A DNA stretch of 64,000 nucleotides from Vezdaea acicularis. Lineage: Eukaryota. The DNA lies in NCBI GenBank assembly GCA_026025075.1, contig JAPEUI010000012.1, positions 124,001 through 188,000 of the forward strand, written 5' to 3'. The notes beneath the pieces were generated by a model. That model did not search any database. It saw only the letters and a list, made by a program, of their open reading frames with translations, and was not told the origin of the DNA. Positions 1 to 64,000 of the stretch are shown here, piece after piece (the first letter of the stretch is position 1; each line of letters begins with the position of its first letter). Made by a program: the position numbers and the translations under genes.

Positions 1-3000
1 CACGGGGGCAGCCTACGATTGCCGTATGGTCAGACCTGGATGCGAAAGGGGTATATCGGCTTAAGAATTATCAGCTGATTCGCTAAGGCGGCCCCTGGGG
101 CACAGATAAGCTCAGGTCTGCAGGTGGGATTATCGCGCTTATACCATTCATGCCACCACTCCTGTGCGGGCGGTATGGCCGGGATGATTCCGCTCTTTTT
201 CGTTTGGCTGAGATTATTGTGGCCAAAGCGACTAACTCTGGCATAGTACTAAGAAATTTGTTCGCTACGCTCTATGAGAAGCTACAGTAATCGCCGAGCT
301 CTTAGTAGTCGAGGAGTACCAACACAGCGCGTATCGCCATGCAGGCTAATCTCCTGGAGACCTTGGACTATCAAACATGAAGCGTATCGCCATGCAGGCT
401 GATCTCATAGAGAACTTGGCGTTTGTGTATCGATTTTCCGTATACGCTGCGCCTCTATCCAGTACTGACATACCAACCAACATTCATTGGTTACACGGTC
501 ATATAACCGCTAATCGAGGGACATACCGCCAATATCGAGTAGGGTGCTCCCAATGGATCGTGCTCGGCTTGGCGTTCCGCGAAGGTGGTCCACGACATGG
601 ATAACCTCGTGTTTGACATCCTTGGCCCGGAAGGACATGCACTCACCCGGGCGACCTCCCGATCCCGCTTGAGCACAGGTCGAGAAGCCCTACGGACACA
701 TCCCACAGTGGCCAAGAAATTAGTTGATATTTGGAATATGCCGGCAGAAGCTGTGATCAGGCGTACTTGCATACCACTAGAAGAGACTGGAATGGGGCCA
801 TCTGACACTGCTTTGTCGATGATCGACGGCTTGACAATTTAGGCAGCTCGCTGAGGCGTTGACATGAGGCAATTAGCCGTGAAAATTGCGTCTGATAGTC
901 GCGCTATGCGTCGGAGCTTGCCACGCCGCTGCTGCACGGCGTACCTGGGACGGCAAATTCCAAAGAGTTTTCCACGTCGGGGGCCGGAAACCTTAACCGC
1001 CTCTCTCACGGTCCCGTATAAGCTGCAGGACCTCCCGAGACGGCGGGTTTCGGTAAACTAAAGCCGACCAAATGGTGCTGACGGTTGCGCTGACGTTGCT
1101 GTCCGCCTCCGGACGTCATACACGCCCGACTCGTATCGGACAGTCGGCTTCCTGCTTACCGTCCCTGACTGACTGGACCGGAGACCACAGCGGGTGAAAT
1201 GGCTGCGAGCGCGAGAGGGAGAAGTGGCTTACTGAGCGGGTACTTTGCCACTTTGTACCTATTGGGTATTCGGTTTTGTTTGAGATAGGGGTTAAACCCT
1301 AAGTCAATCTCTAAACCGACCTTGGAGTTAGAAAAAAGAAGAGTTATGCTACAGTAACAGCAGATGCTAACTCTTCAACCTACACTAATTACGAATTCGT
1401 AATTAGACGAAACATCTCAAAGCGTGAAGGACCATCTTCACCTCTCTACGGCGTTATGCTTTCATAATTAGGCAATGATCTCTTAGAGATCACCGTAGAA
1501 CCGGGGGCTAGTCCATCTACTATCCACTAGAGAACATAGGGCAAGTAAATGACTGAAGTTCTTAATGCGATAAGAGAGCTGAACCAATACAATATCAGCA
1601 TGGATGCCACGCGTGCCCTTTCTTATTCTTACGAATAGACATGGGCCTTTAGCCACTAACACAATATCGGCAATATTGGCATATATTCTAGATTATATCA
1701 ATCCAAGGACGATGTACTTTCAGGAGAACACCATATACCATGCCACAAAGATATTTGCGTTGGCTTCGAGGTCACTTATGGCATTGTCTATTTAAATAGT
1801 CCCTGAAAACAGGAAGAAAAGGGTCATTTCTTACAAAACATCTTGAATAAGGACAGTAACTGTGATATAGCTGAAGACAGAAGCACGAGAAAACATCGTA
1901 GAGTCCGATGATAACATTTTGTACAATTTCAAGCTGTCTCCACTTCGCATTTGATAACAAAGAAGCTTTAAAAACCATCGTAAAGTCTGATAACAACATG
2001 TGTGTAATACCAAGCTATCTCCACTTAAGACTTGACGGCAACTATCTTTTCAAATCATTGAATACTTCGGCGAGACATCTAGGACTTGCAAAACCAAGTT
2101 CGCTATTATCACTTTACCACGAGATACATGACGAGGACTTCTGTTTCACAGAACTTTGAATTAACCCCAAATCGTATGTAGGCAATGAATTTTCATATGC
2201 AGCCAGACGAATGTCAAGCCTACCCCTATTGAAGACCAAAAATCGCGTCCTTGTGTGCGGAGACCCCAAAGCCTTGACATTTCCGCCTCCTCAAGATATG
2301 CGTCCAATTTACAGCCGACGATTGGAACGGTTGTGGGTCAGGCTCACGAGGAGGGCTGGAGACCTTGTAGAGTAGGCACAAGAAGATCGTAGTCCCGCCC
2401 GACGCGGGTCCCTTTTTAGAAATGGCTTCGTCAAGGGAGGCATCCGGTTTCGCTCGACGACCTGGAGATGTAGGCACCCGAAGAGAAGGAGGAAATAGAG
2501 GCATTCGACTGCATTTGACTGGATATGAACGTTCATTTCGACAGTCAGTAGATCGTCCCTGATGGTCATTAAGGGTCTTTGATTTCTAAGAGGCTTGACG
2601 GCTCCCTTGACTAGATAGTAGGGGCCCTCCCAATATTTTTCGGACAGATCAAAGGACTCAAGTCTGACCCGCCAGGAGGAGAGCAGTGAGCACGATTGCG
2701 CAGCCCTGTTGCTCAGTCTGGAAGTTCTCGCACTTTGGACATTGAGGTTGAGGAGCCAAGGGGGAAACAAATCACATATGCTGGTAAACCGTCGTTTTAT
2801 TAAGACTGATGTGAGTTATACGTAGTTTGCGCGCTCGACTAATATTTTCCCAGATCTCCGTGGATTGGGCAATTGCTCGGGTGGCGTTATAACACAGCTC
2901 ATAGTCGGAATTCGCCCCTTGCTATGCCATGAAGTCGGAATTTCAGGCTCCTTTCCCCTACATCAAACACTCAGGCTTCATTTAGACTCCCTTTTCGCCC

Positions 3001-3038
3001 ACCCCTTTTCTTCTTCAGACTTACCGAGAACAGTAAGT

Positions 3039-4051
3039 CTAACTCGCAAAGATAACATTCGCTATCGCCTCATGAACCTGCGCCGCCGCCTCTGTCAGAT
3101 TCATCGCTGGTAGGTCCATCGTTGTCAGGTTCGTCGCTGTCAAATTTGTCGCTGCCAGGTCCGTCGGTGTTGGGTTCGTCATCGTCAGGTTCGTCGCCGT
3201 CAGGTCCGTCGCCGTCAGGTTCGTCGCCGTCAGGTTCGTCGCCGTCAGGTTCGTCGCCGTCAGGTTCGTCGCCGTCAGGTTCGTCGCCGTCAGGTTCGTC
3301 GCCGTCAGGTTCGTCGCCGTCAGGTTCGTCGCCATTAGTGTCGTTGCCGTCAGGTTTAACGTCTTCGACGTTGGATAACGCGTCCCAATTACCGTCTTGA
3401 TCGGCATCGGCGCCAGTGCCGTAAATGATATGTTGCTGGCTAGCAGCGACATATCTGGTGCAGCTAGCGAGGCTGTTGTCGTAGATGCGAATGGGGATAG
3501 GGGAGAAGGGACTGGGTCGCCTTGGTAGGCCGATGTTTTGCAGTCTTTGCAGTAATTGAACGTTACCCAGCAATCCGGGTTTGGGAGTTGGTGGGAGCCG
3601 CAGGCAGAGCAGCCGTCGTTTTGGTAGATGGCTCCGAAGCTATGAAAGATGTTAGTGAATGGAACAATTACCCCAATAGAACAGAGACAATGGCATAGAG
3701 TACGCAGGGGGAGCTGTGTAGTAGGACTTACGCGTCCATAATTTCATCATAGCTAGCCCCTTTCTGATACCCCTGAGGACTATAACACCTGAAAATGGCC
3801 GCACAACCCCCCGTCGGGTCATCGAAGATTTTCCCCCAGTCCACATTGCTTGTGTATTGCGTATACGTGCGATTTGCTTGATAGTTCCAAGACGCGCGTG
3901 TGCATAGGCCGCTTTCTTGCAGTAAGAGACCGCACGCGCCGGAGCCATGGCAGTTGTGGTTGCCGACGATCTTTGCGGGTTGGTAGGGAATCGCGGATGT
4001 AAAAGGAATGAATAAGAGAATCGTGAGAGAGGATAGAATATGGAGATGCAT
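3039..4051 (-). CDS. Secreted KP4 killer-toxin-like Cys-rich protein with Thr-rich (TNLTA)n C-terminal tail, ~306 aa; exons 4051-3732 and 3639-3039
   Basis: Signal-peptide-like MHLHILSSLTILLFIPFTSA. NCHGSGACG and GCSACGS..CWVTFNYC resemble the KP4 motifs NCRGSSQC and GCRVCGS..LTVNY; 10 Cys. Intron 3731-3640 (GTAAGT..CACTAAC..CATAG) joins exon 1 in frame to ORF 3039..3452. Confidence 0.75.
3100..3355. repeat. 15-bp coding tandem repeat (GCCGTCAGGTTCGTC)n, near-perfect core ~3185-3330 with degenerate flanks
   Basis: Directly visible; encodes TNLTA units on the minus strand. Confidence 0.95.
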
Positions 4052-4780
4052 GGTACCGTCGTGGGACGTGTACTTGTCGGAAAGGACGAAACACAATGTA
4101 GGGGAAAGAAAGGTACGTGAGACGAGAGACCACACCTGTAGACTTGATGATCGCAATGGGGAAAGCAACAGAAAAGTATGGAACTCATCCATAGATGACA
4201 TTTTTTCAAAACAAGGTGTTGGGCCCTTGGCGCTTGGTTCGTGCACGACGAAAACATGCCGACGAGGCATTTTCTAGGCCAAGCCTCGGAATTCGCGGTT
4301 GATACTTTCAAATGTCTTACCCGCATTCTCATGGGAGGTCAAAGCTTCAAGCTTTGACTTACGCTGACTGCAATGGTCCCCAAATTCTGCGGACGAATCA
4401 TCGTCTTGATGTTTTGTCTGGATATAGATGAAAGCATGCGCACTTTTGGATGCAAAGAAATCCTAACTCGTGTGATTGATTCGCACAGTAGAATAAATTC
4501 ATGGAGAGAGCATGTTGCTTTGATGGAAGAGAAAATAATTGATAGTTTACCCGCTTGGATGGTTGGGGTAAAAGTGAATGGTGGAGTGCCATTATAATTG
4601 TGCAGTGAATTAGATGGATAGCTATTCATGGAAATTTTTCTGCCCTGGAGCTCCATTCTTCAGTGCTTATCAAGTCTCTATGCTCAGAAGGAAGACTTCT
4701 GCTGAATCCATCGTATACAGCATTCTGCTGATAGCTATTTCCATTAGCAAATCCCTTAATTCTGGCTCAATTAAGGGATA

Positions 4781-5098
4781 ATGCAACGACCACGAGTCCA
4801 GTCGCTACTTCCAGTCACGGAGATAGGCTTGATAGTGATCTTGGGGGGAGCGTTCTTGCTCGTAGTCGGCTTGAGCTTGTTGCACATAGTGCTCGAAGCG
4901 CTATATCCGTCCCACGAAGGCCCGCCAGACGTCTTCGCTCTGTTGGAAATGGACGACCAACCAGGATCTATCACTCTAGTTGATAGTGACAGTTCTGCAA
5001 CTTTGGTTGATGAGGAGGAGGAGGATTCCGAGCTCGGAGTAACCGAGCAACAGGCTAGAGCAGAGAGAATAGAGCAGCCATATCATGTTTATGTCTGA
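4781..5098 (+). CDS. Hypothetical small single-pass membrane protein with acidic tail
   Basis: 105-aa ATG ORF with hydrophobic IGLIVILGGAFLLVVGLSLLHIVL and DEEEEDSE; no recognised family. Confidence 0.35.
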   Translation: MQRPRVQSLLPVTEIGLIVILGGAFLLVVGLSLLHIVLEALYPSHEGPPDVFALLEMDDQPGSITLVDSDSSATLVDEEEEDSELGVTEQQARAERIEQPYHVYV

Positions 5099-6249
5099 AG
5101 GAAATGAAAAGGTAGGAGTAAACTCCTGTAAGAGCAGGGTATAAGTTTATTAATGGTCAGCTGGTTGACATGGACTTACCAGGTTTTCCAGATTGCTAGA
5201 CCGGACTCTGAATAGTGCTTTCAGTCCCGGTGACGCTCGCTCTTTATGAGAGTCAGAACATGGGCTCTATATTTAACACCATCGGCAAGCTTTGTCCGTC
5301 ACGGCCAGTCTTGTGGACCTACCCGACCATCCTGGATCAAGTTCTCGTCATAAAAAATCTGGTACAAGACGAGGTCCGCATACATGAGCTTCTGGCTCAG
5401 CACAAATGGGCCTGTGATAGCCAGCCATTAGACGTAATTTGACGTTCTGATGTCTGCAGGAACCGTGCTCTTTATGTCGGCTGCTGTTTTGGGGATGATA
5501 TGAGCCCTTCGTTTCCCAAGAAAGAAGCACTCACGAGACTGATCCTCGGTTGGTTCGCGCATTAGCTGAGGCAAATGTAGCACGGTATCGTGGATAAAAT
5601 TATCAATCACAATATCGCACATGATAGCTATCTGAAAAACCTCGCCCTCTGTCTTGCCATTACAGTGGGGGGTCCTAAGTGTTGTACATTCGCGAAATTG
5701 TGCCTCCTACAATATTCATGCCCTAAGCACGACGATCATTGAATCCATTCATAAGAAACCTAGCTCACAGATTACCTGGGGAGGTCTTCGATATATCAAC
5801 TGAATAAATGCCTTGTCGAGTGCAGGCAGTTCTTAATTCCTGGGTGTTATACCATATATTAGCGGTCTCGTAAATGTACGAAACTTACGACCCCTCACTG
5901 TGTGTCTTGCCGAATTGATCAATCAATTCGAATAACTGTCAAGGTATACCACGTTACTCCATCATTGAAGTAGGCTTTGGCGGAGAAACTAGCTGGCTTT
6001 GGGCCCTCCTACCACTTGTAGAAGAAGTGACGAGTTCACAGTTTCGGAACAGTAAGTCGCCATGATGCGAAGGGTTTACATCTGACGACCGTGGATTCAA
6101 TATTGACTACTAGGAGAGAAAGCGCGAACTCATGGTCGTAGCAAGTGCGGAAGCGATCCGGAAGCCTTCCGTCTGCTCAACTTCTCGATCGGTTAACAAA
6201 CCAATGATACCTTTCTAATGACTATTAACGCCATTTTAAGGAATCCTAT

Positions 6250-6385
6250 GCTTCCGTGGCGCAATGGTAGCGCGTCAGACTTCTATCCATTGAAATCTGA
6301 AGGCTGGTAAGCAGAATCCGCGCGTCTGTTTGCTCATACTTCAAGTGCTAACATATCACAGCGGGTTCGAGCCCCGCCGGAAGTG
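6250..6385 (+). tRNA. tRNA-Arg(UCU) with canonical intron 6286-6294 and a second, spliceosomal-type insert 6307-6361
   Basis: Acceptor GCTTCCG/CGGAAGT+G; D stem GCGC/GCGC; anticodon stem TCAGA/TCTGA with TCT at 6282-6284; variable AGGCT; T stem GCGGG/CCCGC with loop TTCGAGC. A box TGGCGCAATGG, B box GGTTCGAGCC. Spliced length 72 nt. Confidence 0.93.
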
Positions 6386-6410
6386 TTGATCTATAACTTG
6401 ATTTATTTAC

Positions 6411-6415
6411 TTTTT
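6411..6415 (+). terminator. Putative Pol III terminator (T5) downstream of the tRNA
   Basis: First run of 4 or more T after the tRNA 3' end. Confidence 0.55.
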
Positions 6416-6628
6416 GGCTGGTACAACAAGGGGTATGTGACAATTATGCGGGGACGCCGTGCGGAACCAAAATTTTACGCCTTTGGCAACGGTGGAGCGC
6501 AAAGTGGCAGAGCGCGCAGCCGAGCTCGGTCGAAGCTCTCCTGAAGATTTTCTCCCGAACCACCACTCCAGGTCAACGATGCCAATCATCACCACACCAC
6601 CACCACCGACACTCCAATCCTCCCAAAG

Positions 6629-7147
6629 ATGTCAGCTGCCGATGACTCTGCTCTTTCCGCACAACCACAATACACGCGCCCGGCTCCCCTCACCTCTCCC
6701 CGCTCCCTCCGCCAGCTCTCCCTCTTCCTAGCCGGCTCGTCCTTCTTCCTCCTCTCCACCCTCATCACACGACGCTCCCTGACCCGCCGCTACAAAGCCA
6801 GCATCCCGTCCTATTTCACGCCTTCGAACCGGCCCCCTGCCCAGCCGGTCGACGGCGCGGTCGAAGCCTTCGAGGCGCTCAGCGTGGCGAGCGCGAACGT
6901 CGCCAGTCTGGCGGTGATGGGCGTCGGGGGAGTACTGTGGGCGGCGGATATCAGCGGGATGGAGGAGCTAAGACGGAAAGTCAGGGGTGGGCTGGGCGTT
7001 GATGGGAGTGGACGCGGGGAGGGTGACGTGGAGGAGGAGTTTGAGGAGTGGTTGGCTACGGTGCTGCAGCGGAAAGAGGATAAAGAGCTGAGGGCGGATG
7101 GAAGGAGGAAGGGGAGGCCGCGGACGGAGGACGGGAGGGAGAGATGA
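6629..7147 (+). CDS. AIM11: Altered inheritance of mitochondria protein 11-like
   Basis: RSLRQLSLFLAGSSFFLLSTLITRRS..EAFEALSVAS.NV.S..MGVGGVLWAADISGMEELR; two hydrophobic segments, typical fungal Aim11 pattern. Confidence 0.8.
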   Translation: MSAADDSALSAQPQYTRPAPLTSPRSLRQLSLFLAGSSFFLLSTLITRRSLTRRYKASIPSYFTPSNRPPAQPVDGAVEAFEALSVASANVASLAVMGVGGVLWAADISGMEELRRKVRGGLGVDGSGRGEGDVEEEFEEWLATVLQRKEDKELRADGRRKGRPRTEDGRER

Positions 7148-7508
7148 GAGATACCTGGCTAGGAGATGTGGTGGGAGGTACCGTGCTGCGCCCAGTGGAT
7201 ACGACTTTGCGTCAGACCAGGACGGGCGTGTTCGCTATCAGCCCCTGATCAATCGTTTCTCTTACGGGCTCGCACCACGATCACCACATCATTTGCTATA
7301 CAGGTGGAAAGCCTTTATATGGCATAGCACGGTGTCGGACGGCGTCAGGGCTTCGAACCTCTAGGATTGCACAGACTAGCACGTCGCCCCCGGCGCTCTC
7401 CAGCCCTTCCTCTGAGGAATACACATCATAGCTCGATACACCGTGACCTACCCTCCGGAAACCCCCCCCCGGCCTTCACAGCCAATAACACCCCCTGACC
7501 CCACCAGT

Positions 7509-8144
7509 CTACGTCTTACTAGCATCATGCCCCCAATTCTTCAAGCTGCGATAACTCTTACTCGCCGTATCCCTTTTCGCCGTCTCCTCCTGCGCCAGAT
7601 GCCGCTTGCAGTACGCGACCACCTTGCGCATGTGCGCGACGTCCTCCTCGTCATAGGCGTCAGGTGCGCGTGATGGGTTCTTGCGCAGGATGGCGATGAT
7701 CTTGCGGCCGCTGTTGGGGAGAGGAGGAGGAAGGTTAGTCTCATGTGGGATGTTAGGCCCCCCCATTGGAGGGTTAGAGGGCAGTAGTGGGTAGAGTTGC
7801 AGGCGTGCTAGACGGAACGCAGGAGATGGAGGCGGAAGCGGAAACGCAAGCAAAAAAGGAGAAAGCTGGGGAAAAAGGGAGAAGGGGGGAGGGTTGGTCA
7901 TACCTCTCATGCCCGATCGTCTCGCCCGAGCCATCATCCTTCGCCCACCCCGCCCCCGCCGACTCCTCGCCCCCTAGCCACCCCTCGAGCTCCTCCGCCG
8001 ACATGTTGACATATTCGTTAAACTCGCTGTCATCACACCACACACATCAGCTTCCAACCCCTCCCCGCCTAACTCGAGCAGCAATCGCAAGCAGCATGCC
8101 AACAAGAAAACTCACGCAACAACTTCCTCTTCCGGCTTGACCAT
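7509..8144 (-). CDS. DUF3140-family protein; exons 8144-8116, 8026-7904, 7710-7509
   Basis: Spliced product MVKPEEEVVAEFNEYVNMSAEELEGWL..GHESGRKII..HMRKVVAYCKRHLAQ..SLKNWGHD; GT-AG introns keep the frame. Confidence 0.88.
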
Positions 8145-9062
8145 CGCGAATAATTTCCCCCACTTTCTCTTTTCAGTTCTTTTTAGTAAGAAAAAAGAAA
8201 CGCTCACTTATCGCGTACACGAATAACCTTCCCCGAACCGCCTGTTTCTCGTTCGTCTCTCTTTATCCACCGTCTCGTCTGCGATGATGGAAATCCTACG
8301 TCATCGACCACCCCCCCCCACACATACACTTACCTCCACACGTGCGTGTCCCCTGCATTTCGGCACCGCGCATGCGGGTTGTACCTGTCCTTGGAACGGA
8401 TGTGGTGCGCGGGTAGCACGTCAGCCCGCTTGCAGTTGGTGCTGTGTCGGGACTTTACCCCCCCCCCCCCCCGGGCCTTTTCCTCATGTGGAGAGGGTGT
8501 GTGGGGGAACAGAGCGGTAGGACGGAAGGCGGTTGGGACTAAGCAGGGCCGGCCCGCTGCGTCGCTCGCGTGGGAAAGAGAGAGGCTCTTCTTGGCAAGA
8601 GGGGTAGTGGTGGTGGGTTGCTGGGTGTCTGGTTCGTTGAACCGGGTGGGGGGGGTCAAGTCCTTGTCCGGTGGTTGGTAGTTGGTGGCTGACTGGCTCG
8701 TTTGGGAGGTGGGCAAGATGTGGCTGAGTCGCTGGAAGCGGTCACTCGGGGAAAATCATGGTCACATGAGCATGATGTAAAGAGCTAGGGTGACCGCTGA
8801 GGCTTGGGGCTGCAGGGAGGCTCATCAACCGTTGTCAGTGAGCCTACCTGTCTCTTGTTCGGAGACGAGGTACTGCGGTCGAGCTACAGTATACGACGTC
8901 ATTCGAACGTCCTCACAACCCACACGATCACGAAATACAGAGTCGAGCTATTGGAGAGTTTATTCCTCTAATCTATCTATCTACCCAGCTCCCACTAAGC
9001 TTACCCTCATAAGGCTGACCACCTCTCGATGCCAGACACGATTCTAAGAAGTTTGTCCAGGC

Positions 9063-9155
9063 CTAGCACGTCCCACCAGTCTTGCACCCGCACCCAGAAG
9101 CGTGGGTGCAGCTCCCCCCGCCGCAGGCGGAACAGGTACATGCGCAATCAGACAT
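9063..9155 (-). CDS. Metallothionein-like peptide, 30 aa: MSDCACTCSACGGGSCTHASGCGCKTGGTC
   Basis: Manual translation: 8 Cys in CxC/CxxC patterns, no aromatic residues, A-rich context before the ATG, TATAAAA at 9365-9359. Below the ORF-track size cutoff. Confidence 0.8.
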   Translation of the reverse strand: MSDCACTCSACGGGSCTHASGCGCKTGGTC

Positions 9156-9358
9156 CTTTTCTTTTCTTTTATTTACTGTATCCGTTGGCTTCGCTGAGAG
9201 CTGTCTGAAGGGCTTGGGTTTGTGCGTGTATGAAAGGCGTGGATACGTGTGAGATGTGTGGATGAGTTGCGGATTTGGTGTGGGTGGGGAGAGAGGTGTG
9301 TGTGTGTGTATGTGGGAAAGGAAGAGGGAATGCTGATAGAGTGGGGGAGTGGTGCGGG

Positions 9359-9463
9359 TTTTATAGGTGGGGGGAGTCAGGGGGAGGTGAATAGAGGAGG
9401 AGTCAGAGGGGTGGTGTCATTGGTTGGGAGACGTCATCCGGGGACGTCATCAGGGGACGTTAT
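9359..9463 (-). promoter_or_regulatory. TATA box plus three 13-bp-spaced CRE-like sites upstream of the metallothionein ORF
   Basis: TATAAAA (9365-9359); GACGTCAT at 9430 and 9443, GACGTTAT at 9456. Confidence 0.5.
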
Positions 9464-9635
9464 CCGTGGAGAAGTGAATAGATGAGTATTCAGCGAGGTG
9501 AACAAATGAGTAAATCGAGAACTTAGCAAAGAACCAGACAACCCCCTAACCGCAATCCCTCCCCCTCCCCCACCCCTCCAGCCCTTGTCTCAAACACCCT
9601 CCCCCCCACCCCTCTTTCTTACATCCCTTCTCACG

Positions 9636-9724
<89 letters not shown>
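9636..9724. repeat. ~89-nt poly(C)/poly(G) tract with a single A interruption
   Basis: Directly visible. Confidence 0.95.
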
Positions 9725-9725
<1 letters not shown>

Positions 9726-10191
9726 CCAAGCTCGCTCGACCAGCTCCCAAGCTAGTACCCCACCCCTCTCCTCCTCTCCCCCCCTATCATCGACCTCGGG
9801 ACTAAGGAGCTAAAACGAAGAGGCTGATACTCTGACGAAAGGGTGGAGTTCAACGAACATCATAACGGGGGGCGGGGGGATCGGTATCGCCCAGACAGGG
9901 CAGCAGACTACGTGTTCGCCTATGGAGAGAGAGAGAGGCGGCGGAGTGGTACCGCCCAGGATTTTCATAAAAGGGGGTATGACACGCGGGTCCAATCAAA
10001 CCGCGCAGCAAGAGAACGAGCCAACCTCTCTTCTTCCCTAGCAGAAGAACGGTTCATTCTATATCTTGAAGATACTGACAGAAGCGCGAAGAAAGTGTAG
10101 TACAAAAATTCGATACACCAGAACCCCCAAAATCGTTTGGAAAAAAGCCAAAGTGAGAGAGAGAAAAGGGGGAGAGGGAGATGGGACGACT

Positions 10192-11649
10192 TCATTTGGA
10201 GCCAGCAGCGCTCGCCAGCATCTGGGAATGGAGCCTGACGACCTCCGGCACGATCAGGGATTCAATCTCCATCTCGGGCTCCGCCTCTCCCTCCGCAGCG
10301 CGCTGATCGAAAAAGTTCCCTTCCCCATCTTCACCCTCTGCCTCCTTCTCAGTCGGCCCCTCCTCAGCTACACTATCTCTCAACGCAGCCCTGCCCACCT
10401 GCGCCTGCACGCCCGAAACACTCTTCGCGCGCCGATGCCGCGGGACACGCAACCAACAATCCTGCTCGCCGGGCCGCACGAAGACGACTTCCCATTTGCG
10501 GGTGGCGAGCAAGTTGCCGATGACGAGGTGGTGCTGGTAGCGGGCGAGGGCGTGGTGGGCTTTGGCGAGGAGGAGGGAGGGGTCCGTCTCGAGTTTGAAG
10601 GAGATGATCATGCTTTCGGGGGCCCAGCCCTCGACGAGGGGTTGTAGGAATTTGGGGACGGGGTCGAGGTCGATGATTAGTTTGTTGGTGTTGGTGGAGG
10701 TGGTGGTGTTTGAGGTGCTGGTGCTGGATATGTCGTTGTTGTTGTTGATGATGTTGTCGCGCTCGTTCTTCTTCTTCTTGGCGCTGCTGCCACCATCGGT
10801 CGACTGGATCTTGTGCTCGGCCATGCGATGGCGGGGCACGAAAAAGTCCGAGACGGCGGCCGCGAGATAGAACATGCCGGACGCGCCCAGCGGCCGCATC
10901 AGCAGCGCAATCTCCTTCAGCTCCCACAGATACTGGGTGATGGTGGTGAAGGGCAAGAGAAGCAGCATATTATGCTTCTTCGCATCCTGGTACTGGCGCC
11001 AGACGGCGAGCATCTGGGCGCGATACTCGTCATTGATCACGACGGCGCCGTCGGGCCCCTCGTGCACAAAGTCGAGGAAGCAGTTGGTCGAGTGGCTATA
11101 ATGGCGCGAGAAGGGCAGGAGGCTGAACTGGCGGTGCAGGAAGCAGACGGCGTAGCCGTGGGCGAGGAAGTACTCGGCGCTGGTGGCGCCGCGGGTGCCG
11201 GCGCTGAAGTTGTCGATGAAGCGCACGGTCTGGTTCTCGAGCGGGACGGTGGTGCCGCCGGACGTGATCAGCACGACGCGCCGCCCGGCCGCGGCGTGGG
11301 CGTCGATAAAGGCGCGCGCCAGGGGGAGGTGGGTCTTGAGCGAGGCCGGCGCTGGGTTGCTGTCGAAGTAGGCCGAGTCGTCGAAAGGGGGCGGGCTCGC
11401 GAGATCTCGGGAATCGGCGGCGGCGGAGGAGGAGGTGGGGTAGGACATGGCGGCGGGAGGCTGAGGGGAGGGGGAAAGGGGTGCCGTGGCGGCGGATAAT
11501 GTGGCTTGATCGATCAGAGGAGAGTCTGGACCCGGTGGCGGAAGGGCGGCCGACGTGTCGGGGCGCGAGGCGTGGGAACTGGGACGGGTCTCGTCAGATC
11601 CAATGGACGCAGAAGAAGACGACGCAGGACGGGGATGGCGCGACGTCAT
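10192..11649 (-). CDS. CAB2: Phosphopantothenate-cysteine ligase (PPCS; CoA biosynthesis)
   Basis: VVLITSGGTTVPLENQTVRFIDNFSAGTRGATSAEYF, YLAAAVSDFF, ISFKLETD, HHLVIGNLL; intronless; start could be the downstream MSYPT. Confidence 0.95.
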   Translation of the reverse strand: MTSRHPRPASSSSASIGSDETRPSSHASRPDTSAALPPPGPDSPLIDQATLSAATAPLSPSPQPPAAMSYPTSSSAAADSRDLASPPPFDDSAYFDSNPAPASLKTHLPLARAFIDAHAAAGRRVVLITSGGTTVPLENQTVRFIDNFSAGTRGATSAEYFLAHGYAVCFLHRQFSLLPFSRHYSHSTNCFLDFVHEGPDGAVVINDEYRAQMLAVWRQYQDAKKHNMLLLLPFTTITQYLWELKEIALLMRPLGASGMFYLAAAVSDFFVPRHRMAEHKIQSTDGGSSAKKKKNERDNIINNNNDISSTSTSNTTTSTNTNKLIIDLDPVPKFLQPLVEGWAPESMIISFKLETDPSLLLAKAHHALARYQHHLVIGNLLATRKWEVVFVRPGEQDCWLRVPRHRRAKSVSGVQAQVGRAALRDSVAEEGPTEKEAEGEDGEGNFFDQRAAEGEAEPEMEIESLIVPEVVRLHSQMLASAAGSK

Positions 11650-12645
11650 CGTGGAAGATCGACCGTTCGGCTGTCACGAGCCGATCCCCCTATCCCTTAT
11701 TCAGACAGACGAGACGTTTGGGGGGGGAACTATACAAGAGAAGAGATTCTTACTCGCCGGCTTCATCGTCTTTTCGTTCCACCGGTTTCCGCTATATATA
11801 CACGCGCGGCTGCGATACGGAGGCTCGGACGGATCTTGCGCGGGGCATGAGGCATTCCGGATGTGAGGTCCTGCTGAGAGGGAGACGGAGAAGGAGGAGA
11901 AGCTGGAGAGCGGAAGGGCGGAGGCGGCGGAGACCGGCAAGATCCGCGAGACGATGGTGGGCTGCAAGCGAGGGGGCGGATGTGGTGCAGCCGACGGGCG
12001 GTGGGTGGATGGTGGGTGTGGCACATGCTGACGCCAGAGGCTCGTAAGAGATGGGCATTCGCGAACGTCCATCCCGACGTCCAGACCCCGTCAGGGCTAC
12101 GCGCACGTGAGCTAGGGCTTGCTGGAACTCGCCAGGCTAGGGGCATCGGCAAAGAGGAAGGAAGGACTATCCCATGTCCCCGGTCCCATCATGTCCCATC
12201 ATGTCATGTCCCACCAGCCCGGAGATGGAGATCCGCGTCGCCTTCGCCGCGACGACGACATGCGGCGATCCGGTCTAGCGCGGTCGAGAGCGTGATCTCC
12301 CGTGGCATCGTCATCGCGGTGGCCAGGCAGCCGCGGCCGGTACTTGTGGCAGGCGCGATGGACGGCGGGAGGAAGGAGCGCGCGATGAAGCTTGAGGGTG
12401 AGGGCAGGCGCAGAGGGTGACGGCGAGGGCGAGAGCGGTCGAGGGTCGCGGGTTGTGGCTGCCCCCCTCCTCGTCGATGCTTTCCCCCTTCGTCGATGCC
12501 CGGCTAGAGGCGCCCGTCGGCCGGTGATCTGCCTCGCTAGGCCCCATGCGGGCGGTCTTATCGAATTGTCCGAGGGAAAGGGCGATGTGAAATGTCCGAA
12601 TTGCCCATCGTCGCACTTTCCCATCCCGAACGAAGGGGCCGTGGG

Positions 12646-12679
12646 GCTAAGGCCAAGGGCCAAGGGCCAAGGGGCCAAG
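12646..12679 (+). promoter_or_regulatory. Tandem array of four GCCAAG motifs (PacC/Rim101 consensus GCCARG)
   Basis: GCCAAG at 12652, 12659, 12666 and 12674, preceded by GCTAAG, in the divergent CAB2 / Zn2Cys6-TF intergenic region. Confidence 0.45.
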
Positions 12680-14606
12680 CTCCGCGCCACACGCTCTTCG
12701 CCGTCCCACCCCTTCCCTCTCCCTCGCGCCTTCCCCCACCAGCGCGCGCGCCATCGTCGCTCCTCGCTCCTCGCTCATCGCTTTTTTCCACAATTGCACC
12801 GTGCGCGCATCGCCTTTTTCCACGACACGACCGACAGTGACGCGGCCGACGCCGAAACTCTCTCCCCCCCCAGCTCTCCGCCCCTTCTCGTCCCTCTTCC
12901 GTGATTCTCATCCCGTGACCCGGCCGGAAAGCACATCCGAACCAGTCATCCCCGATTGCTCCTCTGTCTCTCTCTCGCACTCTCTCTCCTTCCCACGCCT
13001 GTTCGTGCGCGAAGGGTCTGGACGGAGGCTGGACGGGCATGGCCTGTCAGTTCCTGACGCCGCGCCAAAACGAATGCTCGAGGGAGGTCTAGAACGCCAC
13101 TGAGCGCCGGCCCAGTCGGCCTTATCCTTTTCGCAGCCGGCGGTTTTGCTATCGTCGGCGTCTGGGGGACCACGATTGCGTCTTCAACGAGGGGCCATCG
13201 GCGCACGCCCACAGACAACAGCCACATTCCTCTCGGCGCGCGCATGGGCAGGAGCGTCCCCGGTGCCAGCATCAGCACCGCCGCCGGACGCTGCGTTCTG
13301 TGGATGGGGCAGGCGCGACTCTGGCTGGACTCCGGACTCGCCCCCCCCTCGCACCTTCCCCTCCACCGTCCACCGTCCTCGCGCCTTCCCCTCCACTTGG
13401 CCCGTTCCTGCCCGTTCTTCTCTGTCTCACGGTCACGCCTGCTGCATCGACGCACATCATCCCGCCCTGTGGCCACCGCCGACTCTGTTCCCTCCGTCAT
13501 TCACCCGACGGCCGCCGACTCCGCTGCTCGGGCCAGCGCTCCACTATCGTTAACGACCGATTGAGCGATATTCCCACCGAACACCACGCCGGGAGACGCA
13601 TCCACGCAGCACGCAGCAGCACGCAGCCCACTCGGACCCCGTTCGATCACGCTACCGCCGCCTGCAGCTGCCATCCAACCGTGCAAGCCTGCTACCACCA
13701 CCGCTACATACCGTGCTACCGGTCTCATCGTTTGCAACCGTCCAACCATCCGACCCTGCCCCCCGATTTTCCCTTTGCTTCCCCTTCAAACCTCTCTCGA
13801 CCCTCTCTCTCTCCCAGGGTAGGGCATCTAAGGATTCACACTCGGCAAACCCTCCACACCAAGACCAAAATTCGGGCTTGGGTCTCATAACTGCCATACA
13901 AGCCACCCCGGCCATGCTACACCGCGGCCCCGCCGTATCCAGCCTCTGACCATCCTCCCCCCATCTGCCCGTTGTTATAGTAGCAGCGGCCGTGACTAGA
14001 GGGAGTGAAGGGTTGCGGGAAGAGAGAGGAGAAGAGTAGAGAAGAGAGCCGCCGAGAGGGAGAGAGGGGCGCGCGCGCGCGCGAGAGAGAGAGAGACAGA
14101 GACGGCGAGAGACGGTGAGAAACGGCGAGAAAGCGCTCCACAGAGAGGGGGAGCGAGATTGAGAGACGGAGAGAGAAAAGCGCCTGAGAGCTGTGCAAGC
14201 TCACGGTGGTACTTTGTTGATTTCAAAAAGGCTCACAATTTCCCCGTGGCGCCATCCAGCCACAGGACGCTGCATCCTATGAGGACATCAGACCGGCTGT
14301 TCGAATGCACCATTATGATTTAGTCGTGCCATAAACCTTGCTCCGTACCCGTCCGTCCGTTCTACGCTCTAAGGGCCTCTCGCGGCGGGCAGCTTCACTC
14401 TGAGTCTCTTGATTGGAGCCGGAGGGCGGTCCAGGGAGGCGTGTAGACTATTTCTTAATTCGACCCTCGTATGCGCTGGGATATTGCATTTCCCTCCGGA
14501 CGATCTTCTCATCGCACGGCCACATCAACGGCCTCTAGAATCACCGTCCCGAAATTAATCGCCACACTTATTTTTTGGCTCGCTGAAACCTGTTGCGTCT
14601 CGCGAT

Positions 14607-17600
14607 ATGGCAGACAGACGGAGTCGATATCCGCCTCCACAAGCAGAGGGGGTAGCGCGGACCGGACGCAAAGGCTCCTCTTCCTCTCAGACCTCCTCGC
14701 CCTCCGCACCGCCGGCCACCTCGCAGAGTCCGCTGAGCACCCTTCCGCCATCTTCTCGAGTTCTCTCCAAGATCGCGATCCCACGACTTCGTCGAGAGAG
14801 TGAACCCGATTCTGCCTTTCCGTCCTCGAAGTCTGGCGACAAACACCGAGTCAGCCATGCGTGCGAACCGTGTCGCCACCGTAAGACGAAGTGTAGTGGA
14901 GAGAGACCGGTCTGCAAGCACTGTGAGGATCATGGAATTGCTTGCGTTTACGCCGATGGCAAGAGGGATCGAGCGAAGAAGTCCGTCTTGACTCCTTTTT
15001 TTTCCTCCCCCGCTTCTTCTTCTTCTTCTTCCGATCCACGAGGCTAACGATGTGATTTTCCAGAGAGATGGGAAACATGATGGGCAAGGTCGATGAGTAT
15101 GAGGCCTTACTCCGTCAAGTCAGCTCGCAGGTCGATGGTGCTACTCAGTTGGCCATCCAGAAAGCACTCACTAAAGTCGGTGACCCAGCCCTCCTGTTGT
15201 TTTGGTCTGATGCTGAAGTGCATTAGTCCCCATCCCCGGCGGAGCCGTCCCTCGAATCGACGCCGTCCCGCTCGAGGATGGACGGCAGTCTGGACCAGGA
15301 CAGCGACGACAATTACCAGGACGGCGAGACGATCATCTCGGCCGGCGTGGGCTCCACCGGCTCCTTGGACAAGACTCACGAGGACTTTGACAAAGACGAG
15401 AATACCAGAGCGACCGGCTTCATCGGCAAGAATTCGGAAGTGGCCTGGATCCAACGCGTGGACCATCAATTGAAAGCCGGTTCATCCAGCGCTGGCACGA
15501 CGAGCGGGACTGGAACGAAAGATTCAGGAGCTCACGGTTCAGGTGGCAAGGACTCGACTAAGTCTGACGAGTTGAGGCTTAGTCAGTGCACTTACCATCT
15601 TGACGATCTCGACATCTCCGTGGCTCAAACCGTGGACGAAAACGCGCTCCCTCCGAAAGAAATCGCCGATTTGCTCCTGAATGCTTACTTTACGACCGTC
15701 CACGTCTCGTTTCCCTTTCTCCTGAAGAACGTGTTCTTAGGGCAGTACCAGACCTACTACCGAACCTACGACCGCCGCTTCAGCAGGCGATGGCTCGCCA
15801 TCTTGAACCTCGTCTTTGCCATCAGCGCCAAGTTTTCTCATTTGATCAGAGCCGACTGGCGGGGCGATGAGAGGGATCATCTCATCTTCTTCGCCCGAGC
15901 GCGACTCCAAGGGCTCGATCATGGCTCCTTCTGGGAGCACGCCGACTTTGAGCAGGTGCAGGCCTTTGGGCTGCTCACCTTCTACTTGATGGCGACCGAC
16001 CAAATTAATAAGTACGTATATCGTATCGTCTCGTAGTGGGTCAGAACAGAAAAAAGAAAAAAACACGGTTTATGCTGACGAAAAGTCGTTTTCTTGCAGG
16101 GCGTGGATTCTCTCCGGCAACACGATCAGGCTCGCACAATCGCTCGGCCTCCACCTCATGAACAAGTCAACCGACACGACTCCAGTCCAGAAAGAAGTTT
16201 CCGTACGCGTCTGGTGGTCCATCTACTCCCTCGAGCGGTTGCTGGGCGTCATGACGGGCAGACCCAGTGCTGTTAGCGACGCCGACATCAGCACTCCTCT
16301 CCCACTTCCGATCGAGGAAGAGTATTTTCCAATACACGGCGGGCCCTTCATGGAGTCTCCCAAGGCCGGAGACGCGTCGGGCAAGCGTTCACACAGTGGC
16401 GACACGCGTCCTCCGGCGGAAGGCTTGAGGACTTCCAAGTCGTCCTCGGTCCATTCATCATCATCGCACGAACCACGATCGAAGGCGTCATCGCGCTCTA
16501 TGTCGCCTGCCGCCGGCACTCTCTTCACGTTTCCACCGCTTCCCACGACTCCTCCAAATATGTCGACGTATTTCATCTGTCGGACGCAGCTGGCGATGCT
16601 CACACACCAAGTCCTGTCAACGCTGTTCTGTGCTCGAACGGTGCAGCGATCGTGGGCCGAAGTCCAGGACATCATCGGAGATCTCAACTATCGCCTCTTG
16701 AAGTGGCGATCGAATCTGCCGAGTCTGTTTGATTTCAACAAGAACCAGCGGGATCAGGTGTTTGTACGACAGCGGATGGCGCTGGGCATGATGTTCTACG
16801 GCTCGCAGATGCTGATCAACCGACCATGTCTCTGCCGCGTCGACAAGAAAGTACCGAACGAATCGGCCAAGTCGTTCAACTTTAATCATACATCCGCCAC
16901 TACCTGCGTTCAGGCCGCGCGCCGTATGATCGCGCTCATACCGGATGAGCCAAACCCGACGGGGCTTTTTAGTATTGCTCCCTGGTGGTGTCTGCTGCAT
17001 CATCTGATGCAAGCGGGGAGCATCTTCATGCTCGAGATGTCTTTTCGGGCCGAGCACACTCCGGGACAGGCTGCGGAGACGCTGGCCGACGCGAAGAAAG
17101 TGGTGCAGTGGTTGCGTTCAATGTCGGAGGACAACCTCGCCGCACGCCGGGCATGGCAGTCCATGCTGGTGCTCCTTCGGCGTGCCGCGAGGAGAATCGG
17201 TGGAGACACTTCGGACGTGCCTCAACATCCACCTCAGGTAGTGCCACAACCGTCGCGGATCATCACTCAGTCGGAGCAGTCGATCGTGAACGCCTTTCAG
17301 AACAGCATGCCGATGGACCAGGACGTGTTTCAGCAGATGGGCTCGATGTATCCGCATCCGCACGACAGCGACAACAGCTTCGAGCCGTATCTGTACACGT
17401 CGTACGACGACTTTCAGCAGGATGGTCTCGATCTGGCTCATTTTTCTGTTGGGAACACGGTGGGCAACCCTGGGAATACGCATGTCAGCGCCTTGTTCCC
17501 ATCGGCTTCGCAGATGTTTGAGTTCAAGGATCATGAGATGGGCGGGTATCAGTATCAGCAGCCCGGTCTCTCGGACGGGACGGGGCCGTCGCAATCGGGG

Positions 17601-17654
17601 GGCATGCCGGATGGCTCGGCCCATCATCACCATCATCATCAGTCCCGCCGGTGA
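14607..17654 (+). CDS. Zn(II)2Cys6 transcription factor with fungal-specific TF (middle homology) domain; 4 exons
   Basis: HACEPCRHRKTKCSGERPVCKHCEDHGIACVY; YFTTVHVSFPFL; RVWWSIYSLERLLGVMTGRP. Introns at about 14981-15063, 15176-15226 and 16011-16099 keep the frame. Confidence 0.93.
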
Positions 17655-19707
17655 TGGGAGTGAGGGCGTGTCGCTTCTGGCAGGACAATTAGAGAAGTAC
17701 AGCCTCTTTTTGATAGGACAAAGACGCTGCTGCAGTCGGCGTGGTGTGCGAGACACTTCTCTCTACTCATGATCCCCCTTGGAAATCGTCTCCTTTTCTT
17801 TGTTTATCTTTTGATTTCTCGTGTTTTTTTTGCATTTGTGCGGGTGCGCGAGAGGGAGGGCGGTAAGGGAGCAGAGAGACGGAGAAAAGGGGCGAGAGTG
17901 AGGGGAGGGAAAATAGGAGGCGAGAAGGCAACAAAGCGAATATCCTAGTTTTTTGTTTTTGTTTTTTTGCACGGGTCACTGCGGTTTTTGCGGTCGTCAG
18001 GATGGCCACGGCGCGTATACACACAGAGGCAGCTGGCTTTGTCGATTCTTGTTTTGTTTCTTGTGTGTTTTTTTCCCCCTCTTTAAGAGAAACAAAGTTG
18101 CTAGTGTTGGTGAAAATACTAAAAAACTCTCGCGCCCCCTTTTTTTCCTCTCTGGTGGATTGTCTTGAAAAAATACTTGCCCCGTCTCGCTCTTGGAGCA
18201 TCTGAAGCCGCTAAGGAGTGGGATTGATCGCGAAAGTGGGGGAACAAGGGAAAGGGTCAGGAAATGGGTGAGGAAAAAGGTAAGTTGGATGAGAAAATTG
18301 ACAATGAAAATGGAATGGAATAGCAAGGGAAAAGGGAAAAAGGGCAAGCGCTACACTTTCCACGTATCCTCGCTCCCGTTCTCTGGGGATTGTCGATCCC
18401 TGCGTATATACCCCCGCCCCCATCTCCCCCTCTCTCAAACGGAAATTTTCTCCCTCGCCCTCGCCGGCATCCGGCATCCGGCGGTCCTCACCCTCCCTCC
18501 CTTTTCTGCTGTGCATGGGTGCGCTCCTGCCCTGGCTGCTTGTCTTGATTGATATGCCGTGGATCTCTCTCTCTCTCCTTGCTAGCTGGCTAACCTCGCT
18601 GCTTGGGATAGAGAGGTTCTGGCTATGCCCTCCCCCCCTGGGGTTTGGGTTGGGGTTATTCGTCTTCGCCGCCTCCTTCTCCTTTTTCTCATATCATATC
18701 ATGCAGTTCCTGTCTTACTCTGCTCTCCGCCCGAAGTGGGACGGGTTGCGAAGTGGAGCTTGTTGCTAAATGGACCTCGATGTATAGGATTTACGTATGC
18801 CGCTCGACCTCACTTGGGGGTGGACTCGAAAGACCCTCTTAGTTTACCCCCTTTTCTCTCTGCTTTTCCTCTGCTTTCCTCTGCTTTTGCTCTGCTTTCC
18901 TCTGCTTCTCCTCTCCCTTCCTCTGCTCCTCCTCTCCTTTCCTCACATTTCCTCCCCCTTTCCTCTCCCTCCTTTCCTCTCCCTTCTTTTCTCCTTCTTC
19001 TTCTTCTTCCTCTTCTTCATTCTTCTCCTGTTTTTCCTCTCTCCCTTTCTCTCTCTCTCTCTTTCCTCTCTCTCTCCCTTTCTCTCTCCCTTTTCCCCCT
19101 CCCCTTTCCACACCTGCACCTCCCTCTCCCACCACCCACTCGTATACCCAATAAAACAGGACATGGACCACCTCGACAGTGTTAATATCTCATCTCATCG
19201 CATATCTCACATCCGCCGTCTAGCAGGAGAAGACAGGACGGGCCAGGACAAGACACGACGAGCACCACGGCCCCCCATCCCCATCCCCATCCCCATCCCC
19301 ATCCCTGTTTCCACGCCCACGCTATACCCATCCCATACTCCTGGCAGCCTGGTTTGAGGATGGACAGGAACTGGGTTATGCTACAGTAGATCGAGCCAGA
19401 CACGACATAGGATGGGGTCAGAGCGTTCGCGGCGGGGGGGGGGGGGGGGGGGGTTCTTTGGGGGAGTGGTGGGTTTGTGGATATTCACTGTGCTGGGCAG
19501 GGTGTTGGTCACGGTGGTGGTTACGGTGTTGGTCGCGGTGTTAGTTACGGTGTTGGGCAGGGTGTTGTTCGCTCGAGGGTTTGTTTGAGGAGGAGGAGAT
19601 CTGGTGTTTACTGGAGAGTGTTCGCTCGTGGATTTTACTCGGCGTTGACTTGGGGGTTTGCTTGAGGGTTAGGTCGAGGGTTGAGTCGAGGATTCACTCC
19701 AGCAGTG

Positions 19708-19819
19708 ACTCTCCAGCATCCACTCTCCAGCATCCACTCTCCAGCATCCACTCTCCAGCATTCACTCTCTAGCATCCACTCTTCAGCATCCACTCTCCAG
19801 CATTCACTCTCTAGCATTA
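19708..19819. repeat. 14-bp minisatellite (ACTCTCCAGCATCC) x8
   Basis: Directly visible; variants are almost all C>T. Confidence 0.9.
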
Positions 19820-20951
19820 AACCCCCCCTTCCTGCTCACCGAATCCCCATTCATTGCCAGCTTATACCCACATATACCCCCTCTTCTCCACTTCCAACCA
19901 TGATCCTACCCCAAACCCCACAACCTCACCCCCCTTCCTCATCAACAAAACTCTCACTACTCTAACCAACCCTCCCCCCCCCCCCCCCCCCCCCCTTCTT
20001 TTTTTTCTCACACCCACATCACCTCAACCCACACCACGCACAGAAAAAAATATCAAACTCACCCCTCCCCCTCCTCCTCCCCCCCCTCCTCTTCTTCCCC
20101 ACTCTCGTCCTCGCAAGGGGGATAATCCATCTACTCTTCCCGCCCCTAGATTCACTGCCTCGACCTCGTTGTCTCCGGTGCGGACTCACTCTCACTCTCA
20201 CTCCGGACTCACGTGGGAAGTTGAGGTCAGAAGTAGAGGGAGAGGGAGAGGGAGAGGGAGATACTGATACCGAGTCAGACGAAGACGAGAAGAGATATCG
20301 CACGGATGTAGGCGTGGCTGGAATATCGCGCTCAGGTGATAGGAGTGCTGAGCTGCGGGGACGAGGTAGGGAGATATCCTGTACTGGGGCGGACGCAGGA
20401 GAGGGAGTGGGAGTGGTGAAGTAAGTGGGGAGGAAAGGGGGTTTATGGAACGGATGTCGCGGGAAAAGGGGCACGGAGGGGGAACCCCAATTTCGCGGCC
20501 GGGGTTGAGGGACGAGCCTCGACTGGAGAGAGCAGGGGAGATTAGGGAGAGACGTTGCTGCGAGACGTATCGATGTGTAGAACGCGATTGACTAGACTAG
20601 ACGAGACGAGACGAGATGGCAAAGGGGGTCTGGAGTTTAAGGGAGGGAGTTATCGCTAAAGGGTTGAGAAGGATAGAGCAATACTTTACAATGCATGTCC
20701 CCTTACTGATGCTACAGTTGATGCATGATTCATAGTCTCGAAAAGGATTATTTCTCTTGGCTGTTGTATGAGCCTGTTTCCCCCCCCAGTCTATAGACGC
20801 CGCTTGACCCGAAAATGCATGGATGCATGTCCCATTAATGCTACTTGACAAAAAAAGGGAGCGCCGGGAAATGCTAGATGTGCTGCCTGAGAAGAAAAAC
20901 CCACGGCCCATCTCGTACGTGCTGCATCGCCTTGTGCAGATGATGACTTGC

Positions 20952-22721
20952 TCAGATGAGCGATCTGCCCTTGACGCTCACCCACTCCATGCAGCAGGCG
21001 GCTCCAAAGGCGACGATGCCACCAGCCACGCCGAGGTACTAATCGAGCAAAAACACATTAGCCTCGCTATGTAGCAGATACTGGAGAAACTAAAAACTCA
21101 CGAAATTATCGGTAATCGCCTTATTGTACGCACTCAAGACCGCCTGCAGATGCTCCGGCCGGACGATGCGCCTCACGGCCTCCGCGCCCGCCATGATGAT
21201 CATCTCCGCATTCTCGCTCGGCACGTTCGCGACCAACGCCTTGAGCAGATGCGATTCGAAGATGTTCTGGCCGATGGCAAGGAAGATCGAGCCGCCGAAG
21301 AACTGGAAGAACACGATGATGGCCGTGCCCGTCGCGACCTCGGCGAGCGGAAGCACGGCTTGCACCGCCACGAGCGGCATCTGGATGATCGATCCGATGC
21401 CGGCGCCGTAGACAACCTGATAGCCGATCCATTTCGCGTGACCAGAGTCGGTCTGGAAGGTGGTGAACAGACCGGCGCCGATGGTCAGCAGGATCGTGCC
21501 CCCTAGCAGGAACGGGTTGTACCAGCCGAGTTTGGTTACTATGTAGAACGTACAGCTCAGCGGATACTCATTGAGGTACGGAAACTACACAAACTCACCG
21601 AGTCCGCCGGCGAATATCGACATGATGATATTCGCCAGGATCGACGGAAGATTCATCACTCCGCTCTTCGTCGGGCTTGAGCCCTTGATCACCTGAAACC
21701 AGATCGGGAGCCAGTACGTGACCAGTTGCAGCGTACCAAACGCAAAGCAGCCGATCATAGAGCCGAACAGGACACTCCGCTGCGTAAAGATCTTCGGCGG
21801 GATTAATGCCTCTGCCTGTTGACGCACTTGCCACACCGCGAACAGTGCGATCATGCCCGCGAAGCCGCAGATGAGCCCGATGACAGTCGCTGACTTCCAC
21901 GGATACTTGTTTCCGCCCCACTGGAGTGCCAGGAGCAGCATGATGACCGCGGGCGTGAACAGAGCGAAACCCGGTAGGTCCAAGTGCTTGATCTTCTGGC
22001 CCAGCGGGACATTGGTTGCTTTACGCACTGGCGGCTTGAAGAAGACTGCAAGCAGGAAAACAGTCACAGCGCCGCAAGGGAGGTTAATGTAGAAACACCA
22101 TCTCCACGACACGTGCTGAGTGAGGACTCCCCCAAGCAAGGGACCGACGATGTTGCCAACCCCGAACATGGACGCTATCACCCCCGTATAGATCGGCCTT
22201 AGACGTAGAGGAATCGTGTGAGCAATGATCACCAGCGCTCCCGAGAACAGACCGGCGGCGCCAATCCCAGCTACCGCGCGTCCGAGAATGAGAGCGGTTG
22301 AGCTCTGCGCAGTCGCACAGACCAAACTCCCAATCTCAAAGACCCCGACGAACATTAGATACGCCCATTTCAAAGAAAAGTACTGGAAGATCTTGCCTCC
22401 CAGCGGCTGGCAGGCACAGATAGTAATGAGAAAGGCGCTTCCATACCAGCCAACGTCACCGAGTGAGTTGAACTTTGTCGTGATGGTCGGGATAGCTGTC
22501 GCCAGGATTGCGTTGTCGAGCGCAACAAGCAGGACGGAGATGGCAAGGCCGATGACTATCAGATAGAGCTTGACGCCTGAGAGAAACTCGGTTTCTTCGT
22601 CATCCTTCTCCGCAAGTAGGACCTGCTCTCCCTCTGAGCTTGGTTCGTTCGCCTCCAATTTTGACGCATCTTCAGTGGGCTTCTCCACAGGAACCACGTC
22701 CTTCTGCCATGGCATACGCAT
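20952..22721 (-). CDS. MFS drug:H+ antiporter (14-TMS DHA2 / toxin-efflux type); exons 22721-21599, 21538-21102, 21038-20952
   Basis: LVALDNAILATAIPTIT, DVGWYGSAF, GRAVAGIGAAG, WRWCFYINLP, C-terminal MEWVSVKG; GT-AG introns. Confidence 0.93.
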
Positions 22722-23411
22722 CTGATTATCTGGTAAGGTCAGGTCTCACAATCCTTCGAATTCGTAATAAAGTGAGTGTATAGAGAGGATCTTCAGGTGA
22801 TTTGCGGTTAGGGTTTGATGTAAAGGAGCAGTAGGAACGTCAAGTGAGAGTGAAAAAGTGAATCCAAGCACAGACACGATTATATCTGGATGCGATACTT
22901 TTGGACGTCTTAGGCTTGACGCTACCTTATCAGAGTAGTAGAAGCCGATACGCCATAGGCGTCGTGGCGCCTGCAGGGACCACCGGACCCCGGACCTCGG
23001 AACGTTCGGAAATCCGCAAATTCCGAACGCTAGACCTAATCCGGAACTTTGCGTATTATCACTACCAGCAAACGGCATTTACAACTGTCCGCGTCGCGCT
23101 TGCTATTTCGGACCGCTAGGTAAAATTGGTAAAGCCTGCTAGGCAATGACAACTCATTGGCTATCAGCTGCTTTCCTCGGAGCTTAAAACCAGGGTCTTG
23201 AATCACTTACAACGGCCGTTGTCCTCAGACGAAGCATTCAACACGAACAGGAAGCAGGGCCCCCCACCAACATTCACTTGCTTCTCAAAAAATACCTCCT
23301 ACATATAGAAAGCCTCTCGTAAAACATTACGAAGTCCTTTCAATTTTCTTACTCTCTTACCTCTTAGAACAACACCGTTTTCCTAACAACTCTTCCTCTA
23401 CATCATCAACG

Positions 23412-24488
23412 ATGGAGTTCTTGAAAGCCCAGATGACGAGGATCCCCCTGATCAAGTCGGTGAATCTGTCGACATGTACCGTCCTCATCACTGGAGGCAA
23501 TGCCGGTCTTGGACTTGAAGCAGCTCGCCAGATCATGAGCTCAAAGCCTCAACGCTTGATCCTTGCATGCCGCAATGTCGAGAAGGGCGAAATAGCCAAA
23601 GAGGAGCTGGCAAGCATGAAGACGTCGCCAGCGACGAAGATTGAGGTTCGGCAACTGGACCAGAATAGCTTTGCGTCTGTAAAGTCATTTGTTGAAGGCC
23701 TAAAGGGCGAGCCGGTTGACATTGCAATTCTGAATGCTGGTGAGTGCAGAGATCTTTTCCAATATCAGCGATTGACATTAGGAGAGTAAAATATCCACGA
23801 GAGTCTGTCCCACTTACATTTATGCCCCCACCTAGGTGTAATGAATAGCTCCTTCCAACCGACCGTCGACGACCTGGAATCCGATCTCCAAGTCAACACC
23901 CTCTCCCCTGCCCTCCTCTCCCTCCTTCTCCTTCCGAACCTCCGCCTCGCATCCAAGACGCAGCGCCTAGACGGAACCCCTCAGCCCCACCTAACCTTCG
24001 TAGGCAGCGGCCTACACGCCATGGCAAAGTTCCCCGAACGCAAGCTCCCCCAAGGCGAGATCCTAGCCAAGCTCAACGTGCGCGAGGCCTATACGCAAGC
24101 CGACCGCTACCCCGTCGCAAAGACAATCGGGCTCTTCTGGATGCGCGAGCTCGCCCACCGCGTCAGTCCCTCCGAAATCATCATCAACTCGGTCAACCCG
24201 GGCTTTTGCAAGACGAACATCATGGGCCACGCCACCGGCGCATCGAAGTATATGAGCAAGCTCGCTCAGGGCCTCGTGGGCCGTTCATCCGAAGATGGCG
24301 CAAGGTGCATTGTCGATGGAGCCACGCTAAGGGGCCCGGACTCGCATGGGAAGTATCTGAGTGAGATGCAAGTCAAGCCCGAGTCCGACATCGTGAAGGG
24401 TCCCGAGGGAGCGGATTTGCAAGGACGGCTCTGGGATGAGACATATGCATTGTTCGAGAAGCATGGCGTCGAGGTTCCAAAGGTTTAG
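23412..24488 (+). CDS. Short-chain dehydrogenase/reductase (retinol-DH/WWOX-like), one intron ~23740-23835
   Basis: TGGNAGLG Rossmann motif, ILNAG, catalytic YPVAK, SVNPGFCKT. Confidence 0.92.
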
Positions 24489-24722
24489 ATGGCATGTTCA
24501 TTTTCATGGTCGGGCTGAGGCTTTTGATGGAGTTGCGGGATAATGTGATGAGGAAACGGCACCGGCTACGGTAGCGAGGGACGGAATTTGCATTTGTTTG
24601 CACACAAACGAAAGCATTTCGACTAATATCACCATAAACTGCACCTCCACTTAATCTATCACATGAGTGAATACAAATAAATGCAGAACCCAAAAAAACC
24701 CCATTTCATTTCCCAGCGCGCA

Positions 24723-26475
24723 CTACTGCAAATAACGACTCTTGATCGCCTGGCTGATGGTGCTCACGCGACTCGCCACACTCCCCGCACGCATGTTGCT
24801 CGCCAGGGCCTCCTCGAGCGCCGATTGCGTGACGCTGGCATCTGCGTTGAGTCAGTCCAGTCAAATCAAATCAGTCAAATCACATAGTCCGTCAGTCAGT
24901 GAATCAGCCAGTCAGTTAGTCAGAGCTGGACTGGACGGTCTTTTTCCATGTGTCTCTACCGAATGTGATGATGTGATGATGTGACAATATGAGAAAAATG
25001 GTCAGTGCATACCATCCAAATCACTAAAGCTGCTGCCCATGCTCGGCGTGCCATCGCTGCCATCCGCGCGCCTATTGCGGCCTTCCGTGCTCTTCCGCAG
25101 CTCAGCCGCGCGTTTCGGGCTGAGCGGGCCGGCGGGGGGCGGCCGTTGAGTCTTCGGTGCGCCCTCGGTCTTGAGAGTCGAGGGGACGACGACGGGTTGG
25201 TTGGAGGAGGCGGAGCTAGTGGACGAGTGCGCGGTCTGGGGATGCTGCTTTGCGGCTTGTGCGGCGCGGCGTTGGTTTGGGGACGGGAGGGTGCGGAGGG
25301 TGGCGCTGGGGTCTTGTGGGTTGGAAAAAGGGAGGAAGTCCTCGTCTTCTTCGTCGTCGTCGTCGGCTTCGGTGCTGGGGCCGGCGGGGCCGAGGGGGTG
25401 CGGGTAGGCTTCTGCGACGGTGCGGCGGGCGGTGAAGCGTGGGGCTCGTTTGAAGAGTTGGGATTTGGCTAGTTGAGGGCTGGTATCGGAGGAGGAGGTA
25501 GAGGAGGAGGAGGACGATGGGGCGTCGGAGGGCGACTTGGGCGATGGGGGCGCCTGTGCGGGGGGCTTTTGGGTGTTGGTGCTGGATAGGCGGCGAGGGA
25601 TGGCGAGGGTTGGGCGTGGGCTGGAAGGGATGACAGGGAGGGGCGGGGTTTGGGTTGCTTTGTTTGCGGAAGATTGACGGGACATTGGTTGAGCTATGGC
25701 TGTTAGAGAAGAGCTAACAGTAGGTGGAAAGGTAGCCAGCCATACCTGTGATCGCGCTGGGCGTAGTTGGAACGCTCGGAGGTACTGGACTGTCCCTTGA
25801 TCTCATAGAAAGCGCAGAGGGCACACGACCTAGATCGAAATGATCAGATATAGCTCCGGTGAAGCCCCAAAATACGTACCACCACCGCTATTCCCTCTCC
25901 TCATAGCGTACCCTCCCGTCGCGGACTGAGCCGCCGGTCCACCGGTGTTTCCAACCTTCCTCATCTGGGCCCTGATCTGTAGCATCTGGCGTTCGTAGAG
26001 CCATGCCGCTTGTTGAAGGACGAAAGGAAGTGTGACCTCAAACTGGTCTGCTCTGCAGGAGCCATCAGAACACTGTGACCAGAGAAGCGGGAGATTCTCT
26101 ATCTGCTACGTACAATGCCTGCCCTGTGACACGTTAGCCAAGGTACGCGCGCTTTACAAGAGTCAACGGCATTGCTTACAGTCTATGTCATTGTTCTTGC
26201 TCCCCCATGAGATCTTGCTCCACAGAGCCTGGTCCTTTGCTGCATCCCAGTCGACCTATAGGGTCATCAGCCTGATATCTCTGAGCCCAATAGCTACATG
26301 CGAAACTAACAGGCGGAGGGTCGACAAAATCACCGCGGGGAAAGGGCAGTCTCGCTATCACTGTATATCTGACTTCAGGCTCGACGGGCTTGAGCTGCGG
26401 TGCCGCATTCTTCACCGGAGGAGCTGCGTATCCCGCTGGAGCTTTGGGTATCGACTCCGGTCTTGGCGTCGGCAT
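24723..26475 (-). CDS. ATG29: Autophagy-related protein 29 (multi-exon, includes 10-nt microexon 26123-26114)
   Basis: YTVIARLPFPRGDFVDPPP, WDAAKDQALW, FEVTLPFVLQQAAWLYERQ, SMGSSFSDLDDASVTQSALEEAL. Confidence 0.9.
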
Positions 26476-27210
26476 TTTTACGTTGAAGCTTCTTAGTCCG
26501 TCGGTGCGTATGGTGTAGCATTCAAGCTGTAGCCGCAATATCACCAATTCGGATGAGGGTGCTTTCGTAACGCAACCACATGCTTGTCGGTCATCAAGAA
26601 AACTGGGGTGGTCTTAGGCAAATCCTCATAGATCACATGTCCACGACAACTCCACAGAGCGCATTTACTTTGCATGGGCACGAGCTCTGGACACAGAATG
26701 TCTAGAAGTAGCATTTACCAGTAACCTTTGTGAGCTGCTACTTGATTAGATTATCTCTCTCGTCTCAACCTCTAATCTCTAGAAGCTCGTGGTGTCTCCT
26801 CCCATAAGACAACAACCAGATCTCCTATCCCACGCCCGTTTTATAGCATGACCCAACCCGACCCGACGCACTCCACCAAACAAAGGGTATGATGAGACCG
26901 CAGTCAGAGCGCAGCGCTACGCTAGCAGCTGCAAATCGCTGATAAGACAAAAATGAGAAAAGTTGCCTGACAAGGGCTAATTCGAGCATAGAACGTCGTT
27001 CCAATATAAAAGTGGCGCAAGCGCGCTAGATGGTACGTACCATCTTGGCCGTACCGTGCCAACATGAATCCGACAATCCAAAGGAAAGAATGGGAATGTG
27101 TTGAAATATATGCAGATGAAGAGTAAGGTGGGTTGCCTCGAATATTAGCATGCAGATGTGTCGACTTCTTCTCCTTCGCTTCGACAAGTGCAACATGGTC
27201 CAAGATTGGG

Positions 27211-29543
27211 TCATATCAACAGAAACGAGGCTGACCCCCCAGCCGAAACGGTCGAAGTATTCCGTTGACTGCCATCGGGCCACTCCATCGCAGGCAAGGG
27301 GCCGAATGGAACGCCTTCAAACGTTTCGAGCATTTTTCTTTTGATTTCCTCAACTCTCGACCACCTTCTATTCAGCCGTTGTCTTCTCGTCTCAAACAGC
27401 TTTTCGAATTGCGATTCCTCCCTTGCAAACCTGGCCTCTAGGCCTTCTGCTTCAGCTCTGAGTTTCTTGTCCAGGCGCGCATACTCCTCTTCCTGCCTAA
27501 TGCTAAGAGATTCCAGCTGCTGTGCTTGCTTGTCGCGAAGGACATTGATGCGTGATTGGTGCATCCGCTCCATATCATCCCGAAGATTGTATTGCTGTCC
27601 AAGCTCTCGCAGGTCACGCTCTGTCACGATACGTCCAGAAGAGGTGTTGCCAGAGTTCAGGCCATCGCAGTAGGCTTCCATATGGCGAAGTCGGATCAGA
27701 CAAGCTTTTCGCTCTTGCTTAAGAGTTTGACGCAGCTCCATTTCAGCGGCGACTTGACGGTCTTCGAGAGTTGTGAGAGTTCGAGTATGCTAGCCAGCAC
27801 GAATTAGAATTAAACATGATATAATCATATCTGTAAAGACTTACGCGGTCTTTCATCTTTTGCTCCTGCGTCACATGACTATCGATCATGTGAACCTTGT
27901 CCTGCCCATGTCTTGTCCAGAGTGCCCATTTCTGCTTTTGTTCAAAGGCGAGGAAGCGATCTCGCTCTTCCACCTGACGTACGCGCAGCCGTGTCAGCTC
28001 TTGGTTCTCTCGACTTCGCTTGACAGCCGCCATGGCCTCTGCTGATGTTGAATACTCTAGTGCCGCCTGCTTCGCTTTATCCTTCGCTTCTTGTATCCTC
28101 CGTGCTTCCTCTGCTGCCTTACGTTGTCGAGCTTGCTCCTCCCCGTTACAGTTGTTCGGGCAGCCAAGTACAGTGTCCCACATAGCACCGCATATATAGC
28201 AGAATTGGGCGTTACATCGGCAAGTCATATGTGCACGACCTTTCGTCAACTCGACCAAGGAGCTACAACTGTAGCATCTTCGCCATCGATGGTTTTCACC
28301 CATCTGCAGCACTGTATCAAGCTCCCAGTCCTATTCAAACATCAGTAACGCGAACAAAGCCCAACCGTAGCGATTGTCCACTCACCGCTGGGCAATCCTG
28401 CCCAACCGCATGCGCATCTTTCTTGCATTGTTTGCAGACTTTTGTATCACACCTCGGACAGTCGACATCAAACGGACGCTTTGGATTCAGCTTTCCTCTC
28501 TTCGGTATGAATTCGCCGCAGAGAATGTTAGGACAGTATATTCTTTCCCTACTAGGAGTCGCATATTGTAGAACACTCTTCATGAATACTTGTTGTTGAT
28601 TTTCATCGAGGACTGATTTGACGATAAAAGCGGGTATGGGCTTGTTGCAACATTTGGGCGGCATCTTTGCTTCGACTTGCATTGCCTGCGTGACCAACAT
28701 TCGTAGACAGCTGTCGCAGTAGATGTGCGAGCAGGGAAGGTTGTGTAGGGCTTTGTTCTTCTTGAAGTCATCTTTGCAGCAAATACAAGACCTAAGTTTG
28801 TATTAGTAGGTAGTACAGAACAATTGGATTGTTGCATCGACTCCTTACTTCACTTCCTCTGCCACAGCCTTGGGCTTGCCGAAGCGAGATATCCTGCCTA
28901 TTCCTCGTTTTATGCTAAAGTAAGACTTCCTTGTCGAAACGGAAAAGATTGATGGAGCAGATGGTGGTGTAAGTATCGTAGGTGATGCAGGTAATGGTGG
29001 CGGCGTCGTGAATATAGATGTCGCGACTACCTCTTGAGCCTGCGCTTGCGCCAGGAATTTTTCGTATTCGGTGAATGATAGAGATCTTCGTAGGGTGTTG
29101 CCTCGCGACCTTGGCGAGGCTGGAATGACGGATTTGGTGGGAACGAATGGATGCCTCGCATTCGAGCTGGGCGCGGTGATATCGGTCGATTGTGAGGTTC
29201 GCGAGGTCGAGCTAGACCGTACATGCGCGGATGTCATGGTCGCGGTGGATGCGGAGTTCATGGGATCCCCAAAGGGCTCGGGCTGAAGGTCCTGCGAGAC
29301 ATCGATGCCTAGGTCGAGAGCCGCTCGATAATTTCCTTCATCAATTGCTTCCTCCGTCTTGTCGGTCGGTAGCTGTAAAACTTCGGTGCGGTAAACCACA
29401 TCATCAAATTCTGATGGATGGGTGACGGTCGACTCGGAACTCTGCATATCGGCCAGCGATCGCTTCTTCTGCTCGATAGCCGCTAGGGCCTCGTTCGGTG
29501 CCGTCGTTTCGGCGAACATCATCGCGACAGCCGGCGCCGACAT
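27211..29543 (-). CDS. RBR (RING1-IBR-RING2) E3-ligase-family protein with C-terminal coiled coil; 4 exons
   Basis: RING1 CICC..LPCSHIYCDSC..PPKCC; IBR YCPNILC..CPRC..CKQCKKDAH; RING2 RRCYSC..HMTCRCNAQFCYICG. Start taken as MSAPAVAM. Confidence 0.9.
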
Positions 29544-31636
29544 CTTCGCATTGCCCGGTCGATGCCGGGAGTCGGGAGTCGGACGAGAAGGTGGCGATGA
29601 GGTTGATGATGGAGGGAGGAAGGTGGAGGAGGAGGAGTAGGCAAGGCGCCGAACAGCAAATTCGACGTGACCAGGAAAAGGTGTTAGGGGGGGGGTAGTC
29701 AATCGTTAGAAGCAAGCGCACAGTTTAGTGATTAGACTGCAGCGCAATACCGGAGGCCCAGCTCGCGATGAGAGGTTGCGACGACGCCGAGTGCCGGGGT
29801 GAGCGTCAGGATAGGGATTAGCGGACAGGGAAGAGAGTGGGAGGACCGATAGCAAGCAGCAGCGATCAGGGTAAGCCAGTGGCCGGCCGAGTCGTGATCT
29901 GCTGCCAGCGACCGCCAAAAGCCCCGAGAAGCGCCCCCTCGTTAAGATATGCCAATGCCGATCATCTCGGGATGGCTCAGATGGCGACAGACACCGGTGA
30001 TGGGGGCTGGAGAAGGCAAAGAGGCCAGAGTGACAACGCAAAAAAGCCCACGATCGAGTGGAGATGGGGATGATTGGTGATGGAGCGCGCTGGTGGCTGC
30101 CATTGGCCGGTGCGTGCTTTTTTCTCCAGGCTGCGCACCACCAACAAGAGGCCCCCCCAAACCTGATCGGTGCTTCACCTTGCCGCGCCGCTCGTTTCGA
30201 TTCGCCGGTGCCTCTCGAGGGACCGAAAGACGCCTCATCCACTCACGAAATGGAGCACGATGAAATGCGTTGTGGAGATGCGGTCCTTCATCCGCGTCGC
30301 CAGATGTTTGGATCGCCGGAACGCAGCCGCTATTCGTTAGGTGGGATGGGAAGCGAAGGGTTCGCCTTGTCGCTTCTTCCTTTTGGAGCGACTAGACGCA
30401 AAGTAGAGTCGCCCAGGGCTGGAGGTGGCAGCTGGGGCGTTGGCTGGATCTGGCCGGGCCAAGGGAACAGGAGATTGCGCCTCTGAGTCGCTATTCCCAA
30501 TCCCCCCAAGGCGTTCGAGTCAGTCTCGTCGATCAGTCGAACCCGACGGAGGGAGCATGCGCCGACGCTGGACCACAATAGGAACAGCAGGAGGGGACAA
30601 TCATGCATTCCAGAATCGGTCTGGCGATTGATTAGGTACGAGAAACGGTCGGTCGAATCGCTGCTGGTTGTTAGCAAACGCACCAAATGAACGCAGAGAT
30701 GAGAAAGGCAAGTTTACACCGCTCCTCGATGCCGGGAAGATGCTTGGGTGGTCCCATGCAGATGGGCGATGGGACGTGACTGGAACCGTGAATCGTGTTA
30801 GTCAAGTCTCACCAAGCTCCCTTTCCTCCATCCATCGCCCGAAATTTCTCCGTTGGTCACATCGATACCGACGCAATCAGCAATGCTTGGCTGAGTATCT
30901 GTGTCGCACCGTCTGTGGTGATGGTGGAGACGCGGACTCGTGCCCTGAGGCTAGCTGTGACGAAACCGTGGATGATGTTATCGGACAGAAAGGATCCCGC
31001 CCGCCCTGGCCCCGAGGTGGGCGATTAGGGTTAGGAGGAAACCCATGCCAAGCGACGTCCAATAAAAGGTGGGGGCGACTGCTCCGGGGTCTCGTTAAAG
31101 GCCGCCAGAGCAATTGGAGCGACGTCGTATCCCACACTGAATATAGATCTTTGTCATGCTCCGCCAAGGCTGCGGTACGGTCGTGTATGGAGTCGTTAGG
31201 GCACGACGCGCAGGAGGATTTTAGCACTCCCGCCCCTGGTCGCCCTTGGACGAAGCTCATCGTGGAGCTCGGGTCCCCACCGGATCCTCACCTACTCGCT
31301 TTTATTTGTGATGATCGCGGAGCACGTCGGATTACCGCAACGAGCTGCTTTGAAATAACACGAGATCCCGGAACCTCGCCGAAAGACGACGGATGTCTCA
31401 CGCAACACACACCCTATGAAACATTCTGGACGAGGGACAGAAGTTGATACCGGAGGTCCGAGCATGTGATTCTGAACATCAGAGGATAGACCTCAAGAAA
31501 GTCGTCGACCGGTATTATCAAAACCATTGTTCAAAGTATGGATACCATGTCAAATCGCTTGTTTATAAATGTATCCTCTGCCGTGGCTCTCCCTGTGGGC
31601 AACGCGTGACTTCGACATCGATATCTATCTCCTTAT

Positions 31637-32449
31637 TCAACCGGCACCGACAGCCCCCTTGACAATGCTAGATTTCAGTTCCCCATGATGCTCATCCCCT
31701 TCCTCCAGAACACCTAGATCCACAGTCCAGACTTTGACGAGCTCATCCACCCTCGCAGCCCACTTGACGACCAGCGGATGACTCTCTACCACCTCTTCCC
31801 AATCGACCTCCTCCACGTTCTCCCCCCTTAACTCAAATCTCCATACCTCCCCCTTTCCCTCAGCAGCCCAATCCCAATACTTCTCCCCAACGACATTCCC
31901 CATTGCCAACTCCCCGCTCGCCTGCTTCTCCCACGTCCGAACCCTATCAACCTCCATTCTCCACCTCTCTTCCCCCCTACCATCCCCTTTCTCCCCCACC
32001 CTCCACTCAACATCCCACCCCATCTCTCTAGCCTTCTCCTCCCACCCTCTTTCTACCGCGCGCAGTATCCCCAGCAACACGCCGACCAACCAGCCAACCC
32101 GCGCGCCGATGAAGCCTCCAAGGAAGTAGCCCACATCGAAGCCGGCTTGGATGAAGGCCGGCTTGGCTGCGCTGATGCCGTCGCGGTAGCCGGCTGTACT
32201 GTGTTGTTGGCGGAGACGGGGGATGTCTGATAGTTCGGGTTGGGAGCGCGGAGGGGGGTGGAGATCGGAATGAGCATCTTGTAGGGGGTCGCTGGGTGGG
32301 GGAGGGGAGTCGGAGGAGAAGACGTCGGAGAGGTCGTTGACGGGAGGAGACGGGGGCGGAGTATCAGAATGGGACTCGTTCTGCTGAAGCGTGGAAACCG
32401 GGAGATCTGATGAGACTTTGGATCTGGAATGGGGGTCTCCTCCTCCCAT
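31637..32449 (-). CDS. YAE1: Yae1-like protein (Fe-S maturation adaptor for Rli1)
   Basis: [47 protein letters not shown], the deca-GX3 pattern of Yae1_N. Confidence 0.85.
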
Positions 32450-32961
32450 CGCGTCGAAAGTTAGGGCTAGCTGCCCCGCATAGCTTGTATCGAGGGGTTA
32501 CATCAGTTTTGCAATGCTTTTCGGCTGCTTCCATTCCGGTTGGCTCTAAGACACAAACTATGTTTGAGCCCATTGCCGCTTAGCAGTTGGGAATTAAATA
32601 AATCTTCAATATTTTTCTCCAAAAGGTCGCTATTTTCTTATTGCAACTTGGCCTATTTTACATAAGTCTCGTTCTCTTTCGTGGCTTATCTTTTTGATAC
32701 TTGAATGAAGCTTTAGCGAACCACCTTCGTAAAGTACCGCTGCGAAGTAATCCAGTCAGTCACATTCTGCAGCATATGGGACACTTTTAAGATGGCCGCG
32801 AGCATGATCTGATTCACATAATCTTGCATGCTCCTAGCCTTTGCCCTGGTAGACCCAGGGGTCTTTCTCGCTTTCTTGTATTTTTTTCTGGGCTATGATA
32901 TTGCGATAGTATGCTACAAGATGTAATTCTAATATAGAAGCGCCTTCTAATTCCTCTTTCA

Positions 32962-35100
32962 TCATCCATGCGAAGTCCGCCATTTCATTAATGGTAACGT
33001 CTGCAACTTCGTAGCTGCCGGCTTTATGAACCCCCAAAACGTGACAGCGCCTATAACAACACACACTATATTCATCATATAATACCCGTCCCGTTCTATA
33101 GAACAGGTCCCGCCCCCATTTTCGCAGCGCTCTTTTTGGGCTTTCGCCGCACAAGAGAAAGCTGATGTGATGAGCGTCCCTTTCAGGTCCTCAGGAGGAT
33201 TTGTAGGTGGGATGCATGCCGCCAATGTGAAAATATCGACGAGTTTAAGGACAAAAATCTTTGGAAAGGTGCCGCCAAGATTCGAGACGCTTGGATTGTG
33301 AAAGTCAGCCTGGATTCATTTAGAAAGGGACATTTAGCGTACGTTGCAAGCAGAGTCATGTAGGTCCCACCAATTGTCGGATCCGCTATCTTGGCATGAA
33401 AGGCCGATATTGCAACAAACATAATAGTGCCTGTGAAAGTCGAGAAGACATGCTCCGCAATCACCAATAGTAAATACCACGTTTCAACACCATCCTTGGG
33501 GAATATCATCACTGTGATTTGAGCCATTATAGCCGCAAGAAGCCGCGCCATGAAGCCGTAACACCAAATGTGGATTGGCGGGTACGTGGACGACCATTTG
33601 CCGACATAATAGCCCATACCCAGTTCAAAGGGAAAGTCGATGAGGACGGTCAAGGCCATATCTTCCTTGCTGAACCCTTTGTCTAACAATTTGAGGTTTG
33701 TGACGCCGTCGTTTGCTTGGAACCCAATCTTCGCGATTAAGTGAATGATAATGAAGGTTTGAATGTTTCTTAGCTTTAGTATATCCCACATGACGCGGTA
33801 GACCTCTGCGATGCCATCATGCTCTTTCGTCTTCTCTTCTTTTTTGAATAGTGCTAGACCTATTGTGACTAGCACATAAAGCCACCCAGCGAATATAAGG
33901 TATCCACCGAGAGACATGATAGGCTCATCGCTCGCTGTCTTGCGAAACCAGCGATTTGCGAAATCTACAGAATTAAATGCTAAGAAGACAGTGTTTGACA
34001 GAAAGGAGCCTGCCGTGAGACCCACAGTTTGTGCGGTCGACGCATATGCCAAGTTTGGGGGTGAAAGGAGTGTGAGAGCCCAACCTAGATCCTTCCGTCA
34101 GAGGACATTTCTGAAAATGTGTCATAGCGAAAAGACAGATCTTACCATCTACGGCAATATCCTGGGTGGCGCACATGAACACCAGGCCAAACCACCATAA
34201 CGTAAAAACTCCGACACCGGCTCCATCATTTGCTCCAGCGGCAAGAATCATTTCCCTTGCTCTGCTACCCAGATATACCATCCCAAGGCCTGATAGAGCT
34301 TGGATAGGTAAGATCCAACTCTTCCTCCTCCCAAACCTTCGACTCCATACTGCGTCTACAATTGGACTCCATAAGAGTTTCAGCGAATATGGATATATTG
34401 CCAAGGCGAATGTTCCGATTTGGCTATATGTGAGATGTGCTTTGAGCAGATAAGGAACCGATCCAGACGCTAGCCCCATCGGTATTCCCTGAAGAAAATA
34501 TAATAACACTAGCAACAAGAAATTCCTCCTATCTTGAGCGGGTAGATCCCAAAAGCCAGTGCTTTTGCCTGTAGGTGTCTGCGATGGTTGATTATCAAGT
34601 GAGAAATTGTCTCTTGACATAAGATGTGCCGTTTGGGAGGCGGAGGTAGGGCTGTCCAAGGATGGATTCTTCCTCCGCATCTCCATATGATTGTTCATGG
34701 TGCCGTTAGCGTTGCCGTTTCGCCTTGTCTCTGACGACAAGGACGAGCGGGTCCGGTCCGGCGCGTGGTTGTTGGCTGAGCGGCTTTTGATAGTCATTTG
34801 ATGTTTCAAAGGCGAGTCGTCTTCAATTTCTGAATCTTCAGACAGGAAATGAGAAGGCTCAGGCAGGTCCCTAGTGTCAACGGTTGGTAAAGTCTGAGGA
34901 GTGTTTCCTTCTTCGTACTCTTCTGGCTTCCGTGGAGCAAGAGTCTGGAGTTGGACCCCTTGTATTGCTTGGTCTCTTTGCGCCTGGCGTTCTAAAGTCT
35001 CGTTGCGGTATGCGACATGAACGGGAAGGATGGAGTGATGGGAGGTGTCAGAGTCTCTTGCGACAGTATGAGGGAGTGTATTGCCAAGTGGGGTAGGCAT
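32962..35100 (-). CDS. Acetyl-CoA transporter 1 (SLC33A1/AT-1, AmpG-related MFS); start may be 34797
   Basis: LLVLLYFLQGIPMGL, YPYSLKLLWSPIVDA, ATQDIAVDG, YASTAQTVGLTAG, DPTIGGTYMTLL, CENGGGTCSIERDGYY; two introns. Confidence 0.93.
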
Positions 35101-35768
35101 CCATGCATATAATTCCCGGAGTCCCTGGCTGGAGGACTCGCTGGCCTCTGAGGAGCTTGGTCCGTGTTCGGGTAACCAGTCGCGAAACGAGTGAACGTGG
35201 CCAAAAAGGCCTATGACGAAGCCGTATACAAGCCGGCAGGAATTTCACGTCCTGATAGATTTGAGGATTCGCAATGAAAACAAGGTATGTTCAGCCCATG
35301 GTAGCTCAAAAGCTGAGCCTACTCTGGGGCCATCTGAAATGGCACGATGATGTCCGAGCGCTCGGTGTTGCGAGAACTCTCCCTATCATTTCACGTTCTC
35401 TATCCCTATTCAGACCCGCGTGATACACAACCCTTTTCGAGTACGAGAATAATGCTCACATTCAACCTCCTCTTCCTACTTATGAGAGATTGAAATTGTA
35501 TCAACTTTGGATGCGTCTAGGCTCTATGACCAGATAACTGTGTATCACCAATTACTAATTTTGAGCATGTCGTCACGTGGACAGAATCAATCGGGCGGTT
35601 AGATTGGGCCGATGTTCTTATCAAGTGCAAGCGAATTCGAGTCCATAAGGTTTTGATATCCCTCTAATACGGCCTTAAACCATACAGGATGTAGGCGTTT
35701 AGAACTTGTGTTCGGTCAATTTTCACTGCGCTAAATGCTATATATACAATGGGTATCTTATGCAGCGT

Positions 35769-37839
35769 TTAATCTACAAGGTCCTGTACTCCTCTACGGA
35801 ATTGGCTCAAGGCACGCCAGAGGGGAGTCATATTTCCTTCCAACAGCTCATCACTCTTTGCTGACAACGAGCTGAAAGACCTGATGGTCTCTATCGGTTT
35901 TTGGTTCAAGATTACCTCCTCATCAAACCACTTTCCATGAAAGCCGTAAGGAACCCTAGTTGGTAAATGAATACGAGCGACAATATCTTGCATACTCCTC
36001 GCATCGATGATCCACAGCTCGCTAGTCGCATTCATAGGAGCCATACCTTCGCCGTCAAGCTGAGATTCGTCAAAAACGTATAGAACAATCCAGCCGTCAT
36101 CTTCTGATGTTCCGTTTATTCTAGGCACGAAGCTGGCTTCCTGTCCGTACCAATTCGGAGGCAATTGAAACACCTTGATCGGATCGTTTGGATCTTTCGA
36201 CTGTATAACTTCAGGCATGCTCCGAGTATCAACGCATCCTCGGATCTGGGTAGGAGGGCTCGCCAGGCCACGCTGAACGAGAGTATGCACGTCTACTTTG
36301 ACGAGACAATCGATCTTTACACCTCGACCTAATGCAACGTTGAAGGTTGCCCTCGAGGTGGAGCATCCATAGATATACCTAGCATTGGTCATCTGCGCTG
36401 AGTCGCGAAGTGTGGGGAAGTCGAATGGGATTGCAGAGAGCGCCCACTGGTGAGATATGGTGTTGGACTGCGTTGAGGACAGATCGAATCGATGATAGTA
36501 CAGTTGGCATAAATCTTCCTCTTGCTCGACCGTCGCCCGTTCGATTCTTGGAGCGGTTATGTCTCCTGCAGAGTATATTATCGAGGCGCTGGTCAGGCGG
36601 CACGACAGCATGTTGACAGCAATTGTTCTCTCCTCATTATCGACAACAGTAGCGTCGTCCCAAGTATTAGCGGTGTGGAAAATGCAACTTGCAGTCGGAC
36701 TCTCGAACCAGCGAGTCTTCTCCGGACTATGCCTAGGAAATATTCCAAATCGAGAGGGAGCGCCGGGATCGAAATGAATCAATCGTTCATTTTTTAAGAA
36801 GTTCATCGGGGTAAGGGAAAGCGGTAGATCAAGAATGATGGTATGGCGTCGAGATACACCAAAATCATGCATCATCTTAGCTACCTTCACACCGGGAACC
36901 GTCGCATTCATCAGTCGTGGGGTTCGATGTTTCTCCAGCTTCCCTGCAGAGCTTGGAATTACCGAGTATTGGACATATGGTGGTATGAGTTGTGAGTGGA
37001 AGAATATCAACTCATCGGTAGTTGGATCGACGCGAGGCTAAGATCGGTCAGTGGCGTTTCTTGAGAGGGGAAGATATACCCGTACATGTGCTGTTGCCCA
37101 TTCTCTGAGGGTACCTAAAACACCTTTTCCTCCGAAACCCCCACCTTCGCTATCATGTCCGACTTCACCTTCTGCACCTCTACCGTTGTACCAGCCGATG
37201 GTTTCTAGCCCTGGAAGGGAGACCCGCATTGGTGGACCACATTCGCCTGTCGCTAATGCTCTTCCATCGTGGAATATCAGGCCAATATTCGTTACACTTC
37301 CTCGTTTGATGGCGTACGGAGAACCAGGTAAGTGAGAAAGAAAGACAAGGATGATGGTACGGAATACCTGCAGTATGATGTTGAAGAGTGATAGAAGCGG
37401 GTTCGCTACTACCGAGATGCTGACGAGGATCGGACGGCGGATATGGGAAGCGACAGAAGATAGGAACAGATCGGTCAGGATGTATTGATTGACGAACTCT
37501 GGGCGTATTTCGCCTCTCTCATCACATCTCCGAAAGGCCACGCCGCACAACATGCCATCGCCATCGAACCAGTGTGCGTCCCTGCCTATATCCTCGTTTG
37601 CAACTGGATTCGCTCCATTCCGAACGTATTCACCGCCTGCAAACTCGTCTGGGATCGTACCAGAGTAGGAGCATGGCGTGAGAGGCTGGATATGATTGAC
37701 GGGCGCAAAGTTGCCAGACAGATATCTGCTATGGGTATGAGCACAGACTGATCAAAGGTATATGCCATTAAACATATCCAAACTTCACTTACGTTGCTTT
37801 GGGCCGCTTGGAGCTCTGTATTTTGATAGCCGAGGCCAT
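35769..37839 (-). CDS. carX: Carotenoid cleavage oxygenase (retinal-forming, CarX-like)
   Basis: YLSGNFAP, YVRNGANP, HWFDGDGML; four Fe-ligand His in TAHP, MMHDF, FHTAN and GFHG; EDDGW; divergent from carRA; two introns. Confidence 0.9.
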
Positions 37840-38880
37840 GAATGAAGGTTACCTCGATGAGAGGTGATTTGTGCGCCGTAGAAACATTGCTGCTAGAACA
37901 ACTTCTTGTAAGTACAGATTCTCTTGTCTACGATTACAGGTAGGACTCAGAGAGAAAGCAGAAGGGAATGCGTAAAGAGTGCTCGGTATTGACGGACCGA
38001 GCAAGCTCGGCGAACGTCAAGGTAGTGGGGCACGCGCCAATGGATTCTCTCGCGTAGTGACGACAGCTTGACGAGCCAAGCGGTTCTCTCTCCCCTGCGC
38101 GGCAGACAATGGGCCGGTATCTTGGAAGTAGCCTCGGATTAGACGTAGCCAGATAAATTTCTCTCGGCCTCTGTTCCTTCACATCCGTCATCAAGTGGGA
38201 TCGATCTCGCCACAACACATGTGATAGAGCGTTTAGAGACCTCAAGCTGTGACATTCCATCTGTTCGTGAAATTCATCAAATTAAGATATAAGCCAGTCG
38301 CATGGTCTACTACACCAGGGAGTGACTCGAGAATGCTCGGAGCAGTTGACAATCACGAGCAATGCACCCAATTACCTCCCGATGGCTGTTTACCTAGATG
38401 GGGCATCTGGATCTGCGGAGATGTAGCGTGTGGAATCCAACCTTGACCTAGTTTGGAATTGTCGTCGCCGCCTTGTCGCTGGATTTTCGGCTACTTGAAA
38501 AATGTACGTCATCAACCACGGCCAATCGAGTACCGAGCTTGCTAAGACCGGTGTCTCGTTTCGCCGATGATATTCCGACATTGCAGGAGACACCGGGCCT
38601 GCCCGCCTTGGTATTTTGCTACAATGACCTGAAGATGTATCAATTCGCCAACGCGTGCTGGTGCTTCACTACTTTGCTGGGTACCACTTGAGGATCACGC
38701 ATCCTATCCTGACCGGCGAGATCATTACATTACGGCTTGTAGCAGACACGACAGTACGATAGTACGACGTTACCATAGCGCGTATACCCGACGAGTACCA
38801 CCGTCTACAGCTATAAAAGATGAGGATGTAGGAAGATTCTAGATTCATTAAAGTCAGGTAGATGGTCAGTGCTCGTCGCA

Positions 38881-40921
38881 ATGGGTTTCGATTACGCTCT
38901 CGTCCATGTGAAATACACAATCCCCCCAGCTCTGCTACTCTCATATATTTGTCGCCCGCTGCTCTCGCGACTGGCCCTGTACAAAGTTGCGGCTCTTGTG
39001 CTAGTGAGTGCTGCTATTGCTATATTCCACCCGAAGCCATAGCTGACAGGCGCCGTCTTAAGGTTGCAGTTGTCTCTACAATTCCTTGGGACTCATACCT
39101 TATACGAACTAATATCTGGTCATATCCTCCTAATGCTATCATCGGTCCAACAGTCTTTTCTATTCCTGCAGAGGAGCTTTTCTTCTTCGTCATTCAAACA
39201 TATAATACTGCGCTCCTTTATATACTGCTCAGCAAGGTCACCTTTTACCCTAAGTACCTGCTGTCCACAAAAAGGAGGAAGAATGCTGCGCTCGAAAGAG
39301 ATCATGCAAAGCTAGACGAGACAGCATCAAGAATTATCGGTCAATTAGTTATCGCGGCGGTCTCAATTTGGGCGGGAATAATAGTTTTGGGGTTCCGACA
39401 AGACGGAACCACTGCCGGCATCCTTAATACCAAATATCAATACCTTGCGCTCATACTTGCATGGGCCGGACCGTTCTTGTTCCTTTTATGGTAGGCTAGC
39501 GATACCTTAGGTCGTTTTTTTTGCATCTAACGTCAACAGGAGCATTGCATACTCATTCATCGTTCGTCTACCCGTAATAAACACATTAGTTCCTATCGCT
39601 ATACCTACCCTGTACTTATGGATGGTGGATACTTTGGCCTTGAAAAGGGGTACGTGGGTAATCGAGTCTGGTACAAAGTTAGGCATCTATCTATGGGATG
39701 GACTTGAACTCGAGTAAGCCATATGATCAACCATACATGACCGTGTCGATTCATCTAATGCATAAAAGGGAAGCATCGTTCTTTTTGGTCACGAACATGA
39801 TGATCGTCTTCGGCCTTGTTGCTTTCGATTACGCTCTCTCAGTGTTGCATTCGTTCCCCAATTTGTTCCCTGATGTTGTTGATCTACCGAGCCCTGCGCT
39901 ATTACTCAAGGCGCTTTTCACTTCCTCTTCGGCTTACGACGAGGCGCGTGTACACGGCCTGATCGAAGCTGTTGAGAGACTTCGGAAAAAGAGTCGAAGT
40001 TTCTACTTGGCGAGCGCCTTTTTTGAAGGAAGGCTAGGCATAGACCTAATACTGCTGTAGGACTGCTTGATACTCTCTATTCCCAGCCCGCTAATTCTCT
40101 CAAACAGATACTCTTTTTGTCGCGTGGCTGATGATCTTGTAGATACAGCAGCCACAACGGAGGAAGCTAAGCGTCAGCTTGGATTCCTCTTCGATTTTGT
40201 CGATGTTGCCTACGAAACCAAGGACGTCTGCGATACCAAGCGGCGCCAGGCTGTAGTGGACAAGTTCCCAAAAACAGCTCGCTCGGCACTGATGCTCTTG
40301 CCAACAAAATACCTTCAAAAAGAGCCCATTCTCAACCTTTTGAAAGGCCTTGAGTCCGACCTAGCGTTCCAGCAGGATTTGTCCTTTACATGGCCTATCA
40401 GAAATAACGAAGATCTGGCTGTATACGCTTCTCAGGTAGCAAGTACGGTCGCTGAGCTTTGCTTGGAACTCGTATTCTATCATGACAACGTGATCTCTGA
40501 CAAGCCTCATTGCCGTTACTTGGTGGATGCGGCAGTTCGGATGGGGATTGCACTGCAGTACACCAACATAGCAAGAGATATATCTGTGGACGCCCAATTG
40601 GGTCGTGTATACATACCAACGTCATGGTTGAACGAGGTAGATCTTTCTCCTGAAGACGTCTTAGACCAACCAAGTGGCGTAAAGATAGAAGACCTTAGAC
40701 AGAAGCTCTTAGAGAAAGCCGCCAGACTCTACAGCGTGTCTCGTGGAGCGATCGAAGAATTACCGGCTAGTGCACGTGGTCCTATGCGAGTCGCAGTGGA
40801 AAGCTACATGGAGATTGGAAGGGTCTTACGCGAAAAGAACTATGCGATTCGAGCCGGGAAAGCCACAGTACCCAAGCTTCGAAGGTTGCGCGTGGCATGG
40901 AAGGCACTAAACCAGGGTTAG
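38881..40921 (+). CDS. carRA: Bifunctional lycopene cyclase / phytoene synthase (CarRA/Al-2)
   Basis: [76 protein letters not shown]; four introns. Confidence 0.95.
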
Positions 40922-41240
40922 GACTATTTAGGGGGTTGGGGCTGCATGAGACTTTGCGGGCAAATATCTTGGCGTTTTTATTCTGATATACCCAACCTGG
41001 TGCATAATCGTTAGCGATAAGCATATAGAATGCATTGAAATGAGCGCATCTCATTGCACTCGCTCGAAAACCTACATGCTACCGTCTAGTAGTCTTAAGT
41101 CTTTCAGAAAAATCATGACATCACCATACAAGAATGTAACGTTTGACGTGTTTTGAACAAGCGCTTCTAGTGCAATATCTTGGTGCAACATTCAATCTAG
41201 CGATAATTTCTTCTTCCTCCAACCCTTCTACATCTCAATC

Positions 41241-43107
41241 ATGGATAAGAAAACTGCGAGGAGTGCGATCATCGTTGGTACGTGTTCTACAGTATCTTAC
41301 TTTATGTCGATCTGATGTATCCCATGTGTCCAGGCGCCGGAATTGGTGGTGTATCAACGGCCGCTCGCCTGGCAAGAGCTGGTTTTGACGTTCAAGTGTA
41401 TGAGAAGAACGACTTCACAGGCGGTCGATGCTCTTTGATTCATCATGACGGTTACGTGAGTTCTGGGCTGTCATCTTCTGCATATGTCTACTCGGAAATA
41501 GCTACTCATCCTTTTCCTTGCAGCGCTTTGATCAAGGCCCATCTCTATTACTTCTCCCAGACCTATTTCGGGAAGCTTTTCAGGACTTGGGCACTACTCT
41601 TGAAGCTGAGGGCGTTGACCTCAGGAAATGCGAGCCTAATTACCAGGTTTTCTTTGGTGATGGACAGTCTTTTGAGCTATCTACTGATACCGCGCGCATG
41701 AAGAAGGAGATTGAGAAATGGGAGGGTAAAGATGGATTTGAGCGCTACTTAGGCTTCTTACGAGAAGCTCATAGGCATTATGAGCTTAGCGTCATTCATG
41801 TTCTTAAGCAGAACTTCACTTCATTGTTTTCTATGGCGCGCCCAAGCTTCCTCAAGCACCTACTGGAGTTACACCCATTCGAATCCATATGGAGCAGGGC
41901 AGCCAAATACTTCTGGACTGAGAGGCTGAGGAGGGTCTTCACATTTGGTAGCATGTATATGGGAATGAGCCCGTTTGACGCCCCTGGAACCTATAGTCTC
42001 TTACAGTATACGGAATTAGCAGAAGGTATCTGGTATCCACTGGGCGGGTTTCATAAGGTAACGAAAGAAGAATGCTCCGTATTCTATTTTATACTCACTA
42101 TGTTGTAGGTTGTGGACGCTCTAGTGAAGATTGGAGAAAAGCTTGGCGTCAAATATCACTTATTAACTCCGATAGATTCTATTGCAATGTCGCCAGATGG
42201 TAGAAGGGCCACAGGTGTGACCCTAGCATCGGGAGAGAATGTGACAGCCGACGTTGTCATAATCAACGCGGATCTTGTGTACGCTTATAACAATCTATTA
42301 CCGCCATCATCAAAAGCGAAACGTCTCTCGAAGAAGACCGCATCCTGTAGCAGCATTTCATTTTACTGGGCAATAGATCGCAAAGTTCCAGAGTTGCACG
42401 TGCACAACATCTTCCTTGCAGACGATTATCAAGAGTCATTCGATGAGATCTTCAAACAGCAGCTGATGCCCAAACAGCCATCCTTCTACGTGAACGTTCC
42501 TAGCCGAATAGATCCAAAAGCCTCACCACCCGACACAGACGCAATTGTGGTTCTGGTCCCGGTAGGCCACCTTTTGGATGACGATGGCGTGGGGTTGAGC
42601 CCAAGGTCGAAGCAGGATTGGAACGCAATGGTTGCCAAAGCACGAAAAACGGTTCTCTCAACAATCGAGGCGAGAACAGGGGCTACCGATTTGGGGCAGC
42701 ACATCATAAAAGAGATTGTCAACACCCCGCAGAGCTGGCAAGACACATTCAACCTCGACCGAGGCGCCATCCTGGGGCTGAGTCACTCGTTCTTCAACGT
42801 GCTCTCTTTCAGGCCGAGCACGAAACACTCGAGCATCAATCGGTGTTACTTTGTTGGCGCAAGCACCCACCCGGGAACTGGTGTTCCCATATGTTTAGCT
42901 GGGAGCAAGATCACGAGCGAGCAGGTACTTGAGGAATTTGGTATCATTCCGCCATGGCGGGCAGCGATAAAAGGGGCGAGCAAGAAGATCTCAAAGCTTG
43001 ATCGGGCGGAGCCTCTCCCCTCTTATCTTTTTCTCTACGTGATGGCCTGTATCTGGGTTGTCTTCCTGGGGTTCTGGGTAAATAAGATACATCCATTGAA
43101 CTCTTGA
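41241..43107 (+). CDS. carB: Phytoene desaturase (CarB/Al-1, CrtI family)
   Basis: AIIVGAGIGG, EKNDFTGGRCS, RFDQGPSLLL, MYMGMSPFDAPGTYSLLQY, YFVGASTHPGTGVP; three introns. Confidence 0.96.
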
Positions 43108-44904
43108 TGTATACAATACTAGTGATAATGATAATATATTCGGGTAACGAATGGGCCATGGTTGCGCACGCTAAGCTTGCCAGCAGGGTGCAGACTAGGC
43201 TTAATGGGTTATGGCATAGGGGTCACGCAGGGTAGAAGTAGGAAATACTCTGGATTAGTAGTCTGATTGTAACAGTCAATGGTTCGTTATGATGATCCAC
43301 GCTCCCCCTGATCGCTTTCGTGTTGGTGGTCACGTGCTGAAAGCCCAGCGCTAGCCCTAGTCACAAGTTGAGAATACATGTCGCCAAGGTTCGAGCGAAT
43401 ATATCCGATTAAAGCAGCAAGCTCGCTATGTCCCCTTGTCCAGACGTCCCCGGATCTCGCTTCCATGCACTTCAACTTCCGACCAATGAACAGTGTTCCC
43501 TCTGACCGGGTCCCCCGCCACAAGAGCAAGCTAATTCGGACGGCCCAGATCCATGATGAGGAGATACCGATCTCATGACAAGACAAAGCTACAGTAGCCA
43601 AAGAGATCCACCCATAGGAGGAACGCATGCAGTTCACGGGCTCGACACTTGCGACGCACTGGATAGTCCGGAACGGCTAAAGGGTCATGCGACAAGAAAA
43701 CGACCGCTCGCGGCTTGTCCGGTACAATTGCCAAGCTTCAAGGCTGATCGAAACACCCGGCACCAGGATATTCGCGGAAGCGTTCGATGAAGACGGCTTC
43801 AGACGGATCGCACGGCCTGAGTCATGGGAATTGCATACCGGTGGATTCCGTCTGGACGAACGGAGAAGCTTCCAAGGTCGAGATGGCGAAACGTAGGGTG
43901 ATGAACAGTGACGTCAGTGACATGGCAGCCCGCATTTGATGGGAAAATGAGGCCCTGCCTCAATTTTGTGACTGTCTCTGACTATGGAAGACAACTTCCG
44001 CATGAAGCCGCATGCGAATCTAGAGGCAGTTGGGCTCTCGTTCGGCAACTCCCTTCGATCGCTCTCGCTCCTGAATCAATCTCATCAACCTTGGAAGTGT
44101 GGCGGCTACGATGATCCATCGTGTTAGCCAATTATTTTCTTTTCCAGATCCACGCCACACGCCTGCCATCAGGCGTGCGGCTGGAGACGGCCACGTTGGA
44201 GAGCAAGCTTGTATGCACCGCTGTAGCGCTTCTCGCTGGTGGAGCAGTAAAAAGCTTAGCCGGTCGTGTGTCTGCATTGTTGACCAGGCTAACCAGCTTC
44301 AGTATCCTTGCACGCATTCCTTTCACTTCCTTTACATCATCACTCTGCCATTCTGGCAAATCAACCCCTTGACTGGCCCGGTTATTGCGGGCGTTCCGCT
44401 ATGCTACTGATCGTATGACTCTCATGGAGTATCCCTATCCAGTGATAGTCTGCTTCGGACTGGTGGCCAGATATTCCGGAAGAGCGGATTGAGAGCGGAT
44501 CTATGGTCGAGCTAAATCAAATACTAGATATGCGATACCTTGCGGGCTAATGCCGTGAATGCCGGTGGCCTGATGGGAGACAGTGAAGGATTGGGAAAGA
44601 CGGACGCGCAGTGTTTCGCGGTATGCGTGTGATAAGCTGCATAGCTGGAGCTACACGCATATCGTCATTGTCACGCAACAAGCTGCTGAAACCTTCTTTC
44701 TGGCCTCTGCCATATCTTCTTAATATTTTCCGGCCCGCATCGTTTCGTTTTCGCTCCCACCTCACTACCCCACCCCATTCATTATCATTCGACTCGACAC
44801 GACTTGGCTCGCCTTGAAGACAGGCCTGAGCAATCACCACATCCTTCAAACACGATTCCTATTGATCCGAGTGCTTTTGCAGTGACTCCATTTCGAACTT
44901 CAAT

Positions 44905-46016
44905 ATGGGGAACGGTGCCCTCAATGCGAACCCTCCTACGGGAGTGGACATCACCATTACTACCCATGGCTCTGATTGGTATTGGAGTAAGTCTAATCGC
45001 AATACCTCATGTATTGAGGTTGCTAATCCCCTTTTTTTGTATAGCTGTCACTGCCATCATGACCGTAGCTACAATTGCATTCCTTGCAATGTCGTTCATG
45101 CAGCCAAGGACGCGAAGAGTCTTTCACTACATCACCGCTTCTATCACCTTGGTCGCCGCGATTGCATATTTCACGATGGCCTCGAACTTGGGCTGGACAC
45201 CTATCGATGTCGAATTCCAGCGTGGCAACCCTCGTGTCGCTGGCATCAACCGTTCAATCTTCTATGTTCGATATATCGATTGGTTCATCACCACGCCGCT
45301 CTTGCTCTTGGATCTCTTGTTGACTGCTGGTCTGCCGTGGCCCACTATCTTGTTCACTCTTCTCATGGATGAAATTATGATTGTGACCGGTCTTATTGGT
45401 GCATTGGTTCACTCGAGCTACAAGTGGGGTTACTATGTCTTTGGCTGCCTTGCTTTCCTCGCGGTTGTATGGACCGTCGGATGGACCGCTCGCAAGCATG
45501 CCTTCGCACTTGGCGCAGATGTCCACAGGACTTTCATCCAATGCGGCGTCTTGACCCTATTTTTGTGGTTCCTCTATCCGATCGCTTGGGGTCTTTGCGA
45601 AGGCGGCAACGTTATCTCGCCTGACTCTGAAGCAGTCTTCTACGGCATTCTCGATGTGCTTGCCAAGCCAGTCTTTGGAATCTTGCTCCTTCTAGGGCAC
45701 CGCAACATCGACGTACGTCCCCTGCCCTCAAAATAACATGACATGAATTAAGCTAACGTTGCATCAGCCTGCTCGTCTTGGTCTTTCTATCCGAGACTAT
45801 GATGAAGATCCAGCAGCTACTGGCGGTCTACGTTCAGGCGCATACAATGAGAAGCGAGGCGTTGCCAACGGTGCTGGCACCACAGGAACTGGCGCGACAG
45901 GTGGTGTCACTGATGCGACGATCTCAACGGCGACTGGTGCCGATACTGGCACTCATGCAGCAGGTCATCACACTGGCCTAGGAACTGCTCATAATAACAA
46001 TACATCCGCTGTCTAG
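44905..46016 (+). CDS. carO: Fungal rhodopsin (CarO-like), predicted light-driven proton pump; 3 exons
   Basis: ITTHGSDWYW, MASNLGWTPIDVEF, helix C VRYIDWFITTPLLLLDL (DTD motif), helix G YGILDVLAKPVFG with the retinal-binding Lys. Confidence 0.93.
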
Positions 46017-46670
46017 ACATACAAGTAGGATGAGCAGTGTGATTGAGGAGGAATAGTTGTGGCGTGTTTGGTCTGCAAATGATGCGTTCAAGCATCGTTA
46101 CATTTCACAATGGCAAGGCTCAGGATCTTCATGCCTCTGTTAGAGCTACATCGGTCCCTTACATGATACCAGGTGCTTATAAAGTTTGCATAATGTACAT
46201 AGATGAATAATAATGAAACTGGTGCTCACTGCTTAAATCATATCCTCACTGTTTTTCTCGAGCATCCTTCAACACTGGTGTTAACATTACTTGGTGGTTT
46301 GTTGAAACGTCATGTTGCATTTCCAGGAAGCTAAGCTTCGCGTAGTCCACCAATGCCCAAAGCGAGATCCCTAGCGGAAAAGTGCGGATCAGCCAATTGG
46401 CGTTACAAGGGGCTGGAGACCGGCGTTCAACCCAGTTTTCATTGGTTGCAACTTTGTGAAATGAAATCCAACCTCTCTCCGCAGTCATGCGGCGGACGCC
46501 ACGGAAAGGCTATGTGATATCCGGAAGGGAGTTCAAGTTTCTGGGTCAACTTCAAGTTCCAATTTCTGGATAAACTTCGAGTTCCGACCGTTTGATCCGT
46601 TGTCTTTCTTCATGTAGTAACGCCATAGCGAGTTCGGCGTCTCTTGAAAGCCGGACAGATCTCGCCCGTC

Positions 46671-48943
46671 ATGAATGATCCAGGCCTAGCAGATGCCATC
46701 GAGCGGGACTCGAAGGCGGTGGAGGGGAACCTCCACGACATGGACCCCGGCCTTGGCGGCGAAGAAGAGGGGGTTGCACACCAGGAAGATGCCCAATTTG
46801 CCAACGAGTCGACCGCGGCGAAGAAGTCTGAGGAAGACTTCTTGTTACCCAAGTAAACAACGCCTCTCTCCAGAAGATTGTACTAAGGGGTTGTCCGCTG
46901 ACACATCGCCATTGCAGTTGGTATTGGATGTTTTCGACGGCTTTCCCCTTGATTGCGGGAACGTTCGGTCCTATGGCGAGCGCGTTCTCCATATGTGCCC
47001 TGGTACAGAGCTGGAGGGTTACAATACCAGACGGCGGGACGGAGGGCCATGGTATTATAACTAGACCTTTCAAATGAACGTTGGATATAGCCCTTTTTGG
47101 AGACTGACTTGTTGTTGCTCACCAGGTATCAAGGTACCCGATCCACCTTGGTATGTAGCTGTCCCCTTTTTGCTCCTGAAAGAAGACTAACGCGTTTCCG
47201 TGCTGGCTAGGCTCCTGGCTATCAACGCCGTTTCTCTTGGGATAGCCTTAACCTCGAACTTGTCCCTCCTGTTGAACATGGCCCGGCGTGTTCCTTTTCG
47301 TATCGCCCAACCAGTAACAATCATTGGCTGGTTTGCTTCATCTTTTCTCTTGATAGGCCTTGTCGGTGCAGCACCAAAGATCAAATTCTCCCTTGCTGAG
47401 GACCGTGCTCTTACGCAGGCCTTCTATTACGGCATAATTGCTGCAGCCTTGTACTTCATCGTGGCGAGCTTGATGCTTTGCACCGCCTGGGGGGCGTATT
47501 ACTCCTATTATCCTCGCGAGTTCCAGCTTACGATGAGCCAAAGGACGTTGATGCTGCAGACCATCATCTTTCTGGTCTACTTACTTGCTGGATCTGCGGT
47601 CTACGCACATATAGAGCAGTGGGAGTTCCTGGATGCCATATTTTGGTCCGACTTTACTTTGCTAACAATCGGGATCGGTGACTACCTCGTACCCAAAACA
47701 CATCTTGGTCGAGGATTGCTCTTCCCATATGCTGTTGGTGGGATTATTATTCTGGGTCTTGTCATAGGGTCCATCCGTTCTTTGGTCCTAGAACGAGCAG
47801 CAACAAAGATGGGAAATAGAATGCTTGAAGTACGACGAGAGAAAGCCATCAAGAAGATGAAGCCAGAAGAAAAGAAGCGATTGGAACCAATCACACACGC
47901 CCAAACACGAGAGGAGAGAGACATTTCAGAACATGAAAGAAGGAAAGCAGAGTTTGAGCTCATGCGTCATCTCCAAGAATCAGCGCATAGAGAACGGAGA
48001 TGGGTTTCTCTACTCATATCGGCGATGGTATGGATGGCTCTATGGTTCCTCGGAGCCCTGACATTCTTTTACTCGGAAAGGAACCAACAATGGAGCTACT
48101 TCCAAAGTTTGTAAGTGCTCAAGCCTAGTGTTTAGTTAGCTTAAAAGCTAATTCAAGTAGGTACTTCGCCTATACATCCCTTTTAACGATTGGCTACGGT
48201 GATTTCACACTCCTCAGCAACTCAGGAAAGCCCTTCTTTGTCTTTTGGTCTCTCTGTGCTGTCCCTGCGTTGACAATTCTCATCAGTATGTTCCCCTGAT
48301 TCCCACTAGTGTTCGAAGCTAACGATGTATTCCAGGCAATATGGGAGATACCCTCATCAAAGGAGTTAAAGACGGGACCATCTGGCTCGGGAAAGTGACA
48401 GTGTTACCTGGCGAGAGTCCTATCATGGACACGCTCAGGCATGGCGCCTCTAAGGTCACTAGGCGGCGTTTCACAGATCGTGATGACCATCAAGATAAAG
48501 AAAAACAACTCGTCGACCCCCCGAGTGAGACTGAATCCGAGGAGATAGAATTCGAGGCTCTCCAGGTGAATATAGCCCATCGCCATTACCTCATAGCGAA
48601 AGAGATCAGGAGAGTATTAGAACATGTCCACAGTGGTCCTCGACGAAAATACTCCTATGCTGAGTGGACGTGGTATTTACGACTTATTGGCGAGGATGAG
48701 GCTTCTGAAAGGACGCATCGTGCACCCATGGTGAACCCTAAACACGGCGTTCAGGATGCAACTACTCATGGCGAAGGTGACGAAGTCAAACAGTGGAGCT
48801 GGATGGGCCACCGCAGCCCTCTAATGGGTGGAGAAAGTGAGTCGGAGTGGATTTTGAGCAGGTTAACAGTCACACTCGAAGAATTGCTGCATAAGCATCA
48901 TCTTGAGCATCGAAAAGACTGCGATAAAAAGCCATCATCGTAG
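46671..48943 (+). CDS. TOK1: TOK-family two-pore-domain outward-rectifier K+ channel (multi-exon)
   Basis: WMFSTAFPLIAGTFGPMA, LTMSQRTLMLQT, pore 1 TLLTIGIGD, pore 2 SLLTIGYGDF, SNSGKPFFVFW; about five introns. Confidence 0.92.
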
Positions 48944-49368
48944 GTGCTCTCCGATAAGAAAAGGGTATGGTGCATAATTTGGTGGGTGGTGTCACAGGCC
49001 TCGGCTTCTGTGGTGATGCCTATTGTGCTGGCACAATAGACAGGTCGTAATGAGTGCGGCACTCGCTTCAGCATTCACTCTTAACTTGAAGGGGTTGCAA
49101 TAACACTTAAGATCAGATCTTGCCACTTCTCACATCTCAGACTACACTCACATATGCTTGAATAACAACGCTGCAAGCATGAAGTGAGCTTTCTGATTTG
49201 CTCTTATATTCCATCTTTCTACGGTCCCTGAGCAGCGCTCTTGGGCCGCTTCCATAATCATTTCACCTCTGAGCTAGTCATCATCTCAACTTTCACGGTG
49301 ATCACTTCACTTCAACCCGAGAGCTGAATGCTTTCCGCTTGAACTTTTAGCGTTGCACGATCTCTAGC

Positions 49369-51687
49369 ATGCACCTAACTTTAGATCAAATGGGTAATTA
49401 TCTTCCTCCAGAGACGAAGGATACCGTACTCGATGTTGGTGCAAGCACTCGTGCTCAGTTCAACCCTACAAGTGGCACTACTACCCTCATCTCCACGACT
49501 GCCCAGCCTACCAGTACATCCTCCATCATCACGCCCACTCCCTCTACTTCTTCTATTCCTGCTTCTCGCACCATTTCTACCCCTGCAATAGTGGGCATCC
49601 TCATTGGTGCCGTCTTCGGAGTTCTTCTACTTGGCCTGCTCTCATGGTGTATCTTAAGACGCCGGTTCCAACGCAAGAAGAGAGAAGCAGCAGCTAAAGC
49701 ACTGCAAGCCAAGCGTCTTGAGGATGAACTCCGCCTAAAGGATGAGAGGACCACCGGAATACCAGTCACGGAGCATGTTATTCGCAGACCGCCGACAGAG
49801 AGGACTGGAGCGAGCTCTCTCTGGGAAGCCAGAAGCGACAAGACTGAATTGACACCCCTTGGAGCGAGTCGACTAAGGCCTATGCCCTCAAGGCCTGCTC
49901 TGAGGACTGCTAATCAAATTGGAAGTGGTGCAGAGAGAATCCCGATAAAGGAGAGCTTTGCTAGTCAAGGAACCACTTTGCTAGGCTCTCCAACGTTCGG
50001 TACCATGTCACCCCCTACCAGTCTCGATAGCACGGTGGTAGGCTCTGGGAGCATTAGCTCAAACCCGTCTCCTTCCCGTACTCGGTCTCAACAACCCATC
50101 GTTACATCAACTTCTGCTCATTCGCCGATTCAGCCAATTCCATCCGCTTCAGGAGTATCTGAAGTATATCGCGATAGTCACCAAGCACGTGGAAGGCAGC
50201 TAACGCAGACGAGGAACACTGTGGCAAATACTCAACGGAGCAGAACGCGGCCGCTGGCATTGGATGCTCCTCTCGTCGATTCAATGGGGGTAAGCTACGA
50301 AAGTGCAAGCTTCGTAGCTCTACCACAGACATTCGTCCGCGCACGCCTTATTGATATCGGCCCCAGGCATACCTCAACGCCAGCTCATCCTCTACGCAGC
50401 AACCCAGTTCAACGGGATAATAGCCAGGATTCCCCGAGCATTCCTGGTCAGATTCCTCAATCCAGTTACAGCATGCCTTCGCTCGTCCGAACCCTATCAT
50501 CGAAGAAACGAGATGACCCCGAAAGGACGAGGGCAGAGACCGATGAAGAGGCTCACCAAGCAACAAGGAAAGAAAGCCAAGCAAGTCTTGGGAGTGGTGT
50601 ACAGACGTGGGTAAAAACACAAATAGTCAAACTTCCTCACGAACGAGCCATATCTCCACTGTCGAACATGTCGTCTCTCTCGCCTGATTTGCCAGCGCCC
50701 CCTATTTTGGAATCCAGTCAACTGCTAAAGACACCACCCTCAAAGGAGATTAGAAGGCACAGCCAACCGACACCAAGCAAATGTGAGATGGACAAGTACA
50801 AACGCCGGGGTGCCATCGCAACTACATTTAACCCCGCGAATACTTCATCAACCCTCACTCAGCTTACCAGCCGAACTCAGCCTCCAATCCCTGTCCTAGC
50901 TTGGCCCCTGAGAACAGACTCGCTCCAGGAGGAGACTTTCAAATTGACAAGTAGCACTTCCGTACCCGTCATAACTGCAACTAACGCATCTCTTTCTGGA
51001 TCATCGAACGCTTCCTCTCGGCCATCTCGAGCACGCCAGACGTTCGTTTCAACTCCATCCCAAAGTGCACAAAGCCTCTTCCATACCGCTCCCTCCACCC
51101 CGGCTATCAATGACGACGAAGCAAGTCCCAACCGTGCAGAAGTACAGGCTCAGAAAGACGAACTCCTTGCTCAAGCTGCCGCCATACTTGGCTCTGAATC
51201 AACCAGCGCTTCCTCTTCCTCGTCCTCAACTCCATCCCTTCCCCTGACCACTTCCACAACCAAAGCAAGACTCACCCCCGCACCCCTCTCCCCCCGCAGA
51301 TCTATCCCCACCCCTCAACTCTCCAGACCCACTCAGTCCCGCACTCTACTCGCGCCGCCCCGTCCGCCCGCCTCGATAGTGTCCGCATCTGACGCCCCAA
51401 CCACCTTTTCCCGCCTCAACTTCTCGCTCCCAATGACTCACCCGCGTACCCTAGCCCCCAGCTTCCGCTCCCCCACCTCCGCGGCCCCAACTCAAGTCAC
51501 CGGCTTCACGCACGGCACGCAAGAGACCTCGCTCGCTAGCGGCGAAGATCCTTTCGGCGAGGAGGCAAAGGAGAATCGGCGCAGAGCGGTTGAGAGGCAG
51601 AGAGGAAGAAGAATGCGCGACTTGGAGAGGGCAAAGCTGGCGAGGGAGAGGGCTGAGGCTTTGGGGAGGGAGTTGAGTGAAGATTGA
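49369..51687 (+). CDS. Hypothetical single-pass membrane protein with S/T-rich N-terminus and long S/P/T-rich disordered tail
   Basis: 772-aa uninterrupted ORF; TM AIVGILIGAVFGVLLLGLLSWCIL followed by basic RRRFQRKKR. Confidence 0.7.
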   Translation: MHLTLDQMGNYLPPETKDTVLDVGASTRAQFNPTSGTTTLISTTAQPTSTSSIITPTPSTSSIPASRTISTPAIVGILIGAVFGVLLLGLLSWCILRRRFQRKKREAAAKALQAKRLEDELRLKDERTTGIPVTEHVIRRPPTERTGASSLWEARSDKTELTPLGASRLRPMPSRPALRTANQIGSGAERIPIKESFASQGTTLLGSPTFGTMSPPTSLDSTVVGSGSISSNPSPSRTRSQQPIVTSTSAHSPIQPIPSASGVSEVYRDSHQARGRQLTQTRNTVANTQRSRTRPLALDAPLVDSMGVSYESASFVALPQTFVRARLIDIGPRHTSTPAHPLRSNPVQRDNSQDSPSIPGQIPQSSYSMPSLVRTLSSKKRDDPERTRAETDEEAHQATRKESQASLGSGVQTWVKTQIVKLPHERAISPLSNMSSLSPDLPAPPILESSQLLKTPPSKEIRRHSQPTPSKCEMDKYKRRGAIATTFNPANTSSTLTQLTSRTQPPIPVLAWPLRTDSLQEETFKLTSSTSVPVITATNASLSGSSNASSRPSRARQTFVSTPSQSAQSLFHTAPSTPAINDDEASPNRAEVQAQKDELLAQAAAILGSESTSASSSSSSTPSLPLTTSTTKARLTPAPLSPRRSIPTPQLSRPTQSRTLLAPPRPPASIVSASDAPTTFSRLNFSLPMTHPRTLAPSFRSPTSAAPTQVTGFTHGTQETSLASGEDPFGEEAKENRRRAVERQRGRRMRDLERAKLARERAEALGRELSED

Positions 51688-53703
51688 GGAGGGTTGGTAC
51701 TCGACAGATAGCTGGGCTGGGAGAGATTTTAATAACTTGATGAGTTCACGGATTGCTTGCTTGCTTGGTGGCACTAGGAGGGGGAAACAATTGGAGGGAT
51801 TGCACCGGACTTGGCATTTGCGATTGCTCTTCTAACCCGCCTGGAGCTCCGCACAGATTGGAACGAATAGATATGCTGCGCTAGCTACCTAAATATTCTC
51901 CACTCCAATTCAAAGCCGAAATGACTTGAAAGGAACCCGTGACATCAAACTCGCCAATGCATAGACCCGCTACGAATCAAAGGAGTATAGACTTAGAGTG
52001 AATCAAAGCTTTGTGAGATGTGTGAAACTTATTTTGGTAAGCATTACTGGAAAAGAAAAACGAAATTCGTTTTCATCATTCAAGAAAGTATGGAAAGTAT
52101 TAAGTGGGTTGAAGACTAAATAACCAACCCTCCAGTTTCCAAAGTGGTAACCTCGCGGGAGAAAAAGTGCAACTGAAATTCAAAAACCCAGAAGAACCAA
52201 CACCGATTATTTTGTAGGTTTTTAAAATCAAGATCTAGAAGGGAAAAAAAAGAAAAGAAATCTACAAGCTAGTTCGAAACTAAGAACAAAATTATTAGGC
52301 AGTTATGGTCGCGATTCTGGGGCTGTTGACTTTTGTTGTGGCGCGCTCTCCAGAAACACGCGAGTTTGGCGATGGGTGTCCACATCGCAACAACATCATT
52401 TACGCAAATCCCATCATCCTGGAAGAACCACGATCCATCCATTATTATCATTGATGCAGTTCAAAGCGATATATGTAAATGTGTTGATTAGCATGAGTAA
52501 CAATCAATGTAAAGTTATCTACGGGTGGCCATTAAAGCTCCAGTCGCGATCCAATGGACCTCACATCTCCTGGAACCTCATGTCGATACTCGATGATGTA
52601 TCGAATATTTCCCTTGAATATTCCATTATATTGCTTCTAGAATCATTAATCTGGACTTTGAGTTCATGAAGCTCTCAACCTCTCGTAGCTTGCATTGATA
52701 CGTTATTCTCTGTATGTGCTCTTTGAAGTAAAAAAAGGACCTCCTGCCTTTTCCTAAGGAAACTTGGAACTAACAACTCCGGACGCTACGCCGATAAGCC
52801 ATACATATGTGATATATATGTAAAACAAGATATTCCATCTTTAAGTTTATGATTGGATAAGTTCTGTTCCTCTAAGCTCACAATAATTCGTCATTACCCG
52901 GACCAGGAGACACGTCACTTTGATCTGAGCAAGGCATACCATTGCCCTAACCCTAACTTACTTGGAATTAAGCGAAATGAGGACACCCAAAGGGGCGAGG
53001 CGCAGCAGCATCTAATGGTCACGGGAACGGCACAAGTAAATCAAAGATTCTCTCCCAAGTTCAAAACTTTCTCATCCTTTCTTCACCTCCTCCACCTTGA
53101 TCTTTCTTGACTTTGCTTTACCTGCACCTTCAGGGCTCCTCTGCTCTAAAGTCATACCTTTTGATCTGCAACTCTCACTGGAATCGAGGCTTTTCCGATC
53201 GTTTGCTCAAACAAAGGTAAGTTTCTCTGAAACGTTCACGTCGTCCTATTCTTACCCCTGACTCCACACCTCCTGCAGGCTCACAATTGTGACATTCTTG
53301 TAAGCTTGCCTAATCTGCAACCCTTTACGTAATTTCTCTTGTAAGTAGACATATACTTCCCCAAAGTCGGAGGATAATCAGAACACTCGTAAAAACAAAG
53401 AAACAAAAGAACAAAAGACCAAAGTTCCAAGATTTTTTTGATCATCATTGTTTCCTCTCCTTTCACCGATACGACCCCCCTTCTTTTATATAGATACATA
53501 AGATGGGTGCTTATCGTTCTTGCAATTCACTCTTCTTTTTGGCTTTTCTGGTGTACTTTAAGTTTCCCCTAAGCTTATGTTCTCGACCGATATCGAAGTC
53601 GCAGTTAGGCCAGGCAAACTCTGCTCATTCCTCGCTATACAAGGCATCAAAATTCAAATCTTTTTGTGTTTCCATATACTAATATCGCTATTCAGTGTTT
53701 GAC

Positions 53704-56005
53704 ATGGATTCCGCCAAAACTCCTGAGGTCAATACTTTTGATACACAACCTATGGTTTCCGTGTTGAATGACTTGATAAATCAAAATGGTTTGACCGTGG
53801 GACCTGAATGGACTGAAAAGACCGAATTCGATTATGCTAGATACAACTCTGGCTCAGGTGCAAATGGTCAAACTTCATCTGGTGTTACTTTTGCGAACGA
53901 AGACAATGTGCCATGGGCTGCAGAGGCTGAAAAGTATGAGTTTGTTGGTGACGAGGGTGACATTGGTCCACCTCACCCAGCACTCGAAGCGGTTCTGTTT
54001 ACATCGGAATTCCTAATGCGCACTGGTCTTGCATTTGATCAGTAAGACACAAGTTTCATTGACCATTTTTAAACGTGCTAATAATCGATAGATTGAACTC
54101 AATTCGTGTAACTGAAGAGGGAACTGTCAAAGTTGCACCTGTTCGGGAGGTTCGTATTCCATACGTTTTATTACAACTTTACGCTGATTTGTCCATCTCA
54201 TAGTTTGCCGACGCCGGTTTACATCCGCAAATGCTCGCCAATATTAAGCTGTGCAAGTATGAAAAACCAACACCCATTCAGGCATATTGCCTCCCGGCAA
54301 TTCTGAAGGGCTACGATGTGATTGCTTGTGCACAGACTGGTGAAGTTTCCTTCAACAAAAACTTGATGAGATAATTGAAATTGGCTAATACTTTCAAAAT
54401 CTAGGCTCTGGTAAAACGGCCGCTTTCCTCATACCCACCTTGTCCAAGTTGATGGGAAAGGCCCGTGAGCTTGCTGCACCACGCCCCGACCCGACCATCC
54501 CAGCAACTTTTGGTAAAATGTACCGCGCAGAGCCTCTTATCCTCATTGTTGCGCCGACCAGAGAGTTGGCAACTCAGATCTTCGATGAGGCACGTCGATT
54601 CTGTTACCGGTCCATGCTGCGCCCATGTGTCGTCTACGGAGGAGCGCCCGTAAGTAGTCAGAGAGAAGAATTGCTTAAAGGCTGCGACATCCTCATTGGT
54701 ACCCCCGGTCGGCTCTGTGATTTCATGAATAAGCCTCATGTTCTCTCCATGAGTCGTCTCAAGTAAGTAAGATTTTACTCAATTGGAATGTAATAGAGCT
54801 AAGAGAGAAAATTAGGTACACAATTATCGATGAAGCCGATGAGATGTTGAAGTATGATTGGAATCATGAGTTGGAACAGATCATGTCAGGTGGTGGTATG
54901 TCTCACCAATTGAGCTTCTTGTCCACGCTTCTTTGTGTAGGAGTCTTTAAAACAACCTCTGACATTCTACTAACTAGACACCAATGACGATGCTGATCAT
55001 GTGTACATGATGTTTTCTGCTACTTTCCCAAAGGGTGCTAGAGCGCTGGCTAAGGGATATATGTCTCAGGAGCACGTTCGGTTTGTCATGGGCCGAGCTG
55101 GGAGCTCTCACATGAATGTGAAGCAAGGAGTACGTAGTTTATTCATTATGAGTTCCAGTGCTCTGCATATCTAATCTCTCACAGGTCGTTTTTGTTGAGC
55201 AGAATCAAAAGAACCAGGCTTTGTATGACCTTCTGTTCGCAAATCCACCAACAAGGACAATGATTTTCGTAAACACAAAGCATACAGCCGACCAGGTCGA
55301 CGATTACCTATTCAACCGCGGTCTTCCAACTACATCCATTCATAGTCAGCGCACTCAACGAGAGCGTGAAGACGCCATGTAGGTCTATGTAATCTTAGCT
55401 CTTTCGCTATGAGTTAACCGCTCGCTAGTCGTTCGTTCCGCTCAGGCCAATGCCCAATTCTGATCACCACTAGCTTAGGAGCTAGAGGTATAGACATCAA
55501 GAACGTCATGCATGTCGTCAATTATGACCTTCCAAGCGTGGAAAATGGAGGAATTGGAGATTACATTCATCGTATTGGTAAAGACTGTCAGATACTATCC
55601 ATTTGCATCAACAGCTAACGTACTTTAGGGCGCACGGCTCGTATTGGGAATACAGGCCTCGCAACTTCATTTTTTAATGAACGTGATGAAGAGCTTGCTC
55701 GTACACTTGTGAAGGTCCTGCTCGAAACTAAACATAAGATTCCGGACTTTCTGGAACAATACGCCCCCATTGAAGGAGAAGCCATCGAGTTTGATGACGA
55801 TAAGTCGGATGATGAACTATATGATGAAGCCAAGTCTGATGATCAAAGGTCTGCCAATGGCCTCCATAATCATGCTAAGTCAGATGACGATATGTCTGAT
55901 GACGATATGTATGATGATGCAAAGTCGGAGGAGAAGAAGGGTAATGATGGAGACACAATCGCTGAGGGTACTGAGCGATATGCTGGAGGCGTTGGCGACG
56001 TCTAG
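53704..56005 (+). CDS. DEAD-box RNA helicase, Ded1/DDX3-related divergent paralog; about 8 introns
   Basis: Q motif [51 protein letters not shown]; acidic C-terminus. Confidence 0.92.
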
Positions 56006-56075
56006 GCGTATCTGAAGCATGTGTACCTGGAGGCATCTTGTTGCCAGTCTAGTGAATTTTCTGGACTAGATGGAC

Positions 56076-56277
56076 TCCTTCAACCTTCTTAGGCCTCTTT
56101 TTGTTTCTCAGGGTGAGATGAGAAGCTTTGGGTTAAGCTTGCCTTCTTCAACCTTTCTAGGCCTCCTTCGGTTTCTCAGGGTGAGTTGAGAAGCTGCGGA
56201 TGAATCTAGCCTCCTTATTCTTCTTAGGCCTCGTTCTGTTTCTCAAGGTGAGATGAGAAGCTGCGGACTAAGCTCGC
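56076..56277. repeat. Three diverged ~68-bp tandem repeats in the helicase 3' region
   Basis: Shared core TAGGCCT..GTTTCTCA(G/A)GGTGAG(A/T)TGAGAAGCT with GT at 56113, 56181 and 56248. Confidence 0.9.
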
Positions 56278-56564
56278 TGGTCTTCATTTGCATTTGCAAA
56301 CTGTAGTAGATAGGTAGTATAACCAAATCTAATGACCACCAGGAAGCTCAATTCCAAGTGAGAAAATACATGTTGTCCCAGGTCAAATGCTTTCTTAACG
56401 CATCATAAACTGCCTACTTAGGAGTGGGCGGGCTTGGCTTTGTTCCAGGCCAAAATTCTACCTTTATCGCTTGCCGCTACCTGTCGTGTAAAACTATGAA
56501 CACTGCGATGATCAATTCCACAATAACATTTGAGTAGAACACGAGCAGCAACGCATGAAAGCAA

Positions 56565-58268
56565 ATGCACATGTCCTGTTCAAGGTGTCTCAAACCGCTT
56601 TGCGACATAGACCATGATTCTGGAGCTCTTAAGCTCAATCTCATCAAGAGACATCCAAAGACTGGAGCGGTGCTCACTAATCTGTGCTCCGACGATGAAG
56701 AGTTCGCCCTGTACTATAAGGATTCCTGGCACGTCAGAAAGGATTGCGAAGATGGCATTGACCGCAATAGAGAGTGTCTGAGCCTTATTGTTAAGAAAAA
56801 CCTTAGTAAACTCCTCAGACGAAGGGATGGGCATTATTTCGACTGTTTTGGATGGAGAGAGCTGCTCATTCGCATCGTGGCCTGGGCAGAAGGCTATTCT
56901 GAGACTACCAAAGAGCGCATGGAGGACATTATGCACTGCGGGAAGGGTGGATTGGGACTTTACTATACTCGAGAGAGGTACACCTACATTGACGAATACG
57001 GAGAGCTTCTATATCAAGGCAGCCAGCTGCTCCGCTTTCGATACATTCTCGACTACCCAGAAGCTAACGAAACAGCCTTCGAGAAGGACGACTTGGCATG
57101 GCAAGCAAGCCTCATCTTCGGGCATACACCAGACAAAGATGGAATCTTTATGAAAGACTTCATAAAAGATATCACAAATGAGAAATTTCCAAAGATGCCG
57201 CGACGAGTCGAAGAACAGCCAGCACCTAAGGGTAATCTTGATCCAAGAAAGCAGAAAAAACTGGAAGCAAAATTGGAGAAGAAAAAAGCAAGAAGATTGG
57301 AGAAAGGCCTTCCCGAAGTTATAGAACGAATTCGTCCTCCACCGTTTCCTAAGATCGATCCCCATGACAGTGGCTGTCCCTGTTGTTTGAATAGAATTAC
57401 GAAGGGAGAAAATAATATCAAGTTCCTTGACGTGTTCATGAGGTACCTTGAAAGCGAATTCGAAGTGAGCCGCGAGCCAGACAGCCCCAACCAACCCTCG
57501 TTCGAATTGCACATCTGCTTTTCCTTATGGGAATGGTCTCGAGTAATACCCATCAACACCTACCAGATGGTTATGGTCAGCGCAATTGAAAATGGAAGTG
57601 TCGAAATCCGCTGGAGTAAAGAGTCTGTGGCTTTGGAGTACTCGGCCGAAAGGATTATGGATGGTTGCGAGAAGCTTATGTCGACATGCGAAGCCATGGA
57701 ATACGAAGATTTTAGAAAACAGGAAGTCAAAGTATTTACTGAGATGATACAACATAAAACAAAGATGCTGGATTTCTACGCCAAGTATACGGAGTGGGAA
57801 AGTGTCCTATCTAAAGAGGAGAAACGACGCAAATCCTTCCTCCTTGAGCGGCTGGACAGCTTTATAAAATTACGTGAGAAAATCAGAGGGAAGGCAGAGT
57901 CACATCATCAGAGATTACAGAAGGCAGCCGTGCACAAGACAGGAATTGAGACCATTGAGGAATCGCTGACTGATAAGCCAGAGGCTACTCAGGAGGATAG
58001 CGCCATTGACAAGATTACGTCGGGTGCACATTTATTCCTGAAACCTAGAGTCCTGGAGAATATCTTGGAGGCAGAACAGCGCGCGACCAAGCGGGTTTCA
58101 TTGATCAGATCCCCAATGAGACCCACTATCGACTTTGACCCAAGCTTCATCGAGGAAGCACGGCGGCAAAAGAACAGGTTCAAGGAGCAACGCGAGGAAA
58201 GGAAGCGTCTTCTGAGCAGCAATTTCAATCATAGCGGAGGCTATGATCTCGACCAACTGCTCAGCTGA
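56565..58268 (+). CDS. Hypothetical protein, 567 aa, no recognised family
   Basis: Long intronless ORF with globular-like composition, CxxC and CPCC motifs, a basic KKLEAKLEKKKARR segment and a coiled-coil-like C-terminal region. Confidence 0.7.
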   Translation: MHMSCSRCLKPLCDIDHDSGALKLNLIKRHPKTGAVLTNLCSDDEEFALYYKDSWHVRKDCEDGIDRNRECLSLIVKKNLSKLLRRRDGHYFDCFGWRELLIRIVAWAEGYSETTKERMEDIMHCGKGGLGLYYTRERYTYIDEYGELLYQGSQLLRFRYILDYPEANETAFEKDDLAWQASLIFGHTPDKDGIFMKDFIKDITNEKFPKMPRRVEEQPAPKGNLDPRKQKKLEAKLEKKKARRLEKGLPEVIERIRPPPFPKIDPHDSGCPCCLNRITKGENNIKFLDVFMRYLESEFEVSREPDSPNQPSFELHICFSLWEWSRVIPINTYQMVMVSAIENGSVEIRWSKESVALEYSAERIMDGCEKLMSTCEAMEYEDFRKQEVKVFTEMIQHKTKMLDFYAKYTEWESVLSKEEKRRKSFLLERLDSFIKLREKIRGKAESHHQRLQKAAVHKTGIETIEESLTDKPEATQEDSAIDKITSGAHLFLKPRVLENILEAEQRATKRVSLIRSPMRPTIDFDPSFIEEARRQKNRFKEQREERKRLLSSNFNHSGGYDLDQLLS

Positions 58269-59141
58269 CCGAGCCAATAAGCCTGACCAGACCGGAGAAG
58301 GATTTCATCTGGATATGCCTGGTGACCTAGGTACCTCCCCGTGGGCTTTGCTGGACTCGAACGAAGGCCTCGGCGAGGAAGGGACCATAGGGAAGTAGCT
58401 TGACTTTCGGACCTAGCGAAGCTCAAGCTTTAATTATGTACTTGCTCTAACATACTATGCGTTTCCGATGGGAAAGCCGTGCATGTAGCTCGTAAAGTCT
58501 ACCAAGAGTGATTATGTGCGTTGAAGTGGGGATGGTGTTTCTTCCATTGATGCGGCGCCGCTACCGACGTCTAATGTGCGTCACTGATCTATCAGGTGCG
58601 CTTGTGCCGCCATGCCCTCAACATCCCAAGGCGTTCCCCACGGTCACCGCCCTGCTATGCAGCGCGATCACAAACCCGGTAAACTTGTAATGCAGGGTTA
58701 AGATTCGTCCCAATCCATTCCTTATCAGGCTGTATACAACCTCATCTGACCCCTACGCGCTCTTCCTAAACTATTTATTGGCGCGGTTTCCTCGCACGAC
58801 ACTCCACACTGTCGCTTTCAACTGATCCTCTATTTGCGCATTGGCTGGATCCTTAGCATCCTGATCACCGAACTCAGCATCGACCGACCTATGTTTTATC
58901 ATCCCTTCGGTGGTCCGTGTGACTATTGTTTCAGCTCCTGTAGTTCACGTGTTCAATGCTCGGACCCATAGCCAAACTAACCTCCAGCAGTCATATACTG
59001 TGGTTACTATGAACAATCTCTCCTCTGATCGCCGGAGTATCCTCACTTAGAACCACTAGATGATAGTGGCCCCATATAATACTGCGTAACCGCCGCGACT
59101 AAGGACCAAAGTGACTTTTGGAGGGGCGTAGGCGAACTCAC

Positions 59142-61713
59142 ATGCCTAAGACCAGCGTCTGGAGGAGAAAGCCGGGCTTTGGGAAGTCCTCTAAGAGCGA
59201 TGCTCCCACTATCGACGAAGCTGGGAGGGATGGAGCAAGGCCAGCGAAATGGAGCTTTGGAGTTCTTAACCCCTTAGACACAGACGAGGTCCCTGGTACG
59301 TTCTGATTTGATATTCGTATCATAGAAAATATAGTTCGGGCTGGATCCCATATAGTCACTTTTACTCACTAAGATTACTCTCAGGCTCAATTTTGCTTAT
59401 GTCCACAGCTAATCATAATGAGCCGCTTGGTCTACAGAGAGAACTTACTTACACTTCTGCTTCTTCGCTCCCTTCAGCCCATATACCAAGATTGGCTCGT
59501 CAACCTTCCAAGCTTTCAGCAGTCGAAGAGAAGAAACGGACTGCGGATGGGGAGATTATCCTCGAGCCACAGCCTGATGAATCGCTCAATGACCCCTTAA
59601 ATTGGCCGGTGTGGCGCCGCGATTCTGCCTTGCTTTCACTTGGGTTCTACTGCATGGTCGGCGGTGGCATGACTCCTATCCTTGCCGCTGGGTTCAATAA
59701 CGTAGCGGCGACATATAATGTCTCTATTCCCCAGGTCGCCCTGACGACAGGACTGTATATGATGGGATTAGGTGTTGGTTCTGTTATCGCGTCACCAACC
59801 GCAATACTTTTCGGAAAGAGACCTGTATATCTTGTTGGTGCGATTCTCTTTATCATCAGCTCGGTGTGGTGTGCAGCTTCGCCCAACTACGCTTCTTTGG
59901 TTGTTGCCAGAGTTGTGCAAGGCATGTCTGTAAGCCCTGTAGAATGTCTTCCTTCTGCAACTATCGCCGAAATATTCTTTCTACACGAACGTGCTTATAG
60001 AGTGGGTATATACACTCTCCTGCTGTTGAGTGGCAAGAACTTGGTCCCCCTGGTCAGCGCTGCAATTATTCAGAGCCTAGGTTGGCGCTGGGTGTTCTGG
60101 TAGGCCTTTAGCTTTCGCGTATTGTCTAGCAATAGCTCACATTACATAGGATCGTCGCCATGGTTGTGGGATTTTGTTTTGGTCTCATCTTCTTATTTGT
60201 TCCTGAGACGTTCTGGGATCGGACTCCTCGAGCGAAGACTAAACGCCCGACCTTGACGAGTCGTAGCTTCTCCTCACTTTGGCAGCATAAGCATCATGGA
60301 CGTCCTGATACTTCTGGCAAAGATAAAGACAAACCTGATCCTCCAAACGACGGAACTAACGAAAAGATTGACCAATTAGCTTCACAGGATTCAAGAGGCG
60401 GTATGAGAAGCACACTCGCTGCGCGACGGTTACATAAGAGCAACCGCATGGGTGTCAACGGTGACAGCGAAAATATGGATCAGTCTACCCCGCTTGCACT
60501 GTCTTCTCTCAAGCTGTACACCGAAGAAAGCCCGATGCACAGCGACCTCTCCTTCGAGACTGGGAAGGACAGTATAGAAGAGGCGGAGGAGTTAAACATA
60601 CCACCGACTGCCTCCAATAGATTTGCCTCGAATGTAGAACCTACGGAAGGTGCGCAGCCCACTTCAGCTCCTCATGATTTGAACTCGCCCTTTCATATTC
60701 ATGCTGATACGCAAGGCACTGGTTATCTGGGACACGAGACAGCCAAGGATGTCAGGACTTCGCAAAGACTAGAAGATACGGACCCTGGCTTCGTTGAAGG
60801 GGCTGTTGGTGAACTAGCGCCATCTATTACCCCTGGTCAACTGGTCCGATACACAACGAACTTGCGCCACCAGCCACCGCGTACTTTCGTACAGGCCCTG
60901 AGTCTGTGGAATGGTCGGTTGCAGCATGAGAGCTGGTGGCGTGTAGCTCTTCGTCCCTTCATTCTCTTCGCATACCCGGCAGTGCTCTGGAGCACAGTTG
61001 TTTATTCACTTTCTATTGGATGGCTGATTGTGCTTTCTGAATCAGTGGCTAATATATACAGATCAAAGCCGTATAATTTTAGCGCCTTGTCCACCGGGCT
61101 GATCTATATCTCTCCCTTTATTGGCGGAATTCTTGGTACTGCTGTCGCTGGTAAAGTATCAGACATCATCGTGCGTGACATGTCCCGTCGGAATGGTGGG
61201 GTATACGAGCCCGAATTTCGTCTTGTCATGGCTATCCCCGTGGCCATTGTTACAGCTATTGGCCTCATGGGCTACGGTTGGTCTGCTGACGTCCATGACA
61301 AGTGGATCGTCCCTACCGTTTTCTTCGGACTTATCAGTTTCGGATGCTCTCTGGGAAGTACGACGGCAATTACGTTCTGTGTTGACAGCTACAGGCAGTA
61401 TGCTGGGGAGGCGCTCGTAACGTTAAACTTCTCGAAGAGTAAGTCTCGCGTTACCTCTGCTCTAGCGCATATTAGCCGGCATTACGTGCTGAACTGGAGA
61501 TCTGTGGTCACTGATGGCTAAATAGATATATTTCACGGCCTTGCTTTCTCCTTATTTTTCAACCGCTGGTTAGCTGCCAAAGGTTCAAAGAGCGTGTTCA
61601 TGGCATTGGGTGGAATCCAGCTTGGATGCCTGCTTTTTACGATCCCAATGTTCATATATGGTAAGAGGGCACGCATGTGGACGACCAGAAAGAACTTCAT
61701 GGAAAAGTTATGA
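59142..61713 (+). CDS. MFS transporter, HOL1-like, with large central loop; 4 exons
   Basis: ILEPQPDESLNDPLNWP, ATIAEIFFLHERAYRVGIY, GWRWVFW, FVPETFWDR, RRNGGVYEPEFRL, YGKRARMWT. Confidence 0.92.
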
Positions 61714-62402
61714 GCTTGTGCATGGCAGTGATGGAGCATCGCATTTCCACCGGCGCTGGAGGAACCCCTTTTGGACGTGGATGCGCCGCTATTGTCTGGA
61801 AGTGTTCGAATTTACTAAGACGCATAATAGCATCGTATGATAGTCAAAGGAGGCTTTAGTCTCTATCGTGCATAAGATGTGGAGCCTGCTAGGAGTTATC
61901 GAGGAGGGTCATGTATCGTAGCTTATTCATTCTTGAAATACATATTGGGATGCATATTTTGTATAAGATACACTTCTCTAGGTCTCCCATATAGGTGTTG
62001 ATTTTACTATCTTGAAATTCTGTCATCAGCTTTGGTTACACGAGTATCAGCAGTTCTCCACTAGAGAGGTCTTCCATGGGGGCGGGACTTCGCTTGCAAC
62101 ATTTGTACCCGCGGCCATCTAATTTGTAGAACAGATTGTTACGATATCCCTTTCATTCTAACCTGGACATTTTCATTGAGATTGGCCACTTTGGCTAGAG
62201 GTAAGGTCGCCTCATCCATACAACTCTGAATACCAGGGGAGAGTCAAGGCATCAGCGCCTCGATATCTAGAAGACGTCTTTCCGTGGGTGAAGCTGCATG
62301 ACAGCAATGTCCTATCCCTGTACTTGAACGTTCTGTCAAGGGTGTATTCCTCAAGCCTGATTCTATTGCATCTCCTGAGAATAAACGTGAACATGGCTAA
62401 GG

Positions 62403-64000
62403 ATGAGTGGTACGAAAACAATGTCGGTAAATGTCATATCTGAAAAGAGCTTCAAAAGCAGCTAACCCCAGTTCCTAGATCTCCCAATTGCCAGATGAGC
62501 TCCTACTGAGTATCTTTACCTTACTCGCAAGGCGCGACCTCTGTGCAGTTGCACGTACTTCTAAGAGGTGCAACGAAATAGCTATTCCAATTATATACCA
62601 TACCATCGAGCTAGTCGACAAGCACATGAAACATAGCTCTGATGGACCAGAAGACCCACACAATGATACCCCCATGATCATGATACTATTGAGTTTGGCT
62701 AGTAATCCACGGCTCGGTTCATATGTAAGGAAGCTTACGCATCGCTGTCATGAGCCTCCGCCGGGGCCAATGGAAAAATTGCGGGGTCACTCATTTCAAG
62801 GACCGCTTCACGCTCATTCCTTAGAAGTTCTAAAACTTGCTCACCTCGCTATCTCACATATGACACATGTTCATACTATCTACATCATTTTTGGACACTT
62901 TAGTCTCGTCAGATGTCTTTTGCGCGGCTTTTTCCATGTTGATCGAAAGGATGCTTCTCCGATAAAACGCTTATGGATTGAGAGTTGCTGCCTGGAAAGT
63001 ATTAACGCTATCGAGCCAGATCTTTCATTTCATGGTCTCGAATCGCTACGTCTTGTTCGACTTCGCCTGTTGACGGAGGAGGTTGCGGTGGAGCTGTTCC
63101 ACAAAGAGTATGAAGACTACTTGGACACGTCGGCATTCAAAATTTCCGTCCGTGACGGTATCAATTCGTCAAAATTCTGGGGAGGCTCTATCAACTCCTC
63201 AGAACTCTGGGAAGTCTCACTGGAACCTTGGAGATCAAATGCAGAAGCACGCTTTCCAAATCTTAACCAATTATCTCGACAATACAATAGGGACAACCCT
63301 GACATATATTGCAAGCCCGTGTTTGCTGATTTGCAGAAACCTTCAACTCTCATAAACCTGATGATACAAACATCGGCTGCATCGCTAACTTCCCTAAGCT
63401 TGGACTGGCTGATTGGCCTGCCCACAGAATTCAGTCGCTTGTTTGAACCAATGCCGAGTTTTCCAAACTTGAAGGCATTCCAGATGAGAAATGCGGTACT
63501 CAAGAATACCTGCTTCCCTGCAGGCGTATTCCTTCTACAGGCGACTTCACCCTTTTATCGCTTTCTCCAGATCCACAGAAAGCTGCGCTGCCTTTCTTGG
63601 CAGATGCACCATTTCTTTCCTGGGGATTCTTCATTCAATCTTGAGAAAGAGCCTGGAGTAAGGGAAGTTATCACTCATCTAGGTCGGACCTTGACGACGC
63701 TTCGAGTAGACTATGATTTTAACATTGGCGAGGAGGATTCAACGGCGGATGACAGCTACTGGCCTACGGATATGACAAGAAGTAGAAGACGGTTTGTGCA
63801 GAACTTTGCAGCTCAGATGCAGACACTCGAGGTCATTAAGCTCGAGGGTAAGATTCCGAAGGATGAAGTGAGAGAGACGATTCGAGCATTGCAGCGTAAT
63901 CCCCTCAAGAAGATTGTTCTCATCGGCCGGACGTGGCCAAATGGATTCTGCCACGGTCATGACGCTCCAATCCCGCCAACGGACGTGGCAATGAATAGCG
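62403..64000 (+). CDS. F-box protein with LRR-like C-terminal region (runs off the window end)
   Basis: Short exon MSGTKTMS, intron GTAAAT..GCTAAC..TAG, then ISQLPDELLLSIFTLLARRDLCAVARTSKRCNEIAIPIIY (F-box); frame appears open to 64000. Confidence 0.8.

Follow-up and report, generated by a model that had tools for sequence, protein, structure and literature searches.

A tRNA-Arg(UCU) gene of a lichen-allied ascomycete interrupted in the T-stem by a candidate spliceosomal intron

Results

Organization of the tRNA-Arg(UCU) locus

The stretch of DNA analysed here (64 kb, hereafter the window) harbors a tRNA-Arg(UCU) gene on the forward strand, whose match to the Rfam family RF00005 covers positions 6250-6385 and model positions 1-71 with 45.4 bits (gathering score 29). 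The match includes two inserts, namely one of 9 nt at the canonical 37/38 site, which is visible in the Rfam alignment as extra bases of the anticodon loop, and one of 55 nt between G49 and C50, which lies in sense orientation relative to the tRNA. The final base of the 5' exon is G6306. The Rfam search (E <= 1) revealed no second tRNA in the 64-kb window. The features of the locus and its surroundings are the following:

6250..6385, + strand: tRNA-Arg(UCU) gene, 136 nt, 72 nt without its two inserts (Rfam, ARAGORN, homologue alignment)
6250..6285, + strand: first part of the 5' exon with the 5' strand of the acceptor stem, the D-arm, the 5' strand of the anticodon stem and A37
6257..6267, + strand: presumed A-box-like internal promoter element, tRNA positions 8-19
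6282-6284, + strand: anticodon TCT, within the first part of the 5' exon
6286..6294, + strand: canonical 37/38 intron of 9 nt, whose register can shift by one A
6295..6306, + strand: second part of the 5' exon with A38, the 3' strand of the anticodon stem, the variable loop (AGGCT) and G49
6307..6361, + strand: 55-nt GT-AG insert, candidate spliceosomal intron, between G49 and C50 in the T-stem 5' strand
6307..6312, + strand: donor GTAAGC, in agreement with the extended consensus GTRNGY of the introns of the window
6314..6321, + strand: intron segment GAATCCGC, with a predicted pairing to 6361-6368 in the unspliced RNA
6347..6352, + strand: GCTAAC branch-site motif, whose branch A (6351) precedes the final base of the insert by 10 nt
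6359..6361, + strand: acceptor CAG (YAG), the first AG after the branch
6362..6385, + strand: 3' exon with C50-G53, the T-loop, the 3' strands of the T-stem and the acceptor stem, and the discriminator G
6364..6374, + strand: presumed B-box-like element GGTTCGAGCCC, positions 52-62, located intact within the 3' exon
6411..6415, + strand: T5 run, candidate Pol III terminator, 26 nt past the gene end
6629..7147, + strand: AIM11, 172-aa ORF (PF28272), on the same strand 243 nt downstream of the tRNA

The UniRef name of the AIM11 ORF is 'Altered inheritance of mitochondria protein 11'. Its best named relatives are found in lichen-allied fungi, and the host of the window is a lichen-allied ascomycete. 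The elements that we take to be the A and B boxes, together with the downstream T5 run, point to Pol III as the polymerase of the host gene. The longest T run inside the 55-nt insert comprises three bases, and the claim of the first-pass annotation that the insert lacks a T4 run is thus borne out. This is weak evidence of Pol III compatibility, since a T4 run is also absent from 11 of 15 local candidate mRNA introns.

Restoration of the tRNA by excision

With default settings ARAGORN reported no tRNA in the window, just as had been anticipated for standard tRNA finders. After in-silico removal of the 55-nt and the 9-nt insert, the same program predicted a standard tRNA-Arg(tct) with a complete cloverleaf, the anticodon TCT and the conserved bases of the D- and T-loops. 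This before-and-after comparison agrees with the earlier description of a 72-nt cloverleaf in which every stem is paired once the insert is excised exactly at GT..AG and the 9 nt are removed as well. An excision shifted one base to the left (6306-6360) leads to an identical product, and the register 6307-6361 is favoured because it alone provides GT..AG termini. When introns were allowed, ARAGORN proposed for the native locus a tRNA-Ser(act) whose intron would be 53 nt long and whose D-stem would have 3 bp. We rejected this call as spurious, as the reading with two inserts agrees with 20 homologues (see below). Given that standard finders miss or misread tRNA genes of this kind, genomes that contain them could seem to be devoid of an essential isoacceptor.

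Splice signals of the 55-nt insert

The first-pass annotation had assigned a donor, a branch site and an acceptor to the insert, and all three hold in their letters and their positions. The candidate mRNA introns of the window begin with GTAAGT, GTACGT, GTGAGT, GTACGC, GTAGGC and similar hexamers. The GCTAAC motif of the insert conforms to the branch consensus CTRAY and is located close upstream of the acceptor; the heptamer AGCTAAC is also present in the candidate introns 45713-45767 and 48286-48335. No other AG occurs between the branch and the acceptor of the insert (6353-6359). The proposed likeness to local mRNA introns in size and spacing is confirmed as well: the candidate mRNA introns of the window are 49-128 nt long, and four of them, all supported by ORFs (27790-27844, 28331-28385, 45713-45767 and 55130-55184), have exactly the 55 nt of the insert. 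Its branch-to-acceptor spacing of 10 nt falls into the range of 8-28 nt that is documented for 17 ORF-supported candidate introns of the window.

The rarity of this combination was assessed with a loose signal test that was applied to the 55-mers of both strands of the window (GTRNGY, CTRAY with its A 5-30 nt from the end, and a terminal YAG). It was passed by five of 127,890 55-mers, namely by the insert and by the four 55-nt candidate mRNA introns with ORF support named above. The strict form (GTAAGY and CTAAC) is represented among the 55-mers of the window by the insert alone. Among 300,000 random 55-mers of window composition, five passed the loose and one the strict form. The splice signals of the insert are accordingly more than chance. 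The exonic bases at the junction, CTG|C, correspond to a partial proto-splice site only, which counts against a spliceosomal reading.

Introns outside the canonical position can be cut by the tRNA splicing endonuclease at a bulge-helix-bulge (BHB) motif, which consists of two 3-nt bulges with the cut sites, a 4-bp helix between them and flanking outer helices. No BHB motif was found at the junctions of the insert in 16 register/offset combinations, in which the central helix reached at most three of four base pairs and the outer helices were weak. As no register provides the 4-bp central helix, the tRNA endonuclease is without an evident handle on the insert. The 9-nt insert is a canonical eukaryotic 37/38 intron, and the 55-nt insert, located at 49/50 and hence outside this site, disrupts the mature domain that serves the fungal endonuclease as its ruler (PMC4090602, available part). 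In archaea, Cyanidioschyzon merolae and nucleomorphs, non-canonical tRNA introns are likewise located outside 37/38, the T arm included, and more than one intron may be present per gene; some of them have been proven to be excised, among them T-arm inserts of nucleomorph tRNAs and the BHB-dependent ectopic introns of C. merolae (PMC4090602, available part). They are, however, 3-24 nt long (Guillardia) or bounded by a BHB, are cut by the endonuclease and, as far as this source describes them, have no GT..branch..AG, whereas our insert has no BHB but spliceosomal signals. It is therefore very improbable that the 55-nt insert belongs to this class of introns, in which case its three splice signals would have to be a coincidence of about 2 in 100,000.

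Comparison with metagenomic homologues

The gene was compared with 20 metagenomic tRNA-Arg(UCU) loci (13 distinct sequences), all from other lineages, which had been drawn by a metagenome scan with a 22-base piece of the tRNA 5' half. The 22-mer comprising the D-arm and the anticodon is identical across the 20 loci. The MAFFT alignment with these homologues opens a gap of 55 columns exactly at GTAAGC...CACAG, a T-arm insert is present in none of the 20, and the excised tRNA is collinear with all of them. Even its G1-U72 pair is common to several homologues. An intron of variable length at 37/38 is present in 17 of the 20 loci and absent from three. T4-T5 runs are located about 0-45 nt downstream of the homologous genes.

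The Rfam scores form a graded series, ranging from 68.8-69.5 bits in the three intronless homologues over 52.1-55.5 bits in 16 homologues with one intron to 45.4 bits in our gene with two inserts, which is thereby consistent with an intact tRNA body. The remaining homologue (L004) is degenerate (35.2 bits, partial model) and documents that decayed tRNA-Arg copies occur in fungi. A metagenome scan for the arrangement of exon, 40-70 nt and exon yielded no match, and neither of the two scans provided the orthologous locus of a more distant relative.

Presence of the insert in related assemblies

The relatives are represented by DNA contigs of independent assemblies (X1, X2, X4 and X5) that originate from four runs and three studies. 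The insert is present in all four related assemblies examined; the contigs of X1, X2 and X4 span the whole gene together with the insert, and X5 covers the gene in three pieces. The earlier proposal to look for the insert in related species is thus answered in its favor. A faulty assembly or a chance resemblance is extremely improbable as an explanation, as no support was found for either of them and both the independent contigs and the signal statistics are contrary. The flanks of the related assemblies are about 2% to 14% divergent from the window, with 16 differences in 951 nt for X2, 24 in 338 nt for X4 and, in the interval 6076-6238, at least 19 substitutions and 4 indels for X5. The insert is old enough for these relatives to have it in common. 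All of its carriers are close relatives, whose flanks diverge by no more than about 14%.

The listing of differences covers the contigs up to 30 nt from their ends, with 138 further differences and 42 loose ends lying outside it, and the donor and branch site of X4 and X5 as well as the 3' exon are unreadable in it. A single listed difference affects the splice signals: position 6359 is changed from C to T in X1, X2, X4 and X5, which converts the acceptor from CAG to TAG and retains YAG. The conservation of the signals in relatives, on which the first-pass annotation had made its interpretation depend, is hence supported for the acceptor in close relatives. The interval 6239-6283 of X5, 34 nt of which belong to the 5' exon, is free of listed differences. 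The exons of X2 also show none, which is not significant given that about 1.5 would be expected over 81 nt. Exons could also be preserved by gene conversion from paralogues.

These data bear on the main rival explanation, according to which the host has several tRNA-Arg(UCU) genes and this copy was disabled by the insertion of a genuine spliceosomal-type intron or of a mobile element resembling one. Its Pol III transcript would then remain unspliced or be spliced too rarely, other copies would supply the tRNA, and the exons would still be perfect because the event was recent on the tRNA scale or because paralogues converted the gene. We consider this scenario possible, if rather doubtful. An intact paralogue could make the locus dispensable, and the contig depth of X5, which is 19 over 6264-6310 in comparison to about 8, could reflect paralogous tRNA copies. 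Inserts in the D- or T-arm of eukaryotic tRNA genes are generally regarded as marks of pseudogenes (PMC4090602, available part). The closeness of all insert-bearing relatives and the decayed state of L004 are also in accordance with a disabled copy. However, every stem and all signals are intact in the window, the acceptor change of the relatives still provides YAG, and the absence of listed differences from 34 nt of exon in X5 contrasts with at least 19 substitutions in the 163 nt upstream (p ~0.015, an estimate from the listed rows). Two further points against a disabled copy are weak: no contig joining 6306 to 6362, as expected of an intronless copy with identical exons, is among those listed for the four runs, where contigs document presence only, and a non-functional Pol III gene would have nothing to gain from keeping its insert free of T4 runs, which most local introns lack anyway.

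Predicted structure of the precursor

In the fold of the 136-nt precursor, the intron segment 6314-6321 is predicted to pair with 6361-6368, i.e. with the last G of the intron, the T-stem 5' strand and the T-loop. This pairing appears in both the MFE and the centroid structure; an 8-bp match of such kind has a chance of about 0.06 here (rough estimate). The sequestration of the acceptor G and the T-arm strand might hinder splicing, and Pol III transcripts in animal cells are known to be spliced inefficiently.

The structural predictions also allowed us to evaluate the idea that the insert is never removed, so that the locus would encode a tRNA-like RNA whose variable region is oversized, or would act as a TFIIIC/Pol III-bound element at the AIM11 promoter. 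A cloverleaf is formally possible for the uncut RNA, as the Rfam alignment can close the T-stem with the last G of the insert, and the position of the gene directly upstream of AIM11 (243 nt) would suit a promoter-bound element. Nevertheless, we regard retention of the insert as unlikely. The fold of the insert is ordinary (z = -0.56; 48 of 200 shuffles fold as well), its perfect splice signals would be left without explanation, and a variable region of 60 nt is, to our knowledge, far outside the range of known tRNAs.

Three candidate origins or roles of the insert were pursued in addition. A structured 'giant variable arm' was rejected, as the insert folds no better than its shuffles. The same applies to a derivation from duplicated tRNA sequence, where the best match between intron and exon is a 7-mer that was equalled or beaten in 368 of 2000 shuffles. 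No introner-like copies of the insert were found in the rest of the 64-kb window, where local alignments scored 10-11 at best.

Discussion

Spliceosomal introns outside of mRNA

The precedents named in the first-pass annotation, i.e. the introns of U6 and of ascomycete rRNA, are confirmed by the available parts of PMC5855946 and PMC8527467. The sole U6 gene of S. pombe has a spliceosomal intron (PMC5855946, available part), and the U6 introns of S. pombe and some other yeasts were reported by Tani and Ohshima 1989, 1991 (cited in the available part of PMC5855946). Lichen fungi possess spliceosomal introns in their rDNA, one of which is removed by yeast from a Pol I rRNA, and the role of the spliceosome in the removal of rDNA introns is accepted (PMC8527467, available part). 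Ascomycete rDNA introns were described by Bhattacharya et al. 2000 (cited in PMC8527467 and PMC5855946, available parts). The U6 and rDNA introns thus indicate, within the accessible text of these two sources, that a Pol II origin is not absolute for RNAs that host spliceosomal introns.

The 55-nt insert resembles the U6 intron in the combination of GT-AG termini and a branch site inside a short, highly conserved and structured RNA, which is a Pol III product in U6 and probably also in the tRNA, in its location at a functionally critical site and in its lineage-specific occurrence. For both, reverse splicing with subsequent reverse transcription is proposed as the origin. [quoted passage not shown] Moreover, U6 splicing has been shown experimentally whereas the tRNA insert is known here from DNA, and the tRNA precursor, unlike U6, would depend on a further and unrelated splicing machinery to remove its 9-nt intron. 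The insert shares with the rDNA introns that it is a short putative spliceosomal intron in an abundant structural RNA that is made, presumably so in the case of the tRNA, by a polymerase other than Pol II, in the same broad fungal group; the differences are a host of 72 nt, probable transcription by Pol III instead of Pol I, and a single locus instead of a repeated array. Splice signals within a conserved region of a non-coding RNA and a lineage-restricted distribution are also characteristic of the ectopic introns of U6, U1, U2, U5 and rRNA.

An artificial counterpart of the natural gene is reportedly available from Koehrer, Vogel and Domdey (EMBO J 1990), who are said to have engineered a yeast tRNA gene with a pre-mRNA intron in the anticodon loop that was spliced by the pre-mRNA pathway. 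If so, this construct would demonstrate that the spliceosome is able to act on a tRNA precursor transcribed by Pol III.

A natural spliceosomal intron in a tRNA appears to be without a published case. Our literature search, which was thin on subscription journals, found none, in agreement with the earlier remark that such introns are not a recognised feature of tRNAs. Spliceosomal and tRNA introns are currently treated as distinct systems, each with substrates of its own (PMC12530127 and PMC10275265, available parts), and the non-coding RNAs for which spliceosomal introns were listed in 2018 are U6, U2, U5, U1 and rRNA, with tRNA absent (PMC5855946, available part).

A tRNA gene with two kinds of introns

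We assign a probability of about one half to the interpretation that the tRNA-Arg(UCU) gene is functional and combines two different kinds of introns, and that its product needs both the spliceosome and the tRNA endonuclease. The spliceosomal interpretation put forward in the first-pass annotation stands at the level of DNA, where it is in accordance with the signals, the exact restoration of the tRNA, the lack of a BHB and the presence of the insert in relatives; the need for the spliceosome, and splicing itself, we infer from this anatomy.

Most likely, Pol III would transcribe the precursor from intact A and B boxes, with the T5 run as its terminator; read-through transcription by Pol II is a possible alternative. 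The T-stem 5' strand of the precursor would be split after G49 by a U2-type GT-AG intron of 55 nt, and the spliceosome would recognise GTAAGC, the GCTAAC branch site and the first AG downstream of it. Release of the intron as a lariat would join G49 to C50, thereby allowing the T-arm and the L-shape to form, and the 9-nt intron at 37/38 would be taken out in the ordinary way by the tRNA splicing endonuclease and ligase. The 55-nt intron would represent a lineage-specific gain in a lichen-allied ascomycete, for which reverse splicing into an abundant RNA with subsequent reverse transcription and recombination is a plausible route.

If this interpretation is true, the gene would encode a natural tRNA that matures through two unrelated splicing machineries, and it would be the first tRNA gene for which a spliceosomal intron is demonstrated. 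The spliceosome would then reach the products of all three nuclear polymerases in lichen-allied fungi, and reverse splicing could seed introns into any abundant RNA. Splicing of the precursor would extend the range of the spliceosome to the commonest Pol III product, would offer a compact natural substrate for asking whether splicing requires coupling to Pol II, and would bear on the gain of new introns. Should the locus be the sole tRNA-Arg(UCU) gene of its host, the decoding of AGA would depend on the spliceosome. Even a dead copy would still be a dated example of an intron that landed in a non-mRNA gene.

Structure of the split tRNA-Arg(UCU) gene

The sequence annotated at 6250-6385 (forward strand) was confirmed letter by letter, and so was the observation of a tRNA-Arg(UCU) gene split by a GT-AG insert. 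The Rfam tRNA model RF00005 aligns with this interval over model positions 1-71 at 45.4 bits (gathering score 29), and the alignment is interrupted twice: the anticodon loop contains additional bases, and a long insert separates the variable loop from the T-stem. Rfam detected no second tRNA within the 64-kb window, either at the gathering threshold or at E <= 1. The expectation that tRNA finders could miss the gene was borne out by ARAGORN, which calls no tRNA in the window at default settings. In-silico excision of 6307-6361 and of the 9 bases after A37 yields a standard tRNA-Arg(tct) in ARAGORN, with all four stems paired. The tRNA-Ser(act) called on the native locus with the intron option alone was rejected as implausible (D-stem of 3 bp).

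The following elements accompany the gene:

6257-6267, forward strand, A-box-like element, intact
6364-6374, forward strand, B-box-like element, intact
6411-6415, forward strand, T5 run, at a distance within the range seen downstream of homologues

The insert is free of T4 as claimed, and T runs inside the gene are no longer than three. Taken by itself, the T4-free insert is weak evidence, because T4 is likewise absent from 11 of the 15 candidate mRNA introns. The AIM11 gene starts 243 nt downstream on the same strand, and a Pol II read-through precursor may be formed. A MITE-like element of 240 bp (5662-5901), whose terminal inverted repeats measure 34 nt and are 82% complementary, precedes the tRNA gene by about 350 nt. 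It is matched at 80-90% identity by many contigs of X1, X2 and X5 (DNA sequencing runs of related fungi) with a summed depth of 100-400, thus indicating that it is multi-copy in these fungi.

Intron signals of the 55-nt insert

The splice signals proposed in the first-pass annotation are all present: the insert starts with GTAAGC, contains GCTAAC, in which the branch A is 10 nt away from the insert end, and terminates with CAG, the first AG past the branch. Candidate mRNA introns in the window were defined by GTRNGY, CTRAY and YAG, joined flanks that are open in frame and a frame broken by retention. The resulting 17 candidates (15 non-nested) measure 49-128 nt, and their branch-to-acceptor distance is 8-28 nt. 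The 10-nt spacing of the insert falls within this range, and four candidates share its length of 55 nt, in agreement with the claimed likeness to mRNA introns. When both strands of the window are considered (127,890 55-mers), a loose signal set retrieves five, namely, the tRNA insert and the four 55-nt candidates, and the strict form (GTAAGY plus CTAAC) the tRNA insert alone. Random 55-mers of window composition pass in 5 (loose) and 1 (strict) of 300,000 cases, and the odds of coincidence are about 1 in 30,000 when two equivalent excision registers are taken into account. Judged by its sequence, the insert is a spliceosomal-type intron in sense orientation relative to the tRNA.

Homologues with an uninterrupted T-arm

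A scan of a metagenome collection with a 22-base query from the D-arm and anticodon arm provided 20 loci with 13 distinct tRNA-Arg(UCU) sequences. An intron of varying length is present at 37/38 in 17 of them and absent in three (L002, L015, L017). None of the 20 harbors an insert between positions 49 and 50, and in the MAFFT alignment each of them shows a gap of 55 columns precisely facing GTAAGC...CACAG. The G1-U72 pair of the window gene recurs in several homologues. Rfam scores amount to 68.8-69.5 bits for the three intronless homologues and 52.1-55.5 bits for 16 with one intron, and the window gene with its two inserts ranks below both. This stepwise decrease with the number of inserts argues for an intact tRNA body in the window. 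The uninterrupted T-arm is the normal state of tRNA-Arg(UCU), and the 55-nt insert is a lineage-specific addition. One further homologue, L004 (608-694), scores 35.2 bits over model positions 8-63 only, with its acceptor 3' strand unmatched, and is probably a decayed copy.

Age and reality of the insert

Seven sequencing runs, all of DNA, match part of the locus, and four of them (three studies) were compared as assembled contigs. The differences listed lie more than 30 nt from contig ends, with 138 more beyond the listing; in X4 and X5 the donor, branch and 3' exon lie outside the readable part. The entire gene and insert are contained in one contig in X1 (record 7, 6229-6796, 13 differences), X2 (record 15, 5846-6796, 16 differences) and X4 (record 17, 6149-6486, 24 differences). 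The gene is in three pieces in X5, where record 25 ends at 6313, record 26 begins at 6360 and another contig lies between them; this contig lacks one nucleotide at 6337, has one extra after 6343 and is changed at 6359. None of the contig joints listed for these runs skips the insert. Contigs from four runs thus contain the insert, and it is not an artefact; the comparison also dates it before the split of the compared lineages.

Among the differences listed, C to T at 6359 is the only in-gene one in all four runs. It converts CAG to TAG, so that the expected conservation of splice signals in relatives holds for the acceptor, with YAG in 4/4 assemblies. At this site the window stands alone with C, versus T in all four. 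The X5 contigs differ from the window by at least 19 substitutions and at least 4 indels in 6076-6238 and by none among the differences listed in 6239-6283, an interval that takes in 34 nt of the 5' exon. For X2, the absence of differences in the exons is not significant. Constraint on the insert is suggested, not proven. The summed contig depth of X5 is 19 at 6264-6310 and 10.5 at 6311-6357, versus about 5-8 in the flanks, a rise that may be due to paralogous copies of the tRNA or to a second haplotype.

Proposed removal of the insert and alternative explanations

The best explanation, with a probability of about one half, is a functional two-intron tRNA-Arg(UCU) gene: the spliceosome would cut the 55-nt intron out of the tRNA precursor, and the tRNA endonuclease would remove the 9-nt intron. 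It ranks above its main rival, in which acquisition of a genuine intron would have disabled this gene copy, the exons still being intact via recency or gene conversion. This less likely scenario accords with a 2014 review, according to which eukaryotic tRNA genes with inserts in the D- or T-arm are for the most part presumed to be pseudogenes, except in nucleomorphs and C. merolae (PMC4090602).

The remaining probability is divided among excision by the endonuclease, retention of the insert in some other role, and an artefact. The junctions of the insert were examined for bulge-helix-bulge geometry, and no such motif was found in 16 register/offset combinations, the central helix reaching at most 3/4 pairs and the outer helices being weak. 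The eukaryotic tRNA endonuclease is described as measuring from the mature domain (PMC4090602), which the 55-nt insert breaks up. The fold of the insert alone is not more stable than shuffles (z = -0.56), and that of the 136-nt precursor is somewhat more stable (z = -2.06). Both MFE and centroid folds of the precursor contain an 8-bp pairing of intron positions 6314-6321 with 6361-6368 (acceptor G plus T-stem/T-loop). This pairing, which may be fortuitous or functional, would be an alternative to the T-arm in the unspliced RNA. An origin as a diverged tRNA copy was rejected, because the best match is a 7-mer and 368 of 2000 shuffles do at least as well, and no relatives of the insert were found elsewhere in the 64-kb window.

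Ectopic introns and the host group

[quoted passage not shown] Two recent accounts of tRNA introns keep the intron types separate and, in the sections considered, leave spliceosomal introns in tRNA unmentioned (PMC12530127, PMC10275265). Exact-phrase and broader literature searches retrieved no published spliceosomal intron in a tRNA. An engineered yeast tRNA gene with a pre-mRNA intron was reportedly spliced via the pre-mRNA pathway (1990). The present case would extend the known ectopic spliceosomal introns of structural RNA genes to a tRNA host.

AIM11 is identified by family PF28272 and UniRef names, and its best named relatives (58-68% identity) belong to Sclerophora, Cladonia, Hypocenomyce, Lignoscripta, Patellaria, Vezdaea and Stereocaulon. 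The window further encodes a fungal transcription-factor domain, and the DNA runs matching the locus are for the most part moss metagenomes. These affinities point to a host among lichen-allied Pezizomycotina, a group from which ectopic spliceosomal introns in rDNA are known; even yeast excises one of these from rRNA made by Pol I (PMC8527467).

Two minor features of the window deserve mention. The stretch 55790-55841, in the region of candidate introns 54896-55184, has a weak and probably fortuitous match to sR30, an archaeal C/D-box family; with 23.3 bits (E = 0.13) it stays under the gathering score of 38. Overlapping ORFs on both strands of 3039-3573 are built of a short tandem repeat (translated, for example, as SGSSP or DGDEP about 10 times), a microsatellite-like tract that probably does not code in all of these frames.
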